This document shows, piece after piece, positions 1 through 64,000 of a DNA stretch of 64,000 bases. The DNA comes from Mobula hypostoma (taxonomy: Eukaryota). The number at the start of each line of letters is the position of its first letter. The stretch's first letter is position 1. The notes beneath the pieces were generated by a model. It was given only the letters and a program-made list of their open reading frames with translations, made no database searches and had not been told where the DNA came from. Both the position numbers and the translations under genes were made by a program. Location: positions 68,076,001 to 68,140,000 of the forward strand of contig NC_086109.1 in NCBI RefSeq assembly GCF_963921235.1, read 5' to 3'.

Positions 1-589
1 CAGACGCTGCATTCTGTCTGAGATCCCTCACACTGATTGGCCCGGACTATTTCCACTCTCCTAATCCTGGACATTAGCCTTTCTTTATCTCAGGCTCCAA
101 CCACAGCACAACCACATTGACAAGTACAAAAACGGGCAAACAAAATTTGAAACAAAGAAGCCTGTAAATGGAATGAAAACAGGCAATCATTTGAATGATC
201 CAAATAAGCTTTTTTTTAAAAAAAACATTACTTAGTCTTACACTACAAAATTTAACAAAACACAAAATACATAGAGATATCAGTGAGAATGAAATGAAAA
301 AAAATCCCTCTATAGATTATAATAAATCTGTGCTTCCTGGTGTATGTAAAACTGACTTAATACCAATTTTGAACCACTGTAAATGTGGAAAATTCACTTG
401 TACTTCCAGTACGAAAGAGTACGGGGCAAGTGTGTAGAACTGTTCCTCATATTGTGGGTAGGATCTGTTGAAGAACTATGACATGGCTTCAGGTGATAAT
501 AATTCAGGATTTGTCTAACTGAATGCTTCTTATTGAGGAACTCACCGACTTCTCAAAATTTGTGTTTAAAGGGAATGATGTTCTTGGAC

Positions 590-830
590 CAAGGACACAG
601 CTCAATGGCACTGGTACCACAGCTCCAGTAACGGGGATTTATCCCATCTGTTAGTGTTCTCCCTATGACTGGGTGGGATTCCCCTGGATACTCAGATTTC
701 CTCCCATATCTCAAATATATGGTGGTCAGAATGTTAATTGGCCACTGTTAATTGCCCCTAATGTCTAGAACCTGGGAGCAGTTGATAGGAATGGGGTGAA
801 AGTTGGTGGGGAATTGATTGTCCTGCTTAA
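590..830 (+). mobile_element. Decayed V-SINE (HE1-like tRNA-derived SINE)
   Basis: V-domain-like core gttctccctatgactgggtgggattcccctggatactcagatttcctcccat...ttaattggccactgttaattgcccctaatg; boundaries approximate. Confidence 0.6.
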
Positions 831-1734
831 ACTTCTGAACTAGTTTACCCCCTTCTCTGTTTTGTGATAAATAAAAATATTACATTCTTTTTCATATCTT
901 ACTCAAAACAACCTCTCTCTAATTAGAGTCATCTGACTCTAATTTATTGATACAAAATAGTTTGTGTTATAATCTGCCTTTAACATAATAGAATGCTGCA
1001 GTGCTGCGCAGGAGGAATTATGAAGCAAAGATTAACACATAACCTCATAAGGAGAAAATAGGGCAGAGATATAACCAAATAGTTAGGTTTTAAAATAGCA
1101 TCTTGAATGAAGGAAAAAGTTTGGCCCTTGTTCCAAAGCTCTTTATCAAAGGAAGTAGATTGTCTCTACCCATCTGATCAGTTGTTTACAAATTTTTGAG
1201 AGTCTCAGCCAAAACCTCACAGAACCATTTATTTTTCAGTAAATACAGGAATAGTTTATGTATTCACGTAATCTAACCCTTACAGTCTTGGTAACTTCCT
1301 GTTGGAACTGTCCTGAACTCATTTGAAGGATCTCTAAGAAGCAGTGCCCAGATTTATATGCAGTACACCAGACAGGGCCAGACCAGGGAGTTGTAGATCT
1401 GCAACAAGCTTTGTCCTATTTTATTCTAGCTGTCTACTTTAAAAACTGTTATTAATTCATTGTACTTCTTGATCAATTGTTTACCTCATTATTTTGTGCT
1501 GACAAGCTGTACATGGGGATTTCCAAATCCCTCTGTACTTTCACTGACCACAAATTACTTTTTTCAAATATTCTCAGTTGAATCTGCTTGTGAGACATCA
1601 ACTGGAGACACAAGTAGTGATTTGTAATCCTCTTTAAGAGAGTTATGTTCAAGACAGGTCAGAGAAGGTTCACTGGATTGACTGCAGGAGTGAGAGAGTG
1701 ATGAGGAGAGAGACCATTGTCCACTCATTGGAGC

Positions 1735-2110
1735 GACACACAATCTGTTGGGAGAACTCAGTGGGTCGAGCAGCATCAGCCAGAGGAAAGAAACGGTCAA
1801 TGTCTGAGCTGAATGTGGAGAGGTGAGATGGCCAGCACAGAGAGGAAAAGGGAATGATAAGAAATGACTCTGAGGTGATTGGTGGACTGAGGAGAAACGT
1901 AAGATGACGGTCTAGGAAGTGAGTGGGGTAGAGGTGCAAGACTGTGCCAGGTGACTGATAGATGGGGACAAAGAGGGAGAGGAAATAAACAAAGAAAGGA
2001 ATAAACAACAGATGGAGCAAGGTGTGGGGGTGAGTGGATGGGAGCGTGAAGATTGGGAGAGAGAGAAGCAGAAACCAGTGCTGGTTAGAATGGAAACCAT
2101 TAGAGGAGAA
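1735..2110 (-). mobile_element. Decayed Penelope-like pLTR fragment
   Basis: gggagaactcagtgggtcgagcagcatc resembles the pLTR arm at 50420-50460 and is followed by a purine-rich tract like the reverse complement of 50750-51000. Confidence 0.5.
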
Positions 2111-2527
2111 TGCAGAGGTGAAGAACAGCCACAGTCTCTTGTGTCTCTATTGGACCACTCATTGGAGTTTTGAAGAGAAGTGTTGATTTCAGTGAAACAA
2201 TTAAGAATGACAAAGCATAACGAAGAAGACAATGGGAAGAGATATTTTCTTTGTCTGGAAACCTAGAACCAAGGTAATTGTTTCTGAATGAGGTGGTCCC
2301 ATTAAAAAATGAGGTAGAGAAGAAGGTCACAAATCAATGGAATCCTCTATCCCCGAGAAAAGGCTAAGTTACTGAATATAGTCAAAGCTGAGATACATTT
2401 TGGTAATATGGAAGCAAATGGAAATTGGGAATAGGGGAAGAATGGAGCAGAGAATAGGATCAGATCTGCCACGATTTTACTGAATGGTGCAGAAGACTGA
2501 AGAAATAATACATAAAACATAGGTACA

Positions 2528-3045
2528 AGGAAGAGGAGGGCAGTCGTGATAGGGGACTCGATAGTAAGGGGGTCAGATAGGCGATTCTGTGGACGCAGTC
2601 CAGAGACCCGATGGTAGTTTGCCTCCCTGCTGCCAGGGTCCGGGATATTTCTGATCGTGTCCAAGATATCTTGAAGTGGGAGGGTGAGGAGCCAGAGGTC
2701 GTGGTACATATAGGTACCAATGACATAGGTAAAAAAAGGGATGAGGTCCTGAAAGGAGAACATAGGGAGCTAGGAAGGGAGTTGAGAAAAAGGACCGCAA
2801 AGGTAGTAATCTCGGGATTACTGCCTGTGCCACGCGACAGTGAGAGTAGGAATGCGATGAGGTGGAGGATAAATGCGTGGCTGAGGGATTGGAGCAGGGG
2901 GCAGGGATTCAAGTTTTTGGAGCATTGGGACCTCTTTTGGCGCAGGCGTGACCTGTACCAAAAGGACGGGTTACACTTGAATCCTAGGGGGACCAATATC
3001 CTGGCAGGGAGATTAGCAGGGGCTACTGAGGTGGCTTTAAACTAG
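2528..3045 (+). pseudogene. CR1 ORF1 SGNH/GDSL esterase domain (partial; 1-nt frameshift near 2610)
   Basis: VIGDSIVRG (2546-2572, different frame from the 2611 ORF), HIGTNDIG and DGLHLN blocks. Confidence 0.9.
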
Positions 3046-3050
3046 AATGG

Positions 3051-4028
3051 TTGGGGGGTGGGAATCAAATTAAAGAGGCTAGGCGTGAGGAGGTTAGTTC
3101 ACAACAGGGGGATGGGAACCAGTGCAGAGAGACAGAGGGGTGTAAAGTGAGGGTAGAAGCAAAAAGTACTAAGGAGAAAAGTAAAAGTGGCAGGCCGACA
3201 AATCCAGGGCAAGCATTAAAAAGGGCCACCTTTCAACATAATTGTATAAGGGCTAAGAGAGTCGTAAAAGAGCGCCTGAAGGCTTTGTATGTCAATGAAA
3301 GGAGCATTCGTAATAAGGTGGATGAATTGAAGGTGCAGATTGTTATTAATGATTATGATATAGTTGGGATCACAGAGACATGGCTCCAGGGTGATCAGGG
3401 ATGGGAGCTCAACATTCAGGGATATTCAATACTCAGGAGGGATAGACATGAAGGAAGGGCAGGTGGGGTGGCATTGCTGGTTAAAGAAGAGATTAACACA
3501 ATAGAAAGGAAGGACATAAGCCGGGAAGATGTGGAATCGATATGGGTAGAGCTGCGTAACACTAAGGGGCAGAAGACGCTGGTGGGAGTTGTGTACAGGC
3601 CACCTAACAGTAGTAGTGAGGTTGGAGATGGTACTAAACAGGAAATTAGAAATGTGTGCAATAAAGGAACAGCAGTTATAATGGGTGACTTCAATCTACA
3701 TGTAGATTGGGTAAACCAAATTGGTAAAGGTGCTGAGGAAGAGGATTTCTTGGAATGTATGCGGGATGGTTTTTTGAACCAACATGTCGAGGAACCAACT
3801 AGAGAGCAGGCTATTCTGGACTGGGTTTTGAGCAATGAGGAAGGGTTAATTAGCGATCTTGTCGTGAGAGGCCCCTTGGGTAAGAGTGACCATAATATGG
3901 TGGAATTCTTCATTAAGATGGAGGGTGACATAGTTAATTCAGAAACAAAGGTTCTGAACTTAAAGAGGGGTAACTTTGAAGGTATGAGACGTGAATTAGC
4001 TAAGATAGATTGGCAAATAGACTGGTAA
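3051..4028 (+). pseudogene. CR1 ORF2 N-terminal AP-endonuclease (cut off from RT by frameshift/stop)
   Basis: Motifs YVNERSI, ITETWL, GGVAL, VYRPP, MGDFN, LDWVL, SDH. Confidence 0.92.
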
Positions 4029-4039
4029 GATAGATAGGA

Positions 4040-6091
4040 TTGACGGTGGATATGCAATGGCAAGCATTTAAAGATTGCATGGATGAACTACAACAATTGT
4101 TCATCCCAGTTTGGCAAAAGAATAAATCAAGGAAGGTAGTGCACCCATGGCTGACAAGAGAAATTAGGGATAGTATCAATTCCAAAGAAGAAGCATACAA
4201 ATTAGCCAGAGAAAGTGGCTCACCTGAGGACTGGGAGAAATTCGGAGTTCAGCAGAGGAGGACAAAGGGCTTAATTAGGAAGGGGAAAAAAGATTATGAG
4301 AGAAAACTGGCAGGGAACATAAAAACGGACTGTAAAAGCTTTTATAGATATGTAGAAAGGAAAAGACTGGTAAAGACAAATGTAGGTCCCCTGCAGACAG
4401 AAACAGGTGAATTGATTATGGGGAGCAAGGACATGGCAGACCAATTGAATAATTACTTTGGTTCTGTCTTCACTAAGGAGGACATAAATAATCTTCCAGA
4501 AATAGTAGGGGACAGAGGGTCCAGTGAGATGGAGGAACTGAGCGAAATACATGTTAGTAGGGAAGTGGTGTTAGGTAAATTGAAGGGATTGAAGGCAGAT
4601 AAATCCCCAGGGCCGGATGGTCTGCATCCTAGAGTGCTTAAGGAAGTAGCCCAAGAAATAGTGGATGCATTAGTGATAATTTTTCAAAACTCGTTAGATT
4701 CTGGACTAGTTCCTGAGGATTGGAGGGTGGCTAATGTAACTCCACTTTTTAAAAAAGGAGGGAGAGAGAAACCGGGGAATTATAGACTGGTTAGCCTAAC
4801 GTCGGTGGTGGGGAAACTGCTGGAGTCAGTTATCAAGGATGTGATAACAGCACATTTGGAAAGCAGTGAAATGATCGGACAAAGTCAGCATGGATTTGTG
4901 AAAGGAAAATCATGTCTGACGAATCTCATAGAATTTTTTGAGGATGTAACTAGTAGAGTGGATAGGGGAGAACCAGTGGATGTGGTATATTTGGATTTTC
5001 AAAAGGCTTTTGACAAGGTCCCACACAGGAGATTAGTGTGCAAAATTAAAGCACACGGTATTGGGGGTAAGGTATTGGTGTGGGTGGAGAATTGGTTAGC
5101 AGACAGGAAGCAAAGAGTGGGAATAAACGGAACATTTTCAGAATGGCAGGCAGTGACTACTGGGGTACCGCAAGGCTCAGTGCTGGGACCCCAGTTGTTT
5201 ACAATATATATTAATGACTTGGATGAGGGAATTAAATGCAGCATCTCCAAGTTTGCGGATGACACGAAGATGGGTGGCAGTGTTAGCTGTGAGGAGGATG
5301 CTAAGAGGATGCAGGGTGACTTGGATAGGTTGGGTGAGTGGGCAAATTCATGGCAGATGCAAATTAATGTGGATAAATGTGAAGTTATCCACTTTGGTGG
5401 CAAAAATAGGAAAACAGATTATTATCTGAATGGTGGCCGATTAGGAAAAGGGGAGGTGCAACGAGACCTGAGTGTCATTATACACCAGTCATTGAAAGTG
5501 GGCATGCAGGTACAGCAGGCGGTGAAAAAGGCGAATGGTATGCTGGCATTTATAGCGAGAGGATTCGAGTACAGGAGCAGGGAGGTACTACTGCAGTTGT
5601 ACAAGGCCTTGGTGAGACCACACCTGGAGTATTGTGTGCAGTTTTGGTTCCCTAATCTGAGGAAAGACATCCTTGCCATAGAGGGAGTACAAAGAAGGTT
5701 CACCAGATTGATTCCTGGGATGGCAGGACTTTCATATGAAGAAAGACTGGATGAACTGGGCTTGTACTCGTTGGAATTTAGAAGATTGAGGGGGGATCTG
5801 ATTGAAATGTATAAAATCCTAAAGGGATTGGACAGGCTAGATGCAGGAAGATTGTTCCCGATGTTGGGGAAGTCCAGAACGAGGGGCCACAGTTTGAGGA
5901 TAGAGGGGAAGCCTTTTAGGACCGAGATTAGGAAAAACTTCTTCACACAGAGAGTGGTGAATCTGTGGAATTCTCTGCCACAGGAAACAGTTGAGGCCAG
6001 TTCATTGGCTATATTTAAGAGGGAGTTAGATATGGCCCTTGTGGCTACGGGGGTCAGGGGGTATGGAGGGAAGGCTGGGGCGGGGTTCTGA
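4040..6091 (+). CDS. CR1 ORF2 reverse transcriptase portion (683 aa open frame)
   Basis: KSPGPDG, QHGF, DFQKAFDKV, GVPQGSVLGP, FADD, RPHLEYCVQFW, TRGH; ends at the native stop before the 3' UTR. Confidence 0.93.
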   Translation: MTVDMQWQAFKDCMDELQQLFIPVWQKNKSRKVVHPWLTREIRDSINSKEEAYKLARESGSPEDWEKFGVQQRRTKGLIRKGKKDYERKLAGNIKTDCKSFYRYVERKRLVKTNVGPLQTETGELIMGSKDMADQLNNYFGSVFTKEDINNLPEIVGDRGSSEMEELSEIHVSREVVLGKLKGLKADKSPGPDGLHPRVLKEVAQEIVDALVIIFQNSLDSGLVPEDWRVANVTPLFKKGGREKPGNYRLVSLTSVVGKLLESVIKDVITAHLESSEMIGQSQHGFVKGKSCLTNLIEFFEDVTSRVDRGEPVDVVYLDFQKAFDKVPHRRLVCKIKAHGIGGKVLVWVENWLADRKQRVGINGTFSEWQAVTTGVPQGSVLGPQLFTIYINDLDEGIKCSISKFADDTKMGGSVSCEEDAKRMQGDLDRLGEWANSWQMQINVDKCEVIHFGGKNRKTDYYLNGGRLGKGEVQRDLSVIIHQSLKVGMQVQQAVKKANGMLAFIARGFEYRSREVLLQLYKALVRPHLEYCVQFWFPNLRKDILAIEGVQRRFTRLIPGMAGLSYEERLDELGLYSLEFRRLRGDLIEMYKILKGLDRLDAGRLFPMLGKSRTRGHSLRIEGKPFRTEIRKNFFTQRVVNLWNSLPQETVEASSLAIFKRELDMALVATGVRGYGGKAGAGF

Positions 6092-6188
6092 GTTGGATGA
6101 TCAGCCATGATCATAATAAATGGTGGTGCAGGCTTGAAGGGCCGAATGGCCTACTCCTGCACCTATTTTCTATGTTTCTATGTTTCTA

Positions 6189-8473
6189 CAGTACCTAATA
6201 AAAGTGGCCACTGAGTGCATGTTCATGGTCTTCTACTGCTGTAGCCCTTCCACTTCAAGGTTCAACATGATGTGTGTTCAGAGCTGCCCTTCTGCACGCC
6301 ACTGTTCTAATGCATGGTTATTTGAGGTAATGTGGCTTTCCTGGCAGCTGGAGCCAGACTGGCCATTCCCCTCTGACCTCTCTAATTAGCAGGCATTTTC
6401 ACCCATAGAAATTCCAGTCACTGGATGTTTTTTCATTACTCGCACCATTCTCTGTAATTGCTAGAGACTGTTGTGTGTGAAAATCCCAGGAGATTGGCAA
6501 TTTCTGAGATAGTCAAAGCACACTGCCTGGCAACAACAATTAATCCATGGTCAAAATCACTTAAATCACATTTCTTCCCCATTCTGATGTCTGGTCTGAA
6601 CAACAATTGAACCTCTTGACCATATTTGCCTGCTTTAATGCATTGAGCTGCTGCCAGATGATTGACTGATTAGATATTTGCACTAACAGGTGTAACTAAT
6701 GAGACCATAAGACAGAGGAGCATAATTAGGCCATTCAGCCCATTAAGTCTGCCCCATCATTCCACCATGACTGTCTTATTATCCCTCTGAATGCCATCCT
6801 CCTGCCTTCTCCCAGTAACTTCTGACACCCCGACTAATGAAGAATGTATCAACCTCTACTTTATGTATACTCAATGACTCAGCCTCCACAGTTGTCTGTG
6901 GCAATGAATTCCACAGATTCACTAACCCTGCCTAAAGAAATTCCTCCTAATCTCAGTTGCAAGTGGACAGCCCTCTACTCTGAGGCATTTCCCTCTGGTG
7001 CTAGACTCTCTCACTATAAGAAATGTCCTCTCCCCATCCACTCTATCCATACCTTTCAATATTCACTAGGTTTCAATGAAATTCCTCCCTCACTCTTCTA
7101 AACTCCAGCGAGTACAAGCCCAGAGCCATCAAATGCTCCTCATATGCCAATTCATTCATTCCTCTCCAATGCAGCACAATTTTTTCTTGATAAGGGGCCC
7201 AAAATTGCTCACAATACTCCAAGTGCAGACTGATCAATGCCTTATAAAACCTTAGCATTACATTCTCGTTCTTATATTCTAGACCTCTCGAAATGAATGC
7301 TAACATTCGATTTACCTTCCTTACCACTGATTTAACTTGCAAGCTAAACTTTAGGGAATCTTACATGATGACTCTCAAGTTCCCTTGCACCTCTGAATTC
7401 TGATTTTTCTCCCCATTTAAAAAGTAGTCTACTCCTTTAATCCTTCTACCAAATTGCATGACCAAACACTTCCCTACACTCTATTCCACCTGCTACTTCT
7501 TTGCCCATTGTCTCAATCAATCAAAGTTCTTTTGCTGACTCCCTGCTTTCTTAACACTGCCTGTCTCTTCACCTATCTTTACATCATCCGCAAACATGGC
7601 CACAAAGCCATCAATTCCATTATCCAAACATGAAAAGAAGTCGTCTTAACACTGACCCCTGCAGAACACCACTAGTCTCCGGCAGCCAACCAGAATAGGC
7701 CCCCTTTATCCCCACTCTTTGCCTCCTGACAGTCAGCTAATCTTCTATCCATACTAGTATCTTTCCTGTAACATACCATGGGCTCTCATCTTGTTAGGCA
7801 GCCTCATTTGTGGCACCTTGTCAAAGGCCTTCTGCAAATTCAAGGATACAACATCCACTAACTCTCCTTTATCTATCCTGCCTCAAAGAATTCCAACAGA
7901 TTTGTCAGGCAAGATTTCCCCTTAAGGAAACCATGCTGACTTGGCCTACTTTTTCTCGTGCCTCCAAGTACCCTGAAACCTCATCCTTAATAATGGACTC
8001 AGCATCTACCCAACCACTGAAATCAGGCTAACTGGCCTAAAATTTCTTTTCTTGTGCCTGCCTCAATTCTTAAAGAGTGGATTGACATCTTGTCCTCCAG
8101 AACTATTTCAGAATCTAGTGGTTCTTGAAGGGTCATTACTAATGCCTCTAGAATCTCTTCAGCTACCTTTTTCAGAACCCTGAGGTGTAGTCCATCTGGT
8201 CCAGGTGACTTATCTATCTTCAGACCATTTAGGTTCCCAGGTAATAGCAACTACATTCACTTCTGCCCACTGACACCCTTGCATTTCTGGCCTTCTGCAT
8301 GTGCCATCCACTTGCAAAATACCTAATAACTTTGTGCGTCATTTCTTTGTCCTCCATTACTACCTCTCCTGTATCATTTTCCCCGGTCTGATATCCACTC
8401 CTGTCTCTCCCTTACTGTTTATATATCTGAGAATACTTTGGTATCCTCTCTTATAAAATGGCCACCGAGCATA
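6189..8473 (-). mobile_element. Tc1/mariner-derived non-autonomous element (6189-6700 + 8453-8473) split by a CR1 insertion
   Basis: Body matches 29359-29886. The terminal repeat ggtgtaactaat|ataaaatggccaccgagcata is broken at 6700 and resumes at 8453. Confidence 0.75.
6701..8452 (-). mobile_element. Decayed CR1 ORF2 3' fragment
   Basis: Minus-strand remnants KSPGPDGLH, RMLAFISRGLEYK, HLEYCEQFW, LYSLEFRR; tail gaccataagac at the left end. Confidence 0.9.
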
Positions 8474-9009
8474 GATTTCTAGTATCTGCAGTTTTTTTTT
8501 GAATTTTTGTTCTTTTTAGTTTCTGATTGCTAGTTCACATATTTTACCCTTTATACCTTTCTTTTCTAGAATAAAGCAAGAATTGTTTAAATGTGACTCT
8601 AAATCAAAATGACATCATGAAAGCTGTTAGCTACAAGTAAACATAAAATATTACTTGTAACTCTGAATATATCAGCTTAGACTTTGGAAATACAGGAACT
8701 CATTGTCTGCAGGAAGAGATTGTGTAAGACTACATTTGGAGAATGATTATGCATATAAAGCATTGATGGATAAAAGAACTTTGTTGGCTGGCTTATTACT
8801 GTTATTAATGTCAGTATATTACTCTTTAATAAGACGAAATCAGAGGCAGGTACTGACCTTTACAGCACGATACCTAAACAACACAAAGTGATTTATTGGA
8901 AGCCAATGTAAAGTAAGAAGGCATGGACTTTACAATTGATTAAAAAATGCTCGTTTAATAAAATGTCAAAGTAGTTAGATGTAATTGAACAGACCTCACT
9001 GTAAAAGGA

Positions 9010-9380
9010 TAACTGCATTAACAACGTGTAAAACATCCAAGTTACTTCACAACAATCTTAGTAAAGAAAATTTGGCATGAAGTCACATAAACAGATACTA
9101 CGACTGATTAAGCAAATAACTATGCAGTTCTAAGAACATTAATTGAGAGGAGAGATAGTAGAAGGCCAAAAGCAAGTTAGACTGGAAGGAAATAAATAAT
9201 ACACATAAAACCTGAACTGGGGATTCAGAAATCTCGAAGGATTGCAAGAATAAATGAATTATAGAGTCAGGGACATTTGAGGAACTTGAATTCAAAGAAG
9301 AGAATTTTAAATGTGTAATGGCATCCAGAACAGCTTAAGGAAGAATAGTAAGTAAATATGACTTGGGGTTCATGAAGATC
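9010..9380 (-). mobile_element. Old L2-like 3' fragment (a similar fragment lies at about 975-1110)
   Basis: aacgtgtaaaacatccaagttacttcaca...aaatttggcatgaagtcacataa resembles the reverse complement of L2 3' ends; highly decayed. Confidence 0.4.
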
Positions 9381-9992
9381 TGGACAAAAGTCTTTGAATA
9401 ATTGTCCCCTTCTTCTTAAAAGTGACTTGTAAACTTTAAATGAACTTCTTGCCATTGCAATATCATTCAAACATTTTAAGATGGTATTCCTTCAAAATGG
9501 AGTTCACTTCTGTTTCATTTCAATCCCGCATCTGAAGTTAATTTTCAATTTGTATAGGATTTTCATAGATTGGAGTAAATTTGGCTACATTTTGTCAGCT
9601 ACAGTAGTGTTTTGCCCAGGGGCAACGTTAAGGTTTCAAGTTGTAAGGCATGTGTTGCTACTGGTAATAAAAATATAATATAACATCACTGGTTGTTTTC
9701 TGGTTTATAGCCTTTATTGTGAGATGAAAGTTCAAACTTGAATAAGTAGATCTGGAAAGGATAAAACTGAGGTAAAGTCATTGATAGCTGTTCGAAGCCT
9801 ACATTAATAGGTTTCATCAAGAGTTGCATAAGCTCTCTTTTTCACCCATGGTAAATTACTCCGGAATAAAAGCGACTTCATCAGAGACTCACCTTTCTTG
9901 TTACAAACCTCTTTTCAGCAATATCCCCTTAATTTCCTTTCTCATATTGCATTTCTCTTCTTTTCAAGTCAGGGGTTAATTTGAGGTGGGCT

Positions 9993-10020
9993 GATTGAAG
10001 ATTGAAGATTGAAGATTGAA
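9993..10020. repeat. (GATTGAA)4 tandem repeat
   Basis: Four exact copies. Confidence 0.95.
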
Positions 10021-11756
10021 GGATTATTTGATAACACACAACACCATGGAGGGTGTGTGGGTTGTTGTGGTTTGCAGTGTCCTGATTAATCTCCTGCCCT
10101 CAAACATTGCTGGTCAACTAGTTACTTAATCTGGAATCAATCAGATCCTCACAGATGGAAAATTGACTGCCACATTGGCTTATCCAGATCAGCTTTTCTT
10201 TTGAGGTGAAGTATTTTGGGATGGTTTGAGATGACATAACATGCCAAAAGAGAGATGTTATGGATGAATGGGACGTGAAGACTTCAATACAATCGCTGTC
10301 ACAAAAGAGATAATGATAAGCAAACTAGCAGGCCTAAAAGTAGACTGTTGTGTATTCAATATTTCTATAATATTTGAGTAATATTGTAAATATATTGTTT
10401 GATTAAGCATTCTTTGCTGCTTATACAAATCATTGCAGGTTATATGTAAAAGTACGTGAATGACTACATCATCACGCCACCACACTATAACTGCTTGCTT
10501 GTCTTTTGTAAAGACGAAACTGGGACACGTATCACTGAGCTGCTCTATTTTTCTTTAAATTAATTTTATGTTTCGAAATTACAAAACATAACAGTGGTGA
10601 TGAGGATGGGTTTGGAAAAGTCAAACATATGAATGGTAAATTAGTGTTAAAGGGAAATGCCACATCCAAGTTTTACAAAGCCCATCTACTTACTTATACA
10701 ATCTGCTATAAGGTAGCCAATGTACTAGATTTCATGGATGCTAAAAGAATTATTTACAAGATTGAGTGGAACCCATTGACAACACCAGTGGTCCCAGTAG
10801 CAAGAAGAATTGGACTGTCAGGATCTATGGTGGGGTTAAGGTAGCACTACCTAGCACTAAAGGTAGATCAATACCCTCTGCCCAGGATATTGGATATCTT
10901 TGAAAATCTTTCTGGAGGAAAACACTTCAGCAAAGTGGACTTAACTAAGGCCTACCTACAGATGGAGATGGAATAAGCAGATAGAGATGGGTCACCATAA
11001 ACACTCACAAAGGACTTCATCAATATAATACGGATATACTTGGGGCAGCTGCACTCTGGCAGAAAGCTATGGATGAGTTGCTGCAAGGCTGCCCAGGTAG
11101 TCAGTGTTACCTGGATGATATCATTATTATCAGTAAGGATGAGAAGGAACATTACCAAAAGCTCAAGGCATCCTTAAAAAGATTTGAAGATTATGGGCTC
11201 AGAGCATGATGCAACAAATGTGAATTTGTTAAACCAAGCATCACTTACTGTGGTCACACCATTGACACACAAAGACTGCACAAATCTGCTGAGAAAATTC
11301 AAGTAGTGGTAGATACCCCAGGATAAAAACATGTCACAGTTGTAGTCCGTTTTAGGATTTGTCAATTACTATAACAGGTTCCTTTCAAAACTGGCTATAG
11401 TACTTCACCCTTTGAACTTATTGCTACAAATTGGAAAGAAATGGCAATGAACAATGCAGTGTGAGGTGGCTTTCCAAAAGGTAAAGGAAATGGTGATGTT
11501 AGACACTTGTATTCACATATTCTGATCCACATCGTCCAGTGAAGCTTGCCCGTGATGCCTCATTTTATGGTATATGTACAGTCATGTCACATGTTATGAG
11601 TGACAGAAATGAACACCCCATCACGCTCCCTTACCGCTGTAGAGAAAAATTACAAACAGATTGACAGAGAGGCCTTGAGTCTTGTTTGTGGTGTAAAACA
11701 TTTCAACCAGTACTTGTACGGGAGAGAGTTGACTCTCATTACCAATCATCAACCAC

Positions 11757-12427
11757 TGCAGGTACAGCAGGCAGTGAAGAAAGCTAATGGCATGCTGGCC
11801 TTCATAGCATGGAGAGTTGAGTACAGGAGCAAAGAGGTCCTTCTGCAGTTGTACAGGGCCCTGGTGAGACCACACCTGGAGTACTGTGTGCAGTTTTGGT
11901 TTCCAAATTTGAGGAAGGACATTCTTGCTATTGAGGGAGTGCAGCCTAGGTTCACAAGGTTAATTCCCGGGATGGCGGGACCATCATATGTTGAAAGATT
12001 GGAGTGACTGGGCTTGTATGCACTGGAATTTAGAAGGATGAGAGGGGATCTGACTGAAACATATAAGATTATTAAGGGATTGGACACGCTAGAGGCAGGA
12101 AACATGTTCCCGATGTTGGGGGAGTCCAGAACCAGAGGTCACAGTTTAAGAATAAGGGGTAGGCCATTTAGAACGGAGTTGAGGAAGAACTTTTTCACCC
12201 AGAGAGTTGTGGATCTGTGGAATGCTCAGAAGGCAGTGGAGGCCAATTCTCTGGATGCTTTCAAGAAAGAGTTAGATAGAGCTCTTAAAGATAGTGGTGT
12301 CAAGGGATATGGGGAGAAGGCAGGAACGGAGTACTGATTGTGGATGATCAGACATGATCACAGTGAATGGCAGTGCTGGCTCGAAGGGCCAAATGGCCTA
12401 CCCCTGCACCTATTGTCTGTTGTCTAT
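11757..12427 (+). mobile_element. CR1 3' fragment inserted in the Gypsy RNase H region
   Basis: QVQQAVKKANGMLAFI...TRGH...YGEKAG, 3' UTR, and (CTATTGT)n-like tail (different subfamily from the 6.2 kb copy); Gypsy frame ITNHQPL abuts it. Confidence 0.93.
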
Positions 12428-12932
12428 AGTGTTAATTTTCAATCGACAGAAGGGTGTTCCATCCACACCAACAGCACAAATGCAGAGATGAGCTTTGTTC
12501 CTTTAAGGACACAATTACAAGATCAAATTCAAGATTGACATCTAATTATGGAGAAGCTGGTGGATTGTCCTATTTACCCTTCGAAAAGGAAATACCTGAA
12601 AAATTTACAAAAGAGGACATTCCTCAGAAACACCAGTTCCCTCATTTTTACCAGCACTGGGATGAACTTGCCCTTGACGGGGGTTCCTTTATGTGGGGAT
12701 TGAGGGTTGTTGTACCATCCAAGCTGAGAGCTGAAGTGTTGGATGGTTTCACAGCTACAAGTCTCAGTTACCAGAGTGACCTCCCACCACCAAACTTTGT
12801 CAGAAGAGGTGTTATCCCACAAGAGAAAGAAATCCTCCACAGTGATTAAATCCTTAGTCCTGGAGAGGACAATTTAAAATTTACTGTGGATGTCTATAAA
12901 GTAGCTATGTTATATAGTATATGGTGTATATA

Positions 12933-13332
12933 TAGTACTGTGCAATATCTTTGGCAATGTAAAAATTCTGTAAAGCAACGATGCTTTCAGAAATAATGAA
13001 TTGTAAAGATTCTAAATATCAAAAAGATAAGGAGCAGTAAACAGTAAAAAACTAATCAAATTTGGCGTGACCACCTTTTAGCTTTAAAACTGCATCAATC
13101 CCTTGGGTACACGGCCTTCGCAGTTTTATAAGAAAATCGGCTGGTAGATTGTTCCAAGCATCTTGGAGAACTTGTTACAGTTCTTCTGCAGACATTGGCT
13201 GTCTTCCTTGTTTCCGTCTCTTCAGCTAATCCCAGACAGTGTCGACGATGTTGAGATCAGGGCTCTGTGGAGGTCATACCATCTGAAACTATACAAACAA
13301 TCTAGTGTGCATAAGACTTTTGCACAGTACTG
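12933..13332 (-). mobile_element. Tc1-derived MITE
   Basis: TIRs tagtactgtgcaatatctt / aagacttttgcacagtactg; minus strand reads PPQSPDLNIVDTVWD (Tc1 SPDLN motif). Confidence 0.88.
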
Positions 13333-13559
13333 TGTGTGTGTATATATAAAGTAGATGACTAGAGAGTAAAACATTACATATTTGAATTGAGTTGCATTTT
13401 AAATTGAGTTGGAGCTTATAGTTAAGCGGGAGGAGCATTGTGCATTTAATATTTCAGTAATATTTGAGTAATGTAAAAATATTGTTTGAATAAATATTCT
13501 TTGTGGTTTACATAATTTGTTCTGGGTTTTTATGTAAAAGAACAATAATGGCATATGTC

Positions 13560-14296
13560 TGTATGGGGTCTTTCTTTTTTTTGTATGTTAAATTTAAAAT
13601 GGCCTCTTTGTTATGTTAAATGCTGAGAAAGTCGCCAGCTAGACATTTGCTTGGGTTAATACAGACAGCAGGGTGCTATTAGCCAATGGGTGTTCATGTA
13701 TCGTTTTGTTTTCGGATGATAATGCTGTCTCATATGACTGTGGACAGGGTTTTTGGCAGGGAATCGGAGGAGAGACGAGGAGGACGGTGGACGTGCGGGG
13801 GTTTTTGGCAGGGAGTCGGAGGAGAGATGGGGAGGACGGTGGACGGGGGCTTTTGACAGGGAGTCGGAGGAGAGACGAGGAGGACGGTGGACGTGCGGGG
13901 GTTTTTGGCAGGGAGTCGGAGGGGAGACGGTAAGGATGGTGGACGTGCGGAAAGGCTCCGGTCTATCACTTCGGGTGGTCCTGAGCTGTGAGTCAACAGG
14001 ATCCGGGTGGTCATCAGGAATCGATTGAGCTCCAACGGTTGCGTGCGAAGAACTTGGACTTTGATAAGTCTTGGCGCCTTTTTTTCATTACTTTCTTTTC
14101 TGTATCGAATTTACATTAATGTCATAGACTTAGTAATATCTATAAAGTGTACTTGGTAAAACGTACTAGGTGTGCTGGCTGATGATTGATGTTTGGGATT
14201 GATTCGGGCGGCAACCGACTCCGTGGGAAGCGTCGAGGCAGGCGCTGGGTGGGATTTCCCCTAGACATATACGAGCCAATATACCTGAGCGTTACA
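13560..14296 (+). mobile_element. Solo LTR inserted in the Gypsy 3' LTR
   Basis: TGTA...TACA ends; 4-bp TSD tgtc (13556-13559) / cgtc (14297-14300), a CpG transition; host LTR is continuous across it. Confidence 0.88.
13747..13950 (+). repeat. G-rich ~52-bp minisatellite x4 inside the solo LTR
   Basis: Unit GGGTTTTTGGCAGGGAGTCGGAGGAGAGACGAGGAGGACGGTGGACGTGCGG; the second copy is about 4 nt shorter. Confidence 0.95.
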
Positions 14297-14422
14297 CGTC
14301 ATTACACCACCACACCATAAGTGTGTACCTCACTAAAATAAAGGCAAAGCTGGGACATGCATCTGTGGGCTCCCATCTTTTTCTTTCAATCAGTTCTATA
14401 TTTTGGAGTTACTAAGCATAGT

Positions 14423-14686
14423 GTAGACAAGTTCCTTGTCCTGGAGTTAGAGAACTGTGTATGTGCTTGGGTGGTTTGGAGGGAGGAACGGGGTTTGTTT
14501 TGCTGTTGTTGCTTTGTCTCTTGGTATGTTCTGTTTTGTTCTGCCAAGCATGGTGATGGAACGTGTGGCAATACTTGCAGTCTGCCCTCAGCACATTGTG
14601 AGGTGTGTTGGTTGGTAAAGCAATGGATACATTTTACTGTATGTTTTGATGTACATGTGTACAGTAAATCTAAAGTTGAATCTGAG
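14423..14686 (+). mobile_element. 3' part of non-autonomous retroposon family C
   Basis: Similar to the reverse complement of 61465-61730; tail gtacatgtgtacagtaaatctaaagttgaatctga. Confidence 0.7.
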
Positions 14687-15430
14687 TTAGCTAATGTTAG
14701 TAGTCAAGAAAATGCTTGAAGCTATCATTAAGAAAGAAATAGTGAGACATCTGGATAGAATGTTTCCATCAGGATTGACCCCTCATGGTTTTGATACACT
14801 ATGAATATTTACTGTACTCCACTAATGATTATGCTCCAGCCGTCTCCTCATAAAAACAGACTGATAACTAATAAGGCTATTCAAAACATAATAAAACTTT
14901 CCACATGCTCTCCAACCACCTTGTGTGCACCATTTTAATGATGAGCTCCAAAGTACGCTGCTTTCAGTTGATTAAAAAGGCAGAAAAATAACAAACCAGC
15001 TGAGTAATTATGTGTTTTTCTTTTCATATCGAAGTGATATTTTGTGGATCTGACGTAAAAGTTGCAGGTCTTGAGAACAGCAAGGATGGCAATGAAAGCA
15101 AGCTTCCTGCTAGGCCCAGCCCCAAGAATCCTTCTCAGTTGGGCCTAATTGCTCTTAGCAGGCTAAAAATTGTAGGAGGGGTTTGAGTAAATGAAAAATT
15201 TTGGGATGGAATGAAAATTCTCACAGATTTATTAATTAATAGGCCAGTGCGTAATTTTAAAATGTACCCCTGCTTTTTCGAGAAGCTTGCACACCATTTT
15301 TTGTCCAATGGAACTGTCATCAAGTTTACCAAGAAATCAGAACTTCTGCCTCTGTTCTAGGGCTCAGACAATCAGGCATATGGTGCCACTGAATGTTTCT
15401 CACCACCCTCCTCACCAATGTGTGGGAAAC

Positions 15431-16104
15431 ATTAGATTAGATTAGATTATGAGGACACGCAGTCCTCTTTTATTGTCATTTAGTAATGCATGCATTAAGA
15501 AATGATACAATGTTCCTCCAGTGTGATATCACAGAAACACAAGACAGACCAAGACTGAAAAACTGACAAAAACCACATAATTATAACATATAGTTACAAC
15601 AGTGCAAGCAATACCGTAATTTGATAGAAGAACAGACCATGGGCACGGTAAAAAAAGTCTCAAAGTCTCTCGAAGGTCCCAACATCTCACGCAGACGGTA
15701 GAAGGAAGAAAACTCCCTGCCATGAGCTTCCAGCACCGCAAACTTGCCGATGCAGCATCCTGGAAGCACCCGACCACAGTCCGAAAACTTCGAGCCTCTG
15801 ACTGGCCCTCCGACACCGAGCACTGAGCACCAAGCACCATCTCTGCCAAGCGCTTCGATCCCATCCCGGGCCACCAGCAGCAGGCAAAGCCAAGGATTTG
15901 GGGCCTTTCCCTCCGGAGATTCTCGATCACATAGTAACAGTGGCAGCGAAGCAGGCATTTCAGAAGTTTCTCCAGATGTTCCTCCGTGCTTCTTCACATC
16001 TGTCTCCATCAAATCAGGATTGTGCATGGCCCCTATTTAACAAATACGATATCATTTTACCGGAGAGGCCGCGCACGCTGCGTCGTGCCGCCATCTTGTC
16101 CTCC
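15431..16104 (-). mobile_element. Non-coding retroposon family A, full copy
   Basis: Head CAAGATGGCGGC, tail (AATCT)n after tgacaataaaagagg; closely similar to 34205-34833 and 38520-39129. Confidence 0.9.
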
Positions 16105-16364
16105 CTCCAACCATAACCTTTTAACAACATAGTAGGGGGTCTTGTTGGGTTCAGGGGAGAAATCTCATCAGTCCTATTCACCCTCTGCTAGCTCACCTTA
16201 GTTATTCTCTCTCACACATGTTCTCCAACTCCCCTTTGATTCTTTATTGCTTACAGTAATTGGCTAATTTACCAGAATGTGTTTGGAACATAAGAATGCC
16301 ACGAAATAGAGTGTCCCAGGAGAACAAGTATATGATTTGCTGCAAGTGACATTACAGGTACTAT

Positions 16365-16945
16365 AGATCGGGTGGTGAAGAAGACATTTGACATGCTCAC
16401 CTTCTGTATAGAACTTGGGACATTATATGGCAGATATTCCAGGCATCAGTAAGACTGCACCTGGAGTATTCAGTATTATTTTGGTCAACATGTTGTGGAA
16501 AAGGCATCATTAAACTTGAATAAGTGCGGAGAAGATTGATGAGGATGCAGCCCGGAATCGAGGGACGGAGTTGCGGGAGAGACTGGGCAGGCTAGGATTT
16601 TATTTCTTGGAATTTAGGAGACCTTACAGAGATTGTATAAAGTCAGGATAGGTATAGATAGGTTGAATTCACATCGTCTTTCTTCCAAGGAAGGGGAACT
16701 AAAAACTAGAAGGCATAGGTTTAAGAGGTGAAAGATATATAAGGGATTTGAGGGTGGAATGAGCTGCCAGATGAAATGGCTGAGTCAGGTTCAATAATAG
16801 AAGACATTTACATAAGTACATGAATAGAAGGGGTTTAGAGTGATATGGGCCAAAACGCAGGCAAGTAGGTGGGCACCATGGTTGGCAAGGACGAGTTTGG
16901 CTGAAGGGCGTTTCCATGCTGGATTACTCGACGCTTCAATGGGTG
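16365..16945 (+). mobile_element. Decayed CR1 3' fragment
   Basis: gcacctggagtatt, aaaactagaaggcataggtttaag, and 3' UTR ggctgaagggcgtttccatgctg. Confidence 0.75.
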
Positions 16946-18304
16946 GAAACAGCAGTGCCGGAGGGGGTACCTCCATGGTCACAGAAAGAACGCAGCAAGT
17001 TCATCAGTGGTTGGGTTGAATCCAGGTCTTTGGAGCTACAGGGCAGCAGCTCTATCTGCTGTGCCATGTTGCCGTACTTATTTGCATTTCCAAATGTTTT
17101 CTTTTGTTCCAGTGATTGACGGGCAGAGTATGGACTGTGGAACATGAACAAAGCAGTTGGTATGATACATTTATTAGAGAATGGAGTATGGAGGCAACAT
17201 GAATAGGATGATTAGAATAAGGCAAATTTGAAAAAGTCAAAGTTGAGTTTATTGTCATGCACAAGTACATATATGCACAGACGCAATGAAAAACTTACTT
17301 GCAGTAGCATCACATAGAATCAGATACGTAATGTTCACCAAAAAAAAAACACAAATTAAACACAAATTATACAGGCAAGAACACAATTAGGACAGAATAA
17401 GGCAAAGTCCATTGCCGTGCAATATTACCAAAGTGGTCATTGTGTTGCTTTACAGAGGTAGTGATCAGGATTGTGCAGACTGGTTTAAAGAACCAAATGG
17501 TTAAAGGGAAGTTACTGTTCTTGAAACAGGTTGCTTGGAACTTGAAGCTTCTGTTAAGTAGGAAATTAGGTAGTATCTAAAGGTTTATTTTTGTGCTGAA
17601 GGTTCTAGGTAAACAATGTTTGGATCTGCTGTGTACTCAATGGTTAACATCACAGATTGTTTGAACTCATACAACAGATATAAGTTAAGGGCACATTTCT
17701 GCAGGTAGCAAGTATGAGAAACATGGTCCACAGTCCTTCTCAAGTGATGGAACTGAAGATTGTTGGTCTTCAACCTGCAGTGTCCAGACTGCAATTGCAA
17801 ATGTGCAGAGGCCAAATTCAAGTCGTTGCTGACCCATTCATATGAAAATGGGCCTTATTCTTAACATCCACAAAACTTAATGTACAGGCAGGGTTCACAA
17901 CAAGTCAATGGAAAATGTGGATCATTTCCGATTTTACAGGAATGACCTCTGAATATCACTGCCTCATTACTGCTAAAGAAATAGAAAACCTGCAGTCTAC
18001 TCATTAGGAACACCCGTGAAACAAAAGAATAAGGCAAAAGAAATCCATCACTACCCAAACTATTCATCCTATTAAACACCTCTGCCCTACCTATGGCAGA
18101 CAGTAGGCTCCCACAGTAGCCTCACCAGCCAATAAGAATCCACAGAATTAAAGGGCGATCCTCAATGTGAAGGTCTACTTAAGAGGTAGCAAGGTTTCTC
18201 TCAGTGGATGCCATTTCAAACAGAGAACCAATGAATCTTTGCAAAGATGGTTTGTAGGACTTGATTGAAACAGGTTGGAAATGTGGCGGCATCACAGAGT
18301 GTAA

Positions 18305-18775
18305 TGTGTGATGCCATCCCATCCATCATCAGAGATCCCCACCACATAGGTCATGCTCTCTTCTCACTGCTGCCATCAGGAAGAAGGTACAGGAGCATCA
18401 GGACTCACACCACTAGGTTCAGGAACAGCTATTAACCCTCAATCATCAGCCTCTTGAACCAAAGGGGAAAGTGACACTGAAGTTCACTTGCTCCATCACT
18501 GAAATGTTCCCACAACTGATGGACTCACTTTAAAAGACTCTTCATCTCATGTTCTTGATAGTTATTTATTAATTACTGTTATTCCTTTCTTTTTGTATTT
18601 GCACAGTTTATTGTCTTTTGCATATTGGTTGTATGCTCAGTTGGTGAGGTCTTTCATTGATTCTATTATGGTTATTGGAATTATTGAGTATGTCCACAAG
18701 AAAATGAAACTCAGGGGTTGTATACGGTGATTTATATGTACTTTGATAATAAAATTATTTTGAACTTTGAACTTT
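18305..18775 (+). mobile_element. Rex1/Babar-type LINE 3' end
   Basis: Translates SIIRDPHHIGHALFSLLPSGRRYRSIRTHTTRFRNS; 3' UTR ends aataaa...(TTTGAAC)n. Confidence 0.85.
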
Positions 18776-18806
18776 TAATGAATGAACAGCCAAGCAATGT
18801 CTAGAC

Positions 18807-18878
18807 CCAATTTCTTTTATGCCATGGATAAAATAAATTTATCGGAGGGGTCTGTGGACCCTAGGTTGGGAACCCCTG
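18807..18878. mobile_element. hAT (Charlie/MER5-type) MITE remnant
   Basis: Right terminus ggttgggaacccctg; 8-bp TSD gtctagac / gtctagat (NTCTAGAN preference); left terminus partly deleted. Confidence 0.75.
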
Positions 18879-19047
18879 GTCTAGATAAAGGGAACAAAGC
18901 AATGTAGAACAAATATGTTATGCAGATAGATGGTGCTCAGTTGGAGAATGAGTAGAATCAATAAACTTATGAAGGAGAAGGTAATTTCCTCCTATTGATG
19001 AGAGAATTCCATGGAGGATCTCAAAGGTCAGTAGCAAGGCATTTGAA

Positions 19048-19493
19048 TATGACCGAAGGGCCAAGACAGAGAGACACTGAAGTGAGTCAACAGTTCATAG
19101 ATTTCAACGCGAACTCTGCAGGATTTTAAGGGAAAGGAAAACAATAAATGCTAGGCTAACAGGGCTGTTGACTAAAACTCTCAAACTTAAAACTGGATGC
19201 CAACACTGCGGCTGAACCCAATATCTAAATACTAAATGAATACCGCTCGCCTCCAGCATCAGTCAGCGCGATACTCCTCTTTCTCAGACAAGGGTGAAGG
19301 AATGCAGGGAGTGTAATGTTGCTGTGCTTTCTCAAGTTTTCACAAGGCTACAACAAAAAGGAGGGAGTTAAATACCGCCATAATAAAACAGTAATTAGAT
19401 GGAATATGCATATTCCCAAACACCATTGCCAAATCTGCTGTGCAGCCCACCTATGGGTCATGTCGACCTTGCAGCAGAATCCGTGGTTGTGAA
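19048..19493 (-). mobile_element. Possible decayed solo LTR
   Basis: tatgac...gtgaaa ends resemble TG...CA termini, but no convincing TSD. Confidence 0.3.
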
Positions 19494-22008
19494 AGACAGA
19501 AACATTCTTTAGAGGTTGGTGTGCTCTCTACTCTCTCTGTATTTAGTTATTTCCAAGTTTCCAAGTTTGCTCCATGAAAAATGACATTGTAAGTTGCCTT
19601 ACATGTGATCGACAAGGTGTGGACTCTGGTCATTGCTAACGCCCCACCCTCCCAGATACATGGAATTGGGAAACTGTTCAATTCTTGGAAACTGGAAGGG
19701 AATTTTTTGTGCAAATAATTTCTGAATAAACACATGGTGGAAGTTCAGGGTAAGTACAGCAACTACCATGGAGATATGAAATAAATTATTCATTGTAAAT
19801 ATCAGAAATAAGTTTGGGCTTTCTTCTTTTGAATATGTTAGGTGATATTATAGAGATTAAGTAAGATATTAACTTGTAAGCAGCACTTTCAAATTACTTC
19901 ACTGATATGGAAAAAATCTATAAAAATTTGTCAGTTTTAAACTTGTAGAGTTCTGTCTCCTCTGCTGAGAATATTGAAATATTTTTCATAAAGCTGTCAT
20001 AGTGCTGATTCTCCACTTTGGTTGGTTTTGTGAATTGGACTCATTGTTTACTGGCCATTTTCATTGTCACATTTTTTTGATCTCATTGATATGCTGCTGA
20101 TAATCTTGTGTGGCTCTGGAAACTTTGGAGAGTTTGATGTCACATTGTAGGTCTGAACTTGCAGTATCTTGTTGATATTCTATAGTTGGATAAAGTTGCG
20201 TTGTTAAGCTTTGAGGGAAGGTTTAAAGTTCTTTTGTTGAACCGGTCATGTTGGCATTAAGTTTTTAGATGGATAACTTATCCATGCATAAAAAGTTTGC
20301 TTTTCTACCATAAAATCTCCTAGTAATTAAGTATAGAAGGAGAACTTCAAAGATAAAACAGGGTTATATTTCTTGGTAATCTTCAGAAACAGTTAAGCAT
20401 TTTGTTAGGAGATTATCATTGTTTAATCCTTTTACCTGGTTGGCATCATTCCATTATAACACAGTAGCTGCTACCTGACCTGCTGAGTTTCATCAGCATT
20501 TTGTATGAGTTGCTCTGGATTTCCAGCATTTGTAGAATCTCTTGTGCTTACAGTAAACACGGTATTCAAATATCTTTGACCAAATGTATGAATATAAGTC
20601 CCAGTGCCAACAGAGTTATCTGGTCTCTCCCCATGGAAGTTTCATGATAAATATTTTCTGCTGTACTTAGTCTACATTCACCATTCAATGAGAGAGAAAA
20701 TAATTGAATTTATGGTGATCTGGGTTTGGGCAATGGCACCCGAAAGACTGGAAGAATAATCTTTCAAACCCCAATTAACAACAATCTGGAACATTTAAGT
20801 TTACACCAAGGATATGATAATCAATCATGTGTTGTCCCATCAACAGCATTGTGTGTTCTCTAGCAGTGTGCTCTAGGGACAACAGGCAAGGTGTCAACTA
20901 TATTTGCTTATAATAATGGCACTTAGAATTAATTCAACTTTCATGTGTTTTAATGGGCATGCAAACTCGTCATTATTGCCACAATTAATCTGATGCCAAT
21001 TTTACTTTGGTTTAGAACAGAGATGCAAGGCAATGTCTGAAAGAGTATTCTGATAACAACAGATTATGTTTGCACACTTTCAGCATATGAATGGTTATCT
21101 CAAGCTGGAAGGGCTTGCTTCAGAGCTCCATTGTTCAAGTCAACTTCTCTAATGTTGTTCTGCCTGCACATATAGCTATCTATTATTGTAGATACAGTTG
21201 AGGGAAATTTATATAAGGATTATTAGTTACGTTATCATGTTCCATACCCAACAGAGCCATTAACAGGGAAAAAGGTGCTTAGTTACACTTCATGCAAAGC
21301 ATGGGAATGATTCCAAGAACATGACTTTTCAGTACAGAAACATGTTCGAGCTAATCTAGCATTTTTTTCACTGAGTTCTGTATTTAATCACTCATGTTGA
21401 GTTATTTTTCAGCAGCAAGCAATATAAGGATATTGCACATAAAATCTTAGTCTTGAGTACTCTGGCCAAAGCATATTTAGTAATTCAGCAGGGTACTTGA
21501 AAGGGAAAAGTTTGCAACCGCTATACAGAAAGAGTCAGGGAGTAAGGCTAATTGGGTCAATCTTTCGAAGAGTTAGAATAGCTTTAAAGGACTGAATAGC
21601 CTTCTTCTGTGTTGAGTACTTCAAACCTTTCAGCACTTAAGTTTGAAAATGGAATGGAAGACTCCATTGTTCTATCCAAGATCAAACACACGGTAAAAAA
21701 AAACTTGCAAACTGCATGTGTTTGAACTTTAACTACTGCACAGTATAAGTCATCTATGACTTTGTAAGTGTCATCACTGAAGCAATTGGCTTTGGGATTG
21801 CTCAAATGAAGATAATGAACCAAGAGGTTCAAAACTATTGGAAAAAATTGCCCATCACCAACTCTCCAGATGAACTGTGTACATAACTAATTGCTGTCCA
21901 TTGATCAAGTTAGAACAATGTGATACTCAGTCCTGGTCTATTGTGGACTAATTGCCAAGGTCCAAGTGTGTCACAGTGCCCCTGATGGATATAGTGAAGC
22001 ATTTAGCC

Positions 22009-25000
22009 TGTAGGGTAATGTAGTTAATGGAAACATGCAGAATTCACAACCACTAACTATGGGTTGTGTTCACTTTAAGAGACAGGTCTGATGTGATGAG
22101 GTAATTACGTAAAGGACTTTTACAATGCTTGGTGTTCAGTGTTTTAATGTTCAATAAACGAATTGCTACGTTTCTTCTTAATCGTAAAATGCCTTCGTGT
22201 TTTCGCAAACAGGATGCTCCAGGATGATTTCAGAGATATTGAACATATCAGCCAATGCAGTCACTTTTTAATTGCTGGAGATTTGGGAGCAAAATGCCAT
22301 TGCTTGGCTTGTGCAGGCCAAGATCCAATTCGCGCTGTGAGAAATCTCAGCCAACAGCGCCAAATATTTCTACGTGGCAGCTTGGCTCAGCAACTCTATG
22401 GCTGTAGGAGTAGCGAGTGTGCTGGAACACCCACCTGAGCACGATAATGCCGATAGCTGAAAGCTCACCTTTTACACACTTCTGGACCTTTGGAGTCTGA
22501 GAGCGCCAAACAGCTGCTCTCTTTGTCTGGTCTTGGAGTTGCTAGGCCTTTGAAGCTTGGACCATGTGCTCTCTCTCCTGGGAAATCACCATCCTTGTTT
22601 TATTTTTAAAGAACTATTCATTCAGCAAATGCCCAATCAAGTTTGCATAGTCCTTGCTAATTCACCCATGCAGGACTATATGGAGCTTGCTAAAATAGCT
22701 AATAGTCTATAGTTAGCTAGGCAGTGGTGCATCATTCCTCCTCCTTTCTGTACCTCAAAAAGCCTGGTCAGAAAAGCTCCCAACATGAGGATACTTGTGG
22801 CAGCAAAACATACAATTCCAGGCCTGTGTTTTTACAATGTTTATTTTGGTATGAACACTAGGAAGTGCTGACCACCTTGCAGCTTTGACAGTGCCAGTGC
22901 ATCAGGAAATCAGAGGTCTGTGAACACCATGGGTTCCAGCTGCCAAGGTTATCTACTGTTCATTATGGACATCCATTCAGGGCGATGCTTCCTGTGTGAC
23001 ATGGGTGCTCAGGTGACTGTGCTGCCAGCGTCACCTATTGATGAGAAGGCAAAGAACGATGAAACCTCGCTGGAGGCTGCCAATGGCAGCTGGATCCAGA
23101 CTTACAGGGCACGATGGGTGACTTGGAAAATAGCCCCTGAGCTTTGCCCCTCCATATGGTTCCTAAGTCCAATGGTGGTTGCTGCCCATATGGCGATTAC
23201 CAACACTTCAACAAGGCCACCGCTCCCCGACCGTTACCTGGTCCCAAACATCCAAGACTAATTGGCAGGTTTAGCCGGAAAATTAATTTTGTTTGCCCTG
23301 TATTGGCCTCTTTGAGTTTATGTGTGTGCCATTTGGACTGAAAAATGCAGCACATACTTTCTAATGGCTGATAGATTCTGTATTAAAAGACAGATTTTCT
23401 TTTTGTTTACCCAGATGACATACTTGTCACCAGTGCATCCAAATCTGAACATGACTCTCATCTCCCCATATTTTTTGAGTGCTTAAGCCACCATGGAGTG
23501 ATTATTAACCCTGCTAAATGCCAGTTTGGGTTATCATCCATTGACTGTCTTGGCATCGCATCTCCGCAGAATGTGCAAAGCTCCTTCCATCAAAAGGAGC
23601 TGCTATTATGGATTTCCCATTGCCCTGCACTACTAAAAAACTACAGGAGTTTTTAGGCATGGTGAATTTCTATCACCGCTTCATTCCAAGAGCTGCTGAA
23701 ATAATGCTTCCCCTGTATAGTGTGGTTATAGGCAAGTGCTTGACTGCTTAACGGACATGAGCAATGCATTTGATGATACCAAACAAACTTTTTCCAATGC
23801 GACCCAATGGCGCATCCCCTCCCCAACACACCTATAGCCATTACTACTGACGCTTCAGACTATGCTGTGAGTGCTGTGCATGAATAGTTGATCAGAGGCA
23901 TGTGGCAGCTACTTGCCTTCTTCAGCCGGCAGCTCCATCCCTCAAAAGGAAATACAGCACGTTCAATCATGAGCTTCTTCATCTCTATCTAGCTGTCCAT
24001 TGTTTTCATTTTCTTCTAAAGGGTCGCCATTTCACAGCGTTCCTTGACCACAAGCCCCTCGTGCATGCGATGACCAAAATATCAGACTCTTGGTCTGCAC
24101 GGCAGCAACACCAAATGGCCTACATAACCTCACAGAAACTGGTTGCACTGCCTAAGAAAGGACGTGTGTGATTGGACTGCAGTTGTGTGGAGTGCCGTTG
24201 TGCAAAAATTAACCGTCATGTCCAGATGCCATTGGCACCTTTTGAGGTCCCTGAGCGATGGTTTAATCATGTCAATGTGGACCTTGTTGGTCCTCTTCCC
24301 TCCTCCCGTAGTTTCACACACCTCCTTCCCAGGTGGACAGAGGTCGAACCCCTATCATCAAAGATGGCCACAAATGTGCCTCGGATATTCATCAGCACCT
24401 GGACTGCATGATTCACAACCCCATCTGATATTCCCTCTGAGGGTGGTCCCCAATTCATATCAGACCACTGGGGTGCGATGGCCTAGAACCTTGGCATTAA
24501 GCTACATCACACCACAGCATATCACCTTCAGTCCAATGGTCTATAAGAGTGGTTTAACTGCTTCTTAAAGGCTGCTCTGAAGCTTCCCTGTTGACATGAT
24601 CATCTTCTGTGGGTCCTGCTGAGGCTCAGACAGCTCTACATGAGAACCTGCAGTCGCTCATGTCTGAGTAGGTGTACGGACAGCCATTACAAGTGTCGGG
24701 TGATTTTATTCCAGATGCCATGGCCACCTGGCCGGCCTCTCAACAGCATTCCACCCTCCTCTGTAAATTCAATTCCTTTACACTTACTCCTACCTCACAA
24801 CGTGGCATACAAAACTCTTGGGTTACTGTTGACCTATATCTTGCCTCATTTGTTTTTGTCCATCATAAAACACACCGACATCCCCTTAGGCTCTCTTACA
24901 GTGGCCTGTTCTGTGTTTTGGAATGAAAAGAAAAGGCTTTTATCATACATAAGAGGGGTAAACCTGAATGTGTTTTGGTAGATTGCCTTAAACCAGCCCA

Positions 25001-25417
25001 CCAAGACGTGGAGGATTCCACTACAATGCCCATGCTGTCACGACATGGCCAAGAGTGTGTCAACACAGTTCTGGATAAGCCAGAGGCACCTGTTGTTCCT
25101 CCACCCATGGAACATAGGACCTAAGCTGGACGACTGGACTGAGCTCCAGACAGGCTCACAATGCCTGTCTTAGTGAATTCTGGGTGGGTGGGGGGGGGGC
25201 TGTGTGGGGCAATGTGATTTGTGGAAATGTACAGAATTCACAATCACCAACATTGAGCTGGGGTTCACTTTAAGAGGCTGGTCTGACGTGATGAGGTAAT
25301 TATGTGAAGGAATTTTACCACACTTGGTGTTCAGCTTTTTTGGCATTCAATAAATGAGTTGCTATGTTTTTCCTTAACCATAAGACACCTCCGCTGTTTT
25401 ATTTGTGAAAACCAACA
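22009..25417 (+). mobile_element. Decayed Gypsy LTR retrotransposon (gag-PR-RT-RH-IN remnants)
   Basis: LTRs 22009-~22200 and 25203-25417; TSD agcc/agct; G-rich PPT at 25181-25199. Gag WLVQAKIQF, protease FLCDMGAQ, RT YPDDILV, RNase H TTDASDYAV, integrase FNHVNVDLVGPLP. Confidence 0.92.
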
Positions 25418-26195
25418 AGCTTACTCAGGCTTACCCACATTGCTGCACTTTGAGCAAGCTCCCAGTTTTGCAGATCAACTAGATATCATTTCTCCCAGCT
25501 GATTTTCATCTCCATTGAACTGAAGCAAAAAATAAATGTTAATTTGTATTTAGGTGGGATCATAAAGGGTAGGAGTGTTCTCCTGGGCCCCTCACAAAAC
25601 TGATTTATTTGAATACCTATGTGATCAATATCCAGAATTACACTTCTAATCCCTCCCCATCTCAAACCTATCAATGTTTCTCAGCAATCCTACACCTGGC
25701 TCTGTTGCTGTAAGCTCAAGGCTGGCTCTGTGTAGAAGACAGACAGTGTCCTGCCCTTTCCGAAGTGGGAATTACCATGGTCCACTAGTCTTGCACAAGA
25801 ATATTGGTGGCTAGATAAGGTCTTAACCTCAAAATGGCTTGGGCTAGATGGGCAGTAATGTACTCCAAAATGCTGTTCTATCTATTGAACCCTAAAGTGT
25901 AGTAAAGCAACATGTGCTTTATGCTAATGATTATGATTCCCACAACCACAGAAAAATAAAACTATGACCTCTGGAATGCTTCCTTATCTGAAGCATAATT
26001 ACCTAAATGTGCCAACTGAGCAATTAAAACATTTATTTTTGAGTACTAAGGCCCATTGGCAATGGAGAGGCTTTAGTTGAGATGTTCAAGATCCTTGAAG
26101 GCAGCACCACAAGTAGATAAAGTGGTGAAGGTACATTGGAAACTTGTTTTCATTAACCAAGACTTAGAAGAATTAGAAAGGTTCCTAAAGGTTTT

Positions 26196-26332
26196 CGTAG
26201 CTGGGGAAGGTAGTGAGGATAAACGCTCCCAATGGCTTTTGCCTCAAATAGACCTGATAACCAAGTTCAACTCCTAGCCTTCACGTGTGGCTTAGCTACT
26301 AAGCCTGGTGGAACCATATCTACTGACAGGAG
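26196..26332 (+). ncRNA. Candidate HDV-like self-cleaving ribozyme (variant; probably decayed in this copy)
   Basis: P1 GTAGCTGG/TTAGCTAC; P2 CTCCT(A)/(C)AGGAG; P3 GCC/GGC; L3 TTCACGTGT; J1/4 AA; P4 TGGT-GGA-ACCA; J4/2 CTGA. Confidence 0.55.
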
Positions 26333-26722
26333 AAGGGGCAAAGGTGGGTTACCGGCACCTTAAAACCAATGACTTCAGGCAGATGGGACTCATCAGCTAT
26401 AGTTGGCAGCTCCTCCAGGAGAAGCAAAACTTTGATCTATAATCTCTGCTGCCTTGCAGCTATACCCACTCATGGAGAAGGCTTTGGGAGTAAACCCCGA
26501 AGAAAAATCCAGAGCTGGAATCTCTAAGGCAGTCCTATGTTGAGTTCAACACTCATTGGCAACTCCTTCGACACTGCTGGTGCCAAACTGTAGCAGTGTC
26601 TGCCATTCCTTTGGATTCATCATCTGTGTGGAGAGGGGGAGCCTACTGCATAGGCAACAGCTTGCTCTCCACATGGTACTGCTCTGGCTTGCATACCACC
26701 TAGACAGCTGGCACGTAACAAC
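26197..26722 (+). mobile_element. Non-coding RTE-like element (5' UTR-derived) beginning with an HDV-like fold
   Basis: RTE-leader-like motifs (ggcagctcctccaggagaagcaaaac, taaaccccga), aacaac end, no ORF. Confidence 0.6.
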
Positions 26723-27030
26723 TTTTGATTAATAATGGAGCTTAATATTTTCAGAACAGCATTGTAATGCGTTGTTTAAAATGTTTATGATTAACTGATT
26801 TCAATTTCATACTGCACAGTTTAAAAGGTGGAGTAAGACATGAAAAGTAATTATAAAATCTTTGTACTGAAAATAGCATCCTACGTGATTCATCAAATAA
26901 AACAATGTTTTTGAAAACCTGAAGTAATGATTAATTGATGATACACTGAAAAGATTTACGTAATAAAAGAGTCATTACTGTTCAGCAATACTTCTATCTA
27001 TCCTAAGTGGATCTGCGCACTAAAGTGTAG

Positions 27031-27038
27031 GAGAGAGA

Positions 27039-27075
<37 letters not shown>

Positions 27076-27096
27076 GGAGAGAGAGAATGAGAGAGA
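27031..27096. repeat. (GA)n microsatellite
   Basis: Interrupted GA run. Confidence 0.97.
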
Positions 27097-27499
27097 ATAT
27101 CTTTAATTTTAGTGGAATTAGTTTCCATGCAATGGTGGTGATTAGAATTGTAAATTGCCAATAGTGATCCCTGGGTTTGAATATTCAAAATCACCCCAAC
27201 ATTGCACTGTATTTGTCAATGTCAATATTTGCTCAAATTTGCAATCATTGGAATATACCCAAAATTAAAATGGGTAAAAATTAGCTTGAAGGATTGAGAA
27301 AAGGGGGTTGGGGCAAGTTTGAAACAGGGTTAGGGTGGTTCACATCTAGAATGAAGCACTAATACTTGAATTGTGCATAAAACTTACAGTTCCCTGTGGT
27401 GGTGTGACAATTGATGTATGACAATCAAGCAAAAGCACCACCCCTGGAACACACTCTCCTCATTGCAACCAGATGTCAGTATCAAATATGACGGCTGCC

Positions 27500-28521
27500 A
27501 AGGAGGAGAAAGAACCTGCAGGAATGCGGGAGAGACTCTTAGGTTTAGATGAAAGACATAAAATTCTTATAACTGAGATGCATGTCAGGAAGGAGGTCCT
27601 GTATACCAATGAGTCCATTGTCACCAAATGAAGAGTTAGGCAGGAGGTGGGTTGAATGGTCTCCCATAAGAACAAGAATCCCTGCACAATGAAGCAATGC
27701 GGTAACTAATTAATCTCATGAGAAATGTCAAAATAATACTTCTCTCTTCCTTATATACACATCTGTACATACGCACATACGTGCATATATGCACATACAC
27801 GTGTACTCCATTCACACTCTACACACCCCATTTTTTCCTACATCACATTCCCCCCACCCATTTAAGTCATGCCCTCAAATGTATAATCTATGCATTAAAA
27901 AATGTAAGGAGGTAGGTCACCTGCATGTCAGTGATGAAGGGAATGCTGTCTTTGAAGTTGGTTCCTCACTAATTGGACAAGATGAACCTTCTCCTCTTGC
28001 ATTAAGACATAAACCACCTCATAGCCAAATTAGGTTTTCCAGACATCAAGCATTCATCATGACTGCAACATCTTTTAGTTGATCCAGAGTAGACAACTTT
28101 ATTACTGCAGACGTTACTGCATTTTTGTATGGATTTTCAGGGCGAGTTTTATGTGCAACTATCTTCTGTTTTGTCTTTGCAGATTCCCTTATCATCTCAC
28201 CTAAATCCAGGAGGAGAAGGAGGGAAGAATGGAGGGAGGGAGGGAGAGATGGAAGGCAGATGTATACAGGAAAGGTGAGCATGTTGTTCGTCCTGCCTGG
28301 CCAAATAAAGGAGATGACAGAGAGTGTGGAACCAAGAGACCATGACCTTTCCCTGCTCTACAATACTGTTATCTGGAAAAGGTCCATGAGTCATACCCCA
28401 GGAACCACCTCTCAGTGAAGTCAGGCACTGATGATGAGATTTACTAAAGCTTCAGTACTCCAGCACAGCCTGCGGCTGTCTGAAGAGCGGAGTGTTTGAA
28501 GACCAAAATCTCAAACCTGGG
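27500..28521 (-). pseudogene. Relic Harbinger Myb/SANT-like gene with introns
   Basis: PRF-EILV...A*...EVVPGV...ITVL*SRER, intron 28346-28201 (GT, long pyrimidine tract, AG), then IRESAKTKQKIVAHKTR; fits the RxPRF...W.EVA...RT..QCRKR...K.AHNRR pattern. Multiple stops. Confidence 0.5.
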
Positions 28522-29061
28522 ACAAAATAGATAGTTACCAGCCAGCAGTGAATCCTACCTTCTTGTATGCTTCCGTCACCTGGGCCACTCACAGCAGTCA
28601 CCCCAAACCACAGGAGGGGTATTGCTTGTGTTGTTTCCATATGAACTTCAAATTCATTGGTAGGCAAAGTGAATCAATACCAGAGACCACACTAGACTAA
28701 TGTCTGCACCATTGAGCCACTTAGTTGGCTGCAATGGGAGGCCATTTTGTTTGTCCGCCTGACTCGCGATTCACTAGACAGACACCTTGTTCTGAACTCT
28801 GTCATGGGAAAAGATTTCCAGACAATAAGATTCAAAAATCTTCTTAAAGTTCCACAAAGAAGAGAAATATTCAACTTCAAAAAAGACAACCATTGAGGGA
28901 GTGCAAATCCTTTAAGTTGATCTAAAGTCTGGACAATTAATGGAGTTGCATATTTTTGAGCATTGCTGCTTGCATTGGACAATGTAATCCCAGTGCCCTC
29001 ACAAAAATCCAAAACAATGTGATTTTTCCTACTTGGGAATTGATATAGGTCTATTATTATT

Positions 29062-29252
29062 GAGAAAATCTGCAGATGCTGGAAATCCAAGCAAAACACA
29101 TAAAATGCTGGAGGAACTCAGCAGGCTAGCGAGCATCTATGGAAAAGAGTACAGTCGGCATTTTGGACTGAGACCCTTCAGCAGTCAACTGTACTCTTTT
29201 CTGTAGATGCTGCCTGGCCTGCTGACTTCCTCCAGTGTTTTGTGTGTGTTGC
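29062..29252. mobile_element. Penelope pLTR-derived hairpin (fold-back) element
   Basis: Arms gcaaaacacataaaatgctggaggaactcagcagg...gagtacagtcg / caactgtactc...cctgctgacttcctccagtgttttgtgtgtgttgc around a decayed hammerhead; homologous to the 50377-51137 arms. Confidence 0.85.
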
Positions 29253-29358
29253 CTAGGTTTGCTATTGACACATTGTCTAAGATATGGTTTTGCGTGCCTC
29301 CAGACAGATCACATACGTAAGTAAAATGAAGTGGTAAAAAAACAGAATGCAGAATGTA

Positions 29359-29886
29359 TACTCAGTGGCCACTTTATTAGGTACCTCTTGCTGTGTAGAT
29401 TATCCACTTCAAGGTTTGGCATGTTGTGTATTCAGAGATTCTCTTCTGCATGTCATTGTTGTAATGCATAGTTACTTGAGTTGCTGTCACGTTCCTATAG
29501 GCTTCAAGCAGTTTGACCATTCCCCTCTGACTTCTCAGGGTGTTTTCACCCACACAACTGTTACTCACTGGATTTTTTTTTGTTTTTGCACCATTCTCTT
29601 TAAAATCTGGAGGCTGTGGTGCATGAAAATCCCAGGAGATCAGCAATTTCTGAGACACTCAAACCACCCCATCTGGGACCAATAATCATTCCATGGTCAA
29701 AGTTACTTAAATAGCATTCAATAAAGTCACTAAGATGACATTTCTTCTCCTTTCTAATGTTTGGTCTGAATAACAACTGAACCACTTGACAACGCCTGCA
29801 TGCTTTTATGCATTGAGTTGCTGCCACAGGTCTGGCTGATTAGATTTCTGCATTAACAAGCAGGTGTACCTAAAGGCCACTGAGTG
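29359..29886 (-). mobile_element. Tc1-derived non-autonomous element
   Basis: TIRs tactcagtggccactttattaggtac / gtacctaaaggccactgagtg; TA TSD; minus strand encodes a Tc1 HTH remnant GMIIGPRWGGLSVSEIADLLGFSCTTASR. Confidence 0.9.
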
Positions 29887-30989
29887 TAATATTGTAACTT
29901 CAGTGAAGGTGTGTAGTGCAGCTAGAGAAGTAACATGCAAGGGCCATGATGAAATAGATTAAAAGATCAAGAGTACAGGAATTTATCTTCAACTCTGGAG
30001 TCTAATAATAGTGAGATAGAAGCTGTCCTTGAGTGAAGAGTCTGGATGACCTCTGTGATACAGTAGAGTGTTGAAAATTGAGAGAAATGGAATAGATCTG
30101 TTTCTGATAACTGGAATGATCCAAGGGCCAGGGAACTGAGAGTCAGCTTCAGCTTGTCGTCATGGAGACAGCCATTCATTTGTGGCTGATGGCTGTCCTT
30201 TCAGGATGTCACATATCTCTGTGACAGCAGTCTTTGAAGACAAAGCCAGTGAATATATTTTTGGTAAGTTAGATCTGGGTAGGATGTGGCATCTTTTGAT
30301 TACATGATAGGCTGTTCACAAATCAACATGTCTTCAGCTCCGAACCCAAGGTCCCAGATCCTGTGAGTGATCTGCCAAGCCTATTCTGAAGCCTCCAGTA
30401 ATGGGGTGCTGCCAGCATTGTCACACTGAGGCTCCCATTGAATGAGGATCTCAACATCTAAATGCTGTTAGTTATATCATTAAAACTATAGACTTTGTAT
30501 GGTGTTTGAGAAGCTTGTAATCACTTCTGAAGCTGTCCTCACATGTCAGGAGATCAGCAGCAGGGTCTCTTTAAGTAGCATGGAAAGCAAGAATGTAGCT
30601 CAATGAGCTCTGTGAGAGACTGTTCCATGAGATTTGTGTGCAGCTCTGAATTCCAATTTATGTTTATATATGTGGATTCATGTGGTGCATGACTTGATGT
30701 GAGAGGAATTGTTTTGTCTAAATTTGCAATTGATGCAAATTCACTTGAAGTTATTGTTAATTCAATTTACTTTAGATAAAATGACTTTGCCATGTGGTCC
30801 AACTTTCTAGCTTCATATATTTTATGGAAGAAAAATTATATCTTTATTTCATGTCTTTTCTTAAGACATAGCAGGCTGTTCATTATGGAATCTATGCTGG
30901 CTTTGAGAACAATTCATCACGTTGCCCCATTATTTCCCTGTAATTTATACCCCCTCCATACACCTCCAGTTACCCCCCCCCATCCCAAT

Positions 30990-31195
30990 CTCCTGCCACC
31001 CGCCTACACCAGGGTCAATTTACAGAATACTCAACTGTTCTGCCTTTGAAATGCAGAGGAAACCAGAGCACCCATAGAAGCCTACATGATCTAATAGAGA
31101 ACATGCAAACTCTACACAGGTACCACTGAGATCCAGATCAAACTTACATCACTGGAGCTGTGCGGCAGTGGTTTCATCCACCAGTGGGCCACCCC
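30990..31195 (-). mobile_element. Decayed V-SINE
   Basis: gaggaaaccagagcacccatagaagcc...gagaacatgcaaactctacacag is the reverse-complement V-domain. Confidence 0.7.
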
Positions 31196-31676
31196 ATTAA
31201 TCTCCCATCTCCGCAAAAAAAAAGGCATAAGATGTTTACAAACCTGCAAGTGAGTTTTTCAATTTTAAATTTCATTTAGTTATGCTATTATCATCCATCC
31301 AAGGAAATCAAAAGTGTCATTGAAGATATATCATTTTGAAAACTAACAAATCATGTTGGTAAAACATCATTGCCTGGAAGTGAAATATGAAGTGTTATTC
31401 ATTCGCGCTTTACGTGATTCAATTTCCATGAAAATTAAACATTAACAATAATAATGTACATTGATTGTATTAAAGTCGGCAATTGTTCTGGGGTCCTTGA
31501 TACATCGAACTGATAAAAGATCTTGGATATATACTTGGTTCAATGTTTTACTGGGTTCTGTTTCTGAGATTTGTTTAGAGTGTTCTTGTGGAATATCTCC
31601 ATGCACAACATAAGGAGGACCTTCCTGGGCAAGTCCTAGTCCAATACTCAAAGGTTCAAAAGGTTCCTCATCATCA

Positions 31677-32714
31677 TCAGGTGCCATGCCCAGTCTGAGC
31701 TTTGACTGCCATGGCCCACACACTCCTGTTTCGGGTCAAGTGGATCAATTCATTGGTATTCATTTCCAGTTCTCTGGCTGTTGTCTCCATCATCATTTGT
31801 CTTTGTCTTCCTCTTGCTTTCTTCCCTTCAATCTTTCCCATAATTACTGTGCATTCTAACTCCTCTTTCCTAATCACATGTCCAATGAAGTCACATTGCC
31901 TTTTCATGATCTCATACATTCTTACTCTTTTTGTGTTTGCTCTGTTCATGACATCCTCATTAGATATTCGTTTTGTACATGATATTCTTTGCATCCTCCT
32001 CAAAAACCACATTTCTACTGCTACAATTCGTTTCCTCATGTTACTAGATATTGTCCAACAATCTGAGCCATATAACATAACTGGATAAGCGTAACATTTC
32101 AGTACTCTGAGGCAGGTTGTCATGCCTAGTTTAGTGTTGGTCAGTATACTCTTCATTCGCGTAAAGGTGTCTTTTGCCATCCCTATTCTTCTTTTGATGT
32201 CCAAGTTGCACCTGCCATCTGATGTCACCCAGCTTCCTAAGTAGCGAAAGTTCTGTACTTGTTTTATGTCTTCCCCGTTTATTCTCAGCCTGCAGGTAGG
32301 ATTCTCCTTCTTTTTGGATATCACCATACATTCTGTCTTTTTGCTGATAGATAGACCCATTTTTGCACTTTCTTCAACAACTATATCAATTAAGTTTTGC
32401 AGTTCTTCCTCTGTACTTGCAATTAACACAGTGTCATCCGCATATCTGAAATTATTGATGTTTTCACTGCCAATTCTGATTCCCAAGATGTCTCTTAATT
32501 TTTGTAATATTGTTTCACTGTACACATTAAACAAATCAGGGGAGAAAACCCACCCCTGTCTAACGCCCCTCTTGATTTTTGTAAACTGACTCACTTCTCC
32601 ATCTATTCTTACAGAGGCAGTTTGTTCCCAGTACAGATTTCTGATTAGGCGGAGGTCTTTTGAATCTAGATCTAGAGTTTCCTGTAATATTTTGAATAAC
32701 TTATCGTGCTTCAC
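31677..32714 (-). pseudogene. RTE reverse transcriptase C-terminal ORF fragment
   Basis: KRGVRQG, FRYADDTVL, FRYLGS, GKIEGKKARGRQR. Confidence 0.92.
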
Positions 32715-34204
32715 TTTATCAAATGCTTTTGTGTAGTCGATAAAACAAACAATCTTTTTGCACTTGACTAGCTCGTTCTGATAGTATCCTTGACATCAAT
32801 ATCGCATTTCTAGTACCTTCGTCTTGCACAATACCACATTGTTCTTTATCTATTTCAGCTTGTATCTTACTTTTAGCTCTTGTCATCAAAATTCTTAGAA
32901 GTTTCTTAGTGATATGACTCATTAAACTTATGGTCCTATGTAATTCACATTCTATTGCTCCAGGTTTCTTAGGAAGAGTGATAAATACTGATTTTTCATC
33001 TCTTCTGGTATTATTCCAGTCTCATAAATGTCATTGATTAAATCAGTAAGTTTTTCAATTCCATAATCTTCAAGGGCGATAATTTATTCTATTACTAATT
33101 CATCAGGACCTGCTGCCTTTCCTTTCTTCATCTTATTTATTGCATCACAAACTTCAGATTTTAAAATACTTGGACCTTCAATTTTCTTCTTGATTTCTGG
33201 TTTTTCACCTGGATCATCTTTATACAATTCCTGAATATACTCAGTCCATCTGTTCATAATCTCATTTTTCTCCATGATAATGGTACCATCCTCTGCTTTC
33301 AAACATCCACCTGAAGAACAGAGGAGCTTTTTACCAGTGATATTCTTGATTTGTTGATGTAACCTTTTTGGATCAGTAATAGGGATTCTCTCGAATTGCT
33401 CACATTCCTGGTTTAACCATTCTTTTTTGGCTTTTTCACATAAGCTTTTAACTTTTTTATCTAAGGACTTATATTCTATAGGATTTATCTAATTCTATTA
33501 GATTTTTGATTTCATCTGTCATCCATTTATTCTTCGTGCTTTTTTCATTTTTTAGGAATCACTGACTTTGCTGATTCTACCAAGGCATTCTTTAGAGAGT
33601 TAAACTTCTTTTCTACATGATTGCTATCATCTTCAACAGATTCTATTTCTAGACTTTGAAATCTATTCCTTACTTCAATTGTAAATTTTTGTCTTAAGTA
33701 TTCTTCTTTAATTGATTGCAAGTAGTCAAGGAATTGTTCAGGTTTTTGCTTCTTTAGTTTTTTAAGTTTTACTTTTACCTGATATATTATGGGTTATGGT
33801 CACCATTACAGTCTGCACCTGGATATGTTTTGCATTGAGTAACTGAGTTTCTAAATCTTTGGTTTATAGTAATAAAGTCAATTTGATTTCTGGTGTTTTC
33901 ACCTGGACTTTTCCAGGTCCACAAGCGTCTTGGATGGTTTTTAAAGTAGGTATTCATAATGACCTGATTATTCATCTTGCACCATTCTACCCATTTCTCA
34001 CCTCTTTTATTTCCTTTCCCAGTCCAAATTTTTCTCTGGTATTTCCATCAGCACCTTGTCCTACTTTAGCATTTAGATCTCCCATAACAATAACAATATC
34101 TTGAGATTTGCATCCATTTTTTGCTTGTTCAAGCTCTTCATGGAATTTATCTATATCCTCATTTGTTCCATCTGTTGTTGGTGCATATACCTGTATAATT
34201 GCTA

Positions 34205-34833
34205 TACAGAAGACAGCGGTGCGACGCAGCGCGCGCGGCCGTTCCGAATGATATCGATATGTATTAGCTAGGGGGCTGTGCACAATCCTGATTTGATGGA
34301 GACAGCCGGGAGAAGCACGGAGGAACACCTGGAGAAACTTCTGAAATGCCTGCTTCGCTGCCGCTGCTACTGTGCGATTGAGAATCTCCGGAGGGGAAGG
34401 CCCCAAATCCTCGGCTTTGCCTAGTGCCTGTTGCTGGAGCCGGGGTCGAAGCGCTCAGCAGAGATGGTGCTCGGTGCTCGGTGTCGGAGAGCTGGACGGA
34501 GGCACGGAGTTTTCGGACGGACTCAGAGTCGGACTGTGGTCGGATGCTGCATCGGCAAGTTTGCGGTGCTGGAGGTTCACCATCTGCGTGAGATGATGGG
34601 GCTTTCGAGAGACTTTGAGACTTTTACCATGCCCATGGTCTGTTCTTATCAAATTACGGTATTGCTTGGCACTGTTGTAACTATATGTTATAATTATGTG
34701 GTTTTTGTCAGTTTTTAAATTGGTTTGTCTTGTGTTTTCGTGATATCATTCTGGAAAAACACTGTATCATTTCTTAATGCATACATTACTAAATGACAAT
34801 AAAAGAGGACTGTGTGTCCTCATAATCCAATCA
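34205..34833 (+). mobile_element. Retroposon family A copy inserted in the RTE endonuclease
   Basis: Splits FRGEPFD|AIIQVYAPT; the aatc tail merges with target aatc; no TSD. Confidence 0.9.
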
Positions 34834-35649
34834 AATGGTTCTCCTCTAAATCTAAAAAGGAGCACTCTTTCTGATATTGCCCAATGTCCTAAAACACTTT
34901 GACCATATTTTCATCCATAAGAATTCCTACTCCATTTGTATGGAATGTTCCACAAGAATAAATTAGTGTTTTATTTCTATTCTGACATGTTCGAGCACCT
35001 GTCCAATGAACTTCGCTAATTCCCTTGATGTTAATCTTTAGTCTTTCCATTTCATTTATCATATTGTCCAATCTTCCTGCTTGATATAGGGTTCTTACAT
35101 TCCAAGTGGCAATAATTTTCTTTTGTGTTATTTGAATTTTATAAGCAGTAGCTTGATGATGATTGGGGATCCCCTGCTGTCCAGAATCAACCCTACTGAA
35201 CGAAGCATCTTCAAAATTGTCTTGAAGATCCACTTGATGCTGTTGTTGTGCAATACATTTTGTGAGTTTGACCATGGTTTTCTTAGCAAATAGATTCTAG
35301 GAAACCTAGTATCTAGCAGCGGTGGTTTGCTATTGCCTTCCGTTAGGCGAACTAAAGAAATCACTATTTCTCTTCCCAAATGTTCATCCGCCTGTACTAT
35401 AGCTGTTGATATTTGAGGTCCTAGCTCATCCGCCTTCTCCATCATAAGTTCAGTTACTGAACCTTCCGGATCCGCCATTGGCCTTCGCTCGTATCCTGAG
35501 CAGGAACCCTTGTAGGTGCTACTGTTCCGGGTCAGAGCGGCCCTGGGAGCAATGAATGACTAAGGGGTACCTCCACTTTCCCCAAAGCTCTGAAAGTTCC
35601 CAATCAGAGCCTCATCACCAGTTGCAGTTTAGAGTCATACCCAGGACTA

Positions 35650-36749
35650 TCAAAAGGTTCAAAGGTTCATTTATTATCAAAGTATACAATTCTGAAATAA
35701 TTCTTCTCTGGGTAGCCATGAAACCAAGAAAGAAAAGAATAGTAGCAAGATCATCAAACCCCAAAATCCCCCCTACCTGCACAAAAATGAACAAAAATGG
35801 AACAGGCACATCAACCCCTCTCAATCCCTCCTCCCACACAAAAAAGCAAAATGGAGCAAGAACCCCGCCCCCCCAAATCCCTCCTCCTGCACCAAAAAAA
35901 TGAGGAAAATGGAACAGGTACATCAACCACCAAATTCCCCTCCCTGCACAAAAAAGATGAACAAGACAGAACAGGCACACCATCCCCTACGTTCCTCCTC
36001 CTGCATAAAAATACGGACAAATCGGAACCCGCAAATCCCTCTTCCTGCACAAAAAAAAAATCCAAGAAAAAGCAGGCAAAAAACATAGAATATAAAAACT
36101 ATAAGACTGAAAAAAAAGTCTGTAGTCCAAGTCCACATCCAAAACGCAGAAATGCTGGGCAACACTCTTTGGTCCCAGTAGCAGACCTTTCCCTCTCCAT
36201 AGCAGAGTGATCAAAAGACAGGCAGCCATCACCCTCCGCACTTGCTTTGATGCCTCAATTTCTCTCACTTTAATAGATGAACCTCGGAAGCTTTGATTGG
36301 TGAAAGGGGGTCGAGCAACAGCTTAAACTTCATCCCACAGGCTTCTCACTACGAGTCTCTCATACCTGTCTCTGTCTCTTGGAGACTGCGGAGCACTGAA
36401 GCACCCAAATGATTTTCAAGCTTCTGAATTTGCCTCAATGTTTCAATCTCCCTCGTCGCTTTAATCCACGAACAATGGAACATTTAATCAGCGAAATGGA
36501 GTCAAATATCAGCTTGCAACCTGCCTGCTATGAGGTTCCCACATGCTGCCTCTGCCTCCCAGAATCCTCTCCGAGACTGCAGAGAACTGGAACACACAAA
36601 TGATCTCCAAACAGCAAATCACACGCTCCAACAGTTCCAGAATCACATCCAAGATGAAAACAAAAGTAAAATACATAAAAAAAGTGAAACATATAGTTCC
36701 ATGATAAATCCAGGAGATGTGATCGAAGGAGTGTTGAACCATCTTGACC
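35650..36749 (-). mobile_element. Non-coding retroposon family B (host of the RTE insertion)
   Basis: Head GGTCAAGATGG (36739-36749); tail tactttgataataaat(GAACCTTT)n continuing at 31648-31666; internal degenerate ~55-60 bp repeats at 35750-36060. Confidence 0.7.
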
Positions 36750-36912
36750 AGATACTGGGAACCAGTTTAAGGTGGGTTCCCTTTAAATAATCTATTTAGT
36801 TTTGAGACGCATGCTAACTAACCATTCTCTCTAAACACCTACACATTTGAACCTCATCCACCCTGAACTCACAAGTTACTTAATCCTCCCTAGCTTCTAA
36901 CCCTCTGATCCA

Positions 36913-37350
36913 TTTTTCATTTTAAAAATCTTTTTATTGATACATAATCTTCTACAGCTTTAAAATGGTACAAGATTACAGCAAATTAACATATATACAG
37001 TTAATAAAGCTGAAGAAAAAACTTATCAAAAAAGAATAATATGATAATGAAAAAATATAAAAGAAGGAAAAAGAGAACCCCAACTACCGAAAGAGAAAAA
37101 AAAACCCAGTAACTACAAGAGAAAGAAAAGGAAAAAAAAAGAAGAAAAAAGAGAGTAGAAAAAACCATTAGGAACCAACTCCCGAAGCAATACGACTTGC
37201 ATTCATCTATATAAATAAAGAAGAAAAATCATCTACTGCCAATTCACATTTATATAAAATAAGATTGGAAGGAAACCATATAAATTAATTCAAATTAAAT
37301 GATAATATTTGGCAAAAGAGACCCATTTTCTCTCAAAATCGAATCGAGGA
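36913..37350 (-). mobile_element. L1-clade 3' fragment (ORF2 end + 3' UTR)
   Basis: FDFERKWVSFAKYYHLI*, T-rich UTR, AATAAA; TSD ctgatcca (36905-36912, 37351-37358). Confidence 0.8.
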
Positions 37351-37483
37351 CTGATCCAATGTACTTACACACCAGTCACCTATCCCTACACATCTCTTGT
37401 TGCATCAAACATTTCCTGAATTCTAAAAGCAATTCTTAATATGAAGTTCAGAGTAAGGAAGGTGTAAATACAGTCAACAGTAC

Positions 37484-37486
<3 letters not shown>

Positions 37487-37520
<34 letters not shown>

Positions 37521-37527
37521 TGTGTGT
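37487..37527. repeat. (TG)n microsatellite
   Basis: Direct reading. Confidence 0.97.
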
Positions 37528-37656
37528 ACTTATTTATGTACACTTATGTGTAGTATGTTTACTATATAATTATACTCTGCATTTAAATAGTGTCTAGTTC
37601 AATTCAGTGGCAGCACCCTGTAAGCAAGGACAAGCAAGGTTTGGCTTGGGTCTGAT

Positions 37657-37785
37657 CACAAACCATCTGCAGATGCTGAAATCTGAGCAACACACACAAA
37701 ATGCTGGAGGAACTCAGCAGGCCAGGCAACATCTATGGAAAAGATTACAGTCAACGTTTCAGGCAGAGACCCTTCATTAGTCCTG
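37657..37785 (-). mobile_element. Penelope pLTR fragment with decayed hammerhead
   Basis: Minus strand CTAATGA AGGGTCTCTGCCT GAAA CG TT GACTG; same arm as 50377-50514. Confidence 0.85.
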
Positions 37786-38519
37786 ATTGCTTGGATTGGG
37801 TCTTTCTGGGCCAGGGAGCTGAATGTTTTCAGTTCACTGACATTTAAGTAATTTGTGCCCAATTGGTTTTGTGTCCATAGTCAAAAGAATGTCTTATCAT
37901 TCCTGGAACATATTGCTTTAAAATAGACATATATATACAGTAATAGTAACTTTCAAAAGGGAACTGTTTAGAACGTTTGTGGAGATTAGGAGAAAGAACT
38001 GAAAGTGTTGAATTAATTTGGATGTCTTTTTCAAAGGGATGGCACAGGCTTCCTCTTGTGTTCATTCTTCTATGTAGACCACAGGCCCATTCTTCTCAAA
38101 TGCAGACTGCCAAGCTGTACATCTGACTGCCCTCAATTACCCACTTCCCCAAATCGTGGCCTAATCAGCACACCCTAACTCCTCCACTCATTGGCCTAAT
38201 TCAAGTCCCTCTCTTTTCCACTCTCAGTGACTTTCTATGATGATCACCTGGACATGATCTCAGTTTGGCCCTGGACTCTATGATTTCCATGGTCTATGTT
38301 CACTGTTAAATTTCCTGTGAACATTAGTTCACAGTGCTGCAGTACTGCGATACCTTCTGCAGGAGCAGCCTTCCTTCTAAGCATGCAGGAATAATTTTGT
38401 CGCAAACTCTGGCTTCATTTTGAGGAGATGCTTGAAGCAACTGCAAGTGCAGGAAATGCGAGCTTTGCTTCTATATCTGGAAGGGGATGTCTAGATTATA
38501 TCACCTTCAGGCAACAAAA

Positions 38520-39129
38520 TGAAGCTAGGCGTGCGCAGCCCTCCGGTGAAAAATGATATTGTATCTGTTAAATAGGGGCCATGGACAATTCTGATTTGAT
38601 GGAGATAGACGTGAAAGCACAGAGGAACATCTGAACAAATTTCTGAAATGCCAATTCGCTGCTGTTGTTACTGCGCAGTCGGGAATCTTTCAGAGGGAAG
38701 GCCTCAAAATCCCCGGCTTTGCCTGCCATTGGCGACCGAGATTGAGGTCGAATCTTTCAGACAGAGATGGCACTCAGTATTCGGTGTCGGAGAGCTGATC
38801 GGAGGCTCGAAGTTTTCGGATGACTCAGATTTGGACTGTGGTTGGGCATGGCAGGGAGAGTTTTTCTTCCGTCTGCATGAGATTTGGGACATGTGAGAGA
38901 CTTTGAACTTTTTACTGTGCTCATGGACTTCTTCATCAAGTTATGGTATTGTTGCACTGTTGTAACTATATGTTATAACTATATGGTTTTGTTAGTTTTT
39001 TCAGTCTTGGTCTGTCCTGTGTTTTGTGATATCACACCAGAGGAAATATTGTATCATTTCTTAATGCATGCATTACTAAATGACAACAAAAGAGGACTGG
39101 GTGTCTTCATAATCTAATCTGTCTAATCT
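38520..39129 (+). mobile_element. Retroposon family A, older copy
   Basis: Same body and (AATCT)n tail as 15431-16104. Confidence 0.88.
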
Positions 39130-40249
39130 AGGCAGAAGTGCATTCATATGGAGCATGGTCCTTGTGTATGAACCCTGCTTACATCCAGATCTCCAGGATC
39201 TTTGAGGATATGGATTTGGTGCATGCACTGATTGGGCCTCAAACGAAATTGACAGTGGATTCTGGGCTGTGTACTCCATCACAAAATAGTTTATGTCAGG
39301 ATTCCTGTATCTTAAGTGTTGGATTAGCATCGAAATTTCCATTTTCCTTGTAACTTAATAACCTGCTTGTCTGTAAATGTTCTGTGGATTTTCAGTAACT
39401 TGTAATATAACTGGTTCTATATTTTTAGTAGTTCCTTTGTAAGCCTGCAGCGTGCCAGCATAGCTCGAACTGTCTCCTAAGCTGTTCTTATCGAAAGAAT
39501 TTTCTTATCTGTCCAATGTCAGCTGGTTTTCCGTATAAAGATGACTACAAGGCAAGGCTCTTTGTTTCTCCTTTGTTCTTTCTTTGCTCCTTTCTTACAG
39601 GCGCCTGAGTAGGTTACTGTTATTTCTTAGTTATGAACCTCTAATAAAATGGCTGTAACCACAGAATTTATGTCTCATTCTTGACTACAGAAGAACTTTC
39701 TGCATGATATAATCTCCAGATCCAACGCCCGTTAACCCAGATGTTCTAACTCCCTGCATCTCTGTCCGCATAATGCTTTGTTGCTGGGCTTTCCTTCAAG
39801 TGTCAACCTCGCTGTCTGTCTTGCAGTCTTCACCTCCCAGCACTAGCGCTCTCTCAAAGTGTGAGGTCAGACTTAACAACTGTCAGTGGCTTATCTGGAG
39901 GAGTTTGGAATACAGACACTATGAATCTGTTGCTGAAACAAAATAGTGTCAGTGGAAAAGAGTTTCAGATTCCTATTCTGTAGACTCAAAAAGCAGCCCC
40001 AGCATTCCTTCTGCTTAAACATCTGCATCTATCCCTTTTGGGTGGTGACAGAACCCAGATCCATTCTCCCCTTTTGAATGGCATGTAAGCACTCTCTGAC
40101 AAGGCTCAAATGTGAATCGGGATCAGTTGGCCGAGGCACGTTTCACTGTTTCTCAGCCTGAGTAAATGCCTTCAGGAGAGGGAAGATATAAGATAGAAAA
40201 GCATTCAACTGAAACAAAACAAAATGAAAGAATAGCTGAATCGTAATGT

Positions 40250-40800
40250 ATTTTGGAAAGAGCACTGAAGAAGGATAATATGAATATTATGCTTTCGAAA
40301 GGGTTCCGGGAACAGAGAAAGTTGGCAGTTTTCATGCAGAAGTCTTTGGCTGCAGTAAGACGCATTGATAACACTGCTAAAGTAATGAATGAGATTCTTA
40401 GCTTTATTAAAAAGAAGCATAAAAGCAACAAAGTTATGCTAGCCATATACTGATTAATTCACTAATTAAAACCTCATCTCTAACTTTATGTTACGGTCTT
40501 GGAGAAAGTACATGAGCAGCGGGATAAAACCAAGCATGAATGATTTCAATTTGGTGGAGTGACTAGCAGAGCTGTGATTGATAACAGGGCAGAGAAGGTC
40601 ATGAGGTGATTTTACAAAGTTCAATATGCTGAAAGATTTTGAAAGAGAGAAACTGTTTCTATTAGCAGGAGCCCATAGATTCACCGAACACAGGTAAGTG
40701 TTTTCAGCAGGAAGGCGAAGGACTGAGAGGGAGAGATGCCCTTGGCATGAAGGTTGCTTTCTAAGATTATTGCTACATATAGCCCACAAGGAAAGCAAAG
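40250..40800 (+). mobile_element. Old CR1 3' fragment
   Basis: KVMNEILSFIKKKHKSNKVML resembles CR1 KANGMLGFI..GIEYKSKEVML. Confidence 0.55.
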
Positions 40801-41564
40801 ACAATAACATAACTTCTGGGGCTCTCCTATCAGCAGATTTGAGTGTGGACAACCCATGATCACCATTCCAAACAGGTCCTAATGATGTCAAAGTACTGAT
40901 TTGCATATTTAAACAAGAACCTTTCAAAGAGAAGGTTGGCATTACAAGCCAGAGGAGGGCAGCAGTGGGAGGTGTAAGAGGACATGACTATTTTAACTGC
41001 CAATGTTTATTATTGAGTTGGGTTAAAGTTGGCTATATTATACCCTGCTAATCCTATCATTGCCCAGATATTAAAAATACAGATGTCTGTGGAATTGTAG
41101 AACAGAAACCTAAGGCTTACTTCATTGTTTTTGTTCCTCACCTGGATGGGATTCATAGCTAATGTGTGCCAAACCCTCCACGATAACTGATGGTTATTTA
41201 TTTTAGCTTCACATCAAAGTAAAAACATCCACACACCTAGTCCTAGTACAGATTCAGGCGATGCAGAAGTGGTTTCAACTAAAGTTATTCCATGGAAGAG
41301 CCTATCAAATCATGGAAGATGTAATTTATATCTATCCCAGTCCAGATATAAACTAAATGTTTAGCTCTTAATCATTATAATTAGGATTTGTTTTGGTCTC
41401 CTGCCCTCTCACTTGATGTAAACAAGTCTTTTTTTTAAATGGAGGCACTTATTCTTAAAATATGTAAAATTTCTTTCTGGTTTTGTTAGCTGCCCAGACA
41501 CAACTCTGCTCTCCACAGTCATTTTTCTGCATCATGCATTCCATCCCCACCACACACTCATTCC

Positions 41565-41722
41565 AAACACAAGAAATTCTGCAGATGATGTAAATCCAGA
41601 GCAACACTCACTAAATGCTGGAGGAGCTCAGCAAGTCAGGTAGCATCTACAGAAAGGAATAAACAGTTGATGTTTCGGGCTGCAACCCTTCATCAGGACT
41701 GCTAAAGAAGGGAGAAGAAGCA
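41565..41722 (-). mobile_element. Penelope pLTR fragment with hammerhead core
   Basis: Minus strand AGTC CTGATGA A GGGTTGCAGCCC GAAA CA TC AACT (41665-41700). Confidence 0.85.
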
Positions 41723-42279
41723 TTCCAACACTAGTTCTAAATTTTCCATTTTAGCAAAATGAGCCCAAGTACTCTTGCAATTAAATTGTAAAAAAAAATT
41801 GCCCCTTCATCTTTTCATTTACTTTAATTATTGTATTCCCTACAAACTTGCCCTTGAGTCATTTTAATCATCTATGAAATGGGAGTGTTTGTGTCTAGGT
41901 AGGTGTAAAGATTTAAATAGTACTCAACCCATGCCCAATCCAACTTAAATCTGCATATTTCCACATTTCATGGAGACTGCACAGCAGGTTAATGGATACT
42001 ATGTTCCCTGAGTTGCTCATTTAAACATTTGAGGCTCTCTAAACATTTGATTTAATCTCTTTTCCATCTTTACCATTAGCTGGTTGAATATTCTAGTCTT
42101 GAAGATCCCAGCAGCTAAATGGGCTTGAGGACAGAAATATGGAAGAGGTAACTTCCTTCATCGATCTTCTTGTGGTCAGGAGAAGCTGGGCGTCCCCCCA
42201 GATCTACAAACGCTCCAGAATTAACTGCTCCGAACACTCACTCCATAAAATGTAAGGGCCCTCGTTATAATCTCTGCAT

Positions 42280-42480
42280 ACACTTCCTGTGACTCATATT
42301 TCTAACTTGAATGATCTGTTCTTGTGTTCACCCATTCGTTTCAGCAGAATTCCAGAGGTGGGAGTGACTTCCCCAAACATAAGGCAATATTTGACCAAAT
42401 GTGACTCACTAAAACTATTCCGTCACGAGCAAAGGTGTTGGCGGGGGGGGGGGTGGATTTTCCACTGAATGATGTCATTC
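42280..42480. promoter_or_regulatory. Candidate inducible enhancer (ETS/AP-1/NF-kB-NFAT/ATF motif cluster)
   Basis: CACTTCCTG-TGACTCA (42281-42296), TGACTCA (42402), TGGATTTTCCA (42454), TGATGTCA (42470) in apparently non-repetitive DNA. Confidence 0.35.
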
Positions 42481-45149
42481 ACAGTACCAAGGAAAGTGGC
42501 CAATAAAAAAAATTAAGTGGCATGTAAAAACCCTGAAGGGACTCAGTGAGCCAGGCAGCACCTATGGAGGGAAACGGATGGTCAATACTTCGAGTCGAGA
42601 TCCTTTGGGTAATTCCAAGTGGAGACATTCACATGCATTCAAACTCTGATAATTTTGATAGCTGGCTCTGCCCAGGGATGTGTCTTAGCTAACTGTCCGA
42701 TTCTCTGGCGCTTTGGACTGCCAGGTACAGCTCCGCAAGACAGTGCTGCATAGAATTCCTTTGAATATCTCCAACCACCACAGATTCAGAGAGACTCAAC
42801 ATGTCAGGAAGCATCTGAAGTGATTGAGATACTGTGTTAACCTTTTTTGTCCAATACCATTTAATTAGAACCAGATTGGTGCTGGCTTCATTCAGGATTT
42901 TGCACCAGAAGATCCTCCACTGATATAGTAACTACAAACGTAATGTGGATGGCAATGGCAAATATCTGGGGGCGGCTTGCTACTGACTGGAACTTCCAAA
43001 CTATTAACTTCAAACATTGTGGACAATATTCTTATCATTTAACTGAGACCAAAGCATGGGGATTCTAGATGAGGTGGCTCAAATTTACATTGACTGTTCC
43101 ATTAGCGCAATATGCTGAACAAGTCGAAAAGCTCCGAAATTCATAATACTTCTATTCTTTCTCTCTAACTGCCCCCCCAATAGATTCTGTTCATTTTCTT
43201 TCTCCCTCTCTCTCTCTCTCTCTCTCTCACTCTTTCTAAAGTTGCCCATTAAACCTTTGACCAAGTAATCTTCACCTGCTGAGAGTTTCCAGAATTTTCT
43301 GCTCTACTTCAAGCTTCAAGAATCTCCATTTTTTAAAACTTTCATTTATATTTGCTGTTCCAGTTTTAAAAAGCATACAAGCTGTGAACATGCAGCCTTC
43401 CACAGAACTAGAGGTAATTATCTCAGATAAAGGTCCCCCTCCATGATAGCGCCAAGGCCTGAGGCTTTTATCTGTAATTATTGGGTGGAGCCTCTGCATC
43501 ATGGGGTGACTTCTGCATTCAGTTCCAACTTGTGGCTGGGATCCAGGTGCTGATGGTAAAACCAGTTCAAATGAACACAGTTTATGACAAGGAGACTGAG
43601 CTGAGGATGAGAGAAATAATTTTACTGACTTTATAATTGCTTCAGAGACACCATATAGTAAGCTGGATGTTGGCCATGTATTTTAGATCCAACAACCACA
43701 CCCAGCGACAATATAGTTGTTTAATGAAAGCCCAGGGCTAATGTAGTGCAAGTTACAATGTTTCTGTCTTATTACATTTTCTGCCATACAAGGCACAACA
43801 TTTCATATTTTATTAAAAAAACATTGCCTGCTTTTATCACAGTATATTCTTCATTGCCCAAAAGACTTTAAAAAAAAGTTCAATAGTCTCCTCACAGCAG
43901 GCATTACTACCACTTGAATCATTCAGTCACTCTTGATCTCTGTAGACATTTGCTTTTCTCCAGCTCCTGCCCATCTTTGCAACTTAAAATACATTTGATT
44001 TCTAACTTTTTCCAGCTCTGGTACATGGTCATCAACTTGAAATATTTGTTTTTTTTTTCTGCCTGAACAGATGCTACCTGACCTTTTGTGTATTCCCAGT
44101 ATTTTCTGTGTTTATTTCAGATTTATAACATCTACAGATTTTTGTCCAGTGAACCGTGAAAAGTGACAGCGATGCTGCCAGGGAATCAACAGATGTGCTC
44201 AATTGATTTCTTTATGCCCTTAAAAGAGATGAATTTGCTAATCTTGCCAGGGCTGATTTGAGTATGCCTCCAGACTGCCACCAAATTACATAGCCAAAAG
44301 AGCCATTCACATGTAAAACTTTCTTAGAGCCAGAACCACAAGAGATAAGTAATAATGGTGGTCTTGCATATGTTACCCAAATCTAGTAGCAAGTTTTATA
44401 AAAATTATCATATAACTTATTTATGATAATTTCAGTACAGCACTAAATTTAGATTATATTTCAAGTCTCCTGAGTGAACCTGCAATCTTCTAAGTTGTAA
44501 CTGTCGGCTAACTTTTGAATAATGAAAAAGAGGCCTTAAAGACAGCTTGTGTACTCAATCACGTCAAACATTGTAGTTGCTGAGGTGGATAAAGGGATCC
44601 ATTTCACCAAGGTTATAGTGAAAGACTTTGATAGGAGCCTTTTGGTACGTTGATGGGGTGGAAATCTTATTGGTGAGATTAACAAGCATGTGCCCGAATA
44701 AAGACCCACTGTAATTATGTACAGTCAATACTCTGGTCAAATAGGGTAATTCTTATAAAACCATATGCAAAGAATACTGATCAAAAACTGATATGTAAAT
44801 CTGAAAATATGAATTGAAAGTATTTGTATACATCAAATTATTAGCCCCAACCACCATTTTGTGCTGTAGAAGAGAATTTATTCTCTAACACAAATGAAGG
44901 CATAATTCTTCCAAAAGGTCATAAAAAGCATGTTAGTAAAACCTTGGTTGCAGGGTAGTGAGCTTCCTGGTTGGTGTGATTAGGATTTACTAGATTCACA
45001 GAGGCGGTCATAACAAGCTGAGCCCACTGACCTTGCTAGGGAGAACAATTCAGACTGACGCAGGTTTTTCTCTTGTGACATTTGTAGTCAGCCCTGTTGC
45101 AATGTTCTACCTGGCAACATCATAAATCAGGTCAAAAAAGCAGAGATTC

Positions 45150-45330
45150 AATTACTGCTGACTCTTAAGCTCTCCCACACAGCACCTGCTGTCTGCTTCT
45201 GATTAGTTGACAAGCGGAACAAATGGCAATTTCAGAGTGAGTGTCTTGTGCAATGACGTCACAGAAACCCATTGGAAAGTGTACTGGGGGCATGCACATC
45301 TCTGACTAATGCACAGCCCTACTGATGACT
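45150..45330. promoter_or_regulatory. Candidate bZIP enhancer (C/EBP-CRE composite)
   Basis: TTGTGCAAT overlapping a perfect CRE TGACGTCA (45246-45261); TGCTGACTC and TGACTAAT nearby. Confidence 0.3.
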
Positions 45331-45749
45331 ATATTTCAGGTTCTTTTGTCCAAGCATGTATACATCAATGAAAGAACCGATTCGGCAATGACAGACACAT
45401 ACCTTTTAAAGTTCATTTACCCAACATTACAAGGTTGAATGCTTTTGCGGATTTGTGAAACCGGTTCTCACACCATTTATCTATTCATCTTTGAAACAGA
45501 TGCAAAATATTTTAACATCAGGTATTCAAATACAAGGACCTGAAGACAAATTAAAGACATCAGTAGAGATACTGTAAGTCGGCTATGCACCAAGGGTCAT
45601 CATACCTTTAGCAAGAGGCTCAAATTATGTAATGTGATCAGAACTTTAAGTTACTGATATTGCATTTTTCACCTTACTGACAAAAAGTCATCAAATTGAA
45701 ATGCAAACACCGTTTCTCTCTTCACAGATGTTATCTCACCTGCTGAGCA

Positions 45750-46950
45750 CATAAGAACACAAGCAAATAGGAGCAGGAAGAGTCAGCTGGCTCCGTGAGC
45801 CTGTTCTGTCATTCAATACAACCATGTTCGATCTGCCTCAGGCTTCAATCCCTCCTTTTCTGCCAGCCCTTAAATCCTTGCTGTTTCAAAAATTATTATC
45901 TACTTCCACGTTAAATAATTCTAATGATCTAGCGTTTACCACCCTCTGGGGTAAGAAGTTTCAGAGACTCACCACCGTTTGTAAGAAGGAATTTCTATAT
46001 ACCTCAGTTTTAGTTGTAAGACCATAAGACGTAGGAACAGAATTAGAACATTCAACCCATTGAGTCTGCTCTACCCTAAGATCAGGTCAGATTTATTTTC
46101 CCTCCTATCTCCGTCCTCCTACTTTCTCCCTGTGAAATTCCTACTATCAATAACTTGTCAACCTTTGCTTTAAATGTACTTCTATCTACCTGTGCTTTAA
46201 ATATACCCAATGATTTGGCTTCCAGCCATATGTGGCAATGAAGCCCACATATTCACCACCCTCTGGCTAATGAAATTCCTCCTCATCTCTTTTCTCAAAG
46301 GATATCCTGCTGTTCTGAGGCTGTATCCTTTGGTCCTAGACTCTCCCATTACTGGAAACATCCTCTATTTAGGTCTTTCAATTTTTGGTAGGGTTCAATG
46401 AGCACTCTTCTTCCAAACTCCAGAGAGTACAGGCTGAAAGCCATCAAACACAGCTCGTACATTAACCCTTTCATTCCCAGGAACATTCTTGTAAACCTCA
46501 CAGTCCTTCCTTTGTCTATCTTGCCTGTTATTTCTTCAATAAAATCCAACAAATATGTCAGGAAACATGTCTCTTTAAGAAGACCATCCTGACTTTGGCC
46601 TATTTTATTGTGTTCCTCCAAGTAACTCAAAACCACATCCAGTTTTAAATGACTACTCCCTTGACTGGTAACTATATCCTTATGTTCGAGGCTCTCCTAC
46701 TAATAAAAACATCACAATATCTACCCTTTCATGCCTCCTTATGGTCTTATATGCTTACCTAATGATTACCTGCCAGCTATCACCTATCAGTCTTCTAAAT
46801 TTTAAAGAAAACTGACTACTGACCCAATCAGTCCAATCTCTCTTGATAGGAAAATTCTCTCTTTCCAGGAATTAATCTGTTGAATCTCTACTGGCCTGCT
46901 TCCAACGCTCCTTTCTTGAGCAAGGGAATCAGTACTGTGCACACTCCTCC
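45750..46950 (-). mobile_element. Two nested decayed CR1 3' fragments
   Basis: Tails acataagaac (45749) and aagaccataagac (46018); LYSLEF and QSQDG remnants; the outer element resumes near 46641. Confidence 0.75.
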
Positions 46951-47228
46951 TGTAGAGTCCAAAATATTCTGATTTTATTCCAGAGTTAAAAGTTTAGCAT
47001 ATACAACTCAGGACTGAAGATAATGACTGCCAAATACATGATAATGCTAAGGAGTCTGGTTAAGAAGAGAAAAATACTTTTAAAATCTGGTGGTATGGTT
47101 CCGATAATGTCATCGTTCAGAACGGCAGCTTAAATCAACTGCTCCTCCGGAAAAACGCATATTTTACCCCGTTAATCCATCAAGTATAAGATCTTTCGAA
47201 AATATCTGAATTGATAAAGGGGGCAAGA

Positions 47229-48237
47229 ATGGAAATAAGAAAGCACCACTGCTGAGCCTGTGGAAGAGAGGGGGGCAACGCGCGGCTCTCCTACACGTGC
47301 GCTTGGCGGCGATGCTGACGCCGGGCCTCGCGCGGGTGAAGCGGCAAATATGATAAGGATTCTGGAAGAGGTAAGGGAAGTCCAAAAAGATATAAAACAG
47401 CAACTCAATGATATAAAGTCAGAGCTCGCCACCGTCAATCAGAAAATAGCGGTGGCAGAGACTCGAATTGAGAAGGTGGAAGATTGCGTGCAAAACGTGG
47501 AACAAATACTAAGTAAGACGATAAAATTATTAAATCAACAGGAAAGTAAATTGTTTGACCAGGAGGGAAGATCGCGACGGAAAAATTTCAGGATTTATAA
47601 TGTTCCCGAAGGAGCGGAGGGACTGTCGATGATGGACTTTGTAGACAAGCTGCTGCGGGAAGCGCTGGAGATTCCCCAGACTACGGAGATTGAAGTTGAG
47701 AGGGCACATCGTTAGCTCGTCCAGCGGCCTCCCGGAGACGGACAAAGTAAACCACACTCAATAGTACTTAAGTTCCTTTGATTCAAGAGCAAGGCGGAGA
47801 TTCTATGAGGGGCCTGGGGTAAGTAGAGGGTTTTTTGGAACAGGATGTTAATATACTTTGATCATGATTACTTCCCCCCCCCCCACCCCCCCGGCGGTCC
47901 TACAGAAACGGAAGGAATATTCCCAAGCGAAACGAATATTAAAGCAAGAAAAGATTAAATTCCAGACCCCGTACCCTGCTAAACTGAGGGTATTTTACCA
48001 AGAAGGGATGTGACTGTACAAGATGGTGGAGGAGGCGACTACAGACATGAACAACAGAGGACTGTCCATTAGTGTGGTCAAACCAAGGGAAAGTCTGGCT
48101 GAGCAGTTGTCCCGAGCTGCTTGGGAAATAGTAAGAGAACCTAGAAGCAGGGGACGGGAGCAGGGCGAGAGAAGGATATTAGGAAGAGACTGTCAGTTCT
48201 CCGAGGGCAGCCCTCACCTCCTCCAGAAGAGCCATAA
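47229..48237 (+). pseudogene. L1 ORF1p (coiled coil-RRM-CTD), disrupted
   Basis: ORF 47260-47715 with heptad region and IEVERAHR; downstream FDHDY and FQTPYPAKLRVF in shifted frames. Confidence 0.85.
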
Positions 48238-50477
48238 GATTTGGCTAACTTTAAAAGTGCTGATAAACTAAACAAGCAAAAATAGACAGTGATATGCCTA
48301 TCTCGAGAAATACGTGTTATAATGTGGATTTTATATTACTCAATTTTTAAAAATTCATTTATTCATTCCTTTTTCCCCACCTAAATGAGAATATATACAT
48401 GGGAGGAATACACAGAAATAATTTCTGTGTAATGGACATTGTTTCTTTTACTTACTTTTATAGGTACTGCAACGGGGGCCCTCAACCCACAGGTAGAAGG
48501 GGCTAACCCCCACGGCTAGATTTTTCTTCTAGCCTATCCCAGGGTCATCTAGAGACCCCAGCCTTGGAATTACACCTTCGTTACCTTTTTAAAAATTATT
48601 CGCATTTCTTGGCTCTTATTTGTTGAGGGAGTACCTCGATTAAGTTATATTCTGCAAATTTCAATGATATACTAACAGATAAATACACATGGCAAAGTAC
48701 AAAGTAAAATTAATTTCTTTTAATGTTAATGGGCTGTTGAATCCAGTCAAGCGCAGTAAAATTCTATCAAAAATGAAAAAAGAACAAGCCCAAGTAGTAT
48801 ATTTACAGGAAACTCACTTAAGTGATAATGAGCATGGAAAATTGAAGAGAATGGACTTCACTAATCTGTTTTTCTCCTCATATAAATCAGGACATAGAAG
48901 AGGAGTTGTTATTCTCATCTCAAGTAAGCTAAATTTTGAAAAAGTATTCGAAATGGGAGATAAGGAGGGCAGATATATTCTGGTAAGGGGAAATATAGAT
49001 GGAAATCCAGTTACTTTATTAAATATATATGCACACCCAGGAGGTGATATTAGTTTCCTCCAAAAAAGTACTAATATTATGGTAACAGAAACTGAAGGTC
49101 TCTTGATATGTGGGGGAGAGTTAAATTTACAATTACAACCAAGGTTAGTCTCTTCCAATAGAAAAACTTATGAAACAAAGTCCTTACATAAGAAAGTTAA
49201 CGCTCTTTTTGAGGATGTTTTTGCATGACATATGGAGGAACCTTTTCCCCGACAGAAGGGATTACACTCATTATTCTGCCCCCCATTCCGTATATACAAG
49301 AATAGACTATTTCATAACATTTGGAAAAGCTAGAGACAAGATAATCACCTTTGGAATTGGGACAATAGATGTAAGTGACTATGCAACTATATATTTATCT
49401 GTTGATTTTGACCTACAGCCAAAGAATACTATTTGGGAACTAAATTCAAGTCGACTCAATGATCCCTATTTTAAGGAACAAATTAAAAAAGAAATTGGTC
49501 TTTACTTAGAATTCAATGATAATGGAGAGGTTTCACCTCCCATTCTATGGGATACTCTGAAAGCTGCCTTAAGAGGGAAAATCATAGTGATATCTTCATA
49601 TAAGAAAAAAATAAGGAATAGAACATTAGAGGAATTACAAAATAAGCTGAAGGGACTAGAAAAAAGACACAAATTGAGTTTGGCACAGGATACACTAGAG
49701 GAAATTTTAAAAAATAGGAATGAAATTAATAGTTTGGCAACACAAGAAATTAGAAAAAAATTAATGTTTCTGAAACAGAGACACTATGAAAGTGGATCTA
49801 AATCTATGAAAATACTGGCGTGGAAACTAAAAAAAAGATAGCAGAAAATACAATTCATAGAATAAGGGATCCAAGAACAGAAGTGATAAAAAATAAGCTA
49901 AGTGAAATTCAAGAAGGTTTTGAAATGTTTCACAAAACTTTATATTCCAAAGTTCCAGGGGGAAGCATAACCCAAATTGACACCTTCCTGAATTCTTTAG
50001 AGTTACCCACTTTAAACAAGGAACAAAATAGAACGATGACTGCTGACATAACTGAAGCTGAACTAAAAACTGCAATTAGTAGGCTTAAATTAAGCAAGTC
50101 ACCAGGATCAGATGGATATACGACAGAGTGGTATAAAGAGTTTAGAAGTGAGTTAATTCCTGTTTTACTCCCCACACTGAACTGGGCCCTGAGAAGGGCG
50201 CAAATGCCACCCAGCTGGAAGGAGGCGATAATCTCAGCTATACCGAAACAAGGCAAAGATAAAATGGAAGGTGGGTCATTTAGACCAATATCTGTTCTTA
50301 ATGTGGATTACAAAATATTTACTTCCATCATGACCAAATGATTAGAAGGGTTTCTACCCACACTGATACATAATGATCACAAACAACAGGAATTCTGCAG
50401 ATGCTGGAAATTCAAGCAGCACACATCAAAGTTGCTGGTGAACGCAGCAGGCCAGGCAGCATCTCTAGGAAGAGGTA

Positions 50478-50515
50478 CAGTCGACGTTTCAGGCTGAGAC
50501 CCTTCGTCAGGACTA
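50478..50515 (-). ncRNA. Minimal type-I hammerhead ribozyme motif (inverted pLTR)
   Basis: Minus strand TAGTC-CTGACGA-AGG gtctcag CCT-GAAA-CG-TC|GACTG. Confidence 0.85.
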
Positions 50516-51040
50516 ACTGAAGGAAGAGTTAGTAAGAGACTTGAAAGCTCTGTCCGCCAGAGAAAGCAGGATCTCCCAGTGGCCACACGTTTCAATTCTA
50601 CATCCCATTCCCATTCTGACATGTCTATCCACGGCCTCCTCTGCTGTAAAGATGAAGCCACACTCAGGTTGGAGGAACAACACCTTATATTCCGTCTGGG
50701 TAGCCTCCAACCTGATGGCATGAACATCGACTTCTTTAACTTCCGCTAATGCCCCGCCTCCCCCTCGTACCCCATCCATTATTTATTTTTATACACACGT
50801 TCTTTCTCTCACTCTCCTTTTTCTCCCTCTGTCCCTCTGACTGCACCCCTTGCCCATCCTCTGGGTTCCCCTCCCCCGTCTTTCTCCTCGGGCCTCCTGT
50901 CCCATGATCCTCTCGTATCCCCTTTGCCAATCACCTGTCCAGCTCTTGGCTCCATCCCTCCCCCTCCTGTCTTCTCCTATTATTTTGGATCTCCCCCTCC
51001 CCCTCCCACTTTCAAATTCCTTACTAACTCTTCCTTCAGT

Positions 51041-51078
51041 TAGTCCTGACGAAGGGTATCGGCCTGAAACGTCGACTG
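51041..51078 (+). ncRNA. Minimal type-I hammerhead ribozyme motif (PLE pLTR)
   Basis: (T)AGTC-CTGACGA-AGG gtatcgg CCT-GAAA-CG-TC|GACT(G); predicted cleavage after C51073; palindromic ACGT helix III. Confidence 0.85.
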
Positions 51079-53959
51079 TACCTATTCCTAGAGATGCTGC
51101 CTGGCCTGCTGTGTTCACCAGCAACTTTGATATGTGTTACATAATGACCAGACAGGTTTTATACAACAACGCCAAACACGAGACAATATACGAAGGACAC
51201 TTCACATTATGGATCATATTAAAAAAATGAAATTGAAGCAATAGTGATAAGTGTGGACACTGAAAAGGCATTTGGTTCGGTTAACTGGAATTTTCTTTAC
51301 AGAATTTTATATAGGTTTGGTCTACATGACAATTATTAAAACTATACAGGCACTATATGATAATACTACTGCCAAGATTAAAATCAATGGATATTTATCT
51401 AATAGTTTTACCCTAGAAAGGGGCACGAGACAGGGCTGTGCATGGCCACTGCTACTCTTCGCATTATATCTGGAACCATTAGCTCAATACATCAGACAAA
51501 ATGAAAATATCAGGGGAATTACTATTAAAGGGACAGAGCATTAATTAGCCTGTTACGCGGATGACACTTTGATCTGTCTAGGGCAACCAACATACTGTTT
51601 ACCTAAATTGATGCAACTCTGAACAATATGGCCAATTATCAGGATATAAGATCAACATAGATAAAACCCAACTACTTTCATATAACTATAGGCCACCAAG
51701 AGAAATTGAAAGTAGATATCCTTGGGCATGGCAAACAGAATCCATCAAATATTGGGGCATCATGATGCCAAAAGATTTGGCAAAATTATCAGAGTGCAAC
51801 TATCAGCATATATATAAAAAAATTAAGGAAGATATAACAAGATGGAACCTAATTCCTTTTCTTGGTCTCAGTTCAAGGATTGAATCTATTAAAATGAATA
51901 TACTGCCCAGACTACTATATCTCTTTCAGACCCTACCAATAGAGATTAATCAAAATCAATTCAATGAATGGAATAAGATGCTATCAAGCTATATATGGCA
52001 AGGTAAAAGGCCTAGGGTTTGTCTCAAAACTTTGCAATTAGCCAAGGAAAAGGGGGGGGTGGGGCCTACCTTCTCTTAGAGATGATTATTTTTCAGCACA
52101 GTTGAGAGCCGTGATATGCTGGTGCAACCCATCATGTGGCGCTCAATGGAAAAACATTGAGGAGAGGATACCTTCCATCCCATACAAGCAATTTTGGCTG
52201 ATAACAACCTACAACATAAATAATATTGACAACCCGTGGGTGAAATGGACTCTTAAAATATGGAAAACTATTACAAAAGAATATAAACGAGAGAGAGACA
52301 TTGCAATTCTTAAATGGTGTGCATATGACTCAGATTTTACGCCGAATAAACTGGATGCTAGATTTAAGGACTGGACAGCTAAAGGAATAACAGCTATTTG
52401 CAATATAATGAAAGAAGCAACACTGTTCAGTTTTGAAATGCTCAAAGAGAAACACTTATTAGAAAAACAAGACTTTTACCACTATTTACAGATGTAATGG
52501 TATGTTAATAGAATGGTTAAAAATGTAACCAAGGCAAGTACATGCCTGATAGAGCTATTTAGAAAATAATAGCTCTATAATTCAGACAACGGTAGTAGAA
52601 TAATTTCAAGTGTTTATAAGGCTTTGTCAAATCTTAAAACACATTCGACTTCATACATTAAAACAAAATGGGAGAAGGAAGGAGGGATAATAATATCTGA
52701 GGAAGACTGGACAATAATATGGAGGTATCAATGGAAGTGTACCAGTTCACAGAAATGGAGGGAGTTTGGGTGGAAAAACTTAATAAGATATTTTATTACA
52801 CCCTCTCAGAAATCCCATTATAGTAGTAACTCCCCTGCTTGCTGGAGAAATTGTGGAAATCAAAATGCAAATGATTATCATATTTTCTGGGAATGCCCCG
52901 TTATCAAAGATTATTGGAGTGGGATACATAATGCCCTACAAGACATCTTTAAATGTGAAATACCCTTAGAGAGTAAGACCATATATTTTGGGTATATACC
53001 TCAAGAATGGTTGAAAATAGATAAATATTTAATGAATGTACTGCTGGTGGCTGGTAAAAAGACCCTTACCAGGAAATGGTTATCTCAGGAGAACCCAACT
53101 TTAAATGTATGGATGGAAATTACAATGGACATTTACAAAATGGAGAAGATAACAGCATCTGTTAATCATAAGTTGGAACAATTTTATTCATACTGGAAAA
53201 ATGGTTTAACTATATAACACCTCATAGGCCTGATTTTATTCTCACAAGTCAATGAATATGTTGTAAAAAAAATCACTCCCTACTCTGTACATAGTTTTCT
53301 TCTTTCAATTATTCTTTCTTTCCTCTCCTTTCTGTAAGTGTACACCTCAGATAAATATTATGTGATTTGTGACAAATATGATTATGTGATATATATGTAC
53401 AGTATCTGAAATACATCTTATGGAAATTTTTGTTTGATGATGAAATTCAATAAAGAATAAATTACAAAAAAAATCTGGTGGTATGGTTTATATTCACTTA
53501 TGCACATTTTTTTCATGAGGTTAAACATAAAGTCAATAGATTTAATTTCTGTGACTTTAGGAAGCATGAAATAAGCTGATTTCTGACTGTGATCACATAC
53601 AAGCATATACGTATTTGGGGAGTTGACAGACTGATCAGCAAATTAAATGCTATATTGGTTTATAATTGTCATATTAGAATCAGATTCATTATAACTGACA
53701 TATGATGTGAAATGTGTTACTTTGTGCACACAAATACAGTGCAAAGATCATTAATTACAATAACTTATAAAAATAAATGACTAAACCGTGAAATTAAAAA
53801 TAAAGAGTAACAGGGTAGTGTCCATGGGTTCATGGAACGTTCAGAAATTTAGGGGTAGAGTTAAGACAAATGGAGATTTGTAGGAATCAGTGTATCAAGC
53901 AATTGGAGAACATGGGTATGAGTTGGGTAGGGTGAAGGGGATAGATACCATTATATAGC

Positions 53960-54237
53960 TTTTTTTAATTTATTGAGATACAGCATGGAATAGGTACTTC
54001 AGGTGCCACTAAGCAACCCCCGATTTAACCCTAGCCGAAACATGGGACAATTTACAATGACTAATTAACCTACCAACTGGTGGGTCTTTGCACTGTGGGC
54101 TGAAATGGGAGCACCCGTAGGAAACCCACACTGTCACGGGGAGAACGTACAAACTCCTTGCAGGCAGTGGCGGGAATTGAACCTGGGTCGCCTGTACTTG
54201 TAGGGCTTTGTACTAATCACTGTGCTACCATGATGCC
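53960..54237 (-). mobile_element. V-SINE, near full length
   Basis: A-box-like ggtagcacagtg, B box ggttcaattccc, V-domain ggagtttgtacgttctccccgtgac. Confidence 0.85.
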
Positions 54238-54584
54238 AATGTAGGGGAAAGGAGAAAAATTATTAAAAGAACCTGCCTTAGTGCATGTCTGGCCTTTTGT
54301 TGTGAAATTGCCCAATGACATATGCACTGCAGATCATTTCCTAAAACCCACAGTAATATTCTGAATGAGAAGGTTAAGAGTCTACACATATTTGACACAG
54401 AAAGTGCATCATCCCTGCAAGAGTATTTTGTGATTGAAGGTGCTCTTATCAATTTCTGGAATAGTGAGATCTGATTTGAATGTCATTGCATTGCAGTCCA
54501 GTCTCCAAACAGGCAATTTTAAGAGCAGGAAGCTGAACTCAGCTCCAGGGTCTTTGGCTCATATGTCTTAGCTTTCTGACAACA

Positions 54585-54713
54585 CTCTGGTAGTGCAGCA
54601 GTTAGCAGAATGCTCTATTACAGTGCCAGAGTCCCGTGTTCAATTCCACAGTTGTCTGTAAGGAGTTTGTACATCCTCCCCATGACCACATGTATTTCCT
54701 CAGGGTGCTCTGA
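54585..54713 (+). mobile_element. V-SINE 5' fragment
   Basis: tggtagtgcagcag...gttcaattcc...aaggagtttgtacatcctccccatgacc. Confidence 0.8.
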
Positions 54714-56469
54714 CCAAAAACTATTAAAACAGTAATTTTTAATGGCTATGTCATGACTAGGAGAGTTAGAGCTTGAAATGTAGAAATCACTACAAGATAG
54801 TTTATAGATATATTAAAAAATTAAAGTGGTGCAGAATGCAAAGGGATTAAAGTTTTGACAAAGACTATACATTGTACTCCAGGTATAGTCACATCAAAGC
54901 CCAAAGGCAAAACTACCTTACTTTTTTATTTCCATTCCTCTTATAATAAAAGCCAACGTGGTGATTGTTCTCATTCTATCTGCATGCTAACTTCCAGTGT
55001 TTTTGTACAAGGACATCAGACTTTCTATAAACACCATAATTCAATATTATAGGTTATTTAAATGCTATTATCTTTATTCTTCCTAGCAAGGTAGACAAAA
55101 CAGTTATTCACAGTATACTCCATCTGCTATAAGTTTGCCTGCTTAGTTAACCTGTCTATATCCCTTTGTAGACCATATGTGTCCTTACAACTTTCCCACC
55201 TATCAGTGTGTCATCAGAAAGCTTTAATATTTTTTCATCTAAAAGATAATATTAGATTGTAAAATGTTGAAGCCCTGAAATGACCTGTATGACAGTTCAC
55301 AGGTTTATTTTTGCTAAGCTTAAATTTACCTCTTAATTCATAATCTCTGCTTTCCATCATGTTAATATAAGAGGCTCAATAATATGTGCCCCTGTGTAAC
55401 AGTGACCTATGTGATAGCTTATTAAATAGATTCTGGAAATTTAAGTCCACTATATCTACTAGTTTTCCATTATTGATAATGTACATCCAGTTACATATTC
55501 AATAAACTCAACTGAATGTATGCCAAATTCAATTTTGCTTTCAAAAGGCCATATCAAGTTCACCTGACTCCTATTGACTATTTCTTAATTAAGGATTCCA
55601 ACATCAACCTCATGGTGGATGTTAGGAAACTTCACCTATAGTTCCCTGTTTCCTCTTGGAAAATCAAACAGTAATATTAATTAAGCACTGTTATTTTTAG
55701 AAAAAAAAATTACAGGAAATGGGTAGTGCTGGCAAGACCAGCATTTATCATTCATCTCTATTTGCTCTCAAGAATTTGGTGATGAGCTGTCTTGAACTGT
55801 TGAATCAATAGACAGCTAAAGTATTAATTTTTTCATCACTAGCTTTCATCTGGTACTTCGCCAATGGCAGAATTTATGAATTTGGTCCAAGGTAATGTTT
55901 GTCACTGCCGTTGTTAAAGTAGGTGAATCAATGTGCAGGATTTATTTTGGTTCTACTGCAAATAGTCTCTGGCAGAATGAGCCTTCTTGACTATTGCACC
56001 AAGTGTAATGATGTTTTACTTGGCTCTGTAATGCAGTGTAGGTGCTGGCAACCACAGGCCCCATTGAAAACAGATTGGTCACAGCTGTAACAGGCTGTGA
56101 TTTAAGCTCAGAAATTGGAACACAGGCACATGATATTTAGGCTTGATGAACTTGTGCATCAGTTCAGTGGGAATCACTATAGAATTTGATGGAATTAACT
56201 TTTAAATATGCGTTAGAACATTTATCTCCTTGCTACCTTTAAAACATTTCTTTCCATTTCCAATAAACGCCCATTGAGACAACTGACTACAGTGGAATTA
56301 CCCTAACAAACGTCATTGGGAAGATATTAGAATCTGTCACTGAAGATGAGATTATTAATGAGAAATTGAACTGACAAATTAATTTGAAAATGTTACTACA
56401 ATTGTGAACCATAGGAACCAGATGATGTAATATCTTTGAATTCCAAGTATTTTTATAGCCATCAATAAT

Positions 56470-56507
56470 TACTGCACTTGATCTTAGCCGAAAGGCCAAG
56501 AAGCAAG
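56470..56507 (-). pseudogene. RNU2: U2 snRNA 5' fragment (nt ~1-38) retrocopy
   Basis: Minus strand cttgcttcttggcctttcggctaagatcaagtgcagta vs vertebrate U2 atcgcttctcggccttttggctaagatcaagtgtagta: 33/38 identical. Confidence 0.92.
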
Positions 56508-56724
56508 ATGCTGGCCGGCGGTGTAGTGGCATCAGCACCAGACTTTGAGGTGAGTTGTCATGGGTTCGAATCTGGCCAGCTCCTTTGTACACGTTCGATC
56601 TGTGCTGGGCTGAGTGTCGAGCTAGCAACACAGCCTTGTAAAAAACAGAAAGATGCTAAAGAAAAGGCAAGGTTGCCATCTGAGGTGCCACCTGATGCGC
56701 CCCCAGGCACAGAAAAGAACAACA
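56508..56724 (+). mobile_element. tRNA-derived SINE with RTE-like (AAC)n tail
   Basis: A box CGGTGTAGTGG (56519-56529), B box GGTTCGAATC (56563-56572), tail gaacaaca; TSD aataatta shared with the U2 fragment. Confidence 0.85.
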
Positions 56725-56734
56725 AATAATTAAA

Positions 56735-57960
56735 AAGAACATGGAACCAGTAGTATATTCAACCCTTGATGATCATTTACATTCAATGGTCTATTCTAGC
56801 ATTCTCCCTCAATCCTTTGATCCCTCTCATCTTTAAAAAAATCTAACTCCTTCCTGACGATATTTAATGATTTGCTTCCATTACTTTCCATGGTAGAGAA
56901 TTCCACAGCTTCACCACCTTCTGGGAGAAGAAGTTTCTCCTCTGGCTTACATCACTTAGCCAATATCCTTAGATGTTAACCCTTACCTGGACTTTGCACC
57001 ACCAGGAACATTCTTCCTACATTTTGATTAGCTTGTTCATATTAGAATGTTGTAGGCTTACTTGAGATCCCCTCTAATTCGAGTTAACTTGATCGAACAC
57101 AAGCCTAAATGACCCAATTTCTTTTCATATGTACACCCTGCCATCCCTGGAATCAGTCTGGTAAACCTCTGCTGCACTCTCAATAGTGAGAACATTATTC
57201 CTCATATAAGGCAAGCAAAACTCTCCATGATACTCACAGTGTGGTCTCACTAAAGCCCTTTATAAGTGCACCAGGACACAATTGCTCCTCTATTCAAACC
57301 TTCTTGCTATGAAGGCCAAAGTACAATTTGCCTTTTTAGTTGCCCACTATACATACTTACCTCCGGCAACAGGTAGATGAAAGCTCCCAGGTCTCATTGC
57401 AGTCCCCCTTTTTTAAACTGTTACCATTCAGTTGATAATCTTCCTTCCTGCCATTATCATCAAAATGAAATACCCCACATCATACTACATATACTGTGTA
57501 ACTAACCACTCCCTCAACCTCTGTCCTAATTTACTCTTTCTCCTCAAACTCACTCTGCTGTCCTGTTCTATGTCATTTACAAAATTGCATCCGTATTGTA
57601 CTGTCTCAGTACTTTTATATTTGTGTGCTGTAGCACTTTTTTTATTCGCAGTTATTTTGTAAATAACACTAGTCTTTGCAGTTCTGGTCAGATGCTAAAT
57701 GCATTTCATTTGCTTTGCATCTGTACTCGGCACAATGACAATCAAGTTGAATGTAATCTAATCTAATCTAAAATTGGATACATTTCACTTGACTCCCTTG
57801 TCAAGTCATTAATATACTCTATATCATGAATAGTTGGGGTTCTATATCTGTTGTACCCCACTAGTCACTGCTGGCCACTCAGTAAAGGATCTATTTATTC
57901 CTACTGTTTGGATCCTGTTGACCAACCAAGATTCTGTCCACGTCAGCACCTTGTCCCCAG
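56735..57960 (-). mobile_element. Old CR1 fragment with nested Rex/Babar-type 3' UTR (about 57588-57770)
   Basis: tactcacagtgtggtctcactaaagcc (RPHCEY), agagaattccacag; the nested piece ends (AATCT)n with aaaattg on both sides. Confidence 0.75.
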
Positions 57961-58339
57961 ACCCCTACTCTTTAATTTTACATGGTAAACTCTGATGTAT
58001 TTGCTGCAATTAGCTAATAACTGAGAGAGGAAGAGATACGTAGGCAGTAGTAGGTGGACAATCATGTGAGGAGGCATAGGATTAGAATAGACATTGCTGT
58101 AGAACAATTGACCAATTGTCTCTTTCTGTACTGCAAGCTTCTCAGCAATTCCATCCATCTTGACTGAAAGACATCCAGTACATATCAAAATCATTGGTCA
58201 CAACAGTGGACTTTTATCTTATGGGTCAGTAAATATTGCAATCAAATAACAATACATCCTTCACAAAAATAAGTAGTATTGTACATGTAATTTTGTTAAC
58301 ATGTTAACATGTTAATTTTACTTTCTGCAAGAATTTGTT

Positions 58340-58860
58340 AGTTTCAATGTTATTTCATCAAATGGTTCCATTTTAATATCAGGGAATCTATATAGTATAC
58401 AACCAGAACTTTTTACTCTTTGCAGACATCCATGAAAACAGAAGAAATTCCCAAAGAATGAACCACAGAAAAATACTGGAACTCCAAAGCCCCTCTTCCC
58501 CCACCCCACACACAAGCAACTGCATTACATCAACCTCCCTCTCTCCCTCTTACCAATTACAGCAGAAAACATCAGAGCCCACTGCCCACCAAGCAAAAGC
58601 AAAGCCCCCAAAGACAGACCATGATCTGCAGTTAACAAAAACTATTGTTTACCCGACAGTTCGACATGCCACAGGCTCTCTCCCTCCCTAACAAGTAACA
58701 GGGAGGAGTCATCCATTTCACAGCAAAAGAGAAGACTAACAAACAGTCGCTGTTATGATGTTACATTTTAATCTGCCACAACGCTTTTTATTCTGAGATT
58801 CTCCAACTCAAGAATCAGTAGCAAACTCTTCCCACCATCGAGAGAAAGACCACTCTCTGG
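58340..58860 (-). mobile_element. Non-coding retroposon family D
   Basis: Tail ctgatattaaaatggaaccatttga and body resemble 62738-63105. Confidence 0.6.
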
Positions 58861-59569
58861 TCTTATCTATTCATTTGAAGAAAATTTGTGGAATAAGAAT
58901 AGTAAAACCACCAAAGAATGCACACAAGCAAATTTTAGCCAGTACTATAAAGAAAATGCAGCCACATCAAACTCCAGTAGGATGCCCTTGTGAAATTAAT
59001 ATTGCTTGAATACTTGAACACAAAGCCCTCAGTCTGCAACATTTTCTTCTACACCAGTGTACCAGCGTAGGAGGAGTTCAAGAGCATAACTTGAAAAGTA
59101 AGTCATATTTACAATTGGTTACCACGAAAAGGTAATTCACTGGGGCTTTGGAAATCATACATATGTGTACATTTATAACCGGAATAATTAAGGCACTGAA
59201 ACTTTGATTTTTTTTTGTTCTGATATTGATTTTACAGAGCCCTATTTTTCTAATGTTTTACTTACTCATAAGGAATTAACAGCCATGGTTGAAGCCCACA
59301 GCTAAATCATTTTACCAGTTCCAATAGACTTAGATTTAGATTTTCCCCCAGTATGGAGACCATAAGCATAAGATCATCACTAATAAATCTGGAAAGGAAT
59401 TCAGTAGATTTGAAATTCACCACCACATGAAGTAATTTAAACACATGTTGGCTCCATTAAACAATAAAGGGAATGTGAAGAAGGGAGAATGGAATGAAGG
59501 GTATATTGATACTGTTGGATAAAAAAAAAAGAATGAACAAAGACTCATGTGAAGCTTAAACATAAGCTG

Positions 59570-60985
59570 GTGTGAATTGGAATTGGAATTAGAATTGGGT
59601 TATTATTGTCACATGTGCCAAAATACAGTGTAAAGTTTGTCTCGCATACCACTCATACACATCAGGTTGCATTGAGGTTGTTACATACCCCGTAACTGGG
59701 TTGCCAAACCAGCAGAAATGGACCACTTAGTTGGAGTCTGGTTTACTAGAAACTAATGAAGTTTTATTAAAGAAATAAGTAACACAGTACTCTAATCGTA
59801 AGGATATAAATGCAACAGGTTAGCAATAATAAAACACACATGTACACAGAACTAGGGTAATAGGAATCAATCAAGCTCTTTTGTAGTCTAGGGGTAAAAT
59901 GATCAGTCTCAAGTGACGCAGAGTTCAGTTCAGCTTAGTACAGTTCGCAGTAATCGCTGTTGTGCCGTTGGAGAGAGAGAGAGAATGTAAATTTTGATTC
60001 AAACAGACCTTTGATGTTCTTCGCAGTTAGCTTTCGGGCGAACCCTCTTATATCTTCTCTGGTCACCGACTGTGACCCCTCCGTTCCGGATACGACCGTT
60101 CTTCTGCGGTGAACCCGGCACCCAGGCAAGGGCGGACACACACACCAGGTTCTCACCGATTGTCCCTTTCCACCCCGTGCGTCTATGGTCGGTTCCCACG
60201 ACCAGACCTCCAAACTCTCACCAACTTGTGGGGGCACACCGCTCTTCCAGGGTCTCGTTATCTCGTGATCTCGTGGTGTGTGTCGTGCCTTAGCGTACCT
60301 GTTCTTTTTATCCCCCTGCTGGGGTATCGCCTGTCCATCAAACTTCAAACAGTTCAGGTTCAAAGCAACCAGTCTGTTAATACTCGGAAATGTGTTTCTT
60401 CTCTCTTCTCTCTTATTAGCATTTTGAATGTTTCTCCATTGTCTCCCTTATCTCTCTCATCAGCATCAATCTTCTGATAACTTGGTTTGTCATCACAAGG
60501 TAGATCAAGGTAAAACAATAACAATGCAGAATAAAGTGTAAACTTTTAGAAGAGGAAGTGTAGTGCAGGTAAACAATAAAGTATCGGATCATAACGAGGT
60601 GGATTGCAAAATCAAAGTCCAGTTGTGATCTGTTGCTTTTACACTTTATTCAAAGATTATCTTTGAATAGAGTGCAAAAGCAACAGAGAAAGTGCCAGAT
60701 CATAATGAGGTAGATTGTGAGGTCAAGAAAACATTTTATCATACTAGGGAACCATTTAATAGTCCTTTAACAGTTCTTTGAGCCTGGTGATACTTGCTTT
60801 CAGGCTTTTGTTTCTTCTGCTCAACAGAAGAGAGAAGAGAGAATGTCCGAGATGGGAGGGGTCTTTGATTATGCTGGCTGCTGTACAGCGGCAGTGGAAA
60901 GTACTTCCAGAGTCCATGGGGAGAAGCTGGTTTCCGTGGTATGCTGAGCTGGGTCCACAACTCTCTGCAATTTCTTGTGATCATT
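59570..60985 (-). mobile_element. Rex1/Babar-type 3' end hosting a solo LTR
   Basis: (GAATTG)n tail at 59574; frameshifted DPSHLGHSLFSLL-like remnant at 60780-60870. Confidence 0.7.
59679..60497 (-). mobile_element. Solo LTR (819 bp)
   Basis: TGT...ACA termini; exact 4-bp TSD aggt (59675-59678, 60498-60501); AATAAA on the minus strand; CpG-rich, so young. Confidence 0.92.
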
Positions 60986-61463
60986 GACAGCAATATAAAG
61001 TCTAGAGCCTACAATAAGCTCTCTTGTACCACTTTTTTTTTTCGGTGAATTTTATCTAAAACACCAAGCCTCCTAGCAATAGGATTAGACACCTACTGAC
61101 AGTGGAGAGTCCACCCATGATGGCCAGCAGCACCCACTAGACTGAACCCTTGCCAACTACTCTGTTCTACTCTAATTACACTCATTGCCATTTATTTTTG
61201 TGCACAAATTCCACCTAAATACTATTCCCTTGAGTTAGATTGTAACCCAACTTGAAGATGAACCCATGTTACATCTGTGTATATTTCATGTTAGTACTAA
61301 TGTTTTCCTGGAATCCTTCATAAACCAATGACATTGACGGTTTCACACTACATGATTCCACCTTGCTATTATAAAGTGGGACTTTTGATTGTAATTTGTT
61401 GCTTTCTTTAAACACTCACTGTGTGACTAGGGCTTTCTTGTAATGGTGTATATGAAAGCAATG

Positions 61464-62064
61464 CTCAGATTCAGATTTATTTATCATGTACATCAAAACA
61501 TTCAGTGATATGCATCATTTGTATTAACAAGCAACACAATCTAGGGATGTGCTGGGGGCAGCCTACAAGTGTAGCCACACAATTTGGCACCAATATTGTA
61601 TGCCAAAAATACTTGGTAGAACAAGGGAGCACATGGCAAAACAGAACACAGCAAGCAACAAAACAACAACAGCAAAATAAGACCCTGTCCTCCCTCCCAG
61701 CCACCCACACACACAGATAGTCCTTCATCTCTAGGAAAAGCCTCCAGCCATTGAGTATCCACTTCCAGACTTCCGATCAACTTCCGGGATCTGATCTTCA
61801 GTATTGACTCCTGGACGAACCAGTGATGGGATCCTGAAATCCAGGCTCAAACTTTGGGCGTACCAACTGACTGCCTCTTGTGCCTCCTCAAGTCTGACCT
61901 CTAATTTCTCCATATCCCTGTCCCTATACTTTAATCTGACCTCTAACATCCCCAATTCCGCTGTCTCTGAACTCTAACCTGACTGCCAACTCCCCTCTCT
62001 GGCCCCAAGATCAACTAAGCCTGAGCCACAGTCTCAATGGAGACGGCAGCTTGGCGCCATGTTG
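61464..62064 (-). mobile_element. Non-coding retroposon family C, full copy
   Basis: Head CAACATGGCGCC; tail gataaataaatctgaatctga. Confidence 0.75.
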
Positions 62065-62737
62065 AAATTATTGGGAAATCTGACAGGTCACCTCTAAGAC
62101 TAACACAATGCTCAGGCATCTTTCAGATTTTGCAGAGTGTGCTGAAACTGACAGTGAATGCTTTCTTCTACATTTAGTCGCAATACCCATTCCATAGAAG
62201 TCACAGTTGTGATACCACTGGCAGCCCTCCCTCAGCATCATGTGCAGTCAAGGCAGGTGAGAGATGCATGAGCTTGTACTGTACTGTTCCTCTCTTTCTG
62301 TAGGACTGTGTTCTGCTTGCAAGTGGCATCACTCTGCTTGTGCAAGGCAACATCTTCTTCATGAATTCCTTTGCTTCTGTGGCACCACAAGCTGCTCAAT
62401 GGAAACAATTCTTTGCACATTGAGACACCATCTGCTTGCTGGTGGCATATTGCTCCTGAACTTCAAGTTCTGTGGTAGAGGGCAGACTTCAACCTGGTTG
62501 CATCTATCAGGTGAGACTGCATAAAAGCAGCAAGATCATATGACTTCCTGGGTCTTATTAGATCCTGGAAGAGCTTGGAAATGGATTCCCTCACCTCCTC
62601 ACCTAGACCGAACTGTGTTCATGATCCGTGTGTGCATCCACACTAGTCTTGTCATAAAGATTTCATCTTCAGACTCCTCATGGTCATTCTCTGGCCAGTG
62701 TGGCTGGGTGGAGCTTGGAAAAAGGGACCCAACAGAC

Positions 62738-63105
62738 TTTTAACATCGTAAATCAGCGAGTTGTTTGTTATGTCTCCTCCCCCCCCCCATTGTGAAACGG
62801 GGACACCCCTTTATCAGGGAGAGAAGGAGAGCCTGTGGCATGTCGTATTATCAGGTGAACGAGTAGTCTTTGGGGTACTGCAAGTCTGTCTCTTTATTGA
62901 TGCTTTGCTGCACGTTTGAGTGCTCAGTGGAGGGTGCTGTTGCTTTTTTGCTGTTAAACTCCAAGTGGATGCATTGAGGGACATTGAGTATTTTTTGTCA
63001 ATATCCTATCTTAGGACACTTCAGTTTTCTTGAGGGATGAATGTCACATGTGTGTATGTGTATACATTTCTCTGACACTAAATGCACCTATTGAAACCTA
63101 TTGGA
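62738..63105 (+). mobile_element. Retroposon family D copy whose middle is replaced by a local 105-bp duplication
   Basis: Tail cctattgaaacctattg; body interrupted at 62948-63052. Confidence 0.65.
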
Positions 63106-63639
63106 TCTCCTGCATCATATTTCCCAGTGTTAAAGTTGTATCTCCCTGTGAAATGTATCTCACTAACTTTACCTGCCCACCCCTTACAGTTCCATTTCCT
63201 GAGGAGGTTCTCTGGATTATCAGATGTAATGTGCACTGTGAACTTTATCAACATCACTTTCACCACACTCCTGGCCTCCCTCCTTTTCCATCTTCTCTTC
63301 TGGGAAGGGCTTATCCCAACACAGTGTAAAGACAAAACAGAAAATAAAGGTGAAATTAACTTTCACTCCTAAGTTTTAAGATAGTCAAAGCAGATATGAT
63401 CAAAATGCTCATAAGCTTTTTGCCCTCAATGCAGAGGTAGTTGGGACTTAATGGTCCTTCTGCTCATAAGATGTGGGACAGTCTCTTGCAGATGTAGGGG
63501 CACTACATGTGCAAGATGACCTCGCTTGTACCACTTGCTGTTAAACTCCAAGTGGATGCATTGAGAGACATTGAGTATTTTTTGTCAATATGCTATCTTA
63601 GGACACTTCAGTTTTCTTGAGGGATGAATGTCACATGTG
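62948..63639 (+). repeat. 105-bp direct repeat (62948-63052 and 63535-63639)
   Basis: Two mismatches, 587-bp offset. Confidence 0.97.
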
Positions 63640-64000
63640 AGGTAGTGTATAATGGTGCAGTATGGACCATTAGTGACAGAATGATAGTACATTATTTCCA
63701 TTGATAATAAGCTCGCCTTGATATATCCTGAGAGATCATAAAATTTCCTCTGATCTGCTACATTACTGGGAGGATTCTCACCCATGTAGACTCCTTGTGT
63801 CATCCCTGGCCATGTTATTTCATTGGTGGCCTCTCTTGGACCCCCACTGCATTCAGAGCCCCTTCAGGTTGGGTTACTTATTGTCTCAGTTACCGAGACT
63901 CCGATGTCCCTCTGAATTAAACATGGAGGCCTCGCTCTCTCTCCTGGAGCCTTTCCCTCCTCCACAAGCATTCCACTATGCTGCATCTGTGAGCATACAC

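What the first reader, a model, noticed from the sequence alone, without database searches (positions are those of the whole stretch)
56464..56732. Inverted U2 snRNA 5' end fused head-to-head to a SINE within a single TSD
Seen: aataatta (56464-56471 and 56725-56732) flanks [antisense U2 nt ~38 to 1] + [sense full-length tRNA-SINE with AAC tail]. The TSD's last TA is also U2 sequence (2-nt microhomology). Established: snRNA-LINE chimeras such as U6-L1 are normally co-oriented template switches; twin priming inverts part of the same RNA; U2 near nt 37-38 (branch-point recognition region) is targeted by Keno and Utopia elements. Inference: twin priming on two different RNAs, where the second nick primed reverse transcription on U2 to its 5' end and the two cDNAs were joined, probably by RTE machinery. 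Alternatively it is a composite SINE family with an antisense-U2 leader.
Basis: partly seen in the sequence, partly recalled or inferred. Interest (0 to 1): 0.72.

Follow-up and report, generated by a model that had tools for sequence, protein, structure and literature searches.

The report
Flipped U2 piece joined to SINE
A 38-base copy of the front of the U2 spliceosomal RNA sits backwards against the front of a SINE-like jumping element inside one 8-base target duplication in a ray genome, most likely because two RNAs were copied from the two ends of one DNA break; this is already described for human L1.

Summary
Rfam places U2 nt 1-38 on the minus strand at 56507..56470, with 33 of 38 bases matching. 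Two bases further on, at 56510, a plus-strand tRNA-headed element starts at its acceptor stem. It ends in a CAA-CAA tail at 56724. Exact aataatta copies flank the pair (about 0.1% by chance in this window).

It is not new. Doucet et al. 2015 (PMC4476161) describe inverted, 3'-truncated U1/U2/U5/U6-L1 chimeras in one TSD formed by twin priming. Law and Burns 2026 (PMC13174262) describe antisense 5S (1-45) and tRNA (1-37) pieces.

What is new here is the SINE partner, the host (a ray) and hints of RTE-type machinery.

Public collections gave no other SINE copy.

The scan noted a similar head-to-head RTE-LINE/tRNA-SINE chimera elsewhere in this genome (s1-143373). It also noted a Tx1 LINE with a U2(1-40) leader (s1-142899). 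I checked neither.

Verdict: a real, ordinary-to-modest new member of a known kind.

The parts
56450..56454 (+). T5 run at P-14..P-10 upstream of the 5' TSD, the position of the thymine stretch in the RTE-type insertion signature
   Evidence: sequence. Background is 11% for TTT in P-14..P-8 and 1.7% for T5 in P-16..P-6. The signature is described in PMC6007223.
56464..56471 (+). Left copy of the 8-bp target-site duplication aataatta. Its last two bases double as U2 nt 38-37.
   Evidence: Chance rate is 0.11%.
56470..56507 (-). Antisense U2 snRNA nt 1-38, 5'-complete and 3'-truncated at the end of the branch-point recognition sequence
56508..56509 (.). Two-base 'at' at the internal head-to-head junction. 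It is either filler or U2 nt 2-1 under a gapped alignment.
   Evidence: Read directly.
56510..56583 (+). tRNA-like head of the SINE-type element: acceptor arms at 56510-16 and 56574-80, A box at 56520-29, B box at 56562-72
   Evidence: RNA fold at -31.2 kcal/mol pairs the two arms. ARAGORN calls a cloverleaf at 56512-56583 only at an 80% threshold. There is no standard ARAGORN or Rfam tRNA call.
56584..56716 (+). Body of the SINE-type element. No recognised domain and no similar sequence elsewhere in the window.
   Evidence: Self-blastn.
56717..56725 (+). Microsatellite-like 3' tail gaa-caa-caa. Its last a overlaps the first base of the right TSD copy.
   Evidence: (CAA)n tails with TSDs that start with A are typical of animal RTE-related retroposons (PMC6007223).
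56725..56732 (+). Right copy of the 8-bp target-site duplication

Best explanation
This is a dead, one-off by-product of a single target-primed reverse transcription event that used two RNAs. Inferred steps: a LINE endonuclease nicked the bottom strand at ...catc|aataatta. The freed T-rich 3' end primed on the CAA-CAA tail of the SINE RNA, and the cDNA ran to the SINE's first base. The top strand was nicked 8 bp downstream. Its 3' end (...atta) paired through TA with U2 snRNA nt 37-38, in the single-stranded branch-point recognition region, and a second cDNA ran to U2 nt 1. The two cDNA 3' ends were then joined with 0-2 bases of filler, and gap repair produced the 8-bp duplication. The machinery is more likely RTE-type than L1-type, at roughly 55:35. 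The insert has no function, because the SINE's own pol III promoter would not transcribe the U2 leader. It is probably old: the U2 piece is about 13% diverged.
For: Shown here:
- U2 nt 1-38 lies antisense at 56507..56470.
- The element starts at its tRNA-like acceptor stem at 56510.
- Both parts stop at or within 2 nt of their RNA 5' ends, which is the mark of run-off reverse transcription. No U2 promoter or 3' sequence is present.
- One exact 8-mer flanks the pair and neither part alone. The chance rate is 0.11%.
- There is a TA overlap at the U2/target junction.
- CAA tail, TSD starting with A, T5 at P-14..P-10 and an 8-bp TSD fit the RTE-related insertion signature.

Precedent:
- Inverted 3'-truncated U1/U2/U5/U6-L1 chimeras within one TSD, with junction complementarity and breakpoints in single-stranded loops, are explained by twin priming (PMC4476161).
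- Antisense 5S nt 1-45 and tRNA nt 1-37 pieces on L1 are reported (PMC13174262).
- 'Dual priming' by two RNAs has been proposed (PMC2837659).
- Unchecked scan notes report twin-primed inserts and an RTE-LINE/tRNA-SINE head-to-head chimera in this same genome.
Against: - No empty orthologous site was seen and no second copy of the element was obtained, so both single-event origin and one-off status rest on one locus.
- The 8-mer is AT-only in a flank that is 65-71% AT.
- The microhomology is only 2 nt.
- Both CpGs of the U2 piece have decayed, while the SINE keeps 7 CpGs (CpG o/e 0.48 against 0.29 for the window). Without a family consensus I cannot show that the two parts are the same age.
- The SINE tail does not match the RTE-like element in the window better than chance (p about 0.1).
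- The A-rich end could be a decayed poly(A) tail of an L1-dependent element.
Confidence: 0.6

Rival explanations
1. This is a copy of a propagating composite, or a 5'-transduced copy. A source SINE lies head-to-head against a U2 gene or pseudogene, and read-through transcripts that start in antisense U2 are retrotransposed as one RNA. The same junction would then recur at many sites.
For: A single TSD around both parts is also what one composite RNA would give. 5' extensions from master-copy flanks are documented for SINEU-2 (PMC4494074).
Against: The leader lies upstream of the A and B boxes, so type-2 pol III transcription, which starts near tRNA +1 (established knowledge), would not include it. 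It needs a source SINE inserted exactly at U2 nt 1, and a transcript or a truncation that ends exactly at nt 38. No second copy was found in the window, but the genome was not searched.
Confidence: 0.12
2. Two independent events. A 3'-truncated U2 retropseudogene and a SINE landed next to each other at different times, and the aataatta pair is either a chance AT-rich match or the TSD of one part only.
For: 3'-truncated snRNA pseudogenes primed in single-stranded loops are common, at least in mammals (PMC4476161). The 8-mer has low complexity in a 65-71% AT flank. Both CpGs of the U2 piece are lost while the SINE keeps seven.
Against: The chance 8-mer rate is about 1e-3 even with slack. Neither part has a direct repeat of its own. 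A later U2 insert would have had to land exactly between an intact TSD and an intact SINE first base, with no loss or duplication. If U2 came first, the SINE's TSD could not lie beyond the U2 piece.
Confidence: 0.1
3. A remnant of a U2 gene or pseudogene broken at nt 38|39 by a U2-targeting LINE (Keno or Utopia), or a piece of a Tx1 LINE that carries a U2(1-40) leader, with the SINE added later.
For: The U2 piece ends at nt 38, exactly where Utopia and Keno 3' junctions lie: downstream U2 starts at nt 39 (PMC4640811). An unchecked scan note reports a Tx1 LINE with a U2 1-40 leader in this genome (s1-142899).
Against: There is no U2 nt 39-188 within 20 kb to the left or 7.5 kb to the right at E <= 5. 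There is no LINE ORF on the minus strand next to nt 38, and the flank ORF has no Pfam match. The only LINE to the left (49820-53217) is on the plus strand and ends 3 kb away. This reading leaves the flanking 8-mer and the exact nt 1 to SINE nt 1 abutment unexplained. Nt 33-38 is also simply the single-stranded region where internal priming is expected.
Confidence: 0.05

Closest known systems
Inverted snRNA/L1 chimeras formed by twin priming (Doucet et al. 2015, MBE, PMC4476161; 'Group IV, twin')
   Same: The snRNA is 5'-complete and 3'-truncated. It lies in the opposite orientation to the retroposon, head-to-head, with one TSD around both. There is short complementarity between the snRNA breakpoint and the target, and the breakpoint is in a single-stranded functional loop. 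That paper's list includes one U2/L1 case.
   Different: The partner here is a full-length tRNA-headed SINE-type element, not a 5'-truncated L1. The host is a ray, not a mammal. The target (tc|aata) is not a clean L1 TT|AAAA site, and the tail is CAA-type, which points to non-L1 (RTE-like) machinery.
Antisense small-RNA/L1 chimeras in the mammalian catalogue of Law and Burns 2026 (PMC13174262)
   Same: The small RNA contributes only its first ~37-45 nt (5S nt 1-45, tRNA nt 1-37), antisense to the retroelement. The authors attribute this to reverse transcription from both ends of the TPRT break.
   Different: Those cases were verified with multi-species alignments that show empty sites, which this one was not. 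The partner there is L1, and U2-with-SINE in antisense is not among the passages I read.
Dual priming (Srikanta et al. 2010, PMC2837659)
   Same: Two different RNAs are primed at the bottom-strand and top-strand nicks of one target. The internal junction may lack microhomology.
   Different: It was proposed for two polyadenylated RNAs primed at their tails. Here the second RNA is primed internally, with no tail.
U6/L1 template-switch or RtcB-ligation chimeras
   Same: An snRNA and a retroposon lie within one TSD.
   Different: Those are co-oriented, with a full-length U6 upstream of the L1. This one is inverted and 3'-truncated.
SINEU (snRNA-headed SINEs of crocodilians, Kojima 2015, PMC4494074)
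   Same: U2-derived sequence sits at the 5' end of a short retroposon.
   Different: SINEU heads are in sense orientation and are part of a repeated family. Here the piece is antisense and lies outside the transcribed unit.

Membership tests
Inverted snRNA/retroposon chimera by twin priming (Doucet 2015) | snRNA segment is 5'-complete and 3'-truncated | tested here: met
   U2 model positions 1-38 align and homology stops at position 39.
Inverted snRNA/retroposon chimera by twin priming (Doucet 2015) | snRNA in opposite orientation, with its 5' end facing the retroposon's 5' end | tested here: met
   U2 is on the minus strand at 56507..56470, and the element is on the plus strand from 56510.
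Inverted snRNA/retroposon chimera by twin priming (Doucet 2015) | One TSD flanks the whole chimera | tested here: met
   Exact 8-mer at 56464-71 and 56725-32, with a 0.11% chance rate. Neither part has its own repeat.
Inverted snRNA/retroposon chimera by twin priming (Doucet 2015) | Complementarity between the snRNA breakpoint and the target 3' end | tested here: met
   A 2-nt TA is shared by the TSD end and U2 nt 37-38. This is weak on its own.
Inverted snRNA/retroposon chimera by twin priming (Doucet 2015) | Breakpoint in a single-stranded segment of the snRNA | not tested
   Nt 33-38 is the branch-point recognition sequence between stem I and stem IIa. This rests on established knowledge, not on a computation here.
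Inverted snRNA/retroposon chimera by twin priming (Doucet 2015) | Orthologous empty site lacks both parts | not testable with these tools
There is no paralogous empty site.
RTE-mobilised SINE | 3' end shared with an RTE-clade LINE of the same genome | tested here: inconclusive
   Only the motif GGCAC...AACAAC is shared with the RTE-like element that ends at 26722. Alignment p is about 0.1. No autonomous RTE was compared.
RTE-mobilised SINE | Microsatellite-like (CAA)n end, TSD starting with A, T stretch near P-10, TSD <= 13 bp (PMC6007223) | tested here: met
   The tail is caa-caa, P1 is a, ttttt lies at P-14..P-10 and the TSD is 8 bp. These are single-locus features with 2-11% background.
tRNA-derived SINE | Internal pol III A and B boxes in a tRNA-like head | tested here: met
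   A box at 56520-29, B box at 56562-72 and a perfect 7-bp acceptor stem. The cloverleaf appears only at a relaxed ARAGORN threshold.
tRNA-derived SINE | Many dispersed copies in the genome | not testable with these tools
   The window holds no other copy. Protein-word, metagenome and viral scans gave none.
SINEU (snRNA-headed SINE) | Sense snRNA head forming the 5' end of a repeated element | tested here: not met
   The U2 piece is antisense to the element.
Keno/Utopia insertion in a U2 gene | U2 nt 39 onward on the far side of an RT-encoding element in the same orientation | tested here: not met
   There is no further U2 match in 36000-56469 or 56508-64000. There is no minus-strand LINE ORF next to nt 38.
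U6/L1-type template-switch chimera | snRNA co-oriented with and upstream of the retroposon | tested here: not met
   The orientation is opposite.

The most novel reading that the evidence does not exclude
RTE-clade machinery, which has one ORF and no ORF1p, routinely performs two-RNA twin priming in this ray. It captures the 5' ends of abundant small RNAs. The nt-38 breakpoint would then mark an accessible U2 site that U2-targeting Keno and Utopia elements also exploit. That would give a second, non-L1 system in which inverted small-RNA chimeras record how the second strand is primed.
Probability: 0.15. Interest if true: 0.5.

Novelty: new member of a known kind. Interest (0 to 1): 0.3.

Why it matters
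If it holds, the locus shows that priming a second, unrelated RNA from the top-strand nick is not peculiar to mammalian L1. It would also occur with a SINE template, in a cartilaginous fish, and possibly with RTE-type enzymes. Such chimeras are natural records of second-strand priming, the least understood step of target-primed reverse transcription. A single unverified locus adds an example rather than a principle. The value would come from a genome-wide census.

Tried and rejected
- **Reads:** Read laying on 56064-57263 with runs from three organisms, to see the empty site and the paralogue depth.
- **Other SINE copies:** self-blastn of the window found none. A word search with the SINE's 72-aa pseudo-ORF found no candidate. 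A metagenome scan with back-translated peptides gave 600 pattern hits, none related. An exact 21-mer from the head, searched in the metagenomes, gave three chance matches that I read and rejected. A 21-mer searched in viral contigs gave none. The findings index searched by sequence was blank.
- **Orthologous contigs through flank ORFs:** ten ATG ORFs were looked up, and none is in the protein collection.
- **Paralogous empty site:** the right-flank repeat starts at 56770 and does not span the site.
- **Split U2 gene or Keno remnant:** rejected.
- **Shared LINE tail:** the SINE tail against the RTE-like element at 26196-26722 is not significant.
- **HOX context:** suggested by two weak lncRNA hits, but no homeobox motif is present, so I treat them as chance.

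Full report
**What is there**

The plus strand reads as follows:
- A T5 run at 56450-54.
- aataatta at 56464-71.
- The reverse complement of U2 snRNA, from nt 38 down to nt 1, at 56470-56507.
- Two bases, 'at'.
- An element that starts at 56510 and ends in gaa-caa-caa at about 56724.
- aataatta again at 56725-32.

Rfam cmscan finds U2 (RF00004) on the minus strand at 43.2 bits, E = 1.1e-6 for the 3-kb search. That is just under the gathering score of 46, because only model positions 1-38 really align, at 33 of 38 identities. Two of the five differences are CpG-to-TpG changes against the vertebrate U2 sequence as I recall it. Position 39 mismatches and the remainder is low-probability filler. 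By simple counting, a 38-mer with 5 or fewer mismatches is expected about 1e-5 times in a genome of 3.5 Gb (a size I assumed). The piece is therefore genuinely derived from U2.

**The element**

- Its first seven bases (56510-16) pair perfectly with 56574-80, like a tRNA acceptor stem.
- An A box (56520-29) and a B box (56562-72) are present.
- ARAGORN calls a cloverleaf at 56512-56583 only at a relaxed threshold. The standard ARAGORN run and the Rfam tRNA model are silent.
- The architecture is a tRNA-like head, a body of about 130 nt and a microsatellite-like tail, which is that of a SINE.
- I could not show that it is repeated. The window holds no other copy.

**Is the flanking repeat more than chance?**

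At this spacing, with +-3 bases of slack on each side, an exact direct repeat of 8 nt or more occurs at 0.11% of positions in this window. The flanks are 65-71% A+T, which raises the local rate a little. Neither part has a direct repeat of its own. The repeat encloses the pair.

**Surroundings**

- The right flank from 56770 is an old repeat with two paralogues in the window. I read it as CR1-like. It does not span the site, so it gives no paralogous empty site.
- To the left there is no LINE ORF on the minus strand. The flank ORF has no Pfam match.
- A plus-strand L1/Tx1-like LINE lies at 49820-53217.
- No other U2 fragment exists in 36000-56469 or 56508-64000 at E <= 5.
- The piece is therefore not the stump of a U2 gene split by a U2-targeting LINE.

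**Mechanism**

The order of parts is what twin priming predicts when the second primer uses a different RNA. Both RNAs were copied to within 0-2 nt of their 5' ends. That points to run-off reverse transcription, not to DNA rearrangement. The last TA of the left TSD copy is also U2 nt 37-38, so the top-strand 3' end could pair there.

This geometry is already published:
- Doucet et al. 2015 list human U1/L1, U2/L1, U5/L1 and U6/L1 chimeras in which a 3'-truncated snRNA lies inverted against L1 inside one TSD. They report junction complementarity and breakpoints in single-stranded loops, and they explain them by twin priming (PMC4476161).
- Law and Burns 2026 report antisense 5S nt 1-45 and tRNA nt 1-37 pieces on L1 and draw the same conclusion (PMC13174262).
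- Srikanta et al. 2010 proposed 'dual priming' by two RNAs (PMC2837659).

**Position 38**

Utopia and Keno insert so that downstream U2 starts at nt 39 (PMC4640811). The breakpoint here coincides with that site. No LINE and no U2 remainder are present, and nt 33-38 is the single-stranded branch-point recognition sequence where internal priming is expected. I therefore treat the coincidence as probably structural, though worth a census.

**Which machinery?**

Nishiyama and Ohshima 2018 show several features of animal RTE-related retroposons (PMC6007223):
- They often end in (CAA)n.
- Their TSDs start with A.
- A T stretch lies near P-10.
- Their TSDs are mostly 13 bp or shorter.

This locus has all four. 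The background is 11% for TTT and 1.7% for T5 at that position.

The window's RTE-like non-coding element ends at 26722 in ...ggcac-gt-aacaac, and the SINE ends in ...ggcac-agaaaag-aacaacaa. The tails do not align better than chance, with p about 0.1. A decayed poly(A) tail and L1-type machinery remain possible. I put RTE against L1 at roughly 55:35.

**Composite family?**

A type-2 pol III promoter starts transcription near the tRNA-like +1 position (established knowledge). The 38-nt leader would then not be carried into new copies. That argues against a propagating family, but a read-through source locus is not excluded.

**What could not be done**

- The look-up of sequencing runs found the stretch in a second species with 56% of the 31-mers, which is about 1.9% divergence.
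- All attempts to fetch other SINE copies or orthologous contigs failed.
- The U2 piece is about 13% diverged, so the insertion is probably much older than the split from that second species. A more distant relative would be needed to see an empty site.

**Earlier notes of this scan (unchecked)**

- The genome is a ray.
- It holds twin-primed L1 and other inserts.
- It holds a head-to-head RTE-LINE/tRNA-SINE chimera in one 10-bp TSD (s1-143373).
- It holds a Tx1 LINE with a U2 1-40 leader (s1-142899).
- It holds an abundant ribozyme-headed RTE retroposon (s1-141912).

These agree with the reading but are not independent tests.

**Verdict**

- Observation: confirmed.
- Best explanation: a single two-RNA twin-priming event, confidence 0.6.
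- Novelty: a new member of a known kind.
- Interest: modest.

Noticed in passing
window 49820-53217 (+), interrupted at about 50367-51147: A degraded L1/Tx1-like LINE ORF2 with weak RVT_1 and zf-RVT Pfam matches. It lies 3 kb from the finding, on the other strand relative to the U2 piece, and is not connected to it.
   Followed up: partly
window 56770-57449 (paralogues at 5408-6031 and 11796-12350, opposite strand): An old repeat at about 66% identity to two other copies. Its minus-strand ORF at 57058-57195 carries an RFTRLIPGM...RGDL motif that I recall from CR1-type ORF2 C-termini. The chimera landed about 40 bp beyond its end.
   Followed up: partly
This is the same kind of AAC/CAA end as the SINE, and a T-rich flank follows it. 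The overall tail similarity to the SINE is not significant.
   Followed up: partly
window 60624-60694: A short hairpin matched weakly by five unrelated miRNA-precursor models on both strands (E 0.04-3.3, all far below their gathering scores). It is probably a palindromic repeat rather than a miRNA.
   Followed up: no
window 48103-48227 (-) and 61649-61819 (-): Weak Rfam hits to HOTTIP_3 (E 0.69) and HOXA11-AS1_6 (E 4.6). No homeobox WFQNRR-type motif occurs in any frame of the window, so these look like chance.
   Followed up: yes
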